In this document: in pieces, positions 1-64,000 of the stretch
Position numbering within the stretch: the first letter of the stretch is position 1
Layout: each line of letters opens with the position of its first letter
DNA from: a virus
Strand: one strand, 5' to 3'
DNA length: 64,000 nucleotides
Virus record (IMG/VR): IMGVR_UViG_3300037245_001320
Span: 32,001 to 96,000 of that record
Translations under genes and position numbers: made by a program
The notes under the pieces: generated by a model
What the model was told of the DNA's origin: nothing
The model's input: the letters and a program-made list of their open reading frames with translations, nothing else
Databases searched by the model: none

Positions 1-357
1 TAGTAATTAGATCAAAGATTAAAAGGGTGAACAAATGAAACAAGTAAATGTAAAAGACTTAACAAGACTGGAAACAATATTATTAAATGAAATAGTAACA
101 AGTAACATGGATCAAGAATTTGTTTGTCATATTATAGATAGTTCTGAAATAGATAATAAATCAATAAAAGGTGTTATTTCTTCATTAGTTAAAAAAGGTA
201 TAGTAACTATACAGGATTACGAAGGTAAAGGTCTATCAATTGATAATATATTATACTTAAATGATAATAGTAAAGATATTCAGATAGTATTAAATAATTT
301 TAATAAAACACCTAAATTATTTAATATATACTTAAAAGGTTTAAAATAATATTGAGT

Positions 358-390
358 AAGAGAGACTATTAAAACAGTCTCTTTTTATTT
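358..390 (+). terminator. Rho-independent terminator
   Basis: AAGAGAGACT...AGTCTCTT hairpin followed by T tract, after ORF 35..349. Confidence 0.7.
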
Positions 391-1186
391 GTTCCAATAG
401 AATACAAACATATAGTAAACAATATATAGTGATAACCTTATGCAATGCTATAATAACTTACTATCCTAATAACTAACCTCTTATTATACTATCTATGATA
501 TGAGCATAGTGGTGCATACAAGCGATGTAATACAATAGATATACAATCATACCACTTTAATATATAAACCTTCTACGGTGATATATGAAGGATACTATAA
601 GAGACTATATGTAAGAAACCATATATAGTAGGGTGTTTATACTGGACTTATTGGAATAGTTGATAAGATGTATAACTATTGTATAAAGATCGTTGTATAG
701 TCTTGTATGGAGAAATTAAGGGGATTGTAGATAGTATGTAAGATAGTTCTTATGTATAGTTAAGTCGTTGCTTAATTGTTTAGGTGTTGCATTGATATCA
801 TACGTATTAGGCAAGGCTAACTGTAATTATATATTACATATCATTTGATAACAATAAATAGTAAGTGGCGAAATATACCACGCCTTGGTAATTCTTACCA
901 TTATTGATATAAACATATGTATAACTATTTCAATTCTGCTATATAGTCAAAAAAGATGTCATTGTTCCCAGACTTAAATTTTCTTTTTTATTTCTCTTAG
1001 GATTCGACGATTAAGCAACTACTTAACTATCGAACTATCCCACTCGACGCAACGTCAACGCCAAATGAGAGAAAAAAGGAACAACTTTCATAAATGGAGT
1101 CAAAAGAGGGTCAAATTCACGTTATTTAGTAGCACTTTCTATGAGAGTTGACCATATAAGCATAAATATGCATCAAAACGACCGAA

Positions 1187-1293
1187 TTAGGCACACCTAA
1201 CTAAATTAGGCAAGGGTAAGTTTGATAGGCAAGCCTAACAACATTAGGGAGGGTGGCCGGTTAGTCCGACCTAACAAACTTAGTCTGTATATC
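1187..1293. repeat. Array of imperfect palindromes TTAGG-N4-CCTAA with ~19-bp period (iteron/operator-like)
   Basis: Units start at 1187, 1206, 1225, 1244, 1261 and 1280; an isolated copy at 807-820. Confidence 0.7.
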
Positions 1294-1507
1294 ATGACAC
1301 CGAAATTTTGTTGGTGTTTCATATGGCTCTAGACGAGCTCTGTACTAGCATTTAAGCACCTTTTCAACAAATAACCCTCTCACAGCTCAAAACCGAGCAC
1401 TGAAATTTTTGGCTCTCACCTTTCCAGCTCCCTTAGAAATCAAGTCCAAATTTTTTCTGAAACAGCAAAATAAGGCACTATAAGCCAAAAACTCTCACCA
1501 ACCCCCG

Positions 1508-1531
1508 AAAAAATTCCCACTATGCTATAAT
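1508..1531 (+). promoter_or_regulatory. Conserved 24-bp phage promoter, copy 1
   Basis: AAAAAATTCCCACTATGCTATAAT, extended -10 (TGnTATAAT); one of 8 copies. Confidence 0.85.
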
Positions 1532-1589
1532 GTATATAAGAGTTAAATAACTAATGTTAAAAAGGCATAGTTAAAATAGGAGAAATAAG

Positions 1590-2315
1590 ATGACATTAAC
1601 AAAAGCATTTGAGATGACAGTAGAGTACCTTGGAGAGACGAAGGATGTAAAAGTAGATAAGGAAGGGTATATGTGTTTAAATGACATGGCCCAATTCTTT
1701 CCAAATAAAAACGTAAAGGAATGGCTAACTAATAGAAATACAAAAGATTTTATAGTAGTTATGGAGAAGTTTTTAACTGGGGGAGATTCTACCCTTTTAA
1801 AAATAGAGGATTTTGGTAGTAGAGGAGGAATACCTAAGGGCTTAAAAGCTATTAAAACCAAATCGGGTAGGTATGGAGGAGGAACATTTGCACAAAAGAC
1901 CTTGGCTTTAAAGTTTGCTATGTGGTTAAGTCCTGAGTTTGAACTAGATGTTTTACTATCCTATGAGAATGGAACGCAACACAAACAAGATTGGAATATG
2001 CAAAGAATATTAGCTTCTGAAAACTACAAACTACAAACAGAGTCCATTAGCTTATCCCCAGAAGGAAAGTTACCTTATGCAAAGGGATACACTAGCAATG
2101 CTAAACTTCTTAATGTACTGGTGTTTGGAGAACATCAAAAAGGTAGGAGAGATACAGGAACAGTTGTGGAACTAAATCAGATAAGCTATTTAGAATCTAA
2201 AAACAGTGCTTTCATTGATTTAGGGTTATCTTATGAAGTAAGGCAAGTTGAGTTAGCTAAGTTATTAGTTAGAAAGTTTGGTAAAAATGTAAAGCTACTA
2301 GGAGAGAATAAATAA
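1590..2315 (+). CDS. KilA-N domain DNA-binding protein
   Basis: GYMCLNDM, K..KEWL.N..TK, GRYGGGTF...LALKFAMWLSPEFE match the KilA-N pattern. Confidence 0.8.
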   Translation: MTLTKAFEMTVEYLGETKDVKVDKEGYMCLNDMAQFFPNKNVKEWLTNRNTKDFIVVMEKFLTGGDSTLLKIEDFGSRGGIPKGLKAIKTKSGRYGGGTFAQKTLALKFAMWLSPEFELDVLLSYENGTQHKQDWNMQRILASENYKLQTESISLSPEGKLPYAKGYTSNAKLLNVLVFGEHQKGRRDTGTVVELNQISYLESKNSAFIDLGLSYEVRQVELAKLLVRKFGKNVKLLGENK

Positions 2316-2317
2316 GA

Positions 2318-3082
2318 ATGAGTAAATATAAAATATATCAACACTTAGATAAAGAAGACAAGGTACTATATGTAGGGAGAACAACCCGTATGGACAGTAG
2401 ACAACTAGAGCATTTAAAAGCAACTCCGTATAGTAAGAAGATAGAAACAATATTAGAAGGAGAAGCAATAAATAGAACGGCTATGATTTTGTATGAGCAG
2501 TTCTATATAAACAAACTAAAACCATCAGAAAACGAAAGAGATAACAGAGGAGATGATGTGTCTTTCTTAAAGCTAGATTTAATAGAGTTCATCAATTATC
2601 CTTTTGTAAGACCTGCTCCACGAGTAAAACAAGTAATGCTCCCAACTAAGAAGTACATGAATGAAGAAGAGTTCCAAGTATTTATAGAAACGTTTAAAAG
2701 CAAAACAAAGACCGCCTTTAGAAATAAATTATTCTTTGAGATGACGTACTTCACCAAAATAAAACCAGCAGATTTTGCAACACTTACATGGAAAGATATT
2801 AAGAAAGTAAAAGGGGAACATCAATTGCATGTGCCCACAAAAGGATTTTATGTTGTTCTGCCTGAGGACATACCAGAGAAACTAAGTAAATTATATACGT
2901 TGTTTAATATGAAGAAGAAGGATTATATATTTAAACCCTTTTCTAAGGAAGCACCAATACAACTATCTTACTTAAGAAGGAAAATCACAGAGCACGGAAA
3001 ACTAGCAGGCTTCAATTTTGCAATGAATGTAAACCTTTTGCTTAAGGGAATGACGTATCACCAAATACCTATAGAAGATTAA
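2318..3082 (+). CDS. GIY-YIG nuclease domain fused to a degenerate tyrosine-recombinase-like domain
   Basis: N-terminal KIYQH..VLYVGRT....R..EH..E..I...P..N; C-terminal RNKLFFEMTYFTKIKPADFATLTWKDI resembles integrase box I. Confidence 0.6.
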   Translation: MSKYKIYQHLDKEDKVLYVGRTTRMDSRQLEHLKATPYSKKIETILEGEAINRTAMILYEQFYINKLKPSENERDNRGDDVSFLKLDLIEFINYPFVRPAPRVKQVMLPTKKYMNEEEFQVFIETFKSKTKTAFRNKLFFEMTYFTKIKPADFATLTWKDIKKVKGEHQLHVPTKGFYVVLPEDIPEKLSKLYTLFNMKKKDYIFKPFSKEAPIQLSYLRRKITEHGKLAGFNFAMNVNLLLKGMTYHQIPIED

Positions 3083-3174
3083 ATAATAAAGGGTATATTT
3101 AACACATATGCCCTCGACATACCAACACAATCCACGATACAATACAAATAGATAAAAACAACAAGGAGAAATAA

Positions 3175-3714
3175 ATGAAATTTAATTATGAACAAGAAGA
3201 GAGAACCAAGAGTGGAAAGAGCTACTACGAGGTTAATTTAACAGCTATGCATGGAGATGATGAGTATGATGACACAACTACTATAACATTTAAGAGTATA
3301 GCTCATGTTTATTGCCTACTAGAATTATTAAATAGTGAGTTAGCTGAAGAGGAGCTTGATGAAGACAATATAGCATCATTTGAAGAAGTTATGAGAGAGA
3401 TATTTAGTCTTATACCTAAAGGGATATGGGATCATCATGCAGCAATGTGGTCCGAGTACTTTCTAGCGAGGTATAGTATTATGATTATGCCTGCACAGCT
3501 TCTCAAGTTTAACTATAAGAAAATAGATGCCATAGAAGGATTAATAGAAGATATTTTAGAAGAAGTTCAGTCATATGATAGCATTTATGATCAAACTCTA
3601 TTTTATAGTGTAGATAACATTGTATACCACGATGGAACAGGAAAAGAGATCTATATAACTAATATAGAAGCGGAAGCTAACGAATCAGATATAGCTTACG
3701 AGATGGAAGAATAA
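3175..3714 (+). CDS. Hypothetical acidic phage protein
   Basis: 179 aa ORF with AGGAG RBS. Confidence 0.6.
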   Translation: MKFNYEQEERTKSGKSYYEVNLTAMHGDDEYDDTTTITFKSIAHVYCLLELLNSELAEEELDEDNIASFEEVMREIFSLIPKGIWDHHAAMWSEYFLARYSIMIMPAQLLKFNYKKIDAIEGLIEDILEEVQSYDSIYDQTLFYSVDNIVYHDGTGKEIYITNIEAEANESDIAYEMEE

Positions 3715-3726
3715 GGAGAACAACTA

Positions 3727-4013
3727 ATGAGTAAATATAATATAACAAGTGGTGTTAAGATGAATGAGGAGAATCCAGATACATTTGGATACCTACTAAA
3801 GAGGAAAGAACTAATCTTCCAAAAGGCACAAGTGTAAAACTAATCTTCACAGAGGATATACATGGGGAACGTATGTGGGTTACTATTACTGAGGTCTTAG
3901 GAGAGAAGTATAAAGGATTGTTAGATAGTCCTCCTGTGTTTATAGAAGGTATATCTTATGGAGATGAAATCTTATTTGATAGAGATGATATTATATCTAT
4001 TTGGGATCAATAG
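3727..4013 (+). pseudogene. Frameshifted DUF2314/YegJ-like gene (or a sequence error)
   Basis: RBS and ATG at 3727; a -1 shift at ACATTTGGAT (3781-3790) joins PDTF to WIPTKEER...VKLIF...ERMWV...GLLDSPP, ending at TAG 4013. Confidence 0.65.
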
Positions 4014-5000
4014 CTTTTACAAGGAGAATCTATAAAAGGTTCTCTTTTTCTTTTATAGCTACTTGACACAAACTATTATCCATGCTAAACTACCTATATA
4101 AACAAAGAAAGGAGAATAAATGAATAAAGAAATAATAATCAAAACACTTCTACAGACATTAGGTATTGTAATATTTGTGTTTAATTTCCTAATGCTAGCT
4201 AGTGCTTTCAGTTTCATACCCCCAGCACATTTAGCTGCTGGTGGAGGGGTAATAGGTTTAGGTATAATATTTAGAGCATCTTGTAATATAGTGATTACTT
4301 CTAATAATATACTTAAAAATATTGTACTAGCTATTTTTGGAATAATAATAGTAACATTGTGTATGAGTATACTAAGTACTATAACTATATAATAAATAAG
4401 ATAATAAGGAAAGGAGAAACAAAATGAAAACAATATTACTTAAGTCAACAAAGATAGGGGATTGTAAACAAGTAAATTATGAAATCCCTTTAGAGTACAA
4501 GAAGATACAACTAGCAGATGGAATATTCCTACAAGATATTCTTCTAGGTGATCTAGTAGCAAAAGAGATTTCAGATGGAGTATATGTATCTGTTAGGTTA
4601 CATAATCATTTTATGTATGAAGAAGGTGTTGAGGAGAAATAAAATGAATGATTGGAAGGAATTAGTAATAGGGAATATACCTATGGGTTTTTTAGAGGAA
4701 GATAACTATGAAGTTCAATTCAAGGCTGTTAATGATTGGAGGGAAGAGAATAGTGACAAGAAAGAAGTTCTGCACCTAATGATTGATAAAGAATACAAAT
4801 ACCGTTACCGACGTAAACCACTTGAGAATATTAAGATGACAAAAGAAGAGCATCATTCAATAACCTTTGGTATATTACATGCCAACAAAGCAGTAAATGG
4901 AGAGCATATTACGAAAGCACATTTTAATAATGCAATGAGTGCAATGATTAACGGACTGGAAAGTGTTTTAAGACGGACAGGAATAATAGGGGAAGAATAA

Positions 5001-5255
5001 ATGATAGACATAAACTACATTAAATCAAACTCCCTTATATTAGATAGAAGAATATTCTTTCATAACGAAGTAACAATCCCTATAGAACCTTTTCAAAAGA
5101 CTCTGGCTCAGTTATTCTCCCACGCTAAGATATTTACATCTACTAGTGAAGCTAAACGAAATGGATGGGATAAATCTATACCTGATGGATTTTCACAATT
5201 CATTATAGGTAAGAGAAGAAACAAGATAACAATTTTTAAGGAGAAAACAATATGA
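5001..5255 (+). CDS. Stand-alone S4-like domain protein (resembles the TyrRS C-terminal domain)
   Basis: LAQLF..AKIFTSTSEAKR and IGKRR resemble S4 motifs. Confidence 0.45.
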   Translation: MIDINYIKSNSLILDRRIFFHNEVTIPIEPFQKTLAQLFSHAKIFTSTSEAKRNGWDKSIPDGFSQFIIGKRRNKITIFKEKTI

Positions 5256-5512
5256 AAAAGATAATAGCAATAGTAATGATTCTAATGTTAACAGGATGTG
5301 GTATGGCAATGGATAACGTTGGAACAGTAAAAGTCACAATCACAGAAAACCAGAAAACATACAATATAGGAGGAGATGTATCAGGAGTGGTATCTCTTAG
5401 ACAATTAGAAATGCTGATAGAGACAATTAAAGAAGATAATAAGGATTTAAACACAGGCGAAGTGCTTATTTTCCCTTCTAATACATATATTAGTATAAGG
5501 GTGTATAAATGA
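5252..5512 (+). CDS. Small lipoprotein
   Basis: MKKIIAIVMILMLTGC signal peptide with lipobox. Confidence 0.65.
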   Translation: MKKIIAIVMILMLTGCGMAMDNVGTVKVTITENQKTYNIGGDVSGVVSLRQLEMLIETIKEDNKDLNTGEVLIFPSNTYISIRVYK

Positions 5513-7088
5513 CCCTAAAAGAACTAGAAATACAATTCTATAAACAGATGATTATAAATGGATTCAATCCTATCCTCTTAAATACTGTAAATGGAGAGTA
5601 TTCAACACAAGCTATAAAAGGTTTATGGATATGTTGGGAACAATGTGCTCGTGTTAATAAGGTATTGAAAGAAGGAGAATAGATGAGTAACAGAAGATTT
5701 AATAGAGTAATAAATAGATTAGAGGAAAAAGGAATACAAGCAGGGGATATTGAATTTATTAAAGATCAAAATGATACAATAACTACACTAAGAGCTCTAC
5801 TAAAACAAGCAGCACAAGATATAGTGGAAGAGAACAGTAGGTTAAAATCTAAAATAAGTAATTTAGAATATGAAAACAGTTTGGAATATAAAATATTAGA
5901 CGAGTATTCTAGCTTTAGGTTAAAATAACCTAGTGTATATCTAATATATACCTTGGCAATACCCTACCAAAGTAGTATAATTTAATTAAACCATAATAAG
6001 GAGGATTAACATTATGGATACATATTATGTAGAAATTCCATTGACAGGGTTTGTACACACTGAAGTAAAAGCAAATTCTGAAGAAGAGGCACTAGAAAAG
6101 TTTTACAAGAAAGATTGGAAGTTGAGCATAGACTCAGAAGATCAAAGTATGGACTTAGGTGAGCTGGATATGCATGAAAACTTAATTATTGACGGGAAGA
6201 TTCAGACCTACCATATTAAGGCTTTTGCGGAGAAACTCTTAGTTGGTTAAAAGAAGAATTTTTAAGAGGAGGAGATATTCATTTATTTCCTCTTTTTTAT
6301 TTTGTAGCTATTGACTATTGTTTTATAGTGTGTTATTATATGGAAGATTAAAAAGAAAAGGAGAATTAAATTATGACAGTTTTATTTATTATACTAGCAA
6401 TATTGCTTTTATATTGTGGGGGATATTTATGGAGTGCATCCAAAGGATTAAGTATATTTGTGGCATTCTTAGGTGTTATGAGTATGGGAATAGGTATAGG
6501 AGCTTTTGAGATAGATATAAAGAGTTTACAGAAAGATTATTACCACCAAAGAATACCCGACTTGAAACAACTATTAGATAATTATGAAGTAGAAGAATTA
6601 GAACAAAAGATTTTAAAGATAAAAGAAGGAGCTCAGATTGAAACCAATGATTAACGAGAGTATTAAGGAACAGCCCTGTTATTTAACATTGACCTCTAAG
6701 ATAAGGAGAATAATTAAAACAACCTATTCAGAAAATGATTTAATAAATGTAAATTTCCTTACTATGGATTTGTGTGGTGAGGAATATATGATCTGTTTAT
6801 GGGATGGGGAACCACATAGTAGAGATGAGGATTACTGGTCAGAGGATAATGATGGCAGTTTAGACACAGATGATATCTTTATAAAAGATTTAACAGAACA
6901 AGAGAAGCAATTCATAAATGATAACTGGAATATGTTGATTTGGCAGATAGCAAAAGGAGAGGAAAATGAATAAAAATTGTAGTAATTGTAATGGAGACGG
7001 AACGAAAGATGTATATGATCACCATCAGCAGGTAATTATAGTAGTTAAATGTGATTGTAAAGAAGACAACAAGGAGAAAGCAGCATAG

Positions 7089-7613
7089 ATGAAAAAATTA
7101 TTATTATTATGGATAACGACCAGTGTACTTTTCGCAAACAGTATTTCAAACAGCGAAGAGTATAGAGCAGAGACATTAGCACAAGAAGTAACAGTTGTAA
7201 CAACCGAGAAAGGGTTTGTTATTATAGGTAATGAAATGAAAGATTTAATATTCACATTAGATCCTGTAAAAAGAGCAATACTAAGAGGTATTATAGAAGC
7301 ATACCAAGAAGTAGACAATACAGCGGAGTATGCTAACTATAGAACTAATCTACCTCCTGCTATGCAATCAACAGATTTTAAGAGAATGCAATTTGTATAC
7401 ACTCATATAGTAGAGGATGCTTCATCCAATATAGCAGTAACTATAGATATGGATGCTAATGGTATTCATAAAGAGCCTTTTGTGATAAGAGCTACTATAG
7501 ATCAGTGGTTGAATATTTTAAATATTGTAGATCAAGGATTCCTATATATGGATAAGGTTAAAACAGAAATACTTAAATTAAGGAGTATGGAGAATGATAT
7601 ATCCAGAGGTTGA
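7089..7613 (+). CDS. Secreted hypothetical protein
   Basis: Signal peptide MKKLLLLWITTSVLFA. Confidence 0.55.
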   Translation: MKKLLLLWITTSVLFANSISNSEEYRAETLAQEVTVVTTEKGFVIIGNEMKDLIFTLDPVKRAILRGIIEAYQEVDNTAEYANYRTNLPPAMQSTDFKRMQFVYTHIVEDASSNIAVTIDMDANGIHKEPFVIRATIDQWLNILNIVDQGFLYMDKVKTEILKLRSMENDISRG

Positions 7614-7853
7614 GTTATTTATGAAATCAGTTAAGAGAATGAATGAAGCTATAAAAGAGATGAAAAGGAGAAATAAATGGATGATTATTTTGTAATACAG
7701 TCAGATTTTGACAAGTGTACCTCTTCTAGATATGCCCAAATAGAGGAAGTGACTAAAGAAGTAAATAAATTACTAGACACACATATGCCTTTAGGAGGAA
7801 TTATTTTTGACGGAAAGTACACATATCAAACAATGATAAAAATAAAATAGTGT

Positions 7854-7883
7854 TTGACACTCTCCTCTTGATTAGTATACAAT
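7854..7883 (+). promoter_or_regulatory. Sigma70-type promoter
   Basis: TTGACA-N18-TACAAT upstream of the RBS of 7907. Confidence 0.6.
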
Positions 7884-7906
7884 TATATTAAGAGGAGAGA
7901 AGCAAC

Positions 7907-8206
7907 ATGAAAAACATGATAATATTAGATGGAATTTTAGCAGAATCAGTAACAGTAGTTAACAACCAATATGCATTTTGTATTATAACAGAGGATACAG
8001 CCCCAATTATGATTAAGATGGATCCAGAGAGTGAGATATATAACCAACTAAATAAAGGAGCACTAGTAGAGATTATAGGTAGATTACAAACTAAAAAATG
8101 TGTTGTCTTAGATAAAACAAGTCAATGTACCTATATACTAGCTACAAAAGTAGAAGTTAAATGCCAATCACTATTGACACTAAGTACAATAAATGCTATA
8201 GTATAG
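7907..8206 (+). CDS. SSB/PriB-like OB-fold protein lacking the acidic tail
   Basis: N.IIL.G.L...L.KG.LVEI.GRLQT..I.A.KVE pattern. Confidence 0.55.
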   Translation: MKNMIILDGILAESVTVVNNQYAFCIITEDTAPIMIKMDPESEIYNQLNKGALVEIIGRLQTKKCVVLDKTSQCTYILATKVEVKCQSLLTLSTINAIV

Positions 8207-8611
8207 AAGTAATCAAGAATAAGAGAGGGGGAGATACAATATATGATAACATTACTTTTAATAGGAATACTAATTTACTTTTTACTAGGATATGGAGCTT
8301 ATAAGCAATCTGAGAAGAAATGTAAAACAGCTCAGGATAAGAAAGATTTAAAGTCATTCAAAAACAAACTATATCTAAACTGGGTGTCTTACGCTATATT
8401 TATTGGTAAACTAAGACAACATATCAAGAATGTAAAAGAAACAGAGAAAAATACACTAGAACAAACATATAAAGGTGATCCTGATAAAGTTTCCATAGAA
8501 TTGTTTTCTAATGGATTTCAAGGATCAGAGAGAAGAGGATCAGCTATATTTGCATCTTATATTGTAAATCCAATGGCAGATGATAAGTAGATACAACAAT
8601 AGGGAGATTAA

Positions 8612-9025
8612 ATGCTAGAATTAAAAGAAAGAGATTATACTGCGAAAGAACTAGAAGATTTTAAGAGAGAAGTATTAGAGAATAAGAACAGAGACAACGC
8701 ATATTTATTAGGGAATATACAAGCTTTACGATTGTTAGGTTGGCAGATTAAATTAGGTACTAGATTAAAACATGAGTATATGGTGGAATTCTGGGATGTA
8801 CTCAAGTTCGACAGTCAGCTTAAACCTAGGACTATGAGATTAAACATCCCTAAGAAAGAAACTGTAAAATGTCCTGATTGTCGAGATGGAAAAGTTAGAG
8901 TAGTTTGTGCTTGTGGAGGAATGATAGGGAATGTATGTCAATATTGTAATGGAGATTGGCAAAATGCAAAAGAGAAATGTCCAACATGTCAAGGGACAAG
9001 AAGAGTAGAGAAGGGGAAGGAGTAA
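8612..9025 (+). CDS. Protein with a DnaJ-like zinc finger
   Basis: CPDCRDG, CQYCNG and CPTCQGT repeats. Confidence 0.55.
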   Translation: MLELKERDYTAKELEDFKREVLENKNRDNAYLLGNIQALRLLGWQIKLGTRLKHEYMVEFWDVLKFDSQLKPRTMRLNIPKKETVKCPDCRDGKVRVVCACGGMIGNVCQYCNGDWQNAKEKCPTCQGTRRVEKGKE

Positions 9026-10365
9026 GTTAATGAAAGAAGAATTAATATTATCCAAAGGGGAAGTGATATGTTATCAAGATATGCTGGAAAGCACTGTAGG
9101 AGACTTTATATCTAGAGCATTACCCTATAATGGAAACTATGAGGGAATTGAAGATTATGATAGAGGAATAAGAAGAGATGAAGCTTACTTCGAAGGTGAC
9201 GCAGAATACTATATTAAAATAATAAAGAGAAAAGGTTAAGGAGTAAAATATGGAAATAGAATATAATGGTTATGACATATCTATAAATGAAGACTTATTA
9301 GATAAGCAAGATGCATGGAAAAACCTTAAAGATATTATAGAAGCTAGAATAAGAATAATGGAAATATTAGATACAGAACCTGATAATAATCATAAAGAGC
9401 TTTTAAATAAATTGACAGAAGCAGAGTTTGCATTACAAAGAGCATGGAATTTTGACGAAGATGCTAATTACCATAGTTATCAGTGGACAGGACTAAATGA
9501 TTGTACATGTCCTACACTAGATAATTTAGATAACTTAGGATGTGATATAAGATACATATCAAGGAATTGTCCTTGGCATGGGAAAGGAGAATAAATGATA
9601 ACACTAGATGTACTAACTAAGTTCGATAAGCAAATGAGCAACCCCCAGATAAAGAAAAGGAAGATTAGATCTGATATAACAGTTATCTATGATAGAGTTG
9701 AGATACATTATTTATATACAACCAACAATATAGATGCATATAGACATCTACTAAACTGTTATGATATTACAGAAGTTGAATTAAAGGAAATATTATATGA
9801 GATCAAGAATCCTGATAAAGAATTGAAAGGAAGCTCAAAATGAGCCATACAACGATCTTTTTAATAAAAAGGTATATTGTTACCACTTTTTGTAGAAAGT
9901 CGTGTGAAACGACAGTCAGACGCACAGAATAAAGGATTAAGCTTTGAGAAAGAAAGTACTAGATCCATATGTAAAATATTCTTCATTATCCGTTAACGCC
10001 CAAATCACATTTACTGCAATTGAACAGATACTTATGAGATATACTACAAAGGAATTAAAAATAACAAAGGAAGTATTATCTTGGGAAACATCAATGTCTA
10101 TCCCAGGAGTGAAAGTAGCTTTGAGACTTTTAAAAGAAACAGGCTATATTAAATCAAAAAACAGCAACTCACCTATATTAAGAGTGGGTGAGCTATATGA
10201 GGATAAAGGGAGATAGTAGAAAGTGGAAGTAAAATGTGAGTTAAGACTAATTAAGCAACGAGAAAAATTGTTATTAGGTCTTATAGAAAAGCACCAAGAG
10301 ACAGTGGACACATGCAAAGAAGAACTGTATAATACAAGAGAAACAATAAAAGCATTAGAAGGAGT

Positions 10366-12204
10366 ATGCAAATGCCAAGAGAAATAGAGGAGAGATTAAT
10401 AGAAGCAAAAGTAAAGTATTATGAAGGGACACCAATAATGGATGATGCTCCATTTGATTTACTAGAGGATGAGTTGAGATCTGTGGATCCCGATAATTCT
10501 TATTTTAGTTTAGTAGGATCGAGAGAACAAGGGGCGGATATTGTACATAAATATAGAATGAAGTCTATGGCAAAAGGGAAACAGCCAGAGGACGTAGAGA
10601 AATGGATGAAGAATATAGGAATAAAAGATCCCCAATTTAGTTTAGTCTTGCTTCCGAAAGTGGATGGAGTTTCTGCAACCTTAAGATACATTAAAGGAAA
10701 ATTAGTATATGTTGCCTCAAGAGGAGATGGAACAACGGGTAAGGATATAACCCACATAGCAAAGCATATGAAAGATATACCCCTTCAAATAGATTTCACC
10801 CAAGATGAAATTGAAATTAGAGGAGAATTATATTTAAGTAAATTTGGTAATCATGGTATAACAGGCCCATTAAGAAATAACTGTACAGGATTAATAAACA
10901 GGCAAACAGATACAAGCCAAACACATCATTTAAGATTTGTGGCTTATCAAGTTGTACTAGGTGGATTTAAGACTGTTAAGGAATACTTAACAACTCTATT
11001 AGATAATGGGTTTAATGTGGCAGACGCTTACTATGTAACAAGTATAATAGGAATATACAATACTTATTTAGATACATTAAGAGATAAGTGGGAGTATGAA
11101 ACCGACGGTTTAGTAGCGGTTGTTAATGATTTAGGCTCTTACAGAAGCATAAATGCTTTGTATAAAGATAATGACCATCACTGGTTCACGAATTTCGCTT
11201 TGAAACCTCCATCAGTAGGAGGAGAGACAACTTTAATTGATATTGAATGGCAGATGTCAAGACAAGGCTTAATGATACCTGTAGCTATTTTTGAAACAAT
11301 AACTATTGGTGGAGTAAACATACAAAGAGCGACTGCAAATAACTACCTTAATGTCTGTGATTTAGATTTGAAGAAAGGAGATATAATCATAATTGAAAGA
11401 GCTAACGATGTAATACCATTCCTAAAGTCAAATAATGGAGGAGGAGAAGGAAATCTTATACCAACAGTTTGTCCTCATTGTGGATCTCATTTAGAAGAGG
11501 TTGGAGTACATTTAGCTTGCTTAAATCATGAGTGTGAGGAACAAGTTATTCAGAGAATTATCTATTATGTTAGAGAGGCTGATATTGATAATGTAGCTGA
11601 AGGGATGTTAAGAGCAATCTACACAACAGGCTTACTAAAAACACCTGCTGACTTATATAGAATTACTAGAAACGATCTATTATATGTAGATGGACTAGGA
11701 AGTACAAAGATAACAACCTTTATTGAAGGAATTAAGAAAGATCGGGTAATAACACCTGTAGAACTTCTTGCTCGTTTAAACATTCCATTAGTTCGGGTAA
11801 AAGGATTGACTAAGTTAGGCATTGATACAATAGACACATTCCTAAGTTATGATGATAAAGGAACAGCAATTGGGAAAAATGTAGTTGAGTGGAAAGAGAA
11901 AGATTACAATATTGATCTCCTAAATGATTTAATAGCAACAGTTGAGATCATAGTAGAAGAAAAAGATGATAAAGTTGGATTAGAGTCTAAAGGCAAAGTC
12001 TGCGCTACAGGAAGTGCTCCAATGGGTAGAAAAGAACTACAGAAGATCATTGCTGAGAAAGGATACGAGTGGCATTCATCTGTGACAAAGGATCTTAACA
12101 TATTGTTAGTTGATGATGTTAATGGATCATCAAGTAAGATAGTTAAAGCAAGAAAGAATGGAACAACTATTATGTTGTATGAGGAGTTTTTAAATGATAT
12201 GTAA
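10366..12204 (+). CDS. ligA: NAD-dependent DNA ligase
   Basis: KVDG adenylation motif, SRGDG, EIRGE, RN...G, DGLV, RANDVIP, CPHC..C....C zinc finger, C-terminal BRCT (SVTK...SSK..KA). Confidence 0.95.
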   Translation: MQMPREIEERLIEAKVKYYEGTPIMDDAPFDLLEDELRSVDPDNSYFSLVGSREQGADIVHKYRMKSMAKGKQPEDVEKWMKNIGIKDPQFSLVLLPKVDGVSATLRYIKGKLVYVASRGDGTTGKDITHIAKHMKDIPLQIDFTQDEIEIRGELYLSKFGNHGITGPLRNNCTGLINRQTDTSQTHHLRFVAYQVVLGGFKTVKEYLTTLLDNGFNVADAYYVTSIIGIYNTYLDTLRDKWEYETDGLVAVVNDLGSYRSINALYKDNDHHWFTNFALKPPSVGGETTLIDIEWQMSRQGLMIPVAIFETITIGGVNIQRATANNYLNVCDLDLKKGDIIIIERANDVIPFLKSNNGGGEGNLIPTVCPHCGSHLEEVGVHLACLNHECEEQVIQRIIYYVREADIDNVAEGMLRAIYTTGLLKTPADLYRITRNDLLYVDGLGSTKITTFIEGIKKDRVITPVELLARLNIPLVRVKGLTKLGIDTIDTFLSYDDKGTAIGKNVVEWKEKDYNIDLLNDLIATVEIIVEEKDDKVGLESKGKVCATGSAPMGRKELQKIIAEKGYEWHSSVTKDLNILLVDDVNGSSSKIVKARKNGTTIMLYEEFLNDM

Positions 12205-12415
12205 AGGAGAGCTATATGAACACTGTAAAGGAAGCTTGTATCTTATATTAGAAGTGGCTAGAGATTCGTCAGAGTGTGCAAAAGAAATGGTTGTGTATAA
12301 ATCATTAACTAAATCTGATTATCCAGCAGGGACAATTTGGACAAGACCTTTAGAGGAATTTATAGATATGCATAAATCAGGTGTTAAAAGATTTGTATTT
12401 AAAGGAGTTGTTTAA
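12194..12415 (+). CDS. DUF1653-like protein
   Basis: YEHCKG.LY..A.DS...MVVY...WTRPLEEF...RF. Confidence 0.75.
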   Translation: MICKGELYEHCKGSLYLILEVARDSSECAKEMVVYKSLTKSDYPAGTIWTRPLEEFIDMHKSGVKRFVFKGVV

Positions 12416-13801
12416 TGGGATTTTATATTTTATGTATAATTTTAGGGTTACTACTAATATCTTTAGGGTTATGTTTAGTAATTAAGTTTACCCACAAAAC
12501 AGTATATGAGACACTAGGAGGTATAGCATTGTTTGTAGGATTTATAGTGTTTTCAGTAAGTTTATCCTTTATGACAGATTATGTAGAAGACGTTGTACCA
12601 GACTTTAAAGTATTAGAGGCAGAGTACAAGTATAATAAAGTACTAGATGAACAAGGTGTTTTGCAAGTTGTAGCAGAGCATATAGAGGAGGAATAGATGG
12701 GATGTTTTGATACAGTAACAGCTAAATGTAAATGTGGTGGAAGAGTAGAATGGCAATCTAAAGCAGGAGAATGTAATCTGGATGTATTTTCAGTTCATCA
12801 AGTTCCTTTGGCTATAGCAGCGGATTTAATAGAAGATACTGCCCAATGTGATTTGTGTGAAAGGGAATATCGATTAAATCTATTATTTGATATACAAAAT
12901 GTCCCAATGAATATGACAGAGGTAGGAGATAGTAGACAATGAATAACAACCTACCAGATAGATTAGATGTAGGACAGGTAAAGCATATTATGAGACTTCT
13001 ACAAATCGGTTTAAATAATACATATGATAAGAGGAACTTCAGTTTAACAGCAATAAACCCTCAGGATATAGTAGACTTAATTAAAGGAGATAAATAATGG
13101 AAATATTTAAAAGCAGATATACCCCAAATTTAAAGAATGGTAAAGATGTCGGATTTAGTATAGGAGATATGATTCTGTATAAACCAGCAGGACAATCGCC
13201 TGTGAGAGCAAAAATTGTGTCAGATAGAAGAAGTCATAAGAGTGTGGATAAGCTAGGTTATGATGCTATATTTGCAGATGATGGTAATCAGTGGTTTGCC
13301 GTAGAGGAGCAGATAATTGATTGGGAAGGGAAGGTTAAATAATGGGACCAACTGAATTAGATAAGATAGATAAGTATAATGAGTATGTAGACAATATCAA
13401 GTTTCTAGAAACAGAGGAAAAAGACAAACCAGAATCAAGAAACTTAAGAGAAGCACTAAACATTGTACATAAGAAACCGAAGTGGTTGAAAGATAGGAGA
13501 TAAATGAAAATTTTAAAAGTAAAAGATTTAAAGAGAGCAAGGAAGCACTCAATAAAAGTATTAAGAGAAGAGAAGCTAGATCGGACAGAACCATTTAAAG
13601 AGCTGCTAGAGAAAGCAACAGATTTATATGTTAAAGGATTTCCGAGGATGGAATATGAATTAAAGAAATCATTGGTTGAGAAGCATATGCGATTCTGGTT
13701 ATATCATCCTGTCTGGAATCAATGTATAGGGAGTGTAATAGATAAACCTCATAATAAGTCAAATGTTATGGTGAGTGTTTATTTTAGGAATTAAAGTAGA
13801 A

Positions 13802-13863
13802 AATGTAAACTATAGTTATCAAAATGATGTGAAAGTCTGTAAATGATAACTATAGTTTACATT
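13802..13863. repeat. Perfect 20-bp inverted repeat with a 22-bp spacer
   Basis: AATGTAAACTATAGTTATCA (13802-13821) / TGATAACTATAGTTTACATT (13844-13863). Confidence 0.9.
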
Positions 13864-15735
13864 ATAAAAGGAGAAGAAATGAAAGAATGGCAAGATGTAA
13901 CAATAGACACCCTATCAGAGTGTCTAAGTATAAATACTGTAATAGAGGCACAGTACTTGAGAACAAGAAATAACACTGTTAAAGGTTATTGGGTACCTTC
14001 AGGATATGGGGTAAAAGCAATGGTAGGATATATCAGAGATAATACAAAAAGATTTAGATTTAGAATAATAGAAGAAACACAACCAAAACCTCCAATAGGA
14101 TTAAGACCACAAAATATTGTACAGGAATTAAGATATAAGGAAATAACAGAAGCTATATTTAGATATACTCAAGCAGGGAAATGTATTCCTGTTGAATGGA
14201 CAAAAGAGCATAAAGAACTAGTAAAAACTCTTGGAAAAGAAAACAGTATTAACACAACAGAAGAGAGAAGTAAATCTTTATTATTTCTATTAAATGTAGG
14301 AGTAGGTACGCCACAAGGAATAAATCTTAGTAAATCCCAGTGTGAAGGTGGTTCTGAAGTTATTAGACAGTTATTAGCAGATAGACAGTGTAAAGGAGAC
14401 AAAATGAAAAGTATATGGGTATATGATGATTTATGGGAAGAAGGATATAGATTCGATGACATCCTAAATAATAGGCATGTTATGATTGCAAGAGAGTTTG
14501 CTAAAGATGAATATGAGGCAATTTCGTATTTAGGCACAGAATATAAAAGTATCAAGAAGAACAAAGGAACAGGAATATGCATACGCAACTCAGTATATTC
14601 TAATGCCTTATTCTTATTTATATAAAAGGAGATTAAATGAAAGCAGTAATATTAATAGATAAAGACTCACCAGAGGATATAACAGCTATGGTAGAAGATA
14701 ATGGATTCTCAAGTTACCTAGAAGGCTATGGGAACAATATAGAGGAAGCTAAATATGAATTAAAGCATGTTATAGCAAATAGAATCAAGCTTCTACGAGA
14801 AATAGATGTAGATCAGGCAGAGGTCAGGGAGGTTTAGATGAAAGTAGGGGCATTAACAGTAGATATAAAGATAGGAGAGAATCCATTAGAGTTTGCTACA
14901 AAACTTATAGAGTTATTATGTGAATCAGGTGTAGCAAGAGAGATTGTAGAGGATGTAGAGCATTTGATTGCAGAGAGCTTAGTTTCAGAGGTTAATAATA
15001 CAGATAGAAGGAAGTTGTTTAATTTGGTTAAGAATAAGGAAGTAGAAAAACAACTAGTAGGGCAAAACTCTGAGGCTCATTATGAATTTGTTATAGATAT
15101 TGGAAAAGATAAGATGGCTTGTATTCAGATGACAGAATCAGCTTATAATAAATTGATGGAAAAAGGAGAATAAAGAATGCATAAAGTAATATATAAAAGA
15201 GAATTTAGTTTTGGATTAGCATATGGAGATAGTGAGAAAAACATAATAGAACCTGAGATAACAGTCCAATTACACATAACATGCAGGGATGGAATATGGT
15301 TTAGTGTAAATGTACCCAATAAATCATTCTGTGGTAGAAATATATTCAAACTATTTATAAACGCTTTAGAGAGCCAAACAGTAGGAATGATTAAGTATGA
15401 TAGGTTAAAAGAAGATTGTAGAAGTAAAGGTTTATGGAATAAATTAGGATAGGAGAAATAAAATGACACCAGAAAAGTTTGCAAAAGACTTATTAGATAA
15501 CGCAGAGAAAGATTATGGGATGTGTTCTCCACCTTTAGAGGCTAAGAAAGCATTAAAGATATTGCAAGATCATTTCTTAGGAGAGGATTGGTATGTAACA
15601 ATGCCTATTAGTGGAGAACAAGTAAATTCAGAAGCTGTGTATGCTATATTAGAGCAGTATCCTAGAAGAGTAGAAGGATTTAGGAATAAAGTTAAGGCAA
15701 TGGTTAAGGCGATAAAAGATGCAATCATTTAAGGA

Positions 15736-16296
15736 ATGTACATGAAAATAACAGCTAAACTAATAAAACTCATCCTTATGTTGAAATACAGATTCAAGGA
15801 TGGGTTTATGGTAACTTCTGAGTGTACCGGTCATGGAGGAGGAATAGCAGATTTAATTCTCTATGACTTGAAGAAAGACTCCATGGTAGAGATTGAAATA
15901 AAGATATCGAAGCAGGATTTAAAGAAAGACATATTAAAGCAGAAACACAAGATCTACAGGAATAAGGAGAACATCGAGATACAGCAATTCTATTATGCAG
16001 TCCCTAGTAAATTGGTTGAGTACTGTAAAGCTTATCTTATTGAGCATGATTTGGAATACGGGATTATTGAGATTGTAACAGAGAAGGTAGAGGGTTTTGA
16101 TTTTAAAGAGTTTTCTGATTGTGCTGAGTTGGTGTGTGTAGTCAAGAGATGTAAAAGGTTTAATAAGAATAAACCCTATGAAAGTCAGAAACACACATTC
16201 TTTAAGCGAATATCTTCAGAGTTGGTATTAAGGGAGAAGGAGTTGTTTTTGGTTAGGGAAGAGTTAAAAATAGTAAAGGATAAGGAGAGAGGTTAA
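15736..16296 (+). CDS. MmcB-like PD-(D/E)xK nuclease-fold protein
   Basis: IADL...EIEIKISKQDLKKD..K.KH...FYYAVP...YGII. Confidence 0.65.
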   Translation: MYMKITAKLIKLILMLKYRFKDGFMVTSECTGHGGGIADLILYDLKKDSMVEIEIKISKQDLKKDILKQKHKIYRNKENIEIQQFYYAVPSKLVEYCKAYLIEHDLEYGIIEIVTEKVEGFDFKEFSDCAELVCVVKRCKRFNKNKPYESQKHTFFKRISSELVLREKELFLVREELKIVKDKERG

Positions 16297-16971
16297 ATGG
16301 GAATGGATATTAGTTGTATAGGTGGAATAGGGTTTGAAATTAGTGAATTGTTGGCAATGTATGATGATCACAAGCTAACTAAAGATTACTATAATGAAGA
16401 GGATGAGGACTTAGACAAGTATGAATTAATAGATGAGTTTTTTAGTGATAATGAGTATATAGATCTCCAATGTTTACACTCTTATGATGACACAGAATAT
16501 TATGTATTTGCAGAAGACCCAATAAAGGGCGTGCAAGCTTTTATTGATGAGTTAGTTAAATTAGGTTTTGAAGATTTAAACATAGATGACTTAGATTTTT
16601 ATAGTGAGGCTCAGGTTTGGTAGAGAAGGAGTATAAATGATTAAGAAAATAGTAATAGCACAGAGAGAAAGAACAGTAGTAGAGTTTGAAAAAGACATAT
16701 TTATAAGTACGTTTAACAAACTAGCAGGGCTAAAAGTATTAGTTACACTATCAGATAAAACAGAGGACTTTAAAGGAGACAATGGGAAACTAGACTTAGA
16801 CAAAGATTATGACATGAAAGACCAAACTATTAAGTCTATTGATCCAGAGATTATACTAGAGTTTAACGATCCTAAAAGCATTAGAAATATGATAGAGATA
16901 TTAAAAGATGCAGAAGAATTATTGAAATACAAATTACCTAAAACAAGGGATAGGGGTTAGAAGGAGAATAA

Positions 16972-17709
16972 ATGAATAAGTTTTTAAGATTAATAGGAGC
17001 AACAAGAGTTGAGAAAGAGTGTATAGAGTTTAAATGGGGGTATATAGCAAAAGGATTAAGCTTCCAATTAAAGCTACATAGAGGAGGATATTTCGATTCG
17101 AGGTATGCTGTCTCAATAGGGCTTATATTTGGTTATATTCACATATATCTGCCGTTTAAAACAAAGTTAGGGGAAGGATGCACACTGCCTCAATATGGTA
17201 TAGCAATTCATAATAATACTTTCTGGATATATCTAGGAGGTAAGTTTGATGAGTCATGGGGACAAGTTACTCAAGAGAAATGGATTACTTGGAATCTGCC
17301 TTGGTTTACATGGGAGTTTGATAATCATTGGATTATGAATAAAGAAGGGAAATATCAAATTCCTCAGAAAGTAGAAACACCAATGAAAGATGGAACTACT
17401 CGCTTAGAACAAGACTATGAGTATAAATTTGCCTTGAAGGAAACTGTACCATATAAGTATACTTTAAGAAGTGGAGAGATCCAAGAAATAACAGCTACCA
17501 TTTTCCAAGAGAAAAGGCAATGGCATAGGAAATGGTTTCCTTTTATTAAAATGGTAAAGGTCGATATAGATGTTGCCTTTAGTGATGAAGTTGGAGAGAG
17601 GGCAGGATCTTGGAAAGGTGGAGTTGTAGGAACAAGCTATAAGATGTTGAAAGGTGAGACACCATTAGAGACTTTGAGAAGAATGGAGTCTGAGAGGGTG
17701 TTTAAATAA
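16972..17709 (+). CDS. Hypothetical phage protein
   Basis: 245 aa ORF with RBS; no family recognised. Confidence 0.6.
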   Translation: MNKFLRLIGATRVEKECIEFKWGYIAKGLSFQLKLHRGGYFDSRYAVSIGLIFGYIHIYLPFKTKLGEGCTLPQYGIAIHNNTFWIYLGGKFDESWGQVTQEKWITWNLPWFTWEFDNHWIMNKEGKYQIPQKVETPMKDGTTRLEQDYEYKFALKETVPYKYTLRSGEIQEITATIFQEKRQWHRKWFPFIKMVKVDIDVAFSDEVGERAGSWKGGVVGTSYKMLKGETPLETLRRMESERVFK

Positions 17710-17734
17710 AGTAGCACTTTCTGTTTTGGGTAGA

Positions 17735-17774
17735 GGGCTGAAAGTATAGATAAATAGACTTTCAGCTCTTTTAT
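17735..17774 (+). terminator. Rho-independent terminator closing the accessory gene run
   Basis: AGGGCTGAAAGT...ACTTTCAGCTCT followed by TTTT. Confidence 0.7.
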
Positions 17775-17970
17775 TTAGGGATTATAGGTATAAACAGACA
17801 AAGATCTATAATTAGGTACAACTTGCATGATAAAGAGTGTAAAAGTATAGAAATACCTATAAAGTAAGTATGCGTTGAGATATAATGGTATCAGGTAGGG
17901 CAATGCGGAAAATGGTACATAAGTATATAGAAAATATATAAGAAATACAAGGAAATATGAGGAAACACTA

Positions 17971-17994
17971 AAAAAATTCCCACTATGCTATAAT
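17971..17994 (+). promoter_or_regulatory. Conserved 24-bp phage promoter, copy 2 (terS-terL)
   Basis: AAAAAATTCCCACTATGCTATAAT. Confidence 0.85.
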
Positions 17995-18116
17995 AAAGAT
18001 ATAGGAAAGTAAAGGAAAATTGCTGAGAGTCAATACAAAGCACCTAGAGAGAAAGATAGGGAAATTGGCTAAAATAACTCAGAATTTATCCCCTAAAGAT
18101 TATAGGAGAAATAGTA

Positions 18117-18752
18117 GTGTGGATTAATAAAGAAGAAATACTAAAGGAAGTGGAAGAGGAAGATTGCTGGAAAGATCTTTCTGCTAAAGAAAAGAAGATG
18201 TTTTTGGCATACTGTGTAAATGGCTTAGATTATGTAAAAGCATATAAAGATGTTTATATGGATACAGAGTCAAGTAGGGTTGTAAAGTTCCCAGGGGACA
18301 AAGCAGCAATAATTGTAGCAAAAGACTCGTTTCAAGAGTGCTTTGAAATTTACGGGGAAGCATTACAAGAAGCAGCATCAACAAAAACTAATGCTCATTT
18401 ATATAATCAATATGTAATTATGGCAACAGCAAACCTCCTGGATTATGTTGACGAGATAGGACAATTTAAGTTTAAAAGTATTCAAGAAGCTAAAGATATC
18501 CTTGGAGAAAAAGCATTAGCCATAGTGGGGTTTCAAGTTAGTGTTCACCCGAAAGACCCAAAAAAGACGATGACTGTTCCAGTATTAGCAGATAAAATGA
18601 AAGCTATGAAAGAACTAGCCAAGTTCTCTAAATTATTTGGAGAAGCAGAGTCAGGTGGAAAAGGTCTTGGTACTATTAGTATTGATCTAGGTAATGCTGT
18701 ATTTAATAAAGAAGAAGAGGATAGAAAGAGAAAGGAGTTAGGAGTTGTCTAG
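18117..18752 (+). CDS. terS: Terminase small subunit
   Basis: LSAKEKKMFLAYC...AYKDVY N-terminal HTH-like segment and LADKMKAMKELAK motif; overlaps the start of terL. Confidence 0.7.
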   Translation: MWINKEEILKEVEEEDCWKDLSAKEKKMFLAYCVNGLDYVKAYKDVYMDTESSRVVKFPGDKAAIIVAKDSFQECFEIYGEALQEAASTKTNAHLYNQYVIMATANLLDYVDEIGQFKFKSIQEAKDILGEKALAIVGFQVSVHPKDPKKTMTVPVLADKMKAMKELAKFSKLFGEAESGGKGLGTISIDLGNAVFNKEEEDRKRKELGVV

Positions 18753-21488
18753 AAGAAAGAAACGAGATAAAGCAACTAATACAAAACTTGACTTTAATCT
18801 ATATCCAAAACAGAAGTTGGCTATGGATGGCGGGGCCAACGAGATATTATACGGAGGAGCAGCAGGGGGTAAATAATACTGCTCCCTTTAAATCTCTCTT
18901 TAACGGGGAAACTCTTAACAGGTAAAGCTGAAGACAATCCCGTGGGAAGACACTTGAATGAGTGTAACCTGTAACGACTAGAGCATTGTGCTCGTACATC
19001 ACAAGCGATTGGTGATGGAAATGGGAGACAGAGTAAAATCTGAAGAGATAGTCTGATCTCATAGGAAACTATGAGCAGTTCATTTGAGAACGTGATCAAG
19101 GGTAGCGACTTGGTTAGAACATTATTGGGTAAATCACATTTATTGAGAATATCAGCTATAACATATTGTTTATCTTCCCCAGGTGTCCAAGTATATCTAT
19201 TTAGAAAGCAATTGACAGATTTGATTAAAGGTCATTTAAGTTCTGAGTCAGGGTTTCCTAGTTTATTATCTGGACTAGTAGATGCTAAATTATGTAAGAT
19301 AGATATGTCGAGATACAAAATAACCTTTAAAAATGGTTCAGGGGGGAATAGCTGGGCGGGTGGCTCAACTATCCACCTCAGTCACCTTTCTAAAGGAAAA
19401 AATTCATTAAATAATTATCAAGGTGCGGAGATACATGTGCTAATGTTAGATGAGGCAACTCACTTTTTAGCATCTAGTTACAAGTATTTAAGAACAAGGG
19501 TAAGGCTTGGTGGATGGAATCCTCCAGCAGAAGGTCCTTATAGTGGGGACTACTACCCCCGAATTTTAGCTTGCTCGAATCCTGGCGGCTTAAGTCATTC
19601 ATTTTGGAAGAACGAATTTGTGGATAGATTGGAAGATTATGTACCAGAGTTAATGCCTCCTGAACAAGGTGGTATGAGACGAATGTATATTTCTGCGAAA
19701 ATAACGGATAATGCTATCCTCATGAAAAACGATCCTACATATGTCTCAAGACTACTAGCCAGTGGAGAGAAATCTTATGTGGAAGCTTTATTACATGGTA
19801 AATTATTGCCCTTTATAATAGTGATATTATAATTAGCACAACTTTAATTGCTGGAAACTCTTGTTAGGTTTCAGGTACAAAGAGAAACAAATGTTTCTCT
19901 CGTGACAATCCTGAAAATAAAGACAATCAGCAGCGAAGACAGAAGGGAACTTCTGTAACGTTCATCGACTATCCCGTGAGGGAGTAGAGAGGTAGTCCTC
20001 TCGAAACAGGTTGCAACTCAAAAGAGTTGAAGATATAGTCAATTCTTGCAGGAGACTGTAAGCAGTTCATAAGAGAACGTAATTAGATTAACGATCTGGT
20101 TAGAATATAAAAGAATTGGAATATTTCCATGGGAGGAATCCTACAAGATGACTTCTCCTTTGATATACACATTTTGGATGATTTTGAAATACCAAAGAAT
20201 TGGGATGTGTACAGATGTTTTGACTGGGGTAAAAACTTGCTCCCCTTGACAGTAATGTTAAGTGTAAAACAACTTTAATTGCTGGAAACTCTCGCTAGGT
20301 TTCAGGTACTCACAGAACTTTGTTCTGAAGTAAAAATCCTGAAAATAGAGACAATCAGCAGCCAAGACAAGCATAAGCTTGTAAGGTTCAACGACTAGAG
20401 CATAAGCTCGTAGGGAGGTAGTCCTTCCGAAACAGGTTGCCCACAGAAATGTGGTGAAGATATAGTCTATTCTATATGGAGACATATAGCAGTTCAGTAA
20501 TGAGAACGTATTCAGATTAACGCCCTGAGTAGAATATGCAAGGCAGCAAAACCCTTCGGTTGTATTTGGTTTGCAGAATCAAACGGAGAAGCAGTAGAAT
20601 TAGCAGACAAATCAGTAGTTACTTTTCCTGTAGGAACAGCTATAGCAATGAGAGAATTGTATGGTTGTAAAGAAGGGGAGTATGATGTCGGAGTTAATAT
20701 CACAGATAAGCAAATAGGAGAAAGAATTAAAGAAACAGAAGAGGTTTTCTTAAAAGGTTATAATATTAAAGCCGGTCCTGGGGACGGTAGTTGCTGGGGA
20801 AAAGCGAACAAAGAATTTTCAATTATTGATGATATTAACCATGGTTATTATGGAAGAAGAATATCAGATAATGAAAGACTATTCAAAAGGTTTCTAAAAC
20901 CCAAACATTCAAGAGTCGAGGGGTTTAGTTTAATTAGAACTAGATTAAGAAACTCATTACCATTTGCAGAAGGAAAGATGGAAGAGCAAGGATTATTCTT
21001 TTTAAGGGGATGTAAACATATGATAAGGACAATTCCTACACTTCCTCGAAGCGACTCGAATCCCGACGATTCTTCCCCTCATGCAGAAGACCATTTAGCA
21101 GATAAACAACTATTGTCTGCCTAGCCTGTGAAGGTTAGTAAACAACTTTGTTAATTGCTGGAAACTCTTGTTAAGTTATAGGTACTCGTTAATTCAGTAA
21201 AAATCCTATAAATAGAGACAATCAGCAGCCAAGCCTGAAAAGGAAAGGTTCAACGATCATCGAAAGGGACAAAATAACTTGTCACTGAGTAGAGTACATC
21301 CAAGTGGATGGAAACGCAAAGCTCTCAGAAATGAGATGAAGATATGATCTAGCCTATATTGAGAAATATAGAAGTTCCTACGAGAACTGCAATAAAAGTA
21401 ACGAATTATTGTGAATACAGCGGTGTTAAGATATTACCTACTAAAGAAAGTTTCTAAAGTGGGTCAAGCTAGGGTGACATTATTTTGA
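18745..21488 (+). CDS. terL: Terminase large subunit in 5 exons: 18745-18870, 19128-19799, 20114-20230, 20543-21103, 21423-21488 (513 aa)
   Basis: Joining the exons restores Walker A YGGAAGG|GKS, Walker B MLDEATH, SNPGG, LLHG|NWN, FDWG|AAKPF and EDHLAD|VLRY; all exon lengths are multiples of 3. Confidence 0.92.
18871..19127 (+). ncRNA. Group I intron 1 in terL (257 nt, ORF-less)
   Basis: 5' exon ends in U, intron ends in G; IGS GCUCCCU pairs with exon AGGGGGU (U.G at splice site); P7 GACUA/UAGUC. Confidence 0.9.
19800..20113 (+). ncRNA. Group I intron 2 in terL (314 nt, ORF-less)
   Basis: U|...G| boundaries; AAUUGCUGGAAA, AAUCAGCAG, CGACUA and GAAGAUAUAGUC core elements. Confidence 0.9.
20231..20542 (+). 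ncRNA. Group I intron 3 in terL (312 nt, ORF-less)
   Basis: IGS GCUCC pairs with GGGGU; same P/Q/R/S elements; close in sequence to intron 2. Confidence 0.9.
21104..21422 (+). ncRNA. Group I intron 4 in terL (319 nt, ORF-less)
   Basis: IGS GUCUGC pairs with exon GCAGAU; P7 variant GAUCA/UGAUC is a compensatory change. Confidence 0.9.
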
Positions 21489-21519
21489 TAGTACAGACAA
21501 AAACTTAAGTCAAGTGCTA

Positions 21520-21543
21520 AAAAAATTCCCACTATGGTATAAT
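21520..21543 (+). promoter_or_regulatory. Conserved 24-bp phage promoter, copy 3
   Basis: AAAAAATTCCCACTATGGTATAAT. Confidence 0.85.
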
Positions 21544-21549
21544 GTATAT

Positions 21550-21726
21550 ATAGGAAGGTTCGCATCTTCCTTAAGGTACAGTAAAATAGAGTCTCAAAGA
21601 ATCAATAAGAAAAACATATAAAAACCTCTTATTAGATCAGAAGTTAGGAAGAACTTTAAAGGATTTACTCTATTACCTTTGAAGTTCTATGCGAAACCTA
21701 ATGGAAGATCTAATAAGAGGTTTTTC
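21550..21726 (+). ncRNA. Structured leader RNA A (hairpin, long stem, two pseudoknots) upstream of HNH gene 1
   Basis: 19-bp perfect stem 21620-21638/21707-21725; two loop-loop complementarities; same fold as 33608-33780. Confidence 0.75.
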
Positions 21727-21748
21727 ATTTAAAAAAGGAATAAAAATA

Positions 21749-22762
21749 ATGAAACCAAGAGAAGTATCGCACAGATACAACAAAGCAAATGTTATGGTAA
21801 ACAAAGAACAGAAAGAGAAGATGTGTTCTGTTTGTAACAAAGTGAAAAGCCATAAGGAGTTCAATAAATCTTCTTCAAACAAAACAGATAGGTTAGCTGG
21901 AAGATGTAGAAAATGTGAACTTTCTCTACGGTATATAGTAAAAGACACACCTACTACAAAAGCAAAGAAATATAATAAAGACCACCAAGAAGAAAACTTA
22001 AAAAATAAGGAAAAGATGTGTGTATCATGTAATATAGTAAAGCCCTTAGAAGAGTATAATAAAGATAAAGCACGAAAAGATGGTAAGCAATCAGTGTGTA
22101 GACCCTGTAGGCAAGCATTTTACACTACTAATGACCAAAAGAAAAAAGCGAGGATGTATGATGATACCCCTGAGAGAAAAGCATACGAAAAGGAGCGAGC
22201 ACAGAGACCTGAGAGAAAAGCTTATTGTAAGGCACTCAGTAGCACACCTAGAGCAAGAAAACAACAAAAAGAGCATAGAAGTAGACCAGAAGTAAAAGAA
22301 AGACAAAGAGAGTTAAGTAAAATGCCTCATAGAAGAGCAACCACCAATGCATACAGGCAAAGTATAAGAGACAGACCAGAAGTTAGAGCTATGAATGCTA
22401 TGAGGGGAATTATACATAACACAGTAGCTAAGTTTGGAACTAAGAAAGAAAATAAAACTGTAGAAATAACAGGATACTCAGCTAAAGAGCTTATATCACA
22501 TTTAAACAAAGGGAAATACAAATGGAAAGACTATATGAAAAACACACATAAAAATATACTCTTCCACATCGACCACATCATACCCATATCCTATTTTGTA
22601 AAGAAAGGAAGAGAGTATTCAAAAGAAGAGCTAAATAAACTTATTTCTCGTGTCAATGATTTAAGAAATCTTAGAATATGGCCAGGAAGATTAAATGAAT
22701 CTAAGCATGATAAAATAGACAGGGATTTAATCAGAGAACATGGAATAGAGGATCTTCTTTAA
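21749..22762 (+). CDS. HNH endonuclease with N-terminal zinc-finger repeats (paralog 1)
   Basis: Two K.C..C...K...F/Y......C..C units, basic RPE repeats, HIDHIIP...NLR....N.SK; ATG 21749 has the RBS. Confidence 0.8.
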   Translation: MKPREVSHRYNKANVMVNKEQKEKMCSVCNKVKSHKEFNKSSSNKTDRLAGRCRKCELSLRYIVKDTPTTKAKKYNKDHQEENLKNKEKMCVSCNIVKPLEEYNKDKARKDGKQSVCRPCRQAFYTTNDQKKKARMYDDTPERKAYEKERAQRPERKAYCKALSSTPRARKQQKEHRSRPEVKERQRELSKMPHRRATTNAYRQSIRDRPEVRAMNAMRGIIHNTVAKFGTKKENKTVEITGYSAKELISHLNKGKYKWKDYMKNTHKNILFHIDHIIPISYFVKKGREYSKEELNKLISRVNDLRNLRIWPGRLNESKHDKIDRDLIREHGIEDLL

Positions 22763-22780
22763 AACAAACTCTGGAAACCC

Positions 22781-22809
22781 TTGACACAACGACAGATAAA
22801 TAATACAAT
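22781..22809 (+). promoter_or_regulatory. Sigma70-type promoter opening the accessory block
   Basis: TTGACA-N17-TACAAT. Confidence 0.7.
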
Positions 22810-23113
22810 AAACAAATAGGAGAAATAAAGTTATGATTAAAATAGTAACAAAAGAAGAATACAAGAGAGTAACCCCAAATGGAATAAGCACATATTTTGA
22901 CTTTGAGGGAATTAGTTTTACAACCGGTTTAGCTACATGGAACTATTTCCTACACGAGTCTCTAGAAAATAAAGAGAAGACTGTTATATATGAAATAACA
23001 GCTAGAGAGGGATTTGACGTATGGGACGCAAGAGATAAAATTATTAAAGATAAAATAGAGTTAACTTCCTTTCACAAGGTTGTTAATAGAGTGTTAGATA
23101 GAGGAGAAACAAT

Positions 23114-23440
23114 ATGATAAAAGAATTAGATTTAAATAGGTTTTGCTCAGACGGAATGTTTGAGTGCTTAGTAGATGACCATGAGAAGTATTTAAAGACA
23201 GATGGAGAAGAAGGAGAAAGAATAGTTCTAAGAGGAGTACAGATAGGAGGTATTTGGCAATCAGATATCGATCTATCCCACTCCACATATACTGACTGTG
23301 AGTTTGAAGGATCTCCTGTAGATAAGGTTAACTTTACATCAGCCTTCTTTAAGAATTGTAATTTTGAAGAAACAGTTTTTACTGACTGTAATTTTGATCA
23401 AGCAAGATTTATTAACTGTGTAAATGCACCTATACACTAA
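23114..23440 (+). CDS. Pentapeptide repeat protein
   Basis: DLSHS-TYTDC-EFEGS...NFTSA-FFKNC-NFEET-VFTDC-NFDQA-RFINC. Confidence 0.8.
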   Translation: MIKELDLNRFCSDGMFECLVDDHEKYLKTDGEEGERIVLRGVQIGGIWQSDIDLSHSTYTDCEFEGSPVDKVNFTSAFFKNCNFEETVFTDCNFDQARFINCVNAPIH

Positions 23441-23923
23441 GAGGTAAGGAGAAAAAATGAGAATAATAGTAACACATAACATAGACAAGAAAATATATCA
23501 TGCGTATATACCAATGGTAGGATACAGTGCTGATATACCAGAAGAAGCATTCAGCCAAGACAGAGTATTAGAGTTGATTAAGATTTACACTAAGGATAAG
23601 GTTAAACTGGATATACAAGAACCTTTAGACTCTTCTAATGCTATAGAATTACCAATTGAAAACAAACACCCAACAAACGGGAAACAGTACCTCAGCTTTA
23701 TTAGATTCCATACTGAGTACTCCTTAGAAGATTTTCCATATTTAACAGTAGAGTATTCTGGTAAGGTTTATGTACATAAAGATTTCCCTAGTAGAGACTT
23801 TGATAATGACTACTGGGCAAGCGAAGTACAAGAACCTATAGGGTATTTACCTGAAGGGATCTTAACAGAGGAAGAAGACAATGATGAGGATTTATATCAA
23901 AATGTCTTTAAGTGTGTAGAGAC

Positions 23924-24289
23924 ATGAACAAGTTCAGAGTATATGACCCCATAAAAGAAAAGTACTTAGAATATCTAGATGACTTATATTTAAGTGCTAA
24001 AGGTAGATTATTTGAACAAGAATATGATGAGGATGGGGAAGAAACAGGGCTTACACAACTATCTAACTGCATAGTTGAACACTATATAGGAATATGTGAT
24101 AAAGAGGGTACAGACATCTATGAGCATGATGTAATAAAGATTAAAACCAAACTTTACTTAGTTATACATAGACCAGAGATGTGTGCTTATGAACTACAAG
24201 ATGTAAATGATAAAAAGAGACTAATAGTCATGAGTGAGCTTAGAAGGGAATCTTATACTATAGTAGGAAGTGGGAGAGATAAAATATGA
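23924..24289 (+). CDS. YopX family protein
   Basis: KFRVYD...YIGICDKEGTDIYEHDVI...IVG. Confidence 0.8.
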   Translation: MNKFRVYDPIKEKYLEYLDDLYLSAKGRLFEQEYDEDGEETGLTQLSNCIVEHYIGICDKEGTDIYEHDVIKIKTKLYLVIHRPEMCAYELQDVNDKKRLIVMSELRRESYTIVGSGRDKI

Positions 24290-24617
24290 AACCAAAAACC
24301 TGTCCATCCTGCATAGACTGCGGAGTAATCAATGGAAAGATGGTTTGTTTAGCTACAGGCGCAGGTAGAGGCTTCTCATGGAACGATACCTTAAAATATG
24401 ATTGTCACAGAGTATATGATTTTAAATGTAAAAACTGTGAAGAAGATATGAAACCATTTACATATAATATTTATCTAGGAGAGTTAAACTATACAAAGTC
24501 GGTAATGATTTGTGATAACTGCGGAACAATGCATATTCCATCACCTAATAAAATGAAAGATCCAAGAGGATAGTAAGTATAGGAGAGAAGAAATTCTCTC
24601 TTTTTTTAATTTAATGC

Positions 24618-24646
24618 TTGACACAGATTACCAAACAGTGTATACT
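24618..24646 (+). promoter_or_regulatory. Sigma70-type promoter
   Basis: TTGACA-N17-TATACT right after a terminator (24582-24607). Confidence 0.7.
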
Positions 24647-25212
24647 ACTTATATAAAGAGAGGAGAAACACAGATGGGAAAAGGAAGAGTATACAAAGTA
24701 GTAATACATAATAACTGGAAAGATTCCACTAAAGTATCTATATTAGAATATGATATAAATAAAATAACAGACAAAAACTATATTCTAGATCTAGGTAACA
24801 ATGAAACAAGGAGAATACCCATAAACACATTATTACGGGTTACAGCAGAAAGAGGATATACCTTTGATTTGAATACTGTAGATGAAGTGGTTGAGAAAAT
24901 TGTGGAGTTAAACAAGATGCTATTGCAACACAAAATAGATCAGGCGGTTAAAGAAATAAAACATTTAAATACTGTAGTAATAGATAGAGATGTTAAAACA
25001 GTAGCTTATTATAATTAGAGGAGAAAACTATGAAATTTCAATTAAACTTAGAAAACGACAGTGACAATTCCAACACAGAAGATAGCTATATAGAGGTAGA
25101 GGAATATAATGATAAGGTCTGGTTCACTCTGCAAGACCCAGAAAGAGAAGTTAGTGTTAGTAAAAGTGACTTATTAAAAGTTATGAAAGTACTAGATTAG
25201 AGGAGAAATAAA

Positions 25213-26385
25213 ATGACAGAATTAACAGGAAAATACACAAGCTGTAAAATATTTACAGACTACACAGAGCAATCAGCTATAAGTCAGGTATATGAGTTTT
25301 TAAATCATCCCGCATTTGAAAATAAGAAAACAAGGTTCATGCCGGACATTCACGCAGGCTCAGGAGCAGTAATAGGAACAACAGTAGAATTAGGAGACAA
25401 AGTTATTCCAAACACAATTGGGGTTGACATTGGATGTGGCATGTACTCAGTTAAGCTTTCTACAAAGGAAATTAACTATAAAGCTTTAGATAGAAATATC
25501 AAGCAGAATGTCCCTTCAGGATTTAACATGAATAACAAACAACAGGCAATTCCTAAATTGTTAGAGCGAGATATTGTATCAACCTGCAAAGAAATTGGGA
25601 TTGAAACTCATAGAGCCTTATTTTCTTTGGGCAGTTTAGGTGGAGGCAATCATTTCATCGAAATTGGGAGGGATGAACAAAATTTTCTTTGGTTAACTAT
25701 TCATTCGGGATCCAGAAACTTTGGCTTACAAATAGCTAAGTATCACCAGAAGATAGCAGAGCAAAATTATTCCAACCCTAAACCTGATTTAACAAATGTT
25801 TCTCCAAAGGAAAGAGAAGCTTATATAAGAAAGTTCAAAGAGACAAGAGTTAAAATACCAAAAGGCATGGAGTATTTAACAGGAGCAGATAAAGAAGCTT
25901 ATGAACTTCATATGCGTATTGCTCAAAGATATGCGTCTGAGAGTAGAAAGATTATGGTCAGAAACATCCTAAAGACTTTAGATTGTGCTGTATTAGAAGA
26001 GATTGAATCAATCCACAACTATATAGACTTCGAGCATGGTATCATTAGAAAAGGAGCTATTTCAGCACAGAAAGATGAGTTGGTTATTATCCCTTGGAAT
26101 ATGAGAGATGGTTTAATTATAGGCAGAGGTCTAGGTAATCCAGACTGGAACTTCTCAGCACCTCACGGAGCAGGAAGAACTATGTCCAGATCCCAAGCTA
26201 AGAAAGAAGTTAACTTAGATGAGTTTAAAGCATCAATGGAAGGGATTTATTCTTCATGTGTTTCTGAATCTACACTAGATGAATCTCCTATGGCTTACAA
26301 GGACCACACTGAGGTTGAGAAATATCTAGAAGAATCAGTAGAGATTCTACATAGAGTTAAACCAGAATATAATTTTAAAGCATAA
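25213..26385 (+). CDS. rtcB: RtcB family RNA ligase
   Basis: MPDIHAG, GVDIGCGM, GSLGGGNHFIE, HSGSR, HNY, RKGA, SAPHGAGR, DESPMAYK. Confidence 0.95.
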   Translation: MTELTGKYTSCKIFTDYTEQSAISQVYEFLNHPAFENKKTRFMPDIHAGSGAVIGTTVELGDKVIPNTIGVDIGCGMYSVKLSTKEINYKALDRNIKQNVPSGFNMNNKQQAIPKLLERDIVSTCKEIGIETHRALFSLGSLGGGNHFIEIGRDEQNFLWLTIHSGSRNFGLQIAKYHQKIAEQNYSNPKPDLTNVSPKEREAYIRKFKETRVKIPKGMEYLTGADKEAYELHMRIAQRYASESRKIMVRNILKTLDCAVLEEIESIHNYIDFEHGIIRKGAISAQKDELVIIPWNMRDGLIIGRGLGNPDWNFSAPHGAGRTMSRSQAKKEVNLDEFKASMEGIYSSCVSESTLDESPMAYKDHTEVEKYLEESVEILHRVKPEYNFKA

Positions 26386-29361
26386 ATAGTGAAAACAGGT
26401 ATTGACTTAATTGTTGGTACCTGTTATTATACTTTATAAAGAGAGGAAAACAAAATGAATATTGCATACATAGTAAAAACTAGAAAAAACAAGTACCGAC
26501 CATTTGTTGGTACTCCAGTTAAGGATGATGACGATAGCTTTATGAACGTTTTAGCTAGTGGAGAACTTATGCTGGAATTGAAAGAAGCCCAAGATTTTAT
26601 TACATCTAACCGAGAAGGTATAGACAGAATTTATTTAAATCCTGTTCCCTCTGGTATGGTAGGTATTTCATGGATGAGTGAAATTGAGTCTGCAAACTCT
26701 TAGTAGGAATAAATAAAGGAGAAAATATATGAAACATCTAAGAAAATTAAATAAGAAAAAGAAGAGTATAAAAGAGATCATTAAAGAAGAGATCTTAAAC
26801 AATCTAACTATCTCAGTTAGTACAGAAGGCAGGTACGAAGATGAATCCTTTTATGTTTCAGTATCTGTATATTTAGATTATGATGGAGAACCCATATGTG
26901 ATGGTTACGATAGTGTATCAGTTTAGAGAGGAGAACCCATGCCAGTAACAACAGTAACAAGGACATTAACAAAAAGAGAATTAAACAAATTGAAAAAGAA
27001 GAGAGAATCATATAGAAGAAAGCTTATTAAGAAGTTTAGAAAGGAGAGAATGAAGTGAACCACAAATTATCAGAAAATGCAATAAACCAAAGTTTTATCA
27101 ATTCAGATCTTCCTATAGACCAATGGGAAGGATATTTATATGCATGTAGACAATTCAATATTATAAAACAACCCACATACAAGAAGCATATTCTGATAGA
27201 AATAGGAGGATCACAAGGATTCTTTGGAAGTCATACTCCACGAGCTTATGCAGGAAAAACAGATGGTTATCAGTTTAGAGACAGTTTAGGACAAGATATA
27301 ATGAGAAATCCAGCTTCTATAACATTAAGATATGCAGACAATGTTTATGCTGTTAATGCTAATTTCTTTTATGGGTTATTCTCATTAACAGTACAAAGTA
27401 TAGGAAAGGAGAAGTTCTTATCTATTTTGTATTTACCTGAGGATTTTGATTTTCAAGTATGTTTAAATGAAGCGTTGAGAATGATGGAAGACAAATCAGA
27501 AATATTTAAAGATTGCAGGAGAAAAAATGAACTACAAAACAATATCAACAACAGTAATGCATCCAAACATCTACGGAGGTAAAGAATGTAACGAGCATAT
27601 ACCCCAATGGAGAGGGCATTTTTATGATGAAGAGAATACTGATTTAGAAAGTATAGAGCTTAATCCAAAAGCCTTCCCAGCAGGCACGAGGATCACCATA
27701 CAAGTACCTTTATGCCCTAAATGTAATATGGAGCAAGAGATGTGTGAATGTGGCTTTGATTGGGTTGCTTGGACGGAGTGTAATTATGGGTAATAACAAA
27801 CTTATTCCTACAGCTATTAAAATGATAAATGGAGAGTTTAGCAGTTTTAATAACAGAGGTGTCATAGATCATTCCTATTTAAGAGGATGGATGAATACCA
27901 TAAATGACTGTTTAGATTCCTTTACAAATTGCTGGGGTATTAGAGAAGGTAAAGCTTTTCATGAATTCCGAGAAGATAGAAAAACACTCCGAAATTATGC
28001 CCTAGACCTAGCGAGAGAATGGGTAAAAGAAAACATAGATGAAGTATCTTGGGCATATGATGAACTAGAGGAAGATCGGAAGGAATGGTTAAAGACTAAT
28101 AGGAAGGAGAAATAATGCTAAGTTTTAAAGAAGAAAAAACAGTAGTTGAAAATAATAAACAAAGGTTAGATAACATATATAAAACTATTCCTAGAAGTAC
28201 CAAACTACTAGGACAAATTCAAGAGGCCTACTATAAATTAGAACAAGTAGAGGAAGATCTTGTGAAAGAAATAAAAGAGTTAGAACTAAAGCAAAGACAG
28301 GAGATGCATCATTTAAAACGAAAACCTTCTTATCTAGTAAGTGATATACACTTTTTTACACAAGAATATGATAAAGCTTTATTAGAGGAGAAACTATGAG
28401 TATAGATTTAGAATGTGATGAAGATCAAGAAAATTATAATATATCAATACAGGATATTATAGATAGATGCAAGAAAGAATTTGGAGAAGAGGTAGATTTA
28501 AATAAATTAAGATTGAACACTTCTTATCAACAATATGCCTGCTTTGGATATGATCTATACGATTCAGGAGATTATATGTGTTATACGGAAATAAAGTACA
28601 AGGAGAACAAATGAAAACATTTATAGAACTAGTATCAGAGGATGGAATAAAAACCATAGAAAGAACAGATAGGATTAGAACGTTAGAACCATTAGGAAAG
28701 TTCTGTAGAATATGGTGGGAACCTGATCAAGTTACAGAGGAGTTTAACGAAACAGGAACAGATTATACCACACCCTACGAAGAAGTAAGAAAAATACTAC
28801 TGGATATAGAAGAATGATAGTTTCCTCAGCAGTACAATTAGAAGATGGTAGAGTGTTTGTGGGTAGAAGACACGGTGATTGTTATACCCATATGATGGAG
28901 GTATTAAATTTATCCTTAAATGAGGTTCCAATAGATAACTCTGTACAAGGATTCCAAACAGATTTCCAAGTGTTCCTAAATAGAGAAGATGGTTACTATC
29001 ATGCTAGAAAATACAATCAATGTAAGGAACAATTTTGGAAAGAAACTAATTACACTAATGGGCTAGGAAACACTAAGGAAGAAGAATGGTCACCTTGTTT
29101 GATTTCAGAGCATTTATGGCAGGAGGATTTTAAATGAACAAAGGAATAGAAGCATTAAATAAAATACTATTAGAAGTCCAAGATATGTCTCCTGAAGAGT
29201 ATATGGAATTGTATAACCAATCAGAAGCAAGATTAGAAAGACCAAACAGAATAAAGAGAACACCAGAAGAAATAAAGGAATTTAATCTAAATATGGGAGC
29301 TCTTATAGAGAAGACAACAGCACTGGAAATAGAGCACTTAAAGAATAAAGGTATTACTTGG

Positions 29362-29868
29362 TGTAAAAACCCTAAGTGTAATTATGAAGTCTCCTCAACA
29401 CTAAATATATGTACTAAGTGTGGGGCAATACAAGATAAGAAAGAAAAGTTAACTAAAGAAGAATCCAAAAAGATTGATGAGGAAATAGACAAGGTTTTAG
29501 AAAAAGCTGAAATATTATTTAAGAAAGGTAAGAGAATAAAGATAGATAGAGTGCCTCATGTATTTTAACATATTATAAAGGAGAAAGGAGTAGACTTATG
29601 AAATACACAAAAGAACAAACCATACAAAGAATTAAAGATCTTAATATAACTGATATACACATAGATGGAGGGAATACCTCAACAGATTCATTAGAGGTAA
29701 TAAATGATGTCTTAGATACAATTGAATCAGCCAATAAACATTTCTGTTCTTTTGAAGAATTAAAAGAGAGATTAGGAATACACAACAGTTGTAAGAATCC
29801 TAAGTGTAATTATGAAGTTCTGCCAACATTAAATATATGTACTAAGTGTGGAACAATTCAAGATAATA
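29362..29868 (+). repeat. ~78-bp direct repeat encoding the same zinc ribbon in two adjacent ORFs
   Basis: CKNPKCNYEV..TLNICTKCG.IQD in 29134..29568 and 29598..29882. Confidence 0.85.
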
Positions 29869-30508
29869 AGGAGAAAAAATGAAAACACTTACAGGAAAGA
29901 TAGAATACATAGGAAATTCAATAATAGTTCACTGCTACTTTACAGCAGGGTACATAATTAACCCAGAGTATGCTAATAGTAAAGAAGAAGCTAATAGTAT
30001 TTTAAAAGAGGAATTAACAGAGTTAGTAGACGAGCTAAGAACAGATCTAATTCATTATGAATACAATATTAAGTTCTCAGAGAGTCCCATAGTTCCCTTT
30101 CGAGTATCCCATCCTAATGAAGACAACAAGATGCCTATAAACACCTACATGGACGATGATGGGTTAGTTGGACAATTGTTATTTGGGAATAGTTTATTTA
30201 TAGAATCAGGAGATGTATCTGAAGGTAAAGAGAAATTGTTATTAGATATTAAAGAACATGTTAAAGAGGTTTATGCTTATTTAATAGATGATGCTTATGT
30301 TATGATAGAAGAAGAGTGCATAGATGAATAGATACATATTCATAAAAACTGTAGAGCCTCTATGTGAGAAATGTTGTTTTGTAGAGGATTCTGTAGCTAA
30401 ATGTAATGAGAATATATTAAAAGCTATAAAAGATTGTGGAGTTAATTGTTTGAAGATCCACGGGTATTACTCTGTGGTTGATGATAGTTGTTTGAAGAAG
30501 GGGAATGC

Positions 30509-31186
30509 ATGAATTATAGTTGGAGATTTAACAAAGAAGTTGTAGGGGAATTCGATGAACATGTAAGACAATCCGTTCCATTATATGAGGTATTTCATGC
30601 CTCAATTTTGGATCTAGCCAAATATTACATAACCCCCAATTCTGATATTATCGATGTAGGCACATCCACAGGACATTTTATAAATTCCATATATGAAGAT
30701 AAGTTAGATAGAAATAATAAGTATGTAGGAGTAGACATAGAACCTGATATGATTACAGAGTGTAGAGAGAGGTATAAGGATAAAGATATCTCATTTATAC
30801 TATCAGATGCTATTGAAGTGGACTACAAGAATGCAAGTGTGATAACTTTAATATTACTTCTACAGTTTATGAAGAAGCCAGAGAGAATAAAGTTGTTACA
30901 ACATATACACGACTCAGTTAAGATAGGCACAGCTCTGTTTATAGTGGAGAAAATAAAAACACCTAACTTAGATATACATGATATGTATGTGGATGTTTAT
31001 TATGACTTCAAAAGATCACAAGGGTTATCTGATACAGAAATACTAGATAAGAATACCTCATTAAGAGGTGTGATGTTTCCCGAGACTCTACCTGAGATCT
31101 TACGTATTCTAGACTTCATTGGGTTTGACACAGAGGTTAATGTTAAGTATAACAACTTTGCCAGTATAATAGCGGTAAAGAGATAA
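30509..31186 (+). CDS. cmoA: CmoA-like (carboxy-SAM synthase family) SAM-dependent protein
   Basis: W.F...V...FDEHVRQSVPLY, DVGTSTG, LQF, VEK, DFKR.QG.S..EI..K..SL.GVM follow the CmoA pattern. Confidence 0.75.
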   Translation: MNYSWRFNKEVVGEFDEHVRQSVPLYEVFHASILDLAKYYITPNSDIIDVGTSTGHFINSIYEDKLDRNNKYVGVDIEPDMITECRERYKDKDISFILSDAIEVDYKNASVITLILLLQFMKKPERIKLLQHIHDSVKIGTALFIVEKIKTPNLDIHDMYVDVYYDFKRSQGLSDTEILDKNTSLRGVMFPETLPEILRILDFIGFDTEVNVKYNNFASIIAVKR

Positions 31187-31195
31187 AGGAGAAAT

Positions 31196-32032
31196 ATGAT
31201 AAGACAAATATTAAAAAACACCATAAAGGCACAATTAGAAATAGATTCTAATCCAGCTCTGTTACTTAGTGGAGGATTAGATAGCCTTTCTATATTATTG
31301 GCCTGCTTAGACATAGGATTTAAACCCCATTGCTATACATTCTATTTAGATAATTATATTTCAGAAGATCTACTTTCGTGTAGAAAACTGAGAGATATTT
31401 ATGGATTTAAGTTAACAGAAGTAGTTATAAATACAAGTGAAGTAGATGTGTACAGGGATTGTATAGATATATTAAGAGAACATGCTCATTTGGAACACAC
31501 GACTAAGCACACAAAAACTTTTGTTCAATGTTACCAGCCCATGTTGTATTTGCTTCCATATATAACAGAGACAACTGTTTTATCGGGTATATTTGGGGAC
31601 ACTCTTCAGTTTAACTCAAGAAAATTTGCTGTAGCAAGCAAGAACATGCCCTACACAGAACTAAATGACATAAGAATAAATAAATTAAAGAATCCCTACT
31701 CCAATAGCTACAAACCTGTTTATGACTTGTTTGCTAGAGAGTATAAAATTTTTAAAGCTGTCTATTTAGAAAAAAATGTACAGGATTACTTTTTAGAAAA
31801 AAATTACCTAGCTTGTATGAAACCTAAGAGGAAGAACTTAGTATATGAATCTTTTAAAGATGAAATAGATAAGTATAAACTATATCGAACACCTTCAGGA
31901 TATCAGGTAAATAGTCATATTAGAGAATGGCATGATGATGCTTTATTAAATAATACAGAAATTAATATAAATAATAACAAAGCTGTAATAGGAATATACA
32001 ATAGAATACTAAGAGAGATAAAGGAGAAATAA
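31196..32032 (+). CDS. Asparagine-synthetase-like ATP-dependent amide ligase (synthetase domain only)
   Basis: PP-loop LLSGGLDS and VLSG..GD; no N-terminal glutaminase domain. Confidence 0.7.
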   Translation: MIRQILKNTIKAQLEIDSNPALLLSGGLDSLSILLACLDIGFKPHCYTFYLDNYISEDLLSCRKLRDIYGFKLTEVVINTSEVDVYRDCIDILREHAHLEHTTKHTKTFVQCYQPMLYLLPYITETTVLSGIFGDTLQFNSRKFAVASKNMPYTELNDIRINKLKNPYSNSYKPVYDLFAREYKIFKAVYLEKNVQDYFLEKNYLACMKPKRKNLVYESFKDEIDKYKLYRTPSGYQVNSHIREWHDDALLNNTEININNNKAVIGIYNRILREIKEK

Positions 32033-32036
32033 GAAT

Positions 32037-33518
32037 TTGCAAAAAGAAAAAATTAAATTATTCAGTACCTTCACAGGAATAGGTAGCCCAGAGATGGCTA
32101 TGAGAAACATAGGATTGGATTTTGAGGTCGTAGGTATATCAGAAGTAGATAAGTGGGCTTTACAAGCTTACGACGCTATCCATTGTGAGAATGAACCAGA
32201 ACCAGAATACCCAACAAAAGAAGAAATGAAAGAATACTTCCTAGAAAAGAATATAGCTTACAACTTCTCCACAGGTAAATCAGAGATGCCTAGAAATGAA
32301 AGAGATCTACAGAGATTATATAAAGCACATAAGAGAAGTCGAAATTTTGGGGATATCAGATTGATAGATGAACACAATCTACCTGAGTTTAACTTCTTCA
32401 CATATAGCTTTCCATGCAAAAATATATCAGTTGCAGGTACACAATCAGGTTTAGATGAAGGATCAGAGACCCAATCATCCTTACTATGGGAGTGTAAAAG
32501 ACTAATAGAAGTAAACAAACCTAAATACCTCTTAATGGAGAATGTTAAGAATCTTGTAGGTAAGAAGTTCAAACCACTATTAGAGTTATGGATAGAGACT
32601 TTAGATGAACTAGGATATAAATCATCTTATAAAGTATTGAATGGTAAAGATTTTGGAGTACCTCAGAATAGAGAAAGAGTTATGATGATTTCTATTTTAG
32701 ATGATGGAGAAGAAGATTATATTTTTCCAGAAGGACAACCACTAGATATATGTCTACATGATGTGTTAGAGCCTAAAGTAGATGAAAAGTACTATATCAA
32801 CCCTGAGAAGTACAAGCATATAACAGCACCTTTACCCTCACAAGAAATAAGCTATTGTATTGATGCTAATTATCATAAAGGTATTTCTGTAGATCAATAT
32901 ATCTTGAAGAGAAGAAGACAATTAGTTCAGGTAGGTAATCTAGAGAATAAGATTCATTCTAATACCAGAGTTTATGCTGAGGAGGGATTAAGTCCAACTT
33001 TAAATAGTATGAATGGAGGCAACAGACAACCTAAGATCCTAGTAGACGGATGTGCTATAAGAGGTAGGACTCCTAAGGGAGAAGGCAAGGATACCCCTGT
33101 AGAGCAGAGATTAGAGATAAACAAACATGAGGGTGTTTCTAACAGTATAACCACTGTAGGGAAGGATAGTCTTGTTTGTGAGACATCTTATGGGGGAAGA
33201 ATCGTAGGTAGAAATCCAGATAATCCCAAAAGCAGAGTAAAAGGACTACCTACTGTACAGATGTTAGAGTTGAATAAAAACCCTGATATCTCTAATACTC
33301 TGTCTACCGTTCAAAAAGATTCTGTGGTAATGAATACTCATAGGAGAGTTAGAAAATTAACACCTCTAGAATGTTGGAGACTAATGGGCTACACAGATGA
33401 AGATTTTGAGAAGAGCAGGGACAAGGGGTTTTTAGCAAACACAAAGTTATACGAGAGAGCAGGAAGAGGAATTGTAGTTCCTATGCTTGAAGCATTACTT
33501 ACAAATCTATTTTATTAA
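32037..33518 (+). CDS. C5-cytosine DNA methyltransferase family protein (probable carboxymethyltransferase, multi-TRD)
   Basis: FTGIG, GDI, YSFPC, MENVKNL, PQNRER, RKLTPLECWRLMG; motif X reads AGRG instead of AGN(S/A). Confidence 0.9.
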   Translation: MQKEKIKLFSTFTGIGSPEMAMRNIGLDFEVVGISEVDKWALQAYDAIHCENEPEPEYPTKEEMKEYFLEKNIAYNFSTGKSEMPRNERDLQRLYKAHKRSRNFGDIRLIDEHNLPEFNFFTYSFPCKNISVAGTQSGLDEGSETQSSLLWECKRLIEVNKPKYLLMENVKNLVGKKFKPLLELWIETLDELGYKSSYKVLNGKDFGVPQNRERVMMISILDDGEEDYIFPEGQPLDICLHDVLEPKVDEKYYINPEKYKHITAPLPSQEISYCIDANYHKGISVDQYILKRRRQLVQVGNLENKIHSNTRVYAEEGLSPTLNSMNGGNRQPKILVDGCAIRGRTPKGEGKDTPVEQRLEINKHEGVSNSITTVGKDSLVCETSYGGRIVGRNPDNPKSRVKGLPTVQMLELNKNPDISNTLSTVQKDSVVMNTHRRVRKLTPLECWRLMGYTDEDFEKSRDKGFLANTKLYERAGRGIVVPMLEALLTNLFY

Positions 33519-33530
33519 ATAACTAGAATA

Positions 33531-33554
33531 AGGCATCCTTTTATGGTGTCTTTT
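33531..33554 (+). terminator. Terminator after the modification operon
   Basis: AGGCATC...GGTGTCT hairpin followed by TTT. Confidence 0.55.
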
Positions 33555-33577
33555 CTGCATTAATTAAAAAACATCAG

Positions 33578-33601
33578 AAAAAATTCCCACTATGCTATAA
33601 T
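33578..33601 (+). promoter_or_regulatory. Conserved 24-bp phage promoter, copy 4
   Basis: AAAAAATTCCCACTATGCTATAAT. Confidence 0.85.
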
Positions 33602-33607
33602 AGAGTT

Positions 33608-33780
33608 AAGAGGAAACTGAACCATCCTCAAAAACTACTTGACATTCTGATAAAAGTAAATTAAAATTGGAGAATATATAAGAACTCCATTTAAATGAAA
33701 ACAGGAGAATAATAAAGATTTCAGAATGGTCTTTAAAATATTCGGTTCAGACCTGTGGAAACTTAGATGGAGTTCTTTTT
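33608..33780 (+). ncRNA. Structured leader RNA B upstream of HNH gene 2
   Basis: 15-bp stem 33680-33694/33763-33777; CUGAACC/GGUUCAG and CAUUCUGA/UCAGAAUG pairings; same fold as RNA A. Confidence 0.75.
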
Positions 33781-33793
33781 ATATAATAGGTAA

Positions 33794-34855
33794 ATGAGTA
33801 AAGAAAAAGAGAAAGATGTTGTTAGTGTTGGGATGAAGAAGTGTAGAACTTGTGGGAAAGAGAAGGAATCTACTTTAGAGAACTTTCACGCAGGAAGAGG
33901 AAGCAAAGGAGGATTTCTACTTGATTGTAAAGAATGCAAGCGAGCCAAGGAAAGAGGAGACAAATATTATTTAGAACACTTTGAAAGAGAGGAAGACACT
34001 ACTCCAGCAGGATATAAGAAATGTAGTGATTGTGGGAAAAATAAAGAACAAACTGCTGAGTTTTTCCACAGAGACAAAGGATTTAAATCAGGCTTTAAGG
34101 CAAGATGTAAAGATTGTGAAAATATTATTAGAAACAAGCCAAAAAGAAAAGCCAACGATAAAAAACAAGCACAGAACCGCAACGCTAGACCAGAAGTAAG
34201 AATTCAGAGAAAGGAACAGAGAAAGGAATATAAAGCTAGACCAGAAGTTACGAAACACACTAAAGAGTATAATAAAGAATATTTATCTAGACCAGAAGTT
34301 AAGAAACATACTAAAGAGTATCATAAAGAATGGTATAAAAAACCAGAAAATAAAGAACGTAAAAAACAACAAGATAGGATAAATTCCCAAAAGCCTGAAA
34401 ATAAAGCTAAAAGAGCTGAAAGACGCAGAGAAAGATACAAAAATGAACCCTTATTTAGAATAAGGGTTAATCTTAGCAGAAATTTTTCCAGTCAGCTAAA
34501 AACACTTGGAACAAAAAAGCCCTCTGGAACTATGACTTATACAGGATGTACAAATGAAGAACTCTTAAAACATTTAAACACAGGCGAGTACACAATGAAG
34601 GACTACATGACAAACACCCCTTTGGAGACCTTCTTCGATTTTGATCACATAATACCTTCTCAGTATTTCTTAGATAGAATTAAAACAGATGAAAACGATA
34701 AAATAACAAAAGAGACACTTCCTTGGTTGCATAATTGGTGGAGCTACAGAAACATGAGGATTTGGCCTCATATACCCAATATTATTAAAGGAAAGAATAT
34801 AGATCAGGAGCTAATAGCTAAACATGGTATAGAAGATCTGTTAACTATAGATTAA
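33794..34855 (+). CDS. HNH endonuclease with N-terminal zinc-finger repeats (paralog 2)
   Basis: Two KKC..CGK.KE...F......CK.C units, RPEV repeats, DFDHIIP...NMRIWP...N..K, C-terminal LI..HGIEDLL shared with paralog 1. Confidence 0.8.
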   Translation: MSKEKEKDVVSVGMKKCRTCGKEKESTLENFHAGRGSKGGFLLDCKECKRAKERGDKYYLEHFEREEDTTPAGYKKCSDCGKNKEQTAEFFHRDKGFKSGFKARCKDCENIIRNKPKRKANDKKQAQNRNARPEVRIQRKEQRKEYKARPEVTKHTKEYNKEYLSRPEVKKHTKEYHKEWYKKPENKERKKQQDRINSQKPENKAKRAERRRERYKNEPLFRIRVNLSRNFSSQLKTLGTKKPSGTMTYTGCTNEELLKHLNTGEYTMKDYMTNTPLETFFDFDHIIPSQYFLDRIKTDENDKITKETLPWLHNWWSYRNMRIWPHIPNIIKGKNIDQELIAKHGIEDLLTID

Positions 34856-34921
34856 CTATTAAGACACTCATTAGAAGTGTCTTTTTCATTTATAAACAAT
34901 ACAAAATACCACCAACCATCA

Positions 34922-34945
34922 AAAAAATTCCCACTATGCTATAAT
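34922..34945 (+). promoter_or_regulatory. Conserved 24-bp phage promoter, copy 5 (portal)
   Basis: AAAAAATTCCCACTATGCTATAAT. Confidence 0.85.
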
Positions 34946-34978
34946 AGAGATAGATTAATAAAAATTAAAGGACATAAG

Positions 34979-36568
34979 ATGGTTTCAAACACACATTCAG
35001 ATTACAATGAAAATAAATCTATTTGGAAAGCAAATAGAGCAGCATTCAAGGGACAGAAGTCTATTAAAGAAGGAACCACGCTATACCTTCCTCCAAAAGG
35101 ATTTCACGTAGAACAAGGTATGAAAAATACAACAGATCAAGGGTATATAGAGTATACAGCATTTTCTAACAGAGCGGTGTGGTTCGATGCGACACACAGA
35201 ACAGTTGAAGCGACCATGGGCCTTATTTTTAGGCGGCCAGCGTTTATCACAGGGGACGATCTAATTGAACCTTATGTTAAAGACTTTACAGTAGACAATA
35301 AAACACTTCAAACAGCTTCTGAGGAATTATGTAAAGAAGTAATATTACAAGGAAGAGCAGGCTTACTAGTGTCCTACCCAGAAGTAGATACAACAGGCAT
35401 GTCAAAACAAGAAGTAGAAGATAGAAATATACATGCCTATTCAGCAATATATAAAACAGAAGACATAATTAATTGGAAGTTACGGAAGGTGGCAGGAAGG
35501 TTAATACCCACCCTAGTAGTTTTAAAGGAAAGAGTAGACGCTCCATCTAACACAACATTTGACACACAAAAAGTAGATCAATATAGAGTCCTACAACTAG
35601 ATGAAGAAGGATATTACAAGCAAACATTATATTATTTAGAGAACTACAATATTAGTGAGCAAGACCCGTTTGCAAAAGCCTTCCCAGCAGGAGAGTACTA
35701 TCCGTTGATGAATGGGAAGAAGATGATAGAAATTCCTTTTATACCTATAGGAGTGTCAGGAGTAACTTGGGATATAGAACGTTCTCCTGTCTCAGGAATA
35801 GTGGATTTAAACATAGCTCATTATCGTAACAGTGCTGAGCTTGAGGCTGCTATAGCAATGACTAGTTCACCGACTTTAGTCATAAGTGGATTTGAAGTTA
35901 AAGATGGATCCAAGATCGTTTTGGGGGGTTCAAATGCCTTAATTTTACATGACACAGCAGGATCAGCATCCTTCTTAGAATATACTGGAGCAGGAATATC
36001 TTCTATTGCAGATGCTATGCAAGAGAAGAAAAAAGAGATGGCTGTGTTAGGATTAAGAATTTTATCTTCCGAACAAGCCTCAAATGAAGGATCAGAAACA
36101 GCAACAATTCATAGTAAAGGGGAAGAGAGTGTTCTTGAAAATATAGCAAACAGTGTTTCGGAAGCGTTAACACGGGCTCTAAAATTGATGGTCGAATGGG
36201 ATAACCCTGATGCAGATACAGAAGAAATAAGAGTAAAGCTAAATACGGACTTTATACCCAACGCTATTTCAGCCAACACCATCAATGCACTTACAGTCCT
36301 ATTAAAATCTTTTGGTATCTCTGACAGGGAAATGTTTGAGGTTCTAAAAAGAGGAGAAATACTTCCTGCTGAGATGACATTTGAAGAACACCAGAAACAA
36401 ATAAAAGAGTCTATGGCTTTCTCTATGTTTTCAGATCTAGGGGAAGACTCAACAACAGATTTTAATGCTCCAGTAGATTTTAGAAGATTAACAAAACCAG
36501 AAGATCCAGGAAATCCTCAAGCAGAAAAAAGACCTGATGTAGACCCAGGTGGATCACAAAATAGATAA
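34979..36568 (+). CDS. Portal protein (DUF4055-like)
   Basis: YLP...Y..F..RA.....T..T....G..FR; Y..EDIINW; LNIAHYRNSA; first gene of the head module; likely start ATG 34979. Confidence 0.85.
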   Translation: MVSNTHSDYNENKSIWKANRAAFKGQKSIKEGTTLYLPPKGFHVEQGMKNTTDQGYIEYTAFSNRAVWFDATHRTVEATMGLIFRRPAFITGDDLIEPYVKDFTVDNKTLQTASEELCKEVILQGRAGLLVSYPEVDTTGMSKQEVEDRNIHAYSAIYKTEDIINWKLRKVAGRLIPTLVVLKERVDAPSNTTFDTQKVDQYRVLQLDEEGYYKQTLYYLENYNISEQDPFAKAFPAGEYYPLMNGKKMIEIPFIPIGVSGVTWDIERSPVSGIVDLNIAHYRNSAELEAAIAMTSSPTLVISGFEVKDGSKIVLGGSNALILHDTAGSASFLEYTGAGISSIADAMQEKKKEMAVLGLRILSSEQASNEGSETATIHSKGEESVLENIANSVSEALTRALKLMVEWDNPDADTEEIRVKLNTDFIPNAISANTINALTVLLKSFGISDREMFEVLKRGEILPAEMTFEEHQKQIKESMAFSMFSDLGEDSTTDFNAPVDFRRLTKPEDPGNPQAEKRPDVDPGGSQNR

Positions 36569-36589
36569 AAAAAGTAAAAGGAACATCAT

Positions 36590-37657
36590 ATGTCTAAACA
36601 AACCCTACAAGAAGAAACTTCAGACACACTCACAGCACACCAAATAGAAGTAAACAAGTTCGGTCAGTCACAGAGAAAGAAAATAATGGATGATATATCC
36701 CTACTACTAATAGATATAAAGACAACGCTCTTAAACGGCTCTGAGGAGGTTACTTTAGGAGAGTTGCGGGATATGATCAGAACAGCCAATCGGATGTTTA
36801 AGGAAGGCTTCAGAGAGATTAGAAACAGTGTTGAAGAAGGAGCCTTTGAACTCTTACAGGTAGAACTTACTGGGCAGACAAAATTACTCCAAGAATTGAT
36901 AGATGATTATGAAGTGCAGTACACAGTTAGAGAACCTTCACATGTATTAGCAACCAGAGCTTTAAAAGATCTCCCTATAGAAGATTTAACATTTGCAACA
37001 TGGTTTGACATATGGGAGAAAAAAACTAATGGTAGAATGAAATCAGGATTGTTCTCAGAACACTCAGATGATAAATCCAGAACAGATTTAGTACAAGATG
37101 TGTTTGGTAGAGGTAAGGATCCATTTGTATTTCAAACATTTTTAGGATCACATAGAGATATGAACGGATTACTAATTTCTATTGTTGATGGAACTAATTC
37201 AATAAGTACCAGTTCTATCGCAGATTCCAATTCAGGTATTATTGAAGCAGTTATCTGGAATAGCTGCTTATGCAGCACAACTTGCGCTCGCTGCGCTTCA
37301 CTTCACGGAGCAATTCGATGGATAAATGGAGTAGATGAAACAGACGGAAATGAAATTCCATTGCATCCCAATTGTTTGTGCTTTTGGACATATAAGTACA
37401 AAAACGTAAAATCGATGGATGCGAAAGTACCCAAAACAGCACGTTCAGCAATAAACTCCAACGAAGTGCCAAAAAAATTCCCACTATGGTATAATGGAGT
37501 TAGTCAGAAGAGACGAATAGAATTATTTGGGAGGACAAAAGTGAAAATGATAGATTCAGGAGAAATAAAAGTTTCACAATTACTCACAAAAAAGAATCGA
37601 AGAGTGTACACTCTCGATGAACTTAAACAAAAGGGTTATAAAATACCCACAAAATAA
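36590..37657 (+). CDS. Head morphogenesis protein (Mu gpF/SPP1 gp7-like)
   Basis: TT...C.SLHG...PLHPNC.C motif; follows portal. Confidence 0.8.
   Translation: MSKQTLQEETSDTLTAHQIEVNKFGQSQRKKIMDDISLLLIDIKTTLLNGSEEVTLGELRDMIRTANRMFKEGFREIRNSVEEGAFELLQVELTGQTKLLQELIDDYEVQYTVREPSHVLATRALKDLPIEDLTFATWFDIWEKKTNGRMKSGLFSEHSDDKSRTDLVQDVFGRGKDPFVFQTFLGSHRDMNGLLISIVDGTNSISTSSIADSNSGIIEAVIWNSCLCSTTCARCASLHGAIRWINGVDETDGNEIPLHPNCLCFWTYKYKNVKSMDAKVPKTARSAINSNEVPKKFPLWYNGVSQKRRIELFGRTKVKMIDSGEIKVSQLLTKKNRRVYTLDELKQKGYKIPTK
37472..37495 (+). promoter_or_regulatory. Conserved 24-bp phage promoter, copy 6 (inside a CDS, upstream of scaffold/capsid)
   Basis: AAAAAATTCCCACTATGGTATAAT overlapping codons KKFPLWYN. 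Confidence 0.8.
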
Positions 37658-37701
37658 AAAGAACACAGGGTGTTCGAGAAACAAAAGGGAGAACCATAGG
37701 A

Positions 37702-38490
37702 ATGGGATTCAAAGAAGATTTAGAAAAAGCAGTAGAAAAGATTGAGGACGAAGCAGTAAGAGCAGGAATCATCAATGAAGTAGAGCAAGCACACACAACG
37801 GATGTAGCAGGGTTAAAAGAAAATAGAGACCAGCTTATTAATGAGAAAAAAGAAGTCGTATCAAAGTTTGAGACTTTGGAAACAACTCTAGCATCACTAG
37901 AGGGAGATTCAAAAGTAGAATTAGAAAGACTTGAAAAAATAAATGCAGAACTTTTAGCTAATCCAGGGGATGAAGAGAAGATAAAGCAACTAGAAGTAAG
38001 ATCAGCAGAAAAACTAAGGATCAATGACCTAGAGCATAAAGGGGCTATTGATTTAATACAAAAAGATTTACTTGAAAGGGAAGGAAGAATAAATTCTCTC
38101 GATCAAGAAATAGTTAATGGATTGCGACAAGCAGGGCTTAGTGCTTCCTTAGATAAGGCAAACGTTAAAGTAGAAGATAAACCTTTACTTATGCGAGCTT
38201 TATTGAATGACGTTTATGTAGAAACAATAGGAGTAGAGAGAAAAGTTAAGTTCAAACATGGAGCTTTAAACACACCTTACCCTATTGAGGATGGAATTAA
38301 GACTTGGGCAGGAGATCCTTTAAATAAGAGATATATTGCAGCAATCAACAACAGGGGTGCAGGAGCAGGCGGTTCACAAGGTAATAGCTCAATAGTAAGT
38401 AAGCCTTACAAAGAGATGAGTTATGAAGAAAAAGTGGCACTGAAACAAGCTGACCCAGAACTATTTGCACAAGTAAAAGCTAATGCATAA
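37702..38490 (+). CDS. Capsid scaffolding protein
   Basis: Coiled-coil, GL......L..EK, GAGAGG and MS.EEK..L...DP tail; precedes the capsid gene. Confidence 0.75.
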   Translation: MGFKEDLEKAVEKIEDEAVRAGIINEVEQAHTTDVAGLKENRDQLINEKKEVVSKFETLETTLASLEGDSKVELERLEKINAELLANPGDEEKIKQLEVRSAEKLRINDLEHKGAIDLIQKDLLEREGRINSLDQEIVNGLRQAGLSASLDKANVKVEDKPLLMRALLNDVYVETIGVERKVKFKHGALNTPYPIEDGIKTWAGDPLNKRYIAAINNRGAGAGGSQGNSSIVSKPYKEMSYEEKVALKQADPELFAQVKANA

Positions 38491-38523
38491 GAGATGCAGG
38501 CTTTATAAAACAGGAGATAATAA

Positions 38524-39528
38524 ATGGCAGTAACAAAAATCGCAGACGTAGTAGTACCAGACATATTCGCAGAGTACTTAATGGAACCAATTCTAATTAA
38601 GAATGCACTATTTGATTCAGGTATCGTAATGTTTGATGCTTTACTAGCATCTAAGTTAGACAGAGGTGGAGATGATTTTAAATTTCCATACTGGGGAGCA
38701 ATGGATTCAGATGTATTAACAGTACCTACTGAAGATGGAACAGGAATAGTTAACAAGATTACATCCAAAACTCTAACAGTCGCTAGACAGTTCCGAGAGT
38801 ACAACGCAGCAGCAACAGCTATGGCATCTATCCTAGCTGGTTCTAATGCAATGAGTGCAATCAAAGAGAGAGTTGTACAAGTTTGGAAGACAGGTATTCA
38901 AGCAACTACTGTAGCAACCTTAACAGGTATTTTAAATACAGCAGGTGGAGCATTAGTAGTTAACGATGCAGCTAATGTCTCTGGTGTAGATCCAACAGTT
39001 GCAAATAACATTTCACCTGAAGCTATTATAGATGCAGAAGCATTACTTGGAGATCAAGGTGGAGCTTTTAATGCTATGTTAATTCATAGTAAAGTATTAG
39101 CTGAGTTAAAGAAATTAAACTTAATTGATTTTGAACCTGTAGCAGACCAAGCGCAAGATATTATGTTTTACCAAGGCATGAGAGTAATCGTAGATGATGC
39201 ACTATACAACTTTGATAGACCTCAGGTTGCAGGAAATGCAACTGTGTATACTACTTTCTTACTAAAAGGTGCAGCATTTAAATATGGTGATTCTGAGAAT
39301 GGATTTGATCCAGTTTTTGTTGATAATGATAGAACAGTAGGTCTGGGTGTAGAAACTTTATACACAGCTAAAATGTTCGCATTAGCTCCAATGGGTTTTG
39401 ACTTTATAGGAACACCAGCAGGAGATGCAGGACCAACAGATGTTGAACTAGCAGTAGATACAAACTGGGAACTAAAATTCAATTCCAACACAATGGGATT
39501 TGTAGCATTATACACTAACGCAGTGTAA
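38524..39528 (+). CDS. Major capsid protein
   Basis: MAVTKIADVVVPDIF..Y, SGI, P.W..., DA...LGD, HS.V...L, G.RVIVDD pattern; position. Confidence 0.85.
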   Translation: MAVTKIADVVVPDIFAEYLMEPILIKNALFDSGIVMFDALLASKLDRGGDDFKFPYWGAMDSDVLTVPTEDGTGIVNKITSKTLTVARQFREYNAAATAMASILAGSNAMSAIKERVVQVWKTGIQATTVATLTGILNTAGGALVVNDAANVSGVDPTVANNISPEAIIDAEALLGDQGGAFNAMLIHSKVLAELKKLNLIDFEPVADQAQDIMFYQGMRVIVDDALYNFDRPQVAGNATVYTTFLLKGAAFKYGDSENGFDPVFVDNDRTVGLGVETLYTAKMFALAPMGFDFIGTPAGDAGPTDVELAVDTNWELKFNSNTMGFVALYTNAV

Positions 39529-39535
39529 TTAAACA

Positions 39536-39563
39536 GGAGAGAGCTTTAATTAGTTCTCTCCTT
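39536..39563 (+). terminator. Hairpin/terminator after the capsid gene
   Basis: AGGAGAGAGCT...AGTTCTCTCCT. Confidence 0.6.
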
Positions 39564-39897
39564 AATTTATAGGAGATTTAAAAATGGCACGAGGCGACGG
39601 TACAGGCGGTGGAGCATATTCATTAAAGAAAGTAGAAGTAAAACTTTTAATTATGATACAAAAGCAAGATTCAAGAATTAAGCAACTTGAGACACAAATG
39701 GAAACATTACTAAAAGAAACAAAAGGTTCTACAGAGAACGAGATTTTAAAAGTTAAAAAATTAGATGAATTTTCAAAAGCAGATTTAAAAAAATTGTCAG
39801 ATGAATATGGAATCAATGATACAGACTTTAAAAATAAAGCTGATTATGTAAAAGCATTAAAAGCAAAAGATAAAACATTAGTATAAGGAAGTAACCA

Positions 39898-40416
39898 ATG
39901 GCATTTATAGTTGAAGATGGAACAGGATTATCCAATGCGAACTCATATGTAGCAGTACAAGAATACAGAGACTACTACACTGACAGGGGAATAGATAAAG
40001 CATCAGAGACTGATGACCAGATACAAGGTTACTTAGTACAAGGAACAGAGTTTATCGATTTAACTTATTGCTTCTGTGGTGAGAAGTTAGTCGGTACTCA
40101 AGCCTTACAATTTCCTAGATTAATAGATGATGTAGATGTAGGTGTTCCAACACAGGTAAAATACGCTACAATCATTATGGGAAATAATGTTTCTAGTTTA
40201 TCTACAGGTGGAAGTCTTTATATAGACTCTAATCAGAATATATCAAGAAACAAAGAGAAAGTAGGGCCTATCGAAACTGATGTAACATATACAACAGGAG
40301 GAGATAGAAAGAATACAACCGTTCAATCATGGTATCCTGAAGTAACAAGATATTTAGACACATACACATGTGATGATGGATTAGGAGCAAATCAACGGAG
40401 GGTTCTTAGCGGATGA
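39898..40416 (+). CDS. Head-tail adaptor (DnaT-like family)
   Basis: IVEDGTGL.NANSY...QALQFPR...VP..VK.A...EKVGPIE..Y. Confidence 0.8.
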   Translation: MAFIVEDGTGLSNANSYVAVQEYRDYYTDRGIDKASETDDQIQGYLVQGTEFIDLTYCFCGEKLVGTQALQFPRLIDDVDVGVPTQVKYATIIMGNNVSSLSTGGSLYIDSNQNISRNKEKVGPIETDVTYTTGGDRKNTTVQSWYPEVTRYLDTYTCDDGLGANQRRVLSG

Positions 40417-40772
40417 CAAAAGAAGCTCAAGAAGCAGTAGCTATAAAAGCTGTAGCATTGATTGAAGAGTCAGGCTTCCCAATAACATTAACACATGAAG
40501 TTGGAGCAAGCTACGATCCAGATACAGGACCTGTAGTAGGAATAACAGAATTATCCCAAGGGTTTGCAATAGAAACTGAATGGGAAGTTGACTCAGTACC
40601 CACATCAATAGCAACAAGCGTTAAGAAAGTAATTTTAGCTGTTCAGATAAATGAACCTATAGTTAACAAAGATACTTTAACATTTAAAAATGAAACCTAT
40701 AAAGTATTAGGTAGTGAACCTTTAGAAACAGGAGAAGTAAGATTCTTCTATACATTATTTTTAGGAGAGTAA
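40413..40772 (+). CDS. Head closure/stopper protein
   Basis: YDP.TG motif, size and position. Confidence 0.55.
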   Translation: MTKEAQEAVAIKAVALIEESGFPITLTHEVGASYDPDTGPVVGITELSQGFAIETEWEVDSVPTSIATSVKKVILAVQINEPIVNKDTLTFKNETYKVLGSEPLETGEVRFFYTLFLGE

Positions 40773-40773
40773 T

Positions 40774-41313
40774 ATGGCTAATGTTTCAGAATCAGATACT
40801 CCCGAGAAGTTTTTACAAGATATAGAGAACTTTGAAAATTTCACATATAAAACAGTCAACTTTACCATAAAGGCAATATCTTCTCAGTTATTTGAGAATG
40901 TAATAAGAGATACACCTGTTAGATCGGGAAGAGCAAAGAATAACTGGGTGTTTTCATCAGGAACCACAGCAACATATAAAGATGTAGGACCAAAAAAATT
41001 AACTAAAAAACAAAGAGCATCAGGTAGTAGCCCTTTTGATAAATCAGGTGAAGGTGCAATAAAGGCAATGGAGAATGGCTTAAGAAGAGCTCCATCCATG
41101 ATTAAAAAGAAAGAATTTGTACTAGAGTATTATTTAACAAACCAAGTACCATACATAAATAGACTGGAATATGGGAGACCGCCATACAATGCAGGACCTA
41201 ATGTAACAAATGGGAGAAGTTCACAAGCACCAGGAGGAATGGCTAGAAAGAATGTACAAAAGTTCTCAAAGTACACATTAACACAAATAAGTAAAGTGAG
41301 AGGAAAGATATAA
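40774..41313 (+). CDS. HK97 gp10-like neck protein
   Basis: TPV.SGRA..NW...N.VPYI.RLEYG...S.QAP.GM. Confidence 0.8.
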   Translation: MANVSESDTPEKFLQDIENFENFTYKTVNFTIKAISSQLFENVIRDTPVRSGRAKNNWVFSSGTTATYKDVGPKKLTKKQRASGSSPFDKSGEGAIKAMENGLRRAPSMIKKKEFVLEYYLTNQVPYINRLEYGRPPYNAGPNVTNGRSSQAPGGMARKNVQKFSKYTLTQISKVRGKI

Positions 41314-41730
41314 ATGGCACAAAGAGACGTTATACATAGAGCTTTAGCAGTACATATAAACAATAACTTTTCTGATGCTTCTGAAGTGGTATGGGAAAAT
41401 ACATCGTATACACCAGATCTAACTACTCCATGGTTTGAAGAGTTTTTCTTACCAAATGATTCTAGACAAGCTTCGTTAGGACTAACAGGAGAACAAGAAG
41501 ATTTTGGGTTATATCAGATAAATGTAAATATCCCTATTAACCAAGGAACATTTTTATCAGACACATATATAGATGAGTTATCACAATTATTTAAAATAGG
41601 AACTATTCTCGAAAAAGATGGAGAGAAAATATATATAGAAAACAGTACAGCAGCTCAAGGAATCCCAGAGGAAAATTGGTATGTTGTTCCATTCACAATA
41701 TCGTGGTCATGTTATATGACAATAAATTAA
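41314..41730 (+). CDS. Tail terminator protein (DUF4128-like)
   Basis: WEN..Y.P...G.YQI.V..P...G; position before the tail tube gene. Confidence 0.7.
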   Translation: MAQRDVIHRALAVHINNNFSDASEVVWENTSYTPDLTTPWFEEFFLPNDSRQASLGLTGEQEDFGLYQINVNIPINQGTFLSDTYIDELSQLFKIGTILEKDGEKIYIENSTAAQGIPEENWYVVPFTISWSCYMTIN

Positions 41731-41741
41731 GGAGAAAATAA

Positions 41742-42668
41742 ATGGCATTAGGAAGAGGATCACAAAGAGGTCTAAGGTTTATTGAAGAAGTGACCGTAGG
41801 TGTAACACCAGCTACAAATATGACAACTTTAAGAAATACAGGAGATTCTATAACATTAACGAAAGATAGCTTTCAATCTAATGAACTAAGATCAGATAGA
41901 GCTGTAACAGATTTAACTATGGGTAATAAACAAACTGGTGGAGGAATTGATTATGAACTATCAGTAGATAACTTTGACCCCTTTCTAGCAGCAGCTTTGT
42001 ATTCTACAGGAACAGATTTACTAGCTGGAATTGAAAATGGTGTAACAGAGAGATCATTTACAATAGAAAAATCATTCCCAAACATCCCTATATATGAGGT
42101 TTACACAGGAATACATGTTAATACATTAACTTTAAATGTAGCAGCTAATAGTCAGATAACAGGTTCAATGGATTTGCTGGGAACAGGATACACAACTCCT
42201 ATACCAATTATCCCTTTAGTTAATGCAACAGATGCAGCAGTAACAGGGGGTTTATTTGATTCTCATAACTTAGTTATTAGAGAGGGAGGAGTTCCCATAG
42301 GAATAGGCTTATCGCTAACATTAAATATAAATAACAACTTAAACGCTGCTTTTGCATTAGGTGATGATGAAGCTATAGAAGTTATAGATGGTAGATGTTC
42401 TGTAGACGGAACACTTCAGATTTATTTTGATAGTAAAGATATCTATGAGAAGTTTGCAAATGACACAGAGAGTTCAATAGAGTTAGATCTAATAAGCACA
42501 AAAGCTGGAGTAGTAACAACATATACATTTGAACTACCTAGAGTTAAGTATACAACAGCAGATGATCCTGTATCAGATGAAGGAGCAGTTAATGTTTCTA
42601 TGGCATTCATGGCTCTACAAGATGATTCAGCAGGGTACACAATTAAAATAAGTAAAACAGTAGTTTAA
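41742..42668 (+). CDS. Major tail tube protein
   Basis: E.T.G.TP, S.ELR.DR, GG.I..E, SFTIEK, F.LPRVKY. Confidence 0.85.
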   Translation: MALGRGSQRGLRFIEEVTVGVTPATNMTTLRNTGDSITLTKDSFQSNELRSDRAVTDLTMGNKQTGGGIDYELSVDNFDPFLAAALYSTGTDLLAGIENGVTERSFTIEKSFPNIPIYEVYTGIHVNTLTLNVAANSQITGSMDLLGTGYTTPIPIIPLVNATDAAVTGGLFDSHNLVIREGGVPIGIGLSLTLNINNNLNAAFALGDDEAIEVIDGRCSVDGTLQIYFDSKDIYEKFANDTESSIELDLISTKAGVVTTYTFELPRVKYTTADDPVSDEGAVNVSMAFMALQDDSAGYTIKISKTVV

Positions 42669-42688
42669 AATAAATAGGAGATTTAAAA

Positions 42689-43491
42689 ATGGATTTAAGT
42701 AAATTAGCAACTAAAGAGAAGTCAGAGAAAGGATCAAGATTATACCTTATAGCACCTGATGGTAGAGAAACAACAATTTTTATGGATGTACTAGGACAAG
42801 ATTCTAAGAAGTATTTAAATAGAATAAACGAAGCTGTTCTAGACAGTGTTAACAAAAAGAAAGACTCTGATAAAAAAGAAGTCGATATGGATGATCTTCT
42901 TGAAGGACAAGAGAAACAACTAGAGACATTAACTATGATGGTTATCGGTTGGGGAGATCATGAAGAAACAGAAGATAAAGATCCGAAGAAAGGTAAGATA
43001 AAAAAAACTATCACATGGGGCGAAGACGAATTAAAATACACAGAGAAAAATCTTCTTAAAGTATTTGATGCGTGTCCTTGGATGAAAGAACAGATTAATG
43101 CGTTCATGGGGAAAAGAGCAAATTTTTTGTAAGACTGGCTGTTTCAGTAAAAGACTCAGCCAGAGCTTTTGTACAGCTCCATGATCCTGTGAGACCTAAT
43201 GGTGATTCAGAATATGATGAAGCATTATTTTTACAGAAAAAAGGTGAAGAGTATCCCTTATTGAAGCAAGCAGAGCCTCCTCGAAATGAGGCGGCTCTTT
43301 TTGTATGGGGATTGTATTTTAACAAATTAAGAGGCTCAGGAATATCTATGACCGAGATAAAAAACTATATGGACTTATATGGAGTTGATTTAGTTCCTTG
43401 GCAAATAGATTTAATATTTATTATTCATAATGCTGTTGAGGGTTATTTTAATGATAAACATAAGAAAGCTGGGAATAAAGGGAAGAAGTGA
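42689..43491 (+). CDS. Tail assembly chaperone (42689..43132) with a -1 frameshift extension to 43491
   Basis: Slippery heptamer A AAT TTT at 43120-43126 just before the stop; the -1 frame is open and continuous with ORF 43189..43491. Confidence 0.75.
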
Positions 43492-43501
43492 TAAAAAGTC
43501 C

Positions 43502-43530
43502 TTGACAAATGATCAATAGTATGTTACACT
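43502..43530 (+). promoter_or_regulatory. Sigma70-type promoter of the inserted endonuclease gene
   Basis: TTGACA-N17-TACACT. Confidence 0.7.
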
Positions 43531-43564
43531 TAAAAGGTTAATATATTTAAAAAGGAGATTTAGA

Positions 43565-44836
43565 TTGGGTGGAGTAACAACTTTAACAACAGAGAAGATA
43601 AATGAGAAAATGATTCCAAAGGGATTCAAATTATTAACTACGGAATATAGTAATAATAGTACAGTAATGGAATGGGAATGTCAAGAGTGTCTGGGTACAT
43701 TTCCAGATAAACTAATTAACTTACAGAGAAGTTTAAGATGTAAATGCTGTAATGGTGTAAAGAAGCATAGTGTAGAAAGTATTAGAGAAGAGTTCTTAGT
43801 AAAAGGGTTTGAGCTATTAAGCACAGAATATGTAGATAATACCACAGGGATGGAATGGAAACATTTAGAATGTGGGGAAGTATTTCCTTGCGGGTTAAGA
43901 AATATGCAAAGAGCCTTATATTGCAGAGTTTGCGAAGGACCTAATGAGTACACAGTCGAAAGTATAAGAGGACAAATACAACCTTTCGGAATATTCCTAT
44001 TAAGTGAGGAGTATACAAATCAAGATCAACTATTAAATTGGGTGTGTATTCATTGTGGACATGAGTGGGAGAAGAGTAGAACAGTAATGACTGATCATTG
44101 TTTTTGTCCTGAGTGTCGAGATGATAAGCCTTTAAGCATGATAGAAATAAATGAAAGAATGAAGAAAAGACCTTTTATTTGTATTACAGAAGGTATTCAT
44201 TTAAGATCAGCACAAGTAGAGTGGCAGTGTACTAATGAAGAATGTAAACACACTTGGTTTAGGTCGTTTGTAGAAACAGGAGCTTGGGGTGGAGATTGTG
44301 TTGAATGTAGAGACCATAAACCCTATACAGTACAGTTTATTAAAGAGAAGTTATTAAATGATGAGAGAAATATTGTAGTAGTAACAGATCTCCCAGATGA
44401 AACACTTACACCCGCCGTAACTAATATGAGATGGAAATGTCTTATATGTACACAAGAATGGCCTACAGTTGTAGGTTCTGTTATGAGTGGAGAAACAGGA
44501 TGCCCTAAGTGTAATAAAACTTCTGTAAATAAGATTATTGCTGAAAGAAATAAAAAGCAATGGTTAAAAGAAGATGGAAAGGTATATGTTATAAAATGCT
44601 GGGATGAAGAAACAGGAGAAGTATTTTACAAAATAGGGGTAACAATACGAAAGACAGTAAACAGAACTTATGAAATACCCTACACATGTGAGGTACTTAC
44701 AGAAATAAACACAAATAGACACGATATGTATTATATAGAGCAGGATTTACATCAAATAAACTCTGCTACAAGTTACTTACCAAAGAAACACTTTGGAGGG
44801 AAGCACGAATGCTTTTCTAGTGTAATAGGATTTTAA
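43565..44836 (+). CDS. Free-standing homing-endonuclease-like protein: ~5 zinc-ribbon repeats plus a C-terminal GIY-YIG/T5orf172-like domain
   Basis: Repeated LL..EY......W.C..C........C..C; VYVIK...FYKIGVT....R...E...H...G..ECF. Confidence 0.7.
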   Translation: MGGVTTLTTEKINEKMIPKGFKLLTTEYSNNSTVMEWECQECLGTFPDKLINLQRSLRCKCCNGVKKHSVESIREEFLVKGFELLSTEYVDNTTGMEWKHLECGEVFPCGLRNMQRALYCRVCEGPNEYTVESIRGQIQPFGIFLLSEEYTNQDQLLNWVCIHCGHEWEKSRTVMTDHCFCPECRDDKPLSMIEINERMKKRPFICITEGIHLRSAQVEWQCTNEECKHTWFRSFVETGAWGGDCVECRDHKPYTVQFIKEKLLNDERNIVVVTDLPDETLTPAVTNMRWKCLICTQEWPTVVGSVMSGETGCPKCNKTSVNKIIAERNKKQWLKEDGKVYVIKCWDEETGEVFYKIGVTIRKTVNRTYEIPYTCEVLTEINTNRHDMYYIEQDLHQINSATSYLPKKHFGGKHECFSSVIGF

Positions 44837-44850
44837 GAAGGAGAAAGTAT

Positions 44851-47142
44851 ATGCCAGAAAATGTCGCCAAATTGGCCATCGTTGTAGGTACAAAAGGCGT
44901 TAAAGAAAGTACAAAAGAACTAGATGCCCTTACTAAGCGTGTAAAGGAATTAGAAAAGGGTTTAAAAAGCAATAAAAAAACAACCAAGGCAGCAGGAGAG
45001 CAACAAAAGAAATTTACCACAACTATAGGTTCCCTTAGAAGTGCTCTCCCTGCTACAGCCAGTGCAATATATTTAGTCCAACAAGCATATGCTATACTTA
45101 AAGGAGCCTTGGATACTGTTAATGAAGCTTATGAGAAACAGTTTTCCTCTGAGATCCAATTACAGGCAATACTAAAAACAACAAGTAACGCTATTGGTTT
45201 TACAACGGAAGAGATATACAAGATGACAGATGCATGGTCAAGTATGACAGGTATTAATGACTCTATATTAAATGAAGCTGCTGCTATTGGTGCGACGTTT
45301 GTAGACATATCTAAAGAAGTGTTTCCAGACTTAATTGAGCAGGCATTAAACATGTCAACAATATTCAAACAAGACTTGAAACAATCAATTATTCAGTTGG
45401 GTGTTGCTACAAACAATTTACAAGTATCTCGTTTAACAAGAATTGGAATTTCCTTTACAGATCAACAAAAAAAGCAAATAAGAGTTTTAAGAGAGTCTGG
45501 AGATGTCCTTGGTGCACAAATTTTAATCATGGAGGAATTGGAACGAGAAATAGGTGGTGTAGCACAAGCTATGGGAGAATCATCCCTAGGAGCTATACGA
45601 AAATACAATACTGCGTGGGAAAATTTGTTTGAGGAATTAGGAGAAGCCAGTACAACAGCCTATGCTACTATTTTACAGAATATGAATATGTCTGGAGTTG
45701 TCAAACAAGTCTCAGACGCAATAGGAACAATTAATGCTACTAATAAAATAACAACATTATTTGATGCAGGAGTCTTAGCAGAGAATGTAGAGATGGGATT
45801 AGTAAGTTTTGCAGAATTAGGGGCAGCTTATAAAACATATATAAAATTGGTAACAGCCGCAGAGAATAGAGCAGAGTCTGCCTTACTTCCCTCCGCAGTG
45901 GCCTCAGCAGAAGCAGACGCTAAAGTATATACAACACTATCTATTGCTGTACATAACCTCACCCTAAGAAAAAAGGCATTAGAGGAACAACAAAAACTAG
46001 ATATTGCTGAAGCAGAGAGACTAAAGAAATTAAAACAGGAAGCAGATGCAATAGCATTACTAGCAAAGCAATATGAACAATATGGTAAATTAAAAAACAG
46101 GGCAGAACTAGCTGGGATTGACGATAAGTTCGAGAAACAAAGAAGGGCATTAGAGATAGAGTGGTTAGCTATACGAAAAAAGGCATGGGAGGAACATGGT
46201 TTAACTGTAGATCAACTTAATGAGAAAACAGGTAATTACTATGCCACTATGTTACAGCTCATCAATGTGCAAGAAGCCTCAGCAATTGCAGAACAAAAAA
46301 TAAAAGATACAGACTTATATGGTTCAGAAACCAGAAAAAATGCAGAAGCTTATCTTCTGTTGGTAAAAGACTTGGAACGAGCTGTTAAAGGTGGACTGAG
46401 CCAAGATGATGCAGATAATTTCCTAGAGCAGTGGGTGGAAGATCTACATAAAGCTCAACTAATTTTTAATGATATAAATGCGCCACGAGAAAATAAATTT
46501 ATGGAGGGCTTAATAGGAGGCTTTGACACAGCTAAGGAAAGAGCAGATCTCTTTGCCCAATCAATGGAGAACATTGGTAATATCGTAGAGGGTTTAGCCC
46601 TAGATGCAATAGGTGCTTCATTTTATACTATAGGTGATGCAATAATGAGAGGATCGGACGCTACAGATGATTTAGGTCTTTCTTTATTGGGTATGGTAGG
46701 GTCAGCATTTGAAGCAGCCTCTGCACAATTTCTTGTAGCAGCAGCAACAGCATTCGCTTCAAAAGACTATGGAACAGGAGCAACTATGTTAGCATTAGCC
46801 GCCTCCACGGGTATAGCAGGAGGAGTTATTGGAGGAGCGTTAACGCAACAAGATACAGCTACTGCAAAAGCCACAGTAACAGACCCACTAACAGCCACCC
46901 CTCCCACAGATCTTGGAGGAAGTAATAAATTTGGGGCTACAGATAAAACACCAATAAATATAAGCATTTTAGATAGCACAGGCTCGTCTATATCAGCAGA
47001 AGAAAGCCAAAATGCATCGGGTGTTAAAGAAATATCCATTATTGTCGATGCGGCTGTAAACGATGGATTAGGAAAAGGGTCATATAATGATGCATTAGTA
47101 TCAGGATTTGATATACAACCTGTACCACTATTAACCCACTAA
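44851..47142 (+). CDS. Tape measure protein
   Basis: Ala-rich helical protein, L.RIGI.FT..QK..I..L..SGD..GAQ..I..EL motif; follows the chaperone. Confidence 0.85.
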   Translation: MPENVAKLAIVVGTKGVKESTKELDALTKRVKELEKGLKSNKKTTKAAGEQQKKFTTTIGSLRSALPATASAIYLVQQAYAILKGALDTVNEAYEKQFSSEIQLQAILKTTSNAIGFTTEEIYKMTDAWSSMTGINDSILNEAAAIGATFVDISKEVFPDLIEQALNMSTIFKQDLKQSIIQLGVATNNLQVSRLTRIGISFTDQQKKQIRVLRESGDVLGAQILIMEELEREIGGVAQAMGESSLGAIRKYNTAWENLFEELGEASTTAYATILQNMNMSGVVKQVSDAIGTINATNKITTLFDAGVLAENVEMGLVSFAELGAAYKTYIKLVTAAENRAESALLPSAVASAEADAKVYTTLSIAVHNLTLRKKALEEQQKLDIAEAERLKKLKQEADAIALLAKQYEQYGKLKNRAELAGIDDKFEKQRRALEIEWLAIRKKAWEEHGLTVDQLNEKTGNYYATMLQLINVQEASAIAEQKIKDTDLYGSETRKNAEAYLLLVKDLERAVKGGLSQDDADNFLEQWVEDLHKAQLIFNDINAPRENKFMEGLIGGFDTAKERADLFAQSMENIGNIVEGLALDAIGASFYTIGDAIMRGSDATDDLGLSLLGMVGSAFEAASAQFLVAAATAFASKDYGTGATMLALAASTGIAGGVIGGALTQQDTATAKATVTDPLTATPPTDLGGSNKFGATDKTPINISILDSTGSSISAEESQNASGVKEISIIVDAAVNDGLGKGSYNDALVSGFDIQPVPLLTH

Positions 47143-47160
47143 AATAAGGAGAAATAAAAT

Positions 47161-47529
47161 ATGGCAACCCCACTACCACAAACATGGCCTCCCACAGAAG
47201 AACTACCACAGAGGTTTCAACAGAATAGTTATACAGAAGGTAATATAAACAACCTAATTCAAACTAAAATGGACTCAGGTCCTACTAAAAGAAGAAAAAG
47301 GACAACTAAGGCCTACAAGCCTTTTTCTGGAACTATGATTATGTCCACAGAGGAAAAATTAATTTTTGAGGAGTTCTTTACAGACGAGATAGCATATGGA
47401 GCACTACCATTCACCATGCCCTCTCCTATCGAAGGGGTAGCATGGGATGTTTATTTAGATAATCACAGTATGAAGCCTATAAATGGCACAAAATGGTCGG
47501 TAAATATGAGTTTTAGAACGTTGATATAA
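47161..47529 (+). CDS. Distal tail protein (gpM-like)
   Basis: WP..LP, T.MD.GP.K.R.R.T, F..F....I..G..PF..P.P. Confidence 0.7.
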   Translation: MATPLPQTWPPTEELPQRFQQNSYTEGNINNLIQTKMDSGPTKRRKRTTKAYKPFSGTMIMSTEEKLIFEEFFTDEIAYGALPFTMPSPIEGVAWDVYLDNHSMKPINGTKWSVNMSFRTLI

Positions 47530-47541
47530 AAAGGATATAAA

Positions 47542-48012
47542 ATGACAGAGCAATTTAAAGAACAAATAACAGCAGTATCTACTGACGAGACATTCTTACT
47601 ATTACTAGATATTACTCACCCTGACCCTACATACGGATTTACTTTTCATATAGTGAATGACATCATAGGACATGATGTAGGAGGCACAATCTATGAACCC
47701 TATGCCTTCTCATTTGTTGCCCCTAAAACAACAGCTACAGGAGCAACTGCTTCTTTAGTGCTAGATGACGTAGATAGAAGATTTGCGGTAGCACTAAGCA
47801 GAGTACCTTCTCCTCAACCAACATGTACAATAACGTTGGTGAAAGCATCAGACATGACTGTAGCAGAACTTGATCCATGGGTATTTAATCTAGGAAAAAT
47901 GAATGTATCTAGTGCAACAGTAACAATGGATCTTTTAAAAGAAACAGTCTTAAATAATGCCTTGTCAGGATTTAATATTGATGCCACCAACTTCCCAGGC
48001 TTTTTCTCATGA
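47542..48012 (+). CDS. Minor tail protein (DUF1833-like)
   Basis: L.LL.I.HP...V.D...Y....F....P...FPG.F. Confidence 0.7.
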   Translation: MTEQFKEQITAVSTDETFLLLLDITHPDPTYGFTFHIVNDIIGHDVGGTIYEPYAFSFVAPKTTATGATASLVLDDVDRRFAVALSRVPSPQPTCTITLVKASDMTVAELDPWVFNLGKMNVSSATVTMDLLKETVLNNALSGFNIDATNFPGFFS

Positions 48013-48431
48013 AGTGGTATAGTAAATATGTGGGAGTACCTTTTAGATCTTTAGGAAGGACAATGCAAGGGTGTGATTGTTATGGTTTAGTTCAACTTGT
48101 TTTAAAAGAGCATTATGATATAGTACTACCAGATGTAGGGGGATATGTTAATGCACTTGACACAGGACAGACTTCCAGTGTAATAGATGTAAACACCCCT
48201 TTATTATCAGGTGAAAAACAAACAGAACCCTCAGAGGGATTGGTAGTTGTATTATCCTCCTTAGAAGGGCTATCATCACACGTAGGACTGCTCGTAACAG
48301 ATAAGTTGATGTTACACACAACTAAGCAGTTTGGGACGATTATAGAGCCTATAACAAGAAATAAAATAAAAAATAGAATAAAAGGATTATACAATGTCAA
48401 TAAGAGTTATAACACAAACAAATCCATTTAG
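48009..48431 (+). CDS. NlpC/P60 tail tip assembly protein (gpK-like)
   Basis: YVG.PF...GR...G.DCYGLV...HVG......MLH. Confidence 0.85.
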   Translation: MKWYSKYVGVPFRSLGRTMQGCDCYGLVQLVLKEHYDIVLPDVGGYVNALDTGQTSSVIDVNTPLLSGEKQTEPSEGLVVVLSSLEGLSSHVGLLVTDKLMLHTTKQFGTIIEPITRNKIKNRIKGLYNVNKSYNTNKSI

Positions 48432-51400
48432 TACAGAAAGAAAGATAAACGAATTAGATGATGTAAAAACAGTTAACGGTATTCTAAGAAAACTTAAAAT
48501 AAATAAAAAGGACATTCCTCTTGCCATATCAGTTAACGGTGTCGTTACAGAAGATTTTTCCTTGAAAGTAAAAGAGAATGATTTGGTATTAGTAAAAATC
48601 ATTCCTTCTGGGGACAGAGGTACAGCTATCTCAAGGGTTTTAGGAGGCTTACAGGTTGTAGCAGGTATAATACTTATTGCTACAGGATTAGGAGCAGGAG
48701 GAGGGGTAGCCTTAATAATTTCAGGAACAACTACATTCTTTGGTCCTGAAATAGCCTCATGGGCTGAGAACGCAACAGACAAAGACAATAAGGTAAAGTT
48801 AACAGGACCATCCACTTCCGATGTAAGCTACCTAAAAGGAGGAAAAAATGCTTATGGTCAGAATCAACCTGTCCCTGTAATATTAGGAAAACACCGATAT
48901 TATCCATACCAAATAGCTTATCAATATACCAATTTAGAACTAGATGCTAAAGTAACTCCTGTAGTATCCAATCCAGAAGTAGTTGAGGACACTTTAAGAA
49001 AAGCAAATGGACAGTTAAATCAACTAAGGAATAGACATGACGATTATGAAACAATGATATCTGATGTAAGAACAAAAATAGCAGACCTATACAGTCCAGG
49101 AGGAACAACATGGGTAGCTATTTTAGATACTCGAACGGACTTGTATGCTTTAAAGAGTATTCCTGAATTAAATAGGGATAGTCATTTGTCAACAGCAATA
49201 GGATTCTTTACAACTGGTGCACCAGTTTCTGAGGCATATGGCTCAACATTTGTTTCTTCAGCATATAATCAAAAACTACACCAAGTACTTTTGTGGGGAC
49301 ATAAAGACATAGAAATATTACCTAATACGCTAAAAAGAGCAGAAACACTTGTGACTAATACAGCCTTAACAGACACATCAGTAGTACATAATAGTTTAAG
49401 TAATTATGGGGAAAAAGCTCAAAAGCATGTTGCAATCTATAAAGTGTTAAAAAAGTTTAGTACAACTACAGGAGCAACCCCTTACAGCATCCTTTTGCCA
49501 GGAAAGATTAAAGATGCAACAATGGTATTTATTTTTGGTTTGTTTTTTGCAAAAAACAAAGACGATGAGTATTTAACTCCTAAAATTAAAGTATCATGGG
49601 CATTATATGAAGTACCCGACTCAGGTCCAGATGTGCTTGTAACAACAAAAACGGAAACATTCTCAGGGGGAGATGTACATAAAGCAGAACAACAGGAACC
49701 TTCGGGAATAAATTTAACTATACCCGTTACATTAACTACGACTAAGCAATACAAAATAACTATACAACGAGAGTTTGATGATATGCAGGATGAGGACAGT
49801 ACGGTGTACAATCCTCATGTGTCTGCATTTGAATCGGTAGTAGCCTTATCACATATACTATGTACATCTGATCTAGATGTTATGACTCCCTATGCAAAGA
49901 CTACTTATAATTACTCATCAGTAGTTACACAAGATGATACAATAGATGGGGATATAGATAGTTTTAATGCTATTGTACAAACTAACGTACCTAACTATAA
50001 TGGTGTAGGAACAGGAAGTTCTGCATGGAACACATTAGAACTTACAAGTAATCCAGCTTCAATGTATTTATATATACTACAAGGTGCACCAAATAAACGC
50101 CAAGTAGATGATAGTGAAATAGATTGGGCAGCTTTAGAAGACTGGTGGCAATTTTGCGAAGATAATAATTTTGAGTGTAATATAGTTTTAATAAACCCTG
50201 GAAGTATAAGTAATATATTAAAAACAATATGTATAACAGGAAGAGCAACATTAAATACTACTAACAACTATTCTGTTTTGGTAGATAAAGAACGTGATTT
50301 TCCAACACAACTAATTACAAATTTAAATGCCTTTAACATGTCATTAAATAGGAGTTTCAATGAACCTGTACATGGGATATACTTTTCCTTTATAGATGCA
50401 GGAGAAGAGTCAGACTACCAAGCAGTAGAAAGAGCTGTTTATCTAGATGGGTATAATGAAAATGGGACAGACGGAAAAATTAAAGCCACTAAACTATTAT
50501 CTCAACAATTACTAGGTGTAACAAGTGCAACTCAAGTAGGGCAACTAGGTAAGTTTATGATTAATGCCTATAATAGACGTGTAGAAACAGTCTCAGTTTC
50601 AATGGATATAGAATATTTATTAGCGTTACCAGGAGATCTAGTTAAATTCTCCTACGATCAATTACTAACAAGTACTGCTAGAGGTAGAATAACAGAGATA
50701 ATAAACAATGGCTCAGGAGAAACTGAAACCATATTATTAGATACCGATGTAACTATGGAAGCAGGTAAATCATATGCAGTTGTTATTAGATTAGCTAATG
50801 GAGATTTTGTAGAAGAAGGTGCAACACAGAGCATACCTGTAAATACAATTGTTGGTACCTTTGACTATGTAATTCTGTCTAGCCCACAGGTAACATCTGT
50901 AGCTGTTGGAGACTTGGTGGCTTTTGGAGAAGCTGCAACAGTAACTGGGGATTATTTAGTACAATCTATCACTCCCTCAGATAATCTATCAGCTACGTTA
51001 CGATTAGTTAATTATGCAGAAGAAATATACTCTCCTGATCCACTAGGACCATGGGAATCTCCTTATGGGAAACAGAGTGACTTTGGAGCCTCTCCTATTT
51101 TAGAGAGTACCTACACATTGGATGCAATAGGTAATTTAACAGATGCTAATGCAAAAAGATTAGACACATTAGCATCTCCTTCAATAAAAAGAGCTATACG
51201 TACCCAAACACCTTCAGCAACATACGTTCGAGAAGATGTGCTTGAAATGGCCTTATCTAATAATTATTTATACTTTATAGATAAAGAGGATCTATCTATA
51301 AAGAGAACAACCATATTACCCAATGCAGCGACAGAAACAATAGTAACAACCCCTTGTAAGGAATTAGCTGTTACGGCTGATGATAGGTTTCTGCTTTACA

Positions 51401-54279
51401 CTGATATGGAAAATAACACACAATTATACAGAAAAGGTTTAACCTCCCAAGAGGTTGTACAACTAACAAGTGTACCCAGCAAATCTCCTAAGTTCCTTGA
51501 TGACTTCTATGCGACATATATAAATTACCTAGATGGAAATAAGCTTTACAAAATAAATCACATGGATGGCACAGAGAATAAGGTAATAATAGATCATGCA
51601 GTTACATCTTACGGTTTATATGGGAATTACTGTATATGGTCAGGTGCAGTTGCACAGAAAACATATATAAAGCAATTCCTCGGAGTAGATAGTACTACAA
51701 AGGGAGATGTGTATGATGATACAATGTTATATAATATTGTTGCCTCATCCCCAGCAAACTGGTTTGTCACAGGATACACAGCAGTAGCAGTACATATTGT
51801 AAGTGCAAAACTACAAAGTTACGTAGGGGTTACCCCCTTATATGGTGATGTAGTAAAACATTCTTTAAGTGATGATGGACAATACACTTTAATGAATTCC
51901 TTAGGGCAGGTGTATTATGTGCCATTAGTAGACAAAGATTTAACAGAGGTGTTAGAGACGGAAACACGTTCAGAAGAAGTAGTAATTATTGGAGATTTCC
52001 GTTACCTTAGTAATACAATAACCAATATAAACCCTACGGATATTACCAATGCTGTAGTAGGGGATAAGGTAAATAGTAGTTATGTCGAAGATGATGTGAC
52101 AATTACGTTTATTGGATCAAATTACTTGGTTATGACAGACTATGCTTTACAAACAGTACCCAATGCTAATATAGGAATAACAGGTACAAGATTATACTTA
52201 AACGCAAATAGAGTTGTGGTACCAGGGACAATTACAGCAGGCTTATTAGAAACAAATGCTATAAATAGTATAGATCGAGTAGCATCAGGAAATCCTAATG
52301 CAGGGCAACAATTATACCAACATGATTTAAGTAATGGAATAGAAAGACAGTACAGAGAGAATGGGGACTTAATAAGACAGTTTACTCCTGCGGATGGTTT
52401 ATGGTTAAGAGAAGGAATAGAAATTGGAGGAACAGCTCCAGGAGGAGGAGTAGTCGTTCCTCCCACACCAGAATTTACAGACACTGTTAACCAAGTATTT
52501 AGACAAGCTAATGCCCCTTATGGAGAAGGTGAAATAGAGAACGACATTTGGTATGATACAGATGACGGGTCAACATATGCATACAAGGCTAGTGTATGGG
52601 AACCCACAGCATACACCTTACCTCAATTAGATGCTTTAGGAATAGATGCTGGAACAGTAAATACTTATAGTATATTAGGTAATGTAGATGTAGCCGTTCC
52701 AGCAGATGCATTATTTACAGACACTCTATCATTCCTTTACACAATAGCAACAGGTGTACCTGATACAGGTGGAAGTAATCCAACACCAGAATCAGGAGGA
52801 TTTAAACAAGGAGATGTTTGTAAGGTTACAGATTCAGGATCTGCTTATGTATATGATGGTTCTGCATGGCAACAGACATCGGATATTGCCGCAGATTATT
52901 TTGCTAATGGGGGATCAGCAGGGTACACGGGAACATCGTCATGGGGTATAGACTCTAATGGAAAGTTAACAGCTTCTGGAGCAGACATACAAGGAAACAT
53001 TGAAGCTGATTCTGGGTACTTTAAAGGGGTCGTAGAAGTTATATCTACAGACTTGAAAACTAGAACTGTTGTGGATAATGGTGATATTTCCTTTTATACA
53101 AGAATCCTCAACACTGATCCTTGGATTCCTATTGGTAGTTTAGGAGGGGGCTATGATGGAACAGTTCCAGTATTAATTGCACCACAAGACTTTAGAATAG
53201 GGGACATGACTATTGGTAGAGGTAAAGGAAATATTGATAGTAATGTTGCTTTAGGTGCTAATGCTTTAGACAGCAACACATCAGGGGAAAACAATGTGGC
53301 TATAGGAAGAGGAGCCTTAAGTGATAATGCATCAGGAACTAACAACGTGGGGGTAGGTATTCATGCATTATTACGTAACACAACAGGCGATTTTAACGCT
53401 GTACTAGGTGCCTTTGCCCTAAGTGATAACACAGAAGGGTATAACAATATTGCAGTAGGTAATAGTGCACTACATCAGAATACAACAGGGCATGGGAATG
53501 TTGCAATAGGAACAGACGCACTTGAAGGAAATATCACAGGACTAGATAACGTAGCCATAGGAACAAATGCACTTAAGGCAAATACCAATGGACTAGATAA
53601 TGTTGCTATAGGCGTTGCTGCCATGATAGATAATACAGAAGGTTATTTTAACATATCCCTCGGAAGTTTATCTTTACGGCACAATACTATAGGATTTGAT
53701 AATATTGCTATAGGGGGACATGCATTAAGAGATAACACAGAAGGTTTTGCCAATGTGGCCGTAGGAGGGGACGCACTATTAAAATCCACAGGGGATTTTA
53801 ATACAGGTATAGGGCACATTGCATTAGCTGAACATGTTTCTGGAGACTATAACATAGCCCTTGGGTTTGGAGCAGAATGTTCTACAACAACTTCCTCGGG
53901 AGAGTGTGTATTAGGCGATGGCAATATAACAGTACTTCGCTGTAATCAACAAACCATATCAGCACTATCTGATGGAAGAGATAAGGTAGATGTAAAAGAT
54001 AGTTTATTTGGTCTAGACTACATAATGTCTGTAAGACCTGTAGATTTTTTATGGAAAACACGAGAGGGTAATGTTAAAGATGGCACAAGGGAAGTAGGGT
54101 TTATTGCCCAAGAGCTAAAAGCGATAGAAGAAAAGTTTAATGCCTCTCATGTAAAGTCTGTTTTATCTGAAAACCCAGAAAGGCTAGAGGCATCATATGC
54201 TTCACTAATACCAATAATGGTAAAAGCAATACAAGAACAACAAAAGGAAATAGAAGAACTTAAGAGGCGAATCGTTTAA
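48394..54279 (+). CDS. Tail tip/host specificity protein (gpI+gpJ-like) with 14-aa repeats and a C-terminal S74 chaperone domain
   Basis: PVPVILG, TSNPA, W..FC, PGD; N.A.G..AL..NT.G repeats; SD.R.K...GL..I...RPV.F.WK...GFIAQE...L.KAIQE. Confidence 0.85.
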   Translation: MSIRVITQTNPFSTERKINELDDVKTVNGILRKLKINKKDIPLAISVNGVVTEDFSLKVKENDLVLVKIIPSGDRGTAISRVLGGLQVVAGIILIATGLGAGGGVALIISGTTTFFGPEIASWAENATDKDNKVKLTGPSTSDVSYLKGGKNAYGQNQPVPVILGKHRYYPYQIAYQYTNLELDAKVTPVVSNPEVVEDTLRKANGQLNQLRNRHDDYETMISDVRTKIADLYSPGGTTWVAILDTRTDLYALKSIPELNRDSHLSTAIGFFTTGAPVSEAYGSTFVSSAYNQKLHQVLLWGHKDIEILPNTLKRAETLVTNTALTDTSVVHNSLSNYGEKAQKHVAIYKVLKKFSTTTGATPYSILLPGKIKDATMVFIFGLFFAKNKDDEYLTPKIKVSWALYEVPDSGPDVLVTTKTETFSGGDVHKAEQQEPSGINLTIPVTLTTTKQYKITIQREFDDMQDEDSTVYNPHVSAFESVVALSHILCTSDLDVMTPYAKTTYNYSSVVTQDDTIDGDIDSFNAIVQTNVPNYNGVGTGSSAWNTLELTSNPASMYLYILQGAPNKRQVDDSEIDWAALEDWWQFCEDNNFECNIVLINPGSISNILKTICITGRATLNTTNNYSVLVDKERDFPTQLITNLNAFNMSLNRSFNEPVHGIYFSFIDAGEESDYQAVERAVYLDGYNENGTDGKIKATKLLSQQLLGVTSATQVGQLGKFMINAYNRRVETVSVSMDIEYLLALPGDLVKFSYDQLLTSTARGRITEIINNGSGETETILLDTDVTMEAGKSYAVVIRLANGDFVEEGATQSIPVNTIVGTFDYVILSSPQVTSVAVGDLVAFGEAATVTGDYLVQSITPSDNLSATLRLVNYAEEIYSPDPLGPWESPYGKQSDFGASPILESTYTLDAIGNLTDANAKRLDTLASPSIKRAIRTQTPSATYVREDVLEMALSNNYLYFIDKEDLSIKRTTILPNAATETIVTTPCKELAVTADDRFLLYTDMENNTQLYRKGLTSQEVVQLTSVPSKSPKFLDDFYATYINYLDGNKLYKINHMDGTENKVIIDHAVTSYGLYGNYCIWSGAVAQKTYIKQFLGVDSTTKGDVYDDTMLYNIVASSPANWFVTGYTAVAVHIVSAKLQSYVGVTPLYGDVVKHSLSDDGQYTLMNSLGQVYYVPLVDKDLTEVLETETRSEEVVIIGDFRYLSNTITNINPTDITNAVVGDKVNSSYVEDDVTITFIGSNYLVMTDYALQTVPNANIGITGTRLYLNANRVVVPGTITAGLLETNAINSIDRVASGNPNAGQQLYQHDLSNGIERQYRENGDLIRQFTPADGLWLREGIEIGGTAPGGGVVVPPTPEFTDTVNQVFRQANAPYGEGEIENDIWYDTDDGSTYAYKASVWEPTAYTLPQLDALGIDAGTVNTYSILGNVDVAVPADALFTDTLSFLYTIATGVPDTGGSNPTPESGGFKQGDVCKVTDSGSAYVYDGSAWQQTSDIAADYFANGGSAGYTGTSSWGIDSNGKLTASGADIQGNIEADSGYFKGVVEVISTDLKTRTVVDNGDISFYTRILNTDPWIPIGSLGGGYDGTVPVLIAPQDFRIGDMTIGRGKGNIDSNVALGANALDSNTSGENNVAIGRGALSDNASGTNNVGVGIHALLRNTTGDFNAVLGAFALSDNTEGYNNIAVGNSALHQNTTGHGNVAIGTDALEGNITGLDNVAIGTNALKANTNGLDNVAIGVAAMIDNTEGYFNISLGSLSLRHNTIGFDNIAIGGHALRDNTEGFANVAVGGDALLKSTGDFNTGIGHIALAEHVSGDYNIALGFGAECSTTTSSGECVLGDGNITVLRCNQQTISALSDGRDKVDVKDSLFGLDYIMSVRPVDFLWKTREGNVKDGTREVGFIAQELKAIEEKFNASHVKSVLSENPERLEASYASLIPIMVKAIQEQQKEIEELKRRIV

Positions 54280-54749
54280 TAGAAAAATAAGTCAAAACTG
54301 TATGTATATCCCACGTATATGTTTTGACTTATTTGTTCCCCTCGTGATCCAATGTATGTTCCATCATTTCTTAATACAATAACATGATCGATTAGACCTC
54401 CCTTATTCACACTTCTTAGCATATCCACCAGTACAAAATCTAATTTCTCTCCAAAAACAACATAGTAAATATTCATAAACAAAATAGCAAAATCCTCACA
54501 ATCCCCATAACCTTTAGTCAATGTTTCTTTAGCCATATTCCATGTGTCAGTGGTGTCCTTCGCATACTGTAGGGTGTTATAGACATAGTCCTGTATGTCC
54601 TTGACAGTTCGCAGGGATGTAAAATCCTCATGATAATAAACCTCACTCTTTTGAATACGACTCTCATAAACATCATCAGCAAGTTCATTATATAATGAAC
54701 AACCAAAACTAAACCCAACAACTAACAATAAAATAATAATCTTTTTCAT
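54276..54749 (-). CDS. Lipoprotein with a transglutaminase-like Cys-protease domain (moron)
   Basis: MKKIIILLLVVGFSFGC lipobox; Y..D..D.W....ETL..G.GDCEDFA...H; own TTGACA-N17-TATAGT promoter at 54833-54805. Confidence 0.75.
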   Translation of the reverse strand: MKKIIILLLVVGFSFGCSLYNELADDVYESRIQKSEVYYHEDFTSLRTVKDIQDYVYNTLQYAKDTTDTWNMAKETLTKGYGDCEDFAILFMNIYYVVFGEKLDFVLVDMLRSVNKGGLIDHVIVLRNDGTYIGSRGEQISQNIYVGYTYSFDLFFY

Positions 54750-54845
54750 ACATAACACCTTGAAACTCCAATGAGTTTCTCCCTCTTTAATCTAATATAA
54801 CCTAACTATAACACCTATACAAATAAATGTCAAGATCAAACCCCA

Positions 54846-54869
54846 AAAAAATTCCCACTATGGTATAAT
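54846..54869 (+). promoter_or_regulatory. Conserved 24-bp phage promoter, copy 7
   Basis: AAAAAATTCCCACTATGGTATAAT. Confidence 0.85.
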
Positions 54870-54937
54870 GGAAGAAGGATAAATAAAAATCCTTCAAAAA
54901 GATAAGAGTAAATAAAAAATACAAGGATAAATAAAAT

Positions 54938-57025
54938 ATGGCAAACATAATAGTAGCAGACGGACAATATCAAACAGTCGAAGTAAATACAACATTAGTA
55001 GAAGTAGCAGGTAAATTGTATTATATAAAGAATACATCAGCAGGACAAATAACAGTAACATATGGAGTAGATAATACAGTACTCCAAACACAGGATCTAG
55101 GGATCTTTATGTTTGATGGGAGTCTTTGGTCAGACTTAACACCTTCTGTATCGATAACAGAGTTGAATCCTACTTTCGATTCATTGACGGTGAACGGGAA
55201 TATCACGCAGACAGCAGGAGTAACATCTTTAAAAGAGACAACAATAGAACAGAGTACAGTAAATGGTTTAAACTTATATAGGACACTAAATACGTCTGGT
55301 AGTGGTATTCGACTTAATTTCTATGGTAAAGACAGTGCGGGAGATCAGGCTAAATATGCATTCATAAGAAATGAAATAGTATCCAACACTGCATCTTCAG
55401 TCGATGGTGCTTTGGAGTTTGCTGTAGCAAAAAATAGTGTTGTTACACCTTACATGTATTTGACAAATAATGGAGCTTTGATTTTAGATACTAATTTAGC
55501 AGACAACACAGTAGACCTCCTACAAGTAGGCTCAAATACAAACATATCCTGTAGTTTCGGTTATATGAGAGCAAGTAGTATTGGTGGTGTTTCTTATTTA
55601 GGTTATACAACAGATGATATAGAAACAGAATATGTAATAAGACGTTCAGCAAGTGGTTTTGTTTCATTAAATGCAACTTCTGCTCATGATGTTAAAATAC
55701 AAGTAGCAACGGCGAATGTAGCAACATTCTCAGGTTCAGCAATTGATTTATTAAAACCTACTACTATTACAGGAGGCTTAACAATAGACAGCAATGCCCT
55801 ACTAGACTACAACGCTACAACAAGGGATTTAACAATATATAATAGTTACTCTGGTGATGACGCAGATATTGGTTTTGATATGAACTTTGCAGGGCAACAA
55901 CGAATAATGACATTAAAAAGAGTAGGAAGGGTTGGAATAGGTATAGATGATCCTCAAAGTGCTCTACATATAAGTGGAAATATAACATTAAGTGGAGGAG
56001 CTGTTAGAGGTATAACAGGATCAGCAAATAACTCCATGTACATAAATGCATTAGGTAATGCAGATACCGAAGGAGTACTAATACAACAGAATGGTGTAAC
56101 AACCGCAGAGTTCCTAAACACAGGTAGAGTAACAATAGGAATGACTGATAATACAGTGGATCTTCTACAAGTAAACGGATCAGCATGGAACACAACAGGT
56201 GTGTGGGATTCTCCTTCAGATAGAAGAGTTAAAGAAAATATAAGAGAACTTTCCAATCCGTTACAAAGAGTTTTGGACATAGCACAATGTGTTAGGCAAT
56301 ATAACTATATAGAAGAAACAGGAATAAAACAAAACACCAGAACACAGTATATTGCACAAGAGTTAATTGAAAAGGGCTTCGCAGGATATGTAAAAGAAGC
56401 TGCCCCGTTAAATGAAGCTGTAGGAGAAATTCTAGGGTGGGAGTATGCAGATGAAGCATACACAGAAGAACAACCAGCAACAACAACAGAATACACATAT
56501 AATAATGTAATCCAAGACGGTGTAATTGTTTCTATAAAAGAAGAAATAGAAGTGCCTGTAACTACAACTATCACAGAACAAGAAATACAGAACAAAGTAA
56601 TTACTATTACAGAAGAAATTGAAGAAGAAATAACGGAAACCATTACGGAGGAAGTAGAAGAAGAACTAATAGTAACAGAGGATGAAGAAGGAAATCCTTT
56701 AGAGGAATCTTATACAGAGACTATTACTAAAGAAGTAGAGAAAGAAGTTACAAGAACAGTTATTAAAGAAGTAGAGAAAGAAGTAACCACAGATGAGTTA
56801 ATAATAGTTGAAGTAGAAAAACAAGTTCCTTTAATGGAGACAATTACCAAGACTAGAAGAGTTGTTGTAACAGAAGGAGAGAAACTTCTTCAAGTTGAAC
56901 AGAACTTATCTCCATATTTTGCTCCAGCAATATCAGCATTAAATGATAAAGTAGTATTATTAGAAGAAGAGAACAGAGTGATGAAGTTAGAATTAGATGC
57001 AATTAAAAAGCATTTAGGTATATAG
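54938..57025 (+). CDS. Tail fibre protein with an S74 chaperone domain carrying an acidic insertion
   Basis: GRVGIG..DP...LHI.G repeats, SDRRVKENI, IAQE, C-terminal coiled coil. Confidence 0.75.
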   Translation: MANIIVADGQYQTVEVNTTLVEVAGKLYYIKNTSAGQITVTYGVDNTVLQTQDLGIFMFDGSLWSDLTPSVSITELNPTFDSLTVNGNITQTAGVTSLKETTIEQSTVNGLNLYRTLNTSGSGIRLNFYGKDSAGDQAKYAFIRNEIVSNTASSVDGALEFAVAKNSVVTPYMYLTNNGALILDTNLADNTVDLLQVGSNTNISCSFGYMRASSIGGVSYLGYTTDDIETEYVIRRSASGFVSLNATSAHDVKIQVATANVATFSGSAIDLLKPTTITGGLTIDSNALLDYNATTRDLTIYNSYSGDDADIGFDMNFAGQQRIMTLKRVGRVGIGIDDPQSALHISGNITLSGGAVRGITGSANNSMYINALGNADTEGVLIQQNGVTTAEFLNTGRVTIGMTDNTVDLLQVNGSAWNTTGVWDSPSDRRVKENIRELSNPLQRVLDIAQCVRQYNYIEETGIKQNTRTQYIAQELIEKGFAGYVKEAAPLNEAVGEILGWEYADEAYTEEQPATTTEYTYNNVIQDGVIVSIKEEIEVPVTTTITEQEIQNKVITITEEIEEEITETITEEVEEELIVTEDEEGNPLEESYTETITKEVEKEVTRTVIKEVEKEVTTDELIIVEVEKQVPLMETITKTRRVVVTEGEKLLQVEQNLSPYFAPAISALNDKVVLLEEENRVMKLELDAIKKHLGI

Positions 57026-57037
57026 AAGGAGTAAGGA

Positions 57038-57547
57038 ATGACACCAGAAGTGATTAGCACCTATATAGTCATATTATTAGCAGTTCTTGGATATGCTATT
57101 GTTGTAGGAAAGGTTAAACAACAAGTAGACCAGCATGATAAGGACATAGGGGAAAACAAGGAGGAAAATGGAAAGTTACGTGATCATTTTGATGAATCAT
57201 TAAAAGAAACAGCCAAAGAGTTCAATAACATTTTAAGAGAACATGTATCTATGGAAGTCTTACGAGACGGAAAAGTGGAAGCTGTAAAAGAAGAATTACA
57301 GAAACAAATAAGAGAAAGTGTAAGACATGAGGCCGAATTAAGATACACAAAGGATCAAACGGAAGAGTTGAAAAAGGACTTCCTTGGTATGAGAGTTGAG
57401 ATGGATAACATCAAGGAGACAACAACAGATATCAAACAAGATGTTATAAAATTATCAACAGTATTAGAAGAGCTCGTAAGAGTATCAGTAAAAACACAAG
57501 ACACAGTACAGAAAATACTGGAAGCAAGTTTAAAGGATAAGAAATGA
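57038..57547 (+). CDS. Membrane-anchored coiled-coil protein (holin/antiholin-like?)
   Basis: One N-terminal TM helix followed by a coiled coil. Confidence 0.4.
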   Translation: MTPEVISTYIVILLAVLGYAIVVGKVKQQVDQHDKDIGENKEENGKLRDHFDESLKETAKEFNNILREHVSMEVLRDGKVEAVKEELQKQIRESVRHEAELRYTKDQTEELKKDFLGMRVEMDNIKETTTDIKQDVIKLSTVLEELVRVSVKTQDTVQKILEASLKDKK

Positions 57548-57949
57548 AATTAAGAGAATTTTTAAAAGAGATGGGTAAGCTTTGTACTGATGATAAGATT
57601 TTAGGTGCAAGAATAGGGTTAAGTGCAATACTAGACTTTGATCATGAACTAAAAGATCCTTGTTCAGCATTTGCGTTTAAGAGCTGTGATAAGAATGATC
57701 CCTTAAAAAGGATGGAGCATTTATTTGCATGGAAATATCTTCCAGAGGTAGACAGAAGAAAGGCAGAAAGATGTGAAGACCTTGTAACACTATTAAGTTT
57801 ATACTCGTATAAAAAGAAATACGAGACAGAAGTATACGATGAGCCAATAGAGGTAATGACAGCAGACATACAAGCTAATCCAATCCCTGAAATAGACTCA
57901 CAACTTCCTTTAGATACTGTGGTGGTTATGGGTACATGGTTAGATTAGT

Positions 57950-58381
57950 ATGATTAAGAAGTTAGGGTGGGTCTTTGGATTACTATTCATTCTCTTGGCT
58001 ATGATAAATCATGCAAATAATCCTGAAATAGTGCGTTTGAATGTTTTGGGGTTAGGTATAATAGGTGTCTTATATATTTACACATCTTTTAACCTTTACT
58101 TTGCTAAAATAATACAAACACTGTTACTGTTTGTGTATGGCAGTGTAGCATTTTTGTATAACGATGGGAATGTACTAGTCTCTATGTTCTGCTTCTATAT
58201 TAGTGGGGAGCTAATGAGGAAGTACTACCCAAAGAAATACATAAATATGTTTGTACTTGGTTCAATTTACATAACTTTTGCTGTGTTAGCAGGCTGGACT
58301 TTTTTCCATATCATAGGGAGTGTTCTCATGTACTCGGCACTAACTATCATCATTTACATTATACAAAACGACAAAGTATAA
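57950..58381 (+). CDS. Multi-pass membrane protein
   Basis: Several hydrophobic segments. Confidence 0.55.
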   Translation: MIKKLGWVFGLLFILLAMINHANNPEIVRLNVLGLGIIGVLYIYTSFNLYFAKIIQTLLLFVYGSVAFLYNDGNVLVSMFCFYISGELMRKYYPKKYINMFVLGSIYITFAVLAGWTFFHIIGSVLMYSALTIIIYIIQNDKV

Positions 58382-58780
58382 AATTAAATAAGGTTGGGAC
58401 AACTCCCGTAAAAGGCACTAAGTTCTTTCCTTTTCTTAAATCAGAAAACTACATGAATCAGTTCATGAAAATATATAAACAAAACTAACACAAGAAGTAA
58501 AAAATTACTTCAAAAGGAGAAATAATATGACTTTTGGACAAGGTGTAATAACAACACTAAACAATCAAACAGGTAATTGGAGTGCTACTTACAAAGGAAA
58601 GATGCAATCATTTGGTATATATAATTGTACTGAGGAAACAACTATTGTTTTAAATGCAGGAGAACTAACAGAGGTGACTGTGATAACAAGTGATGCATGG
58701 GATGATGACATCTATAATGGATTTAATACAATAGATATCACAACAACTGGAACATATAATTTAGTAATAAGGGGGTAATA

Positions 58781-61700
58781 ATGGCAGGGAATAAAGCATG
58801 GGGTGCAGGTGGATCAGGATCAGGATCGCTATCACCGTTAGAACAAAGACTAATAGAAGAATGGACAAATAATATTGTAACCTATTATGGTGATCCAGAC
58901 ACTCCATTAGAAGGGGATGTTAAAATAATACTAGAAGCAGGCGATTTAAACGGATACAGATACGAATCGGCAGTATGGGTTTTAAAATCAACCCTAGTAG
59001 GAGATTCTATATACACAGATAGATTTGTATGTGTGGGTGATTTATTTAAAGGGTTATATAACGGTGAAGACTCAATGGTTCGTCTAGCCACGACTCTAGC
59101 TAAAACATTAGTTACAGGGGACACAGACTATAACCAAGTCCTAACAGGTGTAGGGGATTTACTATGGGTGGAGAGTGATGGAGTCCTAGAACATTCTATT
59201 CCGCAACCATTATTCGACGAAGAAGTAACAACAGACTTTATGGAGTTCTGTACAGATCCATCTGAATATGAAAAAGTTATACAATCTAAATTTATGGTAA
59301 CACATGCAACAGCTACTGAAGTTAAAATGAGATGGACAGCCCATTTAGATGTTGCAAAAACTAATCTAATTTATGAATCATGTACAGAGTTTGACTATAA
59401 TAATGCTATTGGTCAATGTATGTTAGATATAACCACAGGTTTATTTTTTATAGAGAAACCATTGTATCTTAGTGATCTTGGTGGAGCAAAAGTGTATTAT
59501 ACTATTTACACAGAGTTCCCTATAACGTATAAAGGGCACACTGTTGACCCTGGAGGAGCTAACGAGCAATACTACCCATACAACGAGCAGTGGGACTATA
59601 ATGCTGTAGGTAAAATAGTTGCAATGCAGGATTGGGTTGATGAGTATTCAGTAATGAAAGACGACACAGATACGACAGAAATGCAATTTGTATCAACTAA
59701 CCCAGATTTAGATGTAGATCCAACGCTATTAGGAACTAGAGAAGTTTTAAAACAGTATATTGATAACGCTGTTTCAGCATCTTTAGAGTATAAAGGAGGT
59801 TACGATGCATCACTAAACATTCCTAATCTAACAATAGCACCTACAGGAGTTTTACTAGGCTATTTCTACACAGTTACAGTAGCAGGAACATTTTTTACAG
59901 CCGATGTACTCGTAGGAGATGCACTAATAGCAGAAGTAGACGATCCTTCAGTCGAAGCAGATTGGACTATTCTTAATAGAGGTTTAGATGCACCAACTGT
60001 TAAAACTTTATATGAATCTAATCCAGATACAAATGCTTTCCAAGATGCTGAAAAAACTAAATTAGGTACAGTAGAAACAAACGCAGAACCAAATAATATA
60101 TCAGACATTAGCGCAACTGATTTAACGGATTTAGGGGATACAGCATTACACTATCACTCTACAGATAGAGCAAGAGTAAATCATACAGGCACTCAAACAG
60201 CTTCAACTATATCTGATTTTGATACAGAAGTCTCTAACAACACTTCGGTAGCGGATAATACAACTCATAGATCTTCTGATGGTAAAGACCATTCAGATGT
60301 AGTTACAAACAATGCAAAAGTTTCTTTTCCAGAAGCTCCAATAGATGGTGAAAGAAAAACTAGACTGGATGGTGCATGGGTAGCAGAATCTATAGCTTTA
60401 ACAGATGAGCCAACTGGATTCCTATTAGACGCTACTACAGGTGAAATAGATTTAGAAAGTTCTGAATTACTGTTTGTTGATGGAACAAGAACATTTACTA
60501 TTCAACCTAAGAATCCCGCAACAGAGTTTTCTATTATACAAAGTGGTAAATTATCAACTTTTAACTCTGCACAAGACATCATAATATCAGACACAGAAGG
60601 GGTACATTATATCTATTTTAAAGAAGGTATTCTATATGAAACAACTGCATTTGATATATCTATAATTTATTCTAATGTTTTTGTTTCTGCTTTATACTGG
60701 GATGTACCTAATCAAGAAGCAATATATATCGGAGAGGAACGACATGGATGTAAAATGGATGGTCATACTCATACGAGATTACACCAAAAAGATGGAACTA
60801 TTTATTTAATAGGTCTAGGCATAAACGATTTCGATCTAGGTAATGGTAGTCAAGATGTTCACGCTCAGTTCAGTATAGGTTCAGGACAGATAAAAGATGA
60901 AGACATCCTAATAACTAGAGATACAATATCTTCCACAGTTGGATGTCCTATATTCTATAAATCAGGTGCCACAGGTATCTGGAGAAGAGAGTTCAATGCA
61001 GGATTTAGTGTTCTTAATGCTCTTGCGGGAAATAACAGGTTAGTTTGGAATGAGGATGTTGCAGGAACATGGCAGAAAACAGAAGTAGCAAACAACGATT
61101 ATGTTCTTTGTCACATATTTACCTCTAATGATATTAACTACCCATTCTTTGCGATTATGGGGCAGGCTGACTATGATAAAAAAGGGGATGCAAGAGAAGG
61201 TGCTTTAGTAGAGATAAACAACTTAATCATGGCAGGGCTGCCATTTGCAGAGTTTGTTGCCACAGGAACAGTTATATTTAAAACAGCCGATGGTTACACT
61301 AATGCTGTAAAAGCTAAGATAGAAACTACAGACGAAGGTGAAGATTATGTAGATTGGAGAAATAGTGGAATATCCCCTTCAAGTGGTACAGATGTAATTC
61401 AACATAATCTAACTGCTGGAAAGCAAGGTGGGACGATAAACGAGTATTATCATTTAACTGATCTAGAATTAGTAAAGCTTACAGGTATTGAAGATGGAGC
61501 ACAGGTAAACGTTTATGGTACAGAGTTTGAAAGAGTTGAATCCTTATCTGAATCCAGCACTAATACAACACAGCTAGATAAAATAGATATGACCTCAGCA
61601 ATGAAGCCAGCAGGAACTTACTTAGTAACTGCTAATTTTCAGATTACTAATGATAGATCAGGTAAAGAGGCTGTAGGAATTGTAACAATTAATGGTGTGG

Positions 61701-61900
61701 TCGCTCATCACCATACTGAGGGAATTAACGGAATCGTTCATATGCCTTGGAATGGGAAAGAGTGGATAACTGCTATGGTTATGATGACAGTAGTACTCCC
61801 TGCTCCAGCAACAATTCCTGCTAAGATTTCTTATTACTCAGGAAGTTCTGATTTATGTAGAATATCGGATGCATCCATAACTATAATAAGAGTTACATAA
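58781..61900 (+). CDS. Large virion-associated/minor tail protein
   Basis: 1039 aa acidic, T-rich; YKG.YDAS.N.P.L...G..Y.V..AGT and R.NHTGTQ.ASTISDF motifs typical of fibre-like proteins. Confidence 0.55.
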   Translation: MAGNKAWGAGGSGSGSLSPLEQRLIEEWTNNIVTYYGDPDTPLEGDVKIILEAGDLNGYRYESAVWVLKSTLVGDSIYTDRFVCVGDLFKGLYNGEDSMVRLATTLAKTLVTGDTDYNQVLTGVGDLLWVESDGVLEHSIPQPLFDEEVTTDFMEFCTDPSEYEKVIQSKFMVTHATATEVKMRWTAHLDVAKTNLIYESCTEFDYNNAIGQCMLDITTGLFFIEKPLYLSDLGGAKVYYTIYTEFPITYKGHTVDPGGANEQYYPYNEQWDYNAVGKIVAMQDWVDEYSVMKDDTDTTEMQFVSTNPDLDVDPTLLGTREVLKQYIDNAVSASLEYKGGYDASLNIPNLTIAPTGVLLGYFYTVTVAGTFFTADVLVGDALIAEVDDPSVEADWTILNRGLDAPTVKTLYESNPDTNAFQDAEKTKLGTVETNAEPNNISDISATDLTDLGDTALHYHSTDRARVNHTGTQTASTISDFDTEVSNNTSVADNTTHRSSDGKDHSDVVTNNAKVSFPEAPIDGERKTRLDGAWVAESIALTDEPTGFLLDATTGEIDLESSELLFVDGTRTFTIQPKNPATEFSIIQSGKLSTFNSAQDIIISDTEGVHYIYFKEGILYETTAFDISIIYSNVFVSALYWDVPNQEAIYIGEERHGCKMDGHTHTRLHQKDGTIYLIGLGINDFDLGNGSQDVHAQFSIGSGQIKDEDILITRDTISSTVGCPIFYKSGATGIWRREFNAGFSVLNALAGNNRLVWNEDVAGTWQKTEVANNDYVLCHIFTSNDINYPFFAIMGQADYDKKGDAREGALVEINNLIMAGLPFAEFVATGTVIFKTADGYTNAVKAKIETTDEGEDYVDWRNSGISPSSGTDVIQHNLTAGKQGGTINEYYHLTDLELVKLTGIEDGAQVNVYGTEFERVESLSESSTNTTQLDKIDMTSAMKPAGTYLVTANFQITNDRSGKEAVGIVTINGVVAHHHTEGINGIVHMPWNGKEWITAMVMMTVVLPAPATIPAKISYYSGSSDLCRISDASITIIRVT

Positions 61901-61908
61901 ACAAGGAG

Positions 61909-61939
61909 AAAACCCTCTTGTTAATCTGAGAGGGCTTTT
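61909..61939 (+). terminator. Hairpin terminator; inverted copy of 62728-62758
   Basis: AAAACCCTCTTGTTAATCTGAGAGGGCTTTT. Confidence 0.7.
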
Positions 61940-61962
61940 GTTTAAACCAGAAGGAGAAATAA

Positions 61963-62724
61963 ATGACAATAACTAAAACATACCCATTTACTACGGATAC
62001 TAATTATACTTATGATCCATTAAAAGTAGTGATAACAAATGGAGAGGCTTCATTACTAGATCTCGGTGGAGGAACATATGCAACAGATAATCCAACTATA
62101 GTCTTTAATGATGAATTACCTTTAGATGAATTACAATCATTTATAGAAACAAGTACTAAGGCAGGATTAGATGAGGTGAAATTTACGCTATCTAAGGAAG
62201 GGGTTGAGTATTATTACTCAGGGTCATGGGTTGTGAGTAATGGGACATATACAGAAGCAAACTTAGCGAGTGAGATAGAAACAAATAAGGCCTCCTTCAC
62301 ATCACTAGGAACTATAACAAGTATAAAGATGTTTTTACACTCAGATGATGGTACAACAACACCCTCCGTAGACCTTATCTCTGTAGATTATAATTTTGTT
62401 CCTGTTGAGGAAACAATTCCAACAACTTTACTATATTGGTATGCAAAACATACAAATGCAGCGGATGATACAGCTATAGCCACTATTGAACTTACAAATT
62501 CCGTAGTTAAATATGGAATACAGACAACTATAACAAAAGAAGCTATAGAGATTCAGCCAAATAGGGGCCTTTATCAGGTAGAAATAGTGGATACCCAAAA
62601 TATGGAAACAGATGCTAGTTCAAATCAGCAAACATACACACTAGTCATGGGCGGACAGACATTTACTTTACATATTCCTGCACTTGATTCTGTTAACCTC
62701 TATGATAGTGGAATAATAGTATAA
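61963..62724 (+). CDS. Putative structural protein
   Basis: 253 aa T-rich ORF, L.SDDGTTTP.V..I.V.Y motif. Confidence 0.5.
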   Translation: MTITKTYPFTTDTNYTYDPLKVVITNGEASLLDLGGGTYATDNPTIVFNDELPLDELQSFIETSTKAGLDEVKFTLSKEGVEYYYSGSWVVSNGTYTEANLASEIETNKASFTSLGTITSIKMFLHSDDGTTTPSVDLISVDYNFVPVEETIPTTLLYWYAKHTNAADDTAIATIELTNSVVKYGIQTTITKEAIEIQPNRGLYQVEIVDTQNMETDASSNQQTYTLVMGGQTFTLHIPALDSVNLYDSGIIV

Positions 62725-62727
62725 ACT

Positions 62728-62761
62728 AAAAACCCTCTCAGATTAACGAGAGGGTTTTTTT
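62728..62761. terminator. Bidirectional-looking terminator
   Basis: AAAAACCCTCTC-AGATTAAC-GAGAGGGTTTTTT. Confidence 0.8.
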
Positions 62762-62973
62762 ATTTACTGTACTTCCTGTAAAAATTTAATTAAACATTCC
62801 CGACAATAACTCATAGATCTAAGAAGTCGTGCTTCATTGTCTGTTGTGTGTTTACCTTTATGTGTATAAGTTAATACAACATACTAATTAGGATTGTTGT
62901 GACTTAGAGACACCCGCTGTGTCTCATCATGCATTAGGGTGATCGGTCAAGGGTATTATTTGTATATACCCGA

Positions 62974-62997
62974 AAAAAATTCCCACTATGGTATAAT
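62974..62997 (+). promoter_or_regulatory. Conserved 24-bp phage promoter, copy 8 (lipase/M23; probably leaderless)
   Basis: AAAAAATTCCCACTATGGTATAAT, only 5 nt before ATG 63003. Confidence 0.8.
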
Positions 62998-63002
62998 GAG
63001 AT

Positions 63003-63641
63003 ATGAAAGAAAATATATTAAAACAAGCAAGAACAGAATGGAATAAAGAAAAAGGTCAAGGGTATAGACATAAGAATACCGATTATAACTTACTAAATAA
63101 AGGTGATGGGAAGTATAGTATCTTTATACATGCTTCGGGAGATATTAAAAAAGACAAGGTGGACTGGGTAAGAAATTTCTCAGCGTGGCCTGTAAAGTAT
63201 AAGATGGGTAATGAAACATTTTATATTCATGCAGGGTTTTTATCTGCTTTTAGGGAACTACTATTTGATCTAATGCCAAGGATAAAAGAAGCTAAAGAAG
63301 TGGAAATTTCAGGAACAAGCTTGGGAGGAGCAATTGCACAAATTCTAAATGTATATCTACAATTAGAAACAGATATAAAAGTCAATTCAGTCACAACATT
63401 TGGATCTCCTAAACCATTCTTAGATTATGGAAGAGGGTATGTAATAGCATTGTGTTTAAGTGCAGGAAATACACATTACAGAATTTCTAAGGATATAGTT
63501 CCAGATCTTCCATGGTTTTATGGGAGTGTAGGAACAAGAGTACAAATTAAAACAGATAACAAGGTTAGAAGTATTATGGAATTCTTATTCAGAGGATTTT
63601 ATGATCACGCTAGTTATTGGAAGGAATTGAAAGATGAGTAG
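63003..63641 (+). CDS. Class 3 lipase-like alpha/beta hydrolase
   Basis: DW..NF, IHAGF, GTSLGGAIA, TFGSPK, DIVP.LP, DH..Y. Confidence 0.85.
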   Translation: MKENILKQARTEWNKEKGQGYRHKNTDYNLLNKGDGKYSIFIHASGDIKKDKVDWVRNFSAWPVKYKMGNETFYIHAGFLSAFRELLFDLMPRIKEAKEVEISGTSLGGAIAQILNVYLQLETDIKVNSVTTFGSPKPFLDYGRGYVIALCLSAGNTHYRISKDIVPDLPWFYGSVGTRVQIKTDNKVRSIMEFLFRGFYDHASYWKELKDE

Positions 63642-64000
63642 ATTAAGAAATAGAGACGATGTATACAATGTAGAAAGCGGAGAAGTATTACTAATATTAA
63701 CCACAGGAGCATATGGTATACATGTTTATATAAGACATGAAGATGACAGTACAGCTATGTATGCACATTTAGCAAGCACAAACCTAAAAGTGGGAGACAT
63801 TGTTAAAGGATCAGATTTAATTGGTGTTATGGGGGAAACAGGTAATTGTCCATCAGGGATACATTTGCACATATCCTACTTTGGTAAGTATGCTAAAGAG
63901 TTGAGAGGAGAACATGCAAATGATCCAACTTTTTGGATACAATTATCAGGTAATTGGCCAACCAACACCATGGTTTCTGGGGGATTTCATGCTTTATACA
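63634..64000 (+). CDS. M23 family peptidase (likely endolysin), truncated by the window end
   Basis: MSRLRNRDDVYNVESGEV...YGIHVYIRH....MYAHL....KVGD.V..IG.MG.TG....HLH...DP; not in the ORF track. Confidence 0.8.
   Translation, partial: MSRLRNRDDVYNVESGEVLLILTTGAYGIHVYIRHEDDSTAMYAHLASTNLKVGDIVKGSDLIGVMGETGNCPSGIHLHISYFGKYAKELRGEHANDPTFWIQLSGNWPTNTMVSGGFHALY

Follow-up and report, generated by a model that had tools for sequence, protein, structure and literature searches.

A structured leader RNA with two copy-specific loop contacts upstream of homing-type nuclease genes in uncultured phages

Directly 3′ of the large-terminase gene (terL) of an uncultured marine-sediment phage lies a structured RNA element (copy A, positions 21550-21726), situated between a conserved phage promoter and the gene of an HNH-type nuclease. 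Copy A is one of 11 members of an RNA family that has not previously been described and is, to date, restricted to a small clade of uncultured phages. The members accompany unrelated types of nuclease and consist of a terminator-like hairpin clasped by two upstream boxes, with the letters of the clasp rewritten in each copy. Our preferred reading, held with moderate confidence, is that copy A is the leader of a mobile module of promoter, leader RNA and homing-endonuclease gene, and that it works as a promoter-proximal attenuator throttling expression of the nuclease. A free-standing homing endonuclease has to be made in amounts that suffice for its spread but do not damage its phage. To our knowledge, few expression-limiting elements have been described for such enzymes, and these are simple hairpins or terminators, all from T4-like phages. 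Positions refer to the window, the whole 64,000-nucleotide stretch analyzed, which comprises bases 32001-96000 of a 154,018-bp virus record with 33% G+C; genome positions are marked as such.

Setting and anatomy of copy A

A close isolate relative of this phage was not found: its portal protein is less than 33% identical to that of any isolate phage, and searches of isolate phages with both HNH cassettes, by near-identity and at the protein level, returned no near match and only distant protein matches. A marine sediment DNA metagenome, probably the sample of origin, is the sole sequencing run that contains most of the stretch. The terL gene ends near 21490. The uninterrupted 483-aa TerL of a related contig, L029, maps to window exons 19092-19799, 20114-20230, 20543-21103, and 21423-21485 with 90-100% identity, and a gathering-threshold Rfam scan of the whole window yields four group I introns and nothing else; three of the four introns thus split terL. 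The leader was also considered as an intron fragment, an identity that was rejected as the introns lie elsewhere and the leader itself has no match.

The promoter of copy A contains the conserved sequence TTCCCACTATGGTATAAT, of which 12 near-identical copies are present in the 154-kb genome. Several of these precede packaging and head genes, including the portal gene, and from the genes downstream of its copies the promoter appears to be late-type. It has no −35 box, which explains why a simple consensus scan did not call it. Transcription is predicted to start near 21550, about 7 nt past the −10 element. As judged by folding the DNA after each promoter copy, many other transcripts from this promoter likewise start with a small 5′ hairpin. 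Copy A itself, an RNA of about 175 nt, begins after the promoter with a 5′ hairpin, continues through a linker, and ends in a terminator hairpin of 106 nt. The parts of the locus are as follows.

21519-21543, + strand: conserved phage promoter, comprising an A-run, TTCCCACTATGGTATAAT, and the −10 element at 21538-21543
21552-21571, + strand: 5′ hairpin H1, AGGAAG (21552-21557) paired with CTTCCT (21566-21571), with box1 TTCGCAT (21559-21565) in the loop
21585-21592, + strand: box2 AATAGAGT in the single-stranded linker, pairing with the apical loop (duplex estimate −7.0 kcal/mol)
21593-21619, + strand: A-rich spacer, including a candidate antiterminator (21601-21611) complementary to the basal stem's 5′ arm
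21620-21725, + strand: long terminator hairpin with basal stem 21620-21638/21707-21725, 19 perfect bp by self-BLAST
21639-21642/21703-21706, + strand: purine internal loop of the terminator hairpin, AGAA/GGAA
21643-21648/21697-21702, + strand: middle stem of the terminator hairpin
21650-21662/21676-21688, + strand: upper stem of the terminator hairpin
21663-21675, + strand: apical loop, containing box2′ ACTCTATT (21667-21674)
21689-21696, + strand: 3′ bulge, containing box1′ ATGCGAA (21689-21695)
21721-21729, + strand: T tract TTTTTCATT, a predicted intrinsic-terminator signal
21735-21751, + strand: ribosome-binding site (RBS) AAGGA (21735-21739) and ATG (21749-21751) of HNH-A, outside the hairpin and 3′ of it
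21749-22762, + strand: HNH-A gene, 337 aa, a free-standing HNH-type nuclease

Hairpin H1 and the pairings of its loop with the bulge and of the linker with the apical loop had all been described in an initial annotation of this DNA, and all are present in the places reported. The first contact comprises 7 bp and the second 8 bp, and each kissing contact is worth about −6.5 to −9.7 kcal/mol; isolated H1 can close two extra pairs, which must open for its loop to pair with the bulge. The nested fold has a minimum free energy (MFE) of −53.3 kcal/mol (z = −6.2), a stability attained by none of 200 shuffles, and contains an interrupted duplex of 38 bp with an internal loop on its 3′ side. As both kissing contacts are compatible with H1 and the long hairpin, the arrangement suggests a static, compact fold and not an obvious switch. 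Self-BLAST of the leader detects the inverted repeat only and no tandem repeats.

Two details of the initial annotation require adjustment. The stem was said to close with 19 perfect bp and a T tract; the 19 bp are indeed perfect, but they already include the A5/U5 pairs, so that the T tract at 21721-21725 is the 3′ end of the stem itself and is followed by CATTT. Similarly, the CCT past the bulge, listed among unpaired bases that are kept between copies, is the 3′ strand of the middle stem, a correction that covers some of the listed bases only. A simple terminator scanner does not call this hairpin because the scanner allows loops of at most 8 nt.

The RBS and ATG of HNH-A are unpaired in the MFE fold and are not sequestered in the hairpin. 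The protein contains two CxxC...CxxC modules and a C-terminal DHIIP...N...N motif; its only Pfam match is a sub-threshold one to the Stc1 zinc finger, and no RuvC domain was found by Pfam. A longer reading frame from the ATG at 21689 was dropped, as it has no ribosome site and its ATG belongs to the 3′ bulge, making this in-frame start a spurious product of the ORF finder. The next gene has a sigma70-like promoter of its own at 22781-22809, and nothing downstream of HNH-A therefore depends on read-through.

Eleven copies and their covariation

The family comprises 11 copies on eight contigs, four of which (A, B, C, and D) reside in the 154-kb phage genome. Copies C and D, both on the minus strand and outside the window, were located by folding the DNA after every copy of the conserved promoter, and L029, L030, L032, L114, L115, L245, and L246 were found via protein searches with HNH-A and HNH-B and look-ups of the contigs. 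The order of parts is common to all 11: promoter, H1 with box1 in its loop, linker with box2, A-rich spacer, hairpin of ~100 nt, T run, RBS, and open reading frame. The positions of the other copies in this genome are given below.

33584-33780, + strand: copy B, with promoter 33584-33601, leader 33608-33780, and H1 33610-33629 carrying box1 CTGAACC (33617-33623)
33643-33650, + strand: box2 of copy B, CATTCTGA; hairpin 33680-33777 with loop TCAGAATG (33721-33728)
33744-33750, + strand: bulge of copy B, GGTTCAG; T tract 33776-33780
33794-34855, + strand: HNH-B, followed by the portal gene
Genome 116458, − strand: promoter of copy C, upstream of a gene for a 397-aa protein that combines a Rha N-terminus with a T5orf172 (GIY-YIG superfamily) domain
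Genome 150377, − strand: promoter of copy D, which precedes a 193-aa HTH-HNH protein

The 3′ bulge matches box1 and the apical loop matches box2 in all 11 copies, in different letters each time, with an imperfect box2 in L032.

Copy A: box1 TTCGCAT, box2 AATAGAGT
Copy B: box1 CTGAACC, box2 CATTCTGA
Copy C: box1 TTGACCC, box2 CCAGTG
Copy D: box1 TAGTCC, box2 AGCTAC
L029: box1 TTCGACC, box2 TCCACTA
L030: box1 TTCGTAC, box2 CTCACAAA
L032: box1 TGAATC, box2 imperfect
L114: box1 CTGAACAT, box2 ATCGTACAA
L115: box1 TTGACC, box2 CCTGTA
L245: box1 CTGAATA, box2 ATCGTACA
L246: box1 TTGAAGC, box2 CAGCGT (one G.U)

Across the copies, the pairing of box1 with the bulge spans 6-8 bp and that of box2 with the loop 6-9 bp, the weakest being box2 of L032 (5/6). 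At least four T residues follow the stem in 10 of the 11, and an AAGGA-type ribosome site lies 10-25 nt further on. The initial annotation described copy B as having the same topology in other letters, and this agrees with the pairings seen here (CTGAACC/GGTTCAG and CATTCTGA/TCAGAATG). An alignment of all copies by MAFFT was not structure-consistent, and the pseudoknot pairs were therefore counted in matrices of cognate and non-cognate combinations, with windows limited to the two contacts (H1 loop and bulge; linker and apical loop). For nine copies, cognate box-loop matches average 6.1 and 6.8 nt, as compared to 3.9 and 4.3 nt for non-cognate combinations; a length of 6 nt is reached by 4 of 72 and 7 of 72 non-cognate pairs at the two contacts, some of which reflect boxes truly common to related copies.

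A covariance model trained on B and L029 alone (R1) recovers copy A with 58.5 bits (E = 2e-8), along with L030 (49 bits), D (48 bits), and L114 (33 bits). When the whole 154-kb genome is searched with a seven-member model (R2), exactly four copies are found (B 164, A 119, D 110, and C 54 bits), each directly preceding a nuclease gene and with C matched despite its absence from the training set. No other match in the 154 kb falls below E = 0.02, and the sole other one below E = 0.1 is the reverse strand of A. Negative results with R2 are not absolute, since the model misses the weakest copy, L032. A candidate at 29 bits, L062, was rejected as a plain terminator adjoining tRNA genes. In the model-fitted alignment, which leans towards the structure to which it was fitted, pairing in the nested helices amounts to 95.5%, as opposed to 72% in shuffles, both sides change in 27 of 36 nested pairs, and the covariation score is 0.75, against 0.28 for shuffles and 0.10-0.17 with partners slid. 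Helix H1 is paired throughout (100%), with changes on both sides in three of four pairs, and the basal helix is 99% paired across seven copies, with such changes in 12 of 15.

An Rfam cmscan of 21480-21800 with E up to 10 returned no match to C4, c4-a1b1, or HEARO, and the best match of any family was to a miRNA model (18.8 bits). The covariance models, the pair statistics, and the absence of an Rfam match together bear out the original proposal of an unannotated structured RNA kept by covariation. Riboswitch and self-cleaving ribozyme were each considered and rejected, as the copies have no conserved unpaired core. Searches of IMG/VR by single-protein loci produced no copies. A scan of the same collection for the promoter pattern gave 26 loci, among which only L006 and L007 belong to related phages, both without a leader copy at those promoters. 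Scanning for the motif TTCGG-N5-ACCTGTGGAA gave chance matches, none confirmed by R2, and the pattern of the basal stem gave no matches. Hand-written leader scanners were too strict (missing C and D) or too loose (29 weak matches) and served as a rough negative screen only.

Nuclease cassettes and the proposed function of the leader

The leader is found before two kinds of HNH genes, before a Rha/T5orf172 nuclease, and before a repeat-protein/HNH pair, the last in L246, where a repeat protein is followed by a gene for an HNH C-terminus. Three copies (C, L032, and L115) have a nearly identical basal stem, and of these C precedes the Rha/T5orf172 nuclease, whereas L032 and L115 precede HNH genes. 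No leader copy was detected at ~80 loci with distant HNH homologues, in screens with the scanners and with R2 (which misses L032). Among closer relatives, a 460-aa HNH gene before the portal gene of L027 has a plain terminator upstream, with neither promoter nor leader, and the third HNH paralogue of this genome is preceded by the same conserved promoter and then by a simple hairpin and T run only. Nuclease C has a paralogue at 43565-44836, whose promoter is of the sigma70 type and which is not preceded by a leader. The common theme of the clade is a nuclease gene kept behind a stop signal. The elaborate leader is one way of achieving this, found where the nuclease gene is transcribed from the strong conserved promoter. 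The initial annotation had envisaged a selected RNA that travels with one HNH nuclease family. A selected structured RNA it is, but it precedes HNH, HTH-HNH, and Rha/T5orf172 genes, and the tie to one family is contradicted by the ~80 distant homologues, the close HNH of L027, and the third paralogue, all of which are without it.

A comparison of this phage with L029 delimits the cassette. The terL genes are 90-100% identical, and the similarity continues through the terL stop codon up to the promoter, past which the leader and the HNH gene differ (31% identity for HNH). The cassette before the portal gene is absent in L029 and present in both L030 and this phage. On these comparisons, leader and nuclease gene move together as one module.

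The fold with its covariation, the terminator signal, and the modular association with nuclease genes are shown by the sequences; in the mechanism that they suggest for copy A, termination itself, its efficiency, and the role of the kissing contacts are inferred. The layout of an intrinsic terminator is present, with the 19-bp stem and T5 (21721-21725) between the promoter (21526-21543) and the ATG at 21749. Transcripts initiated at the conserved promoter near 21550 would mostly end at the 19-bp stem and U tract (21620-21729), releasing the ~175-nt RNA. The ribosome site of HNH-A (21735-21751) would be carried by read-through transcripts only, so that a strong late-type promoter would yield little nuclease. 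Homing-endonuclease genes of the T4 family are known to be held down by intrinsic terminators and leader hairpins (PMC2988022). In copy A, box1 in the H1 loop would dock on the 3′ bulge and box2 in the linker on the apical loop, giving a compact double-kissing fold. This fold may tune the stop and protect the released RNA, and docking probably disfavors a competing hairpin in which the spacer pairs with the basal stem's 5′ arm.

That competing hairpin is a candidate antiterminator. The duplex of spacer and 5′ arm in copy A has an energy of −7.1 kcal/mol, which is reached by 0.8% of shuffles, and when the transcript is cut before the 3′ arm, the MFE structure pairs 10 bases of the arm with the spacer. 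Complementarity beyond that of shuffles is found in six of nine copies (p = 0.008 for A, p < 0.002 for L029), and in five of nine, truncated transcripts are predicted to hold the 5′ arm in the spacer until the 3′ arm is made; the candidate is missing in three of nine (L030, L032, and L115). Our hypothesis is that docking of the 5′ domain on the upper hairpin could disfavor this pairing and thereby set how efficiently transcription stops.

A 19-bp basal stem should terminate unaided, so attenuation alone leaves the retention of two kissing contacts unexplained. Between B and L029, the scaffold stems are 83-89% identical and the boxes and loops ~50%, and this faster divergence would fit selection for RNA-RNA specificity, as expected of a trans-acting RNA, at least as well as a purely structural role. 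The main rival, conceivable if rather unlikely, is that the 175-nt RNA, once released, acts mainly in trans, as an antisense regulator of the P1 C4/P4 CI kind whose loop and bulge recognize either the boxes or the start region in other transcripts from its cassette, with the cis pairing only masking or storing the RNA; the outcome would be cassette-specific feedback or exclusion between co-infecting genomes. The layout matches such a regulator: two loops of a stem-loop RNA in the leader are complementary to boxes that lie upstream. The boxes of the four copies in one genome are mutually non-matching, and the excess of box and loop divergence over scaffold divergence points the same way. Moreover, the apical loops of three relatives are complementary to their own start regions, far above background.

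L114 apical loop against start region: 11 nt, −14.7 kcal/mol (background −3.0)
L245 apical loop against start region: 12 nt, −15.9 kcal/mol (background −3.0)
L246 apical loop against start region: 7 nt, −10.5 kcal/mol (background −3.0)

The matched segment, in these 3 of the 11 copies only, is the spacer that separates the Shine-Dalgarno sequence of the nuclease gene from its AUG. L114 and L245 differ there by one compensated change (loop ..GATT vs ..GATG, start region AATC.. vs CATC..), and box2 of the three copies looks like an upstream mimic of the start region, an a1/a2 relation. In these relatives, pairing of the apical loop with the start region would add translational repression in the style of P1 C4, which copy A lacks. 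Against a mainly trans-acting role, copy A and seven other copies have no downstream site, their best matches of 3-5 nt being background: the loops of copy A match the 150 nt downstream over 4-5 nt at best, and its apical loop matches the start region over 4 nt (−2.4 kcal/mol), which is again background. In the whole genome, exact box1 and box2 within 80 nt of one another occur only in the cognate leader, for A and for B alike. Both loops are already occupied in cis in the released RNA, covariance models reveal no similarity to C4 or c4-a1b1, and the setting is not an immunity region but a nuclease gene in the late region of a large phage, where immunity genes were not noted around the leaders. 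We tentatively entertain, as a similarly unlikely prospect, a private RNA lock and key for each cassette, in which the abundant terminated leader would be a cassette-specific antisense RNA recognizing only its own boxes or start region, an orthogonal regulator built into a terminator. If true, one nuclease would be shut off in a dose-dependent manner and several cassettes could coexist without cross-talk. It might also decide between co-infecting phages with different alleles at one site, as in this phage and L029 after terL, and the family would be a new class of orthogonal RNA-RNA regulators.

The remaining explanations are weaker. We judge it improbable that the fold is chiefly an element of RNA stability or processing, a 5′ protective domain or RNase III-type site that determines how long the nuclease mRNA or the short RNA persists, with termination secondary. 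The 5′ end is tucked into a compact fold, small 5′ hairpins are common on other transcripts of the conserved promoter, and the interrupted duplex of 38 bp is broken on its 3′ side by an internal loop; however, ordinary 5′ hairpins protect elsewhere in the genome without a kissing partner, and the T tract that follows the stem, conserved in 10 of the 11 copies, points to termination. Very improbable is an RNA that binds and restrains the nuclease protein in the manner of type III toxin-antitoxin systems, or that serves as scaffold or guide as HEARO/omega RNA does for IscB. The leader always adjoins a nuclease gene, and the order of promoter, pseudoknotted RNA, terminator, and nuclease resembles the ToxIN layout, but the subfamily of C, L032, and L115 precedes unrelated proteins (Rha/T5orf172 and HNH), and ~80 distant and two close HNH homologues lack the leader. 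The presence of the RNA before several kinds of nuclease and its absence from so many HNH loci argue against a guide or scaffold role, as do the lack of a RuvC domain in HNH-A and of a HEARO match; the lack of tandem repeats and the fact that the enzymes are DNA nucleases argue against a type III antitoxin. Every variable segment (boxes, loop, and bulge) is self-complementary in cis, leaving no free guide, and the guide or scaffold idea of the initial annotation is judged unlikely on these grounds. An ordinary long terminator, whose loop-box complementarity is due to chance or is an AT-rich by-product, is scarcely credible. While many weak matches emerge when the genome is scanned, with loose criteria, for hairpins of any kind accompanied by two 6-7-nt matches, and whole-region scores of non-cognate combinations are fairly high, loop-restricted windows favor cognate over non-cognate combinations in nearly every copy. 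The two contacts recur in 11 copies in different letters, and a search of the 154 kb with covariance models singles them out, all other matches having E values of at least 0.02.

Relation to known systems

The rewriting of the clasp in every copy makes two questions testable: whether long-range kissing contacts tune intrinsic termination, and whether self-complementary leaders resembling C4/CI arise independently outside the immunity regions of temperate phages. If the contacts are specific and functional, the copies constitute a natural set of mutually orthogonal terminator or antisense parts. Pure attenuation and antisense control of translation may be joined by an evolutionary path, as suggested by the three relatives in which the loop can pair at the start codon.

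Type III toxin-antitoxin loci such as ToxIN consist of a promoter, a pseudoknotted RNA, a leaky terminator, and a toxic enzyme, and the order of parts here is alike. The leader differs in having no tandem repeats and in not being tied to one protein family, and the enzymes that it accompanies are DNA nucleases (HNH, T5orf172) and not an RNA-processing toxin. HEARO/IscB omega RNA is unlike the present case in its protein, as the 337-aa HNH-A has zinc-ribbon modules and an HNH-type C-terminus and no RuvC. The Gifsy-1 RNA IsrK provides a precedent for two isoforms, the short terminated one acting on the long read-through one to activate its translation (PMC4825925). Here too, one promoter would give a short terminated RNA and a read-through mRNA, and the short form can pair with the long; unlike IsrK, which activates, copy A has no pairing site in its read-through part, and the two share no sequence similarity.

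The nearest parallels in layout are P1/P7 C4 (RF01695, a1/b1) and P4 CI, in which, as here, loops of a leader stem-loop are complementary to upstream boxes in the same transcript and the letters vary among relatives. The pairing partners of P4 CI are seqA on its upstream side and seqC on its downstream side (PMC4825925), and the c4-a1b1 motif is found 5′ of C4 RNAs (PMC2864571). The likeness extends to a2/b2 of P1 C4 in L114, L245, and L246, where one loop, the apical one, also matches the start region of the downstream gene, whereas copy A and most copies have no site of the a2/b2 type. Covariance models detect no similarity to C4 in sequence or structure. C4 is a 70-77-nt RNA cut out by RNase P, whereas the leader stem-loop described here is itself the ~100-nt intrinsic terminator; C4 and CI control an antirepressor or the replication operon of a temperate element, whereas this leader precedes a homing-type nuclease behind a late-type promoter. 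The suggestion of an attenuator like P4 CI or P1 C4 in the initial annotation is accordingly sustained as to layout, upstream boxes, and a predicted terminator before the nuclease, but not as to membership in C4, for which there is no model match and, in A, no a2/b2.

The regulatory elements of T4-family homing endonucleases include terminators in mobE and segF, RBS-sequestering hairpins of I-TevI, segB, and mobE, and a very stable hairpin before seg43(25) (PMC2988022). There, and by prediction here, a terminator or stable hairpin near the start of a selfish nuclease gene limits its expression in a lytic phage, while the neighboring gene, with its own promoter, is unaffected. The hairpin before seg43(25) stops just short of the RBS and leaves it uncovered, much as in copy A, whose RBS (21735-21739) is unpaired and 3′ of the hairpin, in contrast to the sequestering hairpins of I-TevI, segB, and mobE. 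The T4 elements are simple hairpins without upstream boxes that pair with a loop and a bulge, and no RNA family is common to their different nuclease genes. In function, the present family would combine two known kinds of element, the attenuator leaders of homing endonucleases and the self-complementary leaders of the C4/CI type, in an RNA that is itself undescribed.

Group I introns and possible exchange around terL

The gene for the large terminase subunit, terL, is interrupted in the window (locus 18795-21485) by three group I introns that lack ORFs, and a search of Rfam returned a fourth match, which lies before position 19092, where TerL was mapped to begin:

window ~19800-20113, ORF-less group I intron inside terL
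window ~20231-20542, ORF-less group I intron inside terL
window ~21104-21422, ORF-less group I intron inside terL
window 18795-19075, fourth group I intron match

The terL gene of L029, a related contig with a leader copy, is uninterrupted. Because it is 90-100% identical to terL of the window, whereas the portals of the two share only 62% identity, the terL region, which is rich in introns and nucleases, may have undergone gene conversion or been exchanged recently. The 13-kb block between terL and the portal gene also encodes an RtcB-type RNA ligase (window 25213-26385) and a C-5 cytosine DNA methylase (window 32037-33518).

Loops of the leader RNA

The cassettes (leader plus nuclease gene) of copy A, which precedes HNH-A, and of L029 occupy the same site, after terL. 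Directly 5′ of the L029 HNH ATG (L029 9990-10003) lies GGTAATAGA, which contains a 9-nt perfect complement of the copy A apical loop TCTATTACC (window 21670-21678); this start region is complementary to the loop of copy A and not to that of L029 itself. The chance expectation for the 9-nt match is about 0.08 among 110 comparisons, and the match could be either a relic of an A-type pairing between loop and start region or a coincidence.

The terminator hairpin of copy A contains a further element between its basal and middle stems:

window 21639-21642 and 21703-21706, symmetric internal loop of purines, with AGAA opposite GGAA

Loops of the GAAA/GGAA type are found at the equivalent place in L029 and in copy B, the leader of HNH-B. 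The copy A loop may form a tandem G·A motif or provide a site for protein or tertiary contacts.

Nuclease genes with and without a leader

Further observations concern the genes behind the leader copies of two related contigs. In L032 (430-520), the HNH gene has an early in-frame stop behind the first zinc-ribbon motif and follows the weakest leader copy, in which box2 pairing is imperfect; thus, leader and gene may be decaying jointly. The arrangement in the other contig is as follows:

L246 1750-3574, repeat protein gene, then HNH gene

The first encodes a 355-aa protein with approximately six repeats of 58 aa. The second is a separate gene; the only part of HNH-B that its 201-aa product matches is the C-terminal HNH half, at 55% identity. 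The pair may constitute a split or two-part homing endonuclease.

Two further paralogues occur in the genome to which the window belongs:

window 43565-44836, paralogue of the Rha/T5orf172 protein nuclease C (423 aa, 24% identity), treble-clef zinc fingers
genome 98914-97834, minus strand, outside the window, third HNH paralogue (L118, 331 aa), treble-clef zinc finger and HNH

The nuclease C paralogue, which is without the leader RNA, is flanked by structural genes and preceded by a sigma70-like promoter (TTGACA...). The third HNH paralogue shares the conserved promoter of the leader copies and, in place of the long leader, has a plain hairpin and T run right at the transcript start.

Follow-up and report, generated by a model that had tools for sequence, protein, structure and literature searches.

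The question raised by this locus is whether three adjacent phage genes, encoding homologues of a carboxy-SAM (Cx-SAM) synthase, an asparagine-synthetase-type ligase, and a C5-cytosine methyltransferase, direct hypermodification of cytosines in phage DNA. The genes lie in a 64,000-nucleotide window (positions 32,001 to 96,000 of IMG/VR record IMGVR_UViG_3300037245_001320; coordinates below are those of the window) drawn from the 154-kb, low-GC record of an uncultured phage. A precedent exists: Yang et al. (Nat Commun, December 2025) demonstrated a CmoA-CmoX-CmoY pathway in Synechococcus phage S-B43, in which SpCmoA produces Cx-SAM, SpCmoX requires Cx-SAM and produces 5-carboxymethylcytosine (5cxmC), and SpCmoY, a stand-alone ligase, uses ATP and glycine to form a glycine amide on 5cxmC in DNA in vitro (PMC12783734). 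The glycine amide is present in S-B43 virion DNA, the m/z values being 286.1 for 5-carboxymethyl-dC and 343.1 (+57 Da) for the glycine amide (PMC12783734). By analogy with this system, the cluster is very probably a CmoA-CmoY-CmoX DNA-hypermodification cassette of the S-B43 kind. The first-pass annotation suspected that a related phage pathway might already have been described; it has been, and the cluster is a further example of a published pathway, not a discovery.

All three open reading frames are on the + strand (Table 1), in agreement, as are their coordinates and profile matches, with the initial description of contiguous genes for a CmoA-like protein, a glutaminase-less AsnB-like protein, and a C5 methyltransferase. 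Little space separates the genes: the start codon of cmoA overlaps the stop codon of the preceding open reading frame in the sequence ATGA, and AAGGAG ribosome sites stand ahead of cmoY and cmoX. A terminator scan of the cluster returned no terminator-like site at the cmoA/cmoY or cmoY/cmoX junction, and two matches within the cmoA coding sequence (30586-30604, + strand; 31069-31055, - strand). The three protein families and the gene order cmoA-cmoY-cmoX are those of S-B05/S-B43, and the same order occurs in Staphylococcus phage vB-SscS-F1. For comparisons with S-B43 proteins, the corresponding S-B05 cluster was used; in megablast it matches the S-B43 cluster full-length at 100.0%. In the 154-kb record, cmoX is the sole C5 transferase gene, and no ParB_N domain was found. 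The eight small open reading frames upstream of the cluster gave no informative family, no relative in the phage collection exceeded 33% identity to the portal protein, and a nucleotide search with the cluster DNA returned short methylase matches only.

Table 1. Genes and sequence features of the cluster, in window coordinates.
Feature	Coordinates	Strand	Description
cmoA	30509..31186	+	Carboxy-SAM synthase homologue, 225 aa, ATG start
CmoA motif KNTSLRG	31049..31069	+	Asn aligned with E. coli Arg199; Arg aligned with E. coli Glu203
cmoY	31196..32032	+	Putative stand-alone AsnB-type ATP-dependent amide ligase, 278 aa, without glutaminase domain
CmoY PP-loop SGGLDS	31268..31285	+	ATP pyrophosphatase motif
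cmoX	32037..33518	+	Candidate C5-cytosine carboxymethyltransferase, 493 aa, TTG start
CmoX motif IV SFPCKNIS	32406..32429	+	Catalytic Cys127; next residue Lys128, in place of Gln/Thr
CmoX module A (GLSPTLNSMNGGNRQPKI)	32928..33047	+	Common to most of the clade (clade alignment consensus); model pLDDT 72-90
CmoX modules B + C	33042..33356	+	Two tandem copies of one TRD-type unit (RGR..P..Q.LE.NK..SN..TV.KDS.V)
CmoX motif X ERAGRG	33453..33470	+	Arg477 aligned with M.MpeI Asn374 and SpCmoX Arg350

The product of cmoA is a full-length CmoA homologue. It matches TIGR00740 over model positions 13-239 of 239 (E 2.2e-40, 138.9 bits), the solved CmoA structures 1im8 (E 1.6e-25) and 4gek (E 5.5e-25), phrog_4752 (E 1.3e-50), and SpCmoA (27% identity, E 2e-31), and the SAM-binding residues Y39, D62, G64, S66, D89, and F137 are each kept in it and in at least 120 of the 121 clade members. 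Two properties nevertheless speak against Cx-SAM synthesis and would suit a reading in which CmoX is an ordinary, SAM-dependent 5mC methyltransferase with an odd pocket and the CmoA-like and AsnB-like proteins serve a tRNA or a small molecule. [quoted passage not shown] The first-pass annotation had aligned this Arg, by eye, to an Asn of the phage protein, and the clade alignment agrees: the position is Asn in 119/121 sequences, with Arg four residues on in 120/121. However, the SpCmoA copy, a validated enzyme, scores lower than the phage protein on TIGR00740 (115.6 bits) and reads K-E-K-E-L-R-D at the same motif, that is, without Arg199 and with Arg four residues on. Since active SpCmoA shares both the missing Arg199 and the score under the cut-off, the objection is weakened, not removed, and the sequence comparison suggests that it is largely answered. 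We conclude that Arg199 marks bacterial CmoA enzymes and not phage ones, because biochemically active SpCmoA shows the same pattern of a missing Arg199 and an Arg four residues on.

In its full-length homology and its SAM-binding residues, the protein resembles the CmoA of the E. coli CmoA/CmoB cmo5U tRNA pathway. It differs in the Asn for Arg199 and the Arg at the Glu203 position, and the acceptor in the proposed phage scheme would be a DNA cytosine, not a tRNA uridine. The phage also differs from E. coli in that CmoB was not found in the 154-kb record, which makes a tRNA role for Cx-SAM unlikely. The record contains no chorismate mutase of the CM_2 type (PF01817, the sole type searched), so prephenate is probably supplied by the host.

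The product of cmoX has the core of a C5-cytosine methylase (PF00145, E 3.2e-60), with the catalytic Pro-Cys at residues 126-127, ENV at 168-170, and QNRER at 210-214. Motif IV and motif X, singled out as unusual in the first reading of the sequence (PCKN and ERAGRG), were both located, and related canonical methyltransferases differ at both, with PCQ or PCT in motif IV and KQAGN(S/A) in motif X. An HMMER alignment (4dkj, 8c56) places the Arg of AGRG on N374 of M.MpeI AGNS, and a BLASTP alignment with SpCmoX (23% identity, E 2e-10) pairs ERAGRG with ERVGRM. The motif-X Arg of SpCmoX, R350, contacts the Cx-SAM carboxylate in PDB 8YF3, and substitution R350N gives a dead enzyme without conversion to a methylase (PMC12783734); the motif-X residue alone thus does not define cofactor choice. 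The nearest solved structure is M.MpeI (E 6.5e-41; Foldseek E 1.3e-25, TMt 0.76), to which CmoX is nearer than to SpCmoX; Foldseek with the CmoX model also matches M.HhaI and 8YF3. The possession of every C5-methylase motif and the closeness to the true methylases M.MpeI and M.HhaI would again fit ordinary methylation.

The distribution of the motif variants bears directly on this point. In a set of 120 sequences, comprising CmoX and its best 119 listed homologues, PCK occurs in 116/120 and GR in 117/120, and the two sequences with PCQ both also have GN. We scored related loci in IMG/VR and GTDB genomes (160 in all) for a gene of the CmoA clade within 6 kb, and we find one at 8/8 loci with PCK/GR enzymes vs. 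0/152 loci with canonical enzymes (Fisher p 1.1e-13). The first-pass annotation had asked whether the GR variant is common in enzymes lacking such neighbours; in this comparison, no GR enzyme was without cmoA. A CmoA-like class-I methyltransferase gene was likewise next to or near cmoX in 6/6 fetched contexts (P0006, P0009, P0023, P0101, P0126, and P0130). The linkage extends to the ligase: cmoY adjoins a cmoX-type gene in six further loci (L081, L082, L109, L113, L119, and L193) and is three genes away from two GR-type transferases in another (L083), and about half of PCK/GR loci were observed without cmoY. Natural fusions of a GR-type C5 transferase with a CmoY domain occur, in both orders, in P0278, P0344, and P0321. 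The PCK/GR loci in viral and GTDB genomes were recovered by an alignment-based scan; a first scan with CmoX as the sole query yielded nothing but canonical GN methylases lacking cmoA, and searches of viral contigs with a single CmoA or single CmoY sequence returned no relatives.

The perfect linkage of the PCK/GR signature to cmoA and the fusion of CmoY domains to GR-type transferases argue against ordinary methylation, as do the lack of CmoB in the record, which deprives a tRNA route of its second enzyme, and the finding that wild-type SpCmoX, with the same Arg, accepted Cx-SAM only (PMC12783734). We consider ordinary methylation highly improbable, and retain Cx-SAM-dependent carboxymethylation as the preferred reading of CmoX.

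A second precedent is the engineered enzyme M.MpeI N374K. The first-pass annotation invoked it as a carboxymethyltransferase, and the passages of the literature that cite it bear this out, describing it as a CpG carboxymethyltransferase from the Kohli laboratory (cited in PMC12783734, PMC13288465). Its parent is the nearest solved relative of CmoX, and Arg477 falls exactly at N374. The basic residue of the phage enzyme is natural and is Arg, whereas the engineered residue is Lys; moreover, the phage adds the change from PCQ to PCK and a homologue of a dedicated Cx-SAM synthase. Between the two enzymes the variable regions do not align, and CpG specificity therefore cannot be assumed for CmoX.

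CmoX and SpCmoX share the motif-X Arg (ER.GR) but differ in motif IV, which reads SFPCK in the former and SPPCS in the latter. In a free tree, the PCK/GR clade (SH-aLRT 100), located amid canonical M.MpeI-like methylases, is far from the clade of SpCmoX/GGSC-type enzymes, with canonical enzymes between them. We considered an independent origin of the motif-X Arg and dropped the claim: by the AU test, a topology that unites all GR enzymes in one clade is not rejected (p 0.4; log-likelihood difference 6.5), and convergence is accordingly not claimed. The published survey chose 5,615 CmoX candidates by the motif 'SPPC' (PMC12783734), which is not present in CmoX (SFPC); in the clade, motif IV reads S[FY]PC in nearly all members and SPPC in one (P0101). 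'SPPC' is a filter of that survey, with no demonstrated functional requirement.

The phage enzyme is also 121 aa longer than SpCmoX and has two extra TRD-type modules. Its motif IV and motif IX are 313 aa apart, vs. some 205-215 aa in the shortest enzymes of the clade, and the region between them contains module A and the duplicated modules B and C (Table 1). In a self-alignment, B and C pair with a score of 90, whereas shuffled sequences average 21.9 (z 14.9). Enzymes of about 410-430 aa carry a single copy of this TRD-type unit, whereas P0004, L087, and L105 carry two; the structural model over modules B and C has low confidence (pLDDT 24-43). Given the two extra duplicated modules, CmoX may be multispecific. 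The Bacillus phage multispecific C5 methyltransferases (SPR, phi3T, SPbeta, and H2), a group defined by several target-recognising domains in tandem between motifs VIII and IX, resemble it in having a long motif IV-IX region with tandem TRD-type units and differ in being methylases with GN, not GR, in motif X; the multispecificity of CmoX, with its extra modules modelled at low confidence, is suggested by analogy, and the same holds for the number of its target sequences. Reading target sequences off TRD similarity was tried and dropped, because the variable region matches its counterparts in the methylases of phi3T, SPbeta, and H2 too weakly (E 2e-4 to 9e-4).

For the product of cmoY, homology to asparagine synthase (PF00733, E 2e-6, profile positions 2-136) is confined to the synthetase portion, and the 278 residues of the protein cover the synthetase domain alone of AsnS, AsnB, and beta-lactam synthetase. 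Its AF2 model (pLDDT 93) matches, in Foldseek, the synthetase domains of asparagine synthetases (TMq 0.69-0.73) and beta-lactam synthetase (up to 0.74). PP-loop residues S25, G26, G27, D29, and S30 are invariant in the CmoY family alignment, and with a cut-off of E <= 1e-30 the family comprises 356 representatives. Identity to SpCmoY, likewise a stand-alone ligase without a glutaminase domain, is 28% (E 8e-24), and the clade-invariant residues Y47, S56, D58, K107, K213, S240, and K262 are all matched in SpCmoY. At this identity CmoY would lie outside the SpCmoY similarity cluster (threshold about 30% identity), and the amine joined by the phage enzyme may therefore differ from glycine.

Two further accounts concern the ligase step. 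In one, the nucleophile is free ammonia and the product 5-carbamoylmethylcytosine, an alternative base named in the first-pass annotation. Domains of the asparagine-synthetase type can use ammonia, and the sequence is compatible with this; yet ammonia was proposed by Yang et al., as an unproven suggestion, only for ligases that retain the glutaminase domain (PMC12783734), a domain that CmoY lacks, and the characterised stand-alone ligase takes glycine and matches every clade-invariant CmoY residue. The carbamoylmethyl product is thus unlikely, and an amide with glycine or another amine is favoured. In the other account, CmoY acts before transfer or elsewhere, for example by amidating Cx-SAM or some other carboxylate, so that the DNA receives plain 5cxmC or a ready-made group. 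The low identity to SpCmoY would allow this, with amine and substrate both putative, and the PCK/GR loci without cmoY indicate that 5cxmC alone is viable as an end product. However, SpCmoY works on 5cxmC in DNA, the Arg in the CmoX pocket fits a free cofactor carboxylate and not an amide, and the fusion of CmoY to a DNA transferase suggests that both domains act on DNA. We regard action of CmoY before transfer or elsewhere as very improbable, and take ligation on DNA as the preferred reading.

The preferred pathway, which builds on the observed homologies, motifs, gene linkage, and domain fusions and in which each of the three chemistries is assigned by analogy, would proceed as follows. CmoA would convert SAM and host prephenate to Cx-SAM. 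CmoX would flip target cytosines out of the DNA, Cys127 would attack C6, and the carboxymethyl group of Cx-SAM would be moved to C5, giving 5cxmC in phage DNA; Arg477 would hold the cofactor carboxylate, and Lys128, beside the catalytic Cys, possibly assists, a role likewise proposed by analogy. CmoY would then adenylate the 5cxmC carboxylate with ATP and join an amine, whose nature is again suggested by analogy, and the result would be a hypermodified cytosine with an amide linkage. The phage probably benefits in that its DNA is shielded from host restriction. The pathway as originally sketched, from Cx-SAM through carboxymethylcytosine to ATP-dependent derivatisation, matches the S-B43 scheme and the homologies; the simple carbamoylmethyl end product of that sketch is less likely than an amide with glycine or another amine. 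In its boldest form, the reading would combine a three-module multispecific CmoX that places 5cxmC at two or three motifs, a CmoY that uses a non-glycine amine to give an undescribed hypermodified cytosine, Lys128 as a second carboxylate ligand, and a use of Cx-SAM possibly gained independently of the S-B43 lineage; that all of these hold together is rather doubtful.

The cluster places the Cx-SAM route to modified phage DNA well past the cyanophages, in large low-GC uncultured phages. It belongs with a populous CmoX lineage, recognisable by the signature S[FY]PCKNIS plus LYERAGRGIVVP, that a literal 'SPPC' filter would miss. To the published picture it adds two small and testable points, the shifted Arg of phage CmoA and the natural CmoX-CmoY fusions. 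The PCK/GR lineage is the natural counterpart of engineered M.MpeI N374K, an enzyme of sequencing methods, and could be a source of carboxymethyltransferases that need no engineering and that recognise new, possibly several, target sequences.

The first-pass annotation described a cluster of a cmoA gene, an AsnB-like gene, and a C5-cytosine methyltransferase gene, and checks of ORFs, families, and motifs bear out every detail. The three ORFs are arranged head to tail and tightly packed: the cmoA ATG shares bases with the stop codon of a small upstream ORF (ATGA), and a ribosome-site-type AAGGAG lies 5' of both cmoY and cmoX. No terminator-like site was found at the two cassette gene junctions, the scan's two matches in the cassette lying within the cmoA coding sequence. 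The first product is matched over its whole length by the TIGR00740 CmoA equivalog model (E 2.2e-40) and also by the solved CmoA structures 1im8 and 4gek; the second is matched by the synthetase half of asparagine synthase alone, without the glutaminase domain, and has the PP-loop SGGLDS; and the third, homologous to C5-cytosine methylases (PF00145, E 3.2e-60), has SFPCKNIS in motif IV and ERAGRG in motif X.

Cassette genes (window coordinates) and modules of the CmoX variable region
Feature	Position	Strand	Remarks
cmoA	30509-31186	+	225 aa counted from ATG
cmoY	31196-32032	+	278 aa
cmoX	32037-33518	+	493 aa, TTG start
Module A	SPTLNSMNGGNRQPKI		CmoX variable region; common to clade
Module B	CmoX residues 336-392		Tandem duplicate with C; score 90 vs. 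shuffled mean 21.9, z 14.9
Module C	CmoX residues 393-440		Tandem duplicate with B

The suspicion that a related phage pathway had already been described proved correct: in Synechococcus phage S-B43, CmoA produces carboxy-SAM (Cx-SAM); CmoX, a C5-methylase homologue whose Arg350 (in place of HhaI Asn304) touches the cofactor carboxylate in a 1.9-Å structure (8YF3), puts carboxymethyl on cytosine at GC sites; and CmoY, a stand-alone asparagine-synthetase-like ligase, uses ATP to join glycine and the carboxylate, the glycine amide being present in virion DNA (Yang et al., Nat Commun, December 2025; PMC12783734). The survey in that work counted 5,615 candidate CmoX ('SPPC' plus R350), 4,257 CmoA, and 2,251 ligases (PMC12783734). 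Using the S-B05 copy of the cluster as a stand-in for that of S-B43 (100.0% match over the whole length by megablast), we find 27% identity for CmoA (E 2e-31), 28% for CmoY (E 8e-24), and 23% for CmoX (E 2e-10), with ERAGRG aligned to ERVGRM. The order cmoA-cmoY-cmoX is the same in the window, in S-B05/S-B43, and in Staphylococcus phage vB-SscS-F1. Homologues of all three S-B43 proteins in identical order support the pathway that the first-pass annotation had deduced, namely Cx-SAM synthesis, carboxymethyl transfer to cytosine, and ATP-dependent derivatisation. We conclude that the window cassette is a further example of a known system.

The annotation had also cautioned that Asn replaces Arg199 of E. 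coli CmoA, a residue that forms a salt bridge to the carboxylate and is a proposed family hallmark (PMC3663124). The replacement is real (Asn in window CmoA and in 119/121 clade members), but it would carry little weight against Cx-SAM synthesis, because S-B43/S-B05 CmoA likewise lacks Arg199 (Glu there), has the same later Arg, and scores lower with the CmoA model (115.6 vs. 138.9 bits for window CmoA), and the S-B43 enzyme is ten times faster than that of E. coli (PMC12783734). The later Arg, at the E. coli Glu203 position four residues on, is present in 120/121 clade members and, if the segment is helical, would lie one helical turn from the Arg199 position. It may substitute in the carboxylate salt bridge, a shift not discussed in PMC12783734.

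Linkage of the motif X Arg to cmoA was assessed at 160 related-enzyme loci from IMG/VR and GTDB genomes (alignment-based scan), where 6 kb on each side was searched using CmoA-clade and CmoY-clade profiles. A CmoA-clade gene was present at 8/8 PCK/GR loci vs. 0/152 PCQ/PCT-GN loci (Fisher p 1.1e-13). Six further contexts, fetched by protein identity, each contain a C5 transferase and, adjoining or near the query gene, a CmoA-like class-I methyltransferase gene. Gene orders across loci are A-Y-X, A-X, A-X-Y, and Y-X-A, with a CmoY at about half of them. The GR variant was not found without cmoA among the eight PCK/GR loci and six contexts; the possibility that it is common without such neighbours, named in advance as grounds for refutation, is thus not what the loci show.

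Window CmoX resembles true methylases more than it does SpCmoX, both by sequence and by model. Among solved structures M.MpeI is the nearest (E 6.5e-41), and in the HMMER alignment the window AGRG Arg falls on N374 of the M.MpeI AGNS; with Foldseek, M.MpeI scores E 1.3e-25 and M.HhaI ~1e-20, whereas SpCmoX (8YF3) ranks 38 (E 5.8e-11). Among window CmoX and its best 119 listed homologues from a 5.8-billion-protein collection, Lys follows the catalytic Cys in 116/120 and Arg occupies motif X in 117/120; both PCQ sequences have GN. A quick maximum-likelihood tree built from 56 enzymes places the PCK/GR enzymes in a single clade (SH-aLRT 100) nested within canonical PCQ/PCT-GN enzymes, and SpCmoX far away, grouped with a third GR lineage of 'GGSC' type. 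Separate origins of GR in two lineages are possible at most, since an AU test does not reject one clade for all GR enzymes (p 0.4); E-R-x-G-R is common to both the window-type and SpCmoX lineages. One homologue within the PCK clade, P0029, has PCKD and AGNG, possibly a natural Arg reversion or a sequencing variant. Two others, P0005 (845 aa) and P0098 (734 aa), contain Hint/intein domains (PF13403, PF14890) and appear to be encoded by intein-containing carboxymethyltransferase genes. A metagenomic phage locus (L083:7383-9520) has cmoA-cmoY, two small genes, and two tandem C5 transferases of the third type (GGSCMG in motif IV; ERLGRA in one motif X, ARIGRS in the other) that cluster with SpCmoX. 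In Staphylococcus phages (vB-SscS-F1, SPbeta-like; L002:6521-7528, L003:5723-6721), the cmoA-adjacent C5 methylase has PCQ and VVGGVI, with Gly at the CmoX Arg position; if these enzymes use Cx-SAM, carboxylate binding would have to differ.

Motifs IV and IX are separated by 313 aa in window CmoX, whereas the shortest members of the clade have ~205-215 aa there. Many ~410-430 aa enzymes carry a single B/C unit in their variable region and a few others carry two, and the window variable region weakly resembles the classic multispecific methylases of phi3T, SPbeta, and H2. The long segment, the B/C duplication, and this resemblance suggest up to three recognition modules, although the AlphaFold model has low confidence over B and C (pLDDT 24-43). 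No target sequence is readable from the weak resemblance.

The CmoY model is of high confidence (pLDDT 93), and its fold matches, with TMq 0.69-0.74, the synthetase domains of beta-lactam synthetase and of both the human and the E. coli asparagine synthetase. Of 356 stand-alone CmoY family representatives (E <= 1e-30), three (P0278, P0344, P0321) are natural fusions with a C5 transferase, in both orders and all with Arg in motif X; such fusions provide an independent tie between ligase and DNA enzyme. In another protein, P0339 (412 aa), a CmoY-like domain is joined to a SET domain. Residues invariant in the window CmoY clade (PP-loop, Y47, S56, D58, K107, K213, S240, K262) are all matched in SpCmoY. 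At 28% identity, window CmoY would nevertheless fall outside the SpCmoY similarity cluster, and its amine may therefore differ from glycine.

The window spans bases 32001-96000 of a 154-kb IMG/VR virus record that is ~90% complete and has ~33% GC; almost every long ORF in the examined region is on the + strand. The cassette sits in an accessory stretch, with an HNH-type nuclease gene and the portal, head, and tail genes just downstream. Paralogous genes with Lar-like and endonuclease VII/HNH-type domains (window:21689-22762 and window:33794-34855) flank this stretch, and a strong promoter-like site (TTGACA-17-TAAAAT, 33639-33667) lies 3' of cmoX and 5' of the second paralogue. The window also encodes an NAD-dependent DNA ligase (window:10366-12204) and an RtcB-type RNA ligase (window:25213-26385); ARAGORN finds no tRNA genes in it. 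Searches of the 154-kb record found no CmoB, ParB_N, CM_2 chorismate mutase, or second C5 transferase; without CmoB, a tRNA role of phage Cx-SAM is unlikely, and without CM_2, prephenate is probably supplied by the host. No close cultured relative of the phage was found; among bacterial genomes, gut Bacilli and Bacillota MAGs carry the nearest copies of the cassette, which hints at a Bacillota host. To the known system, the window cassette adds a CmoX lineage probably missed by the published 'SPPC' filter, a possibly multispecific CmoX architecture, and a CmoY that may use another amine.

Follow-up and report, generated by a model that had tools for sequence, protein, structure and literature searches.

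Introduction

The closest known system to the RNA leaders described here is formed by the C4 RNA of phages P1 and P7 (Rfam RF01695) and the c4-a1b1 element (RF03163), which share clan CL00128. The P1/P7 C4 antisense RNA goes back to Citron & Schuster 1990, as cited in PMC8198154, and c4-a1b1 is a separate Rfam family (Weinberg et al. 2010, PMC2864571). In the P1 immI region, which we fetched and ran against Rfam, the C4 model scores 68.8 bits; the -10 element of P1c4 (48218-48223) is followed by the boxes a1 (48255-48261, 7 nt) and b1 (48269-48276, 8 nt), then by the C4 RNA (48343-48419, 77 nt) and by a2/b2 at the icd ribosome site (48423-48459). In the Rfam consensus as it falls on P1, a closing stem surrounds two hairpins, the second of which presents b' in its loop; behind it, 7 unpaired nucleotides, a', run directly up to the 3' strand of the closing stem. 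Between the C4 RNAs of P1 and P7 the box letters differ, and their partners change along with them.

Two further systems bear on the locus through their biology. In P4, the CI RNA pairs with seqA and seqC and causes premature termination (PMC4825925). In T-even phages, the expression of homing endonuclease genes (I-TevI/II/III, segB, mobE, segF and seg43(25)) is damped in several layers, by late promoters, terminators and hairpins (PMC2988022).

Here, we analyse a 64,000-nt stretch of DNA, which we call the window and to which positions refer unless stated otherwise, corresponding to bases 32001-96000 of a 154,018-bp virus record in IMG/VR; a single sequencing run containing the stretch was found, a DNA metagenome of marine sediment that is probably the source sample. 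A preliminary description of this DNA, made from the sequence alone, had pointed to a structured RNA upstream of an HNH nuclease gene, without mention of the C4 and a1/b1 system of P1 and P7. The leaders that we describe form an uncatalogued RNA family, which varies the C4/a1b1 design and occurs in a setting new to it.

Results

Architecture of the leader upstream of nuclease gene B

The leader termed copy B lies on the forward strand, downstream of the promoter AAAAAATTCCCACTATGCTATAAT (33578-33601), which has an extended -10 element with TATAAT at 33596-33601 and a core identical in 12 genome copies. Downstream of it, on the same strand, is a free-standing nuclease gene of 353 amino acids (33794-34855, start codon at 33794). 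The 5' part of the leader begins with the hairpin P1 (33610-33629), in which GAGGA (33610-33614) pairs with TCCTC (33625-33629) around a 10-nt loop; this loop holds box a (CTGAACC, 33617-33623), which starts with a YUNR motif (CUGA). Box b (CATTCTGA, 33643-33650) occupies the loop of a second hairpin, TACTT/AAGTA (33636-33640 / 33654-33658).

The 3' domain is a long terminator hairpin (33680-33777) that appears in both minimum-free-energy (MFE) and constrained folds and is matched by a model built on copy A. Its basal stem (33680-33694 / 33763-33777) has 15 bp including one G·U pair, and is followed by an inner stem of 5 bp (33701-33705 / 33752-33756) and an apical stem (33707-33719 / 33729-33743), each of the latter two found in MFE and constrained folds. 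The apical loop holds box b' (TCAGAATG, 33721-33728), a perfect 8-bp complement of box b, while an 8-nt bulge on the 3' side, directly against the 3' strand of the inner stem, holds box a' (GGTTCAG, 33744-33750), a perfect 7-bp complement of box a. The foot of the basal stem passes into the T-run TTTTTAT (33776-33782), which forms a tail like that of an intrinsic terminator, and this terminator-like end lies 16 nt upstream of the nuclease start codon. All of the pairings proposed for copy B in the preliminary description were found in place.

Two features near or within the leader were also observed. A near-consensus sigma-70 pair (33639-33667; TTGACA, 17-nt spacer, TAAAAT; 11/12 matches) overlaps box b; since copy A carries no equivalent at the matching structural place, this pair is probably a chance occurrence in AT-rich sequence. 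Directly 5' of the cassette (30488-33518) are genes for a SAM-methyltransferase-like protein, an asparagine-synthase-like protein and a C5-cytosine methylase (Pfam PF00733, PF00145).

The pairings exceed chance and belong to a sense-strand RNA

Copy B folds at -40.8 kcal/mol (z -3.05), with none of 200 shuffles as good, and the copy A fold (21544-21726) has a z of -6.24. The preliminary description had raised the concern that shuffled AT-rich sequence might often give equivalent double complementarities. A loose shuffle test that accepts any nested duplex pair anywhere gave p≈0.013 for copy B alone; such a test discriminates weakly in AT-rich sequence and was replaced by a position-specific one, in which random loops of matching composition were compared at the P1 loop and 3' bulge, and at the linker and apical loop. 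With this loop-specific test, the probabilities for copy B fell to p≈2.4e-4 for the 7 bp of a:a' and p≈2.8e-3 for the 8 bp of b:b', which settled that concern in favour of the pairings. For copy A the corresponding values were p≈1.2e-4 and p≈5e-3, and at the same structural positions a:a' gave p of 3.5e-5, 6.8e-4 and 1e-4 in three further copies (D, E and F, respectively; see below). Across four copies b:b' ranged from p 3e-3 to 4e-2, and in F it consists of 7 bp with one G·U. As the looser value is moderate, the weight rests on the recurrence of the pairings at fixed positions.

G·U pairs account for 22/232 nested pairs over the five copies, and in 5/5 copies the fold of the sense strand is more stable than that of the antisense strand by 5-12 kcal/mol; taken together, these observations indicate that the functional molecule is RNA of the sense strand. 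They also argue against a DNA cruciform, one of several alternatives (processing of the nuclease mRNA by a self-cleaving or capping ribozyme, a structure at the DNA level, or a chance fold) that we consider very improbable as a group. Lariat-capping ribozymes do precede homing-endonuclease ORFs in some eukaryotic twin-ribozyme introns, and the window holds four group I introns; yet outside the helices almost no nucleotides are conserved among the five copies, which leaves no candidate catalytic core, no ribozyme in Rfam matches the leaders, and chance is excluded by the loop-specific test. The group I introns themselves (18795-21371; Rfam RF00028, 53-87 bits) lie in a terminase-like gene 5' of cassette A, with no evident intron ORF.

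Five leaders share one fold with unrelated letters

The architecture was found in five copies: A and B in the window, D and E in the rest of the genome, and F on a related contig from another metagenome. The sample thus spans two phage lineages, with 4/5 copies from one genome, and D, E and F were found with the help of a promoter scan; the contig bearing F (L005) came from a protein look-up and was recognised when the loci were scanned for the promoter. Copy A (21520-21726, forward strand) precedes HNH paralogue A, whose ATG is at 21749, and consists of a promoter (21520-21543), P1 (21552-21557 / 21566-21571) and a basal stem (21620-21638 / 21707-21725), with boxes a/a' TTCGCAT (21559-21565) / ATGCGAA (21689-21695) and b/b' AATAGAGT (21585-21592) / ACTCTATT (21667-21674). 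On the minus strand of the genome, copy D runs from 116441 to 116266 (locus L103; a/a' TTGACCC / GGGTCAA, b/b' CCAGTG / CACTGG) and copy E from ~150360 to 150190 (locus L104; a/a' TAGTCC / GGACTA, b/b' AGCTAC / GTAGCT). Copy F (L005:1575-1735) has a/a' TTGAAGC / GCTTCAA and b/b' CAGCGTA / TATGCTG, the latter being the pair of 7 bp with one G·U.

In all five copies the elements follow the order a, b, b', a', and their letters are unrelated. Relative to the -10 hexamer, box a begins between +16 and +25, box b between +41 and +45, box b' between +104 and +124, and box a' between +123 and +146. Box a invariably sits in the loop of a hairpin of 4-6 bp, and every P1 loop contains a YUNR motif, with box a at its start or one base after. 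Basal stems of 15-25 bp are followed by T4-T6 in A, B, D and F and by a weaker T-run, TTTCTTAT, in E, so that a stable stem and U-tract of the kind expected of an intrinsic terminator or attenuator are predicted, from sequence and fold, between promoter and ORF. A and U predominate in these terminator stems, and a distance of 15-25 bp separates the box contacts from the U-tract. A simple terminator scanner misses the leader stems owing to its loop limit of 8 nt, and the promoter/terminator scanner was uninformative here. When RNA folds were computed for nascent transcripts cut before the basal 3' strand, a already paired with a' in B, D and E.

BLAST similarity among the copies is limited to the promoter, and MAFFT fails to align them structurally; we therefore used a single-sequence covariance model together with pair counts in Python. 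A covariance model of copy A alone found B as its best non-self forward match in the window (28.8 bits, E 5.7e-4), and scored 24.1 bits on E, 22.1 on D and 14.4 on F. A strict structural descriptor recovers B only, and a relaxed one recovers all five, the relaxed form giving many false positives in GC-rich control loci when used without the T-run rule. As proposed, B is thus another instance of a structured RNA in which all pairings have covaried, with the same fold in different letters: a real folded RNA of ~175 nt that is absent from the catalogues. The proposed orthogonality of A and B is likewise supported: their long-range pairings are wholly different, so that they should not cross-pair, and exact co-occurrence of a and b is confined to the own cassette for A, B, D and E.

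A possible further leader was seen at the edge of another contig (L004:1-41), which begins with AATTTTATTAAGCTTTTTTT directly 5' of an HNH gene of the B/F type, 41 nt preceding the gene. This segment resembles the 3' strand and T-run of the basal stem of leader D, and is probably a sixth leader cut by the contig end; judged by its sequence, the case hints that leaders and nuclease ORFs recombine independently.

A putative late-type promoter precedes leaders and morphogenesis genes

The promoter element, AAAAAATTCCCACTATGSTATAAT, spans ~25 nt and occurs with an identical core in 12 genome copies, at 1514, 17977, 21526, 33584, 34928, 37478, 54852 and 62980 in the window and at genome positions 98905, 116449, 132943 and 150368 on the minus strand. 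Its -10 is of the extended type, a -35 is lacking and a block further upstream is conserved, a layout reminiscent, by analogy, of activator-dependent late promoters. Since other copies stand 5' of portal, scaffold, terS-like and further morphogenesis genes, we treat the element as the late-type promoter of the phage. By inspection, no long stem with a T-run stands behind any of the seven promoter copies outside the five nuclease loci described below. In IMG/VR, the promoter pattern was found only in two short related contigs, neither of which carries a leader, and a metagenome scan with a 17-nt pattern returned 89 loci, nearly all by chance, with no new leader copies among them.

Leaders precede three types of nuclease

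Every leader copy (5/5) lies between the conserved promoter and a free-standing nuclease gene, in agreement with the placement of the RNA in the preliminary description. The assignment made there of the RNA to Zn-finger HNH proteins proved too narrow, since three types of nuclease stand behind the leaders, namely Zn-finger HNH, Rha+T5orf172 and HTH-HNH, and one relative of the first type has a plain hairpin in place of the fold. Nuclease B contains two CxxC...CxxC zinc ribbons, basic repeats of the RPEV type and a C-terminal domain of the HNH/EndoVII type (DHIIP...N...N); it matches the PHROG families endonuclease VII / HNH, and its distant homologues carry PF01844, PF14279 and PF12898. Nucleases A and B are paralogous Zn-ribbon + EndoVII/HNH proteins, 30% identical. 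The nuclease after leader D joins Rha-N to a T5orf172 (GIY-YIG-like) endonuclease, and the protein after leader E is of the HTH-HNH type. Behind leader F stands a gene with Tudor/SH3-like repeats, and then an HNH half, which matches the C-terminal half of nuclease B at 55% identity. The nuclease after leader F looks split (L005:1750-3574), comprising a 355-aa ORF of Tudor/SH3-like repeats, ~150 nt of repeat in another frame and a 201-aa HNH half (P0002), and may reflect a frameshift, a pseudogene or an assembly error.

Just outside the window, paralogue C (L105:432-1427, genome 97831-98826, minus strand; 331 aa, Zn-finger HNH) has the same promoter, and its leader is a plain terminator hairpin, GGCAGAGG...CTTCTGCC, followed by T5. 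From the sequence, all five nuclease genes under the promoter are therefore predicted to be gated by a promoter-proximal terminator-like hairpin, which is elaborate in 4/5.

These genes bear on a reading in which the RNA would be a passive structural leader or insulator, that is, a nuclease-resistant 5' fold that stabilises the mRNA, stops read-through from upstream, or both, with the contacts serving tertiary compaction. In keeping with such a role, the transcript is predicted to start almost directly at the P1 hairpin, and cassette A, which follows terL with no intervening terminator, could profit from an insulator; T-even endonuclease genes, too, have terminators, along with stable hairpins that leave the ribosome-binding site (RBS) free (PMC2988022). 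Nevertheless, four elaborate copies are kept under strong structural selection while paralogue C manages with a plain hairpin, and both kissing contacts are conserved in position, which makes a purely passive role quite unlikely in our estimation.

Promoter and RNA are separable from the nuclease

In a related phage, whose portal is 60% identical, an orthologous HNH gene (36% identical) occupies the same methylase–portal locus without promoter or leader. On another viral contig, a DNA methylase gene harbours a homologue of nuclease E (75% identical), which has an extended -10 of its own and no leader. As seen on that contig (L113:820-1010), it interrupts the methylase just past the DPPY motif and brings its own promoter, TGATATAAT; on its sequence, this insertion looks like a gene-splitting homing endonuclease, and its position inside the methylase gene supports the view that these are mobile nucleases of the homing type. 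No leader was found in the regions upstream of more distant HNH homologues (L110, L111, L112).

The HNH ortholog and the nuclease E homologue, both lacking a leader, show that promoter plus RNA on the one hand and the nuclease ORF on the other are separable modules. The earlier picture of promoter, RNA and nuclease as a self-contained mobile cassette is plausible at most. Among GenBank phages, no DNA match to cassettes A or B and no protein match to HNH-B was found; the portal is at most 33% identical to those of cultured phages, so that there is no cultured relative to scan, and no relatives of HNH-B or nuclease D were found in IMG/VR.

The variable loops are satisfied within their own leader

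The preliminary description had taken the variable loops to encode specificity for outside targets, and had proposed that loop and linker sequences be searched across the phage. We found that they pair with boxes of the same leader, and that no second exact a–b pair exists in the genome. In A, B, D and E, the 200 nt behind the leader hold no second set of a/b targets (up to one mismatch), and a one-mismatch search for trans targets gave chance-level matches only, among the matches listed. In copy F, the space between the Shine-Dalgarno sequence and the ATG of the nuclease-side gene (L005:1741-1750) contains CAGCATA, a perfect complement of b'; none of the other four copies has such an a2/b2-like arrangement, which chance could explain.

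The searches also bear on a guide or specificity RNA that would direct the adjacent nuclease, with the variable loops recognising DNA or RNA targets. Cassette-specific loops beside nuclease genes invite this comparison, and there is a superficial parallel to HEARO / IscB omega RNA, in which a structured RNA likewise stands immediately upstream of a gene for an HNH-containing nuclease. Yet the nucleases behind the leaders lack RuvC, match EndoVII/HNH, T5orf172 and HTH-HNH families only and belong to three unrelated architectures accompanied by one fold, the partners of the variable loops are boxes of their own RNA and not an outside target, other genome matches are absent, and close homologues of the nucleases occur without the RNA. 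Neither an Rfam match to HEARO nor an adjacent IscB-type protein with RuvC and HNH was found at the leaders. As the loops are satisfied internally, three nuclease types are involved and the nucleases occur elsewhere without the RNA, a guide role is hardly credible here.

At gathering thresholds, Rfam finds only the four group I introns in the whole window, and at E<=10 it finds nothing relevant in the five leaders. The C4 model RF01695 (gathering threshold 45 bits) has no match at E<=10 in the whole 154-kb genome or the five leaders, nor does the c4-a1b1 model RF03163 in the five leaders.

Comparison with known systems

Despite the silence of both Rfam models, the leaders share the layout of C4: a closing stem, an inner hairpin with the b' loop, and a 7-8 nt a' placed against the 3' strand of the closing stem. 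As in c4-a1b1, a box a (7 nt) and a box b (6-8 nt) lie between promoter and stem in 5/5 copies; as in P1, the regulator is co-transcribed with the gene behind it; and in leaders and C4 alike the box letters covary with their partners between related elements. The differences are equally definite. P1 has a2/b2 at the downstream RBS, whereas leaders A, B, D and E do not; by sequence, the leaders end in a U-tract terminator and C4 in a CCA-like end of the RNase P type; a hairpin loop presents box a in the leaders, but the P1 fold leaves a1 unpaired; C4 has an additional UUCG hairpin with no counterpart in the leaders, while A and B carry an extra inner stem. Furthermore, the downstream gene is a homing-endonuclease-like nuclease rather than icd/ant, and a single lytic-looking phage holds four mutually orthogonal leaders. 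With a likeness of layout and not of model score, shared ancestry with C4 is a conjecture.

Among known systems read out by termination, P4 CI comes closest in mechanism, by analogy, in that a leader-derived RNA would pair with boxes on the same transcription unit. It differs from the leaders in having target boxes on either side of the RNA, in the processing of CI and in serving replication genes in lysogeny, and no likeness to P4 CI by sequence or through Rfam (isrK) was found in the leaders. With the T-even genes the leaders share free-standing or intron nuclease genes, late promoters, terminators and very stable leader hairpins. The T-even elements are, however, simple hairpins and terminators, most of which sequester the RBS, while one stable hairpin lies just upstream of the RBS and leaves it unsequestered; they have neither two covarying long-range loop contacts nor a C4-like layout.

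The likeness to C4 and CI raises the prospect of a trans-acting antisense RNA, in which a terminated or processed 3' domain would accumulate and its a' and b' would pair with nascent transcripts of the same cassette, giving negative feedback; we assign this a modest chance. The layout of C4 with a1/b1 is that of the leaders, the boxes are orthogonal between cassettes, and each of the five loops has YUNR where box a begins, a motif reportedly shown by Franch et al. in 1999 to mark fast bimolecular antisense recognition. Countertranscript-driven attenuation in plasmids offers a parallel for feedback in trans. P4 CI, too, terminates through complementary sequences up- and downstream of itself (PMC4825925). 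On the other hand, the full leader satisfies its loops in cis, so that a role in trans needs the 5' part to be removed; no processing signal was seen, the 3' end being a U-tract with no CCA-like end; and an exact search found no second target set anywhere in the genome.

Discussion

On balance, we lean slightly towards the reading, drawn by analogy, in which each cassette has a leader of its own that restricts how much transcription from the late promoter reaches the nuclease gene, the box contacts tuning the gate. What leads us there is the order and spacing of the boxes, their pairings, the link to nuclease genes, the C4 layout, the damping of nuclease genes in T-even phages and the folds of nascent RNA. 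A cis leader of ~175 nt would be transcribed from the late-type promoter up to the predicted terminator 16 nt before the nuclease start; most transcripts would stop at the leader, and read-through alone would yield nuclease mRNA, keeping a potentially harmful enzyme scarce. The a:a' and b:b' contacts would add a self-recognising layer to this gate, whose direction of action is a guess. Because the plain hairpin of paralogue C would attenuate without boxes, the contacts must add something.

In the kinetic form of this gate, a:a' would pair first, before the 3' strand emerges, hindering closure of the long stem and favouring read-through. Box a' abuts the 3' strand of the stem, so that a' would emerge just before the terminator can close. 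With the 3' end held by the polymerase, the basal helix of 15-25 bp would have to wind as a pseudoknot, and its closure would be slowed. Whatever occupies boxes a and b, for example a leader of the same cassette in trans, would then restore termination. Such a kinetic role is suggested by the position of a', by the a:a' pairing in nascent folds and by the YUNR start, a U-turn signature of loops that recognise other RNA quickly. The opposite action is possible, with the contacts locking the terminator fold, or merely compacting or stabilising the RNA, and they may have no effect on the terminator at all. For the nuclease itself the leader is dispensable, as relatives carry the nuclease without it.

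A more far-reaching proposal, to which we give little credence at present, is that the leaders form a new class of self-recognising switches for selfish nucleases, in which rapid kissing in cis would put a topological block on closure of the terminator and accumulated leader of the same cassette alone would compete in trans and restore termination, each being an orthogonal dose-limiter. If true, this would provide a function for the unexplained a1/b1 boxes of P1 C4.

Homing endonucleases need to be expressed, but in small amounts and at the right time, and T-even phages achieve this with simple hairpins, terminators and late promoters; the uncultured marine-sediment phage described here has a far more elaborate RNA, which pairs with itself. 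The leaders carry the C4/a1b1 design beyond the control of lysogeny in proteobacterial phages, to what may be the gating of nucleases in a distant, lytic-looking lineage, and they indicate that upstream boxes of the a1/b1 type alone can be under strong selection. With orthogonal copies before three types of nuclease, they also constitute a natural, compact set of orthogonal RNA–RNA recognition modules.
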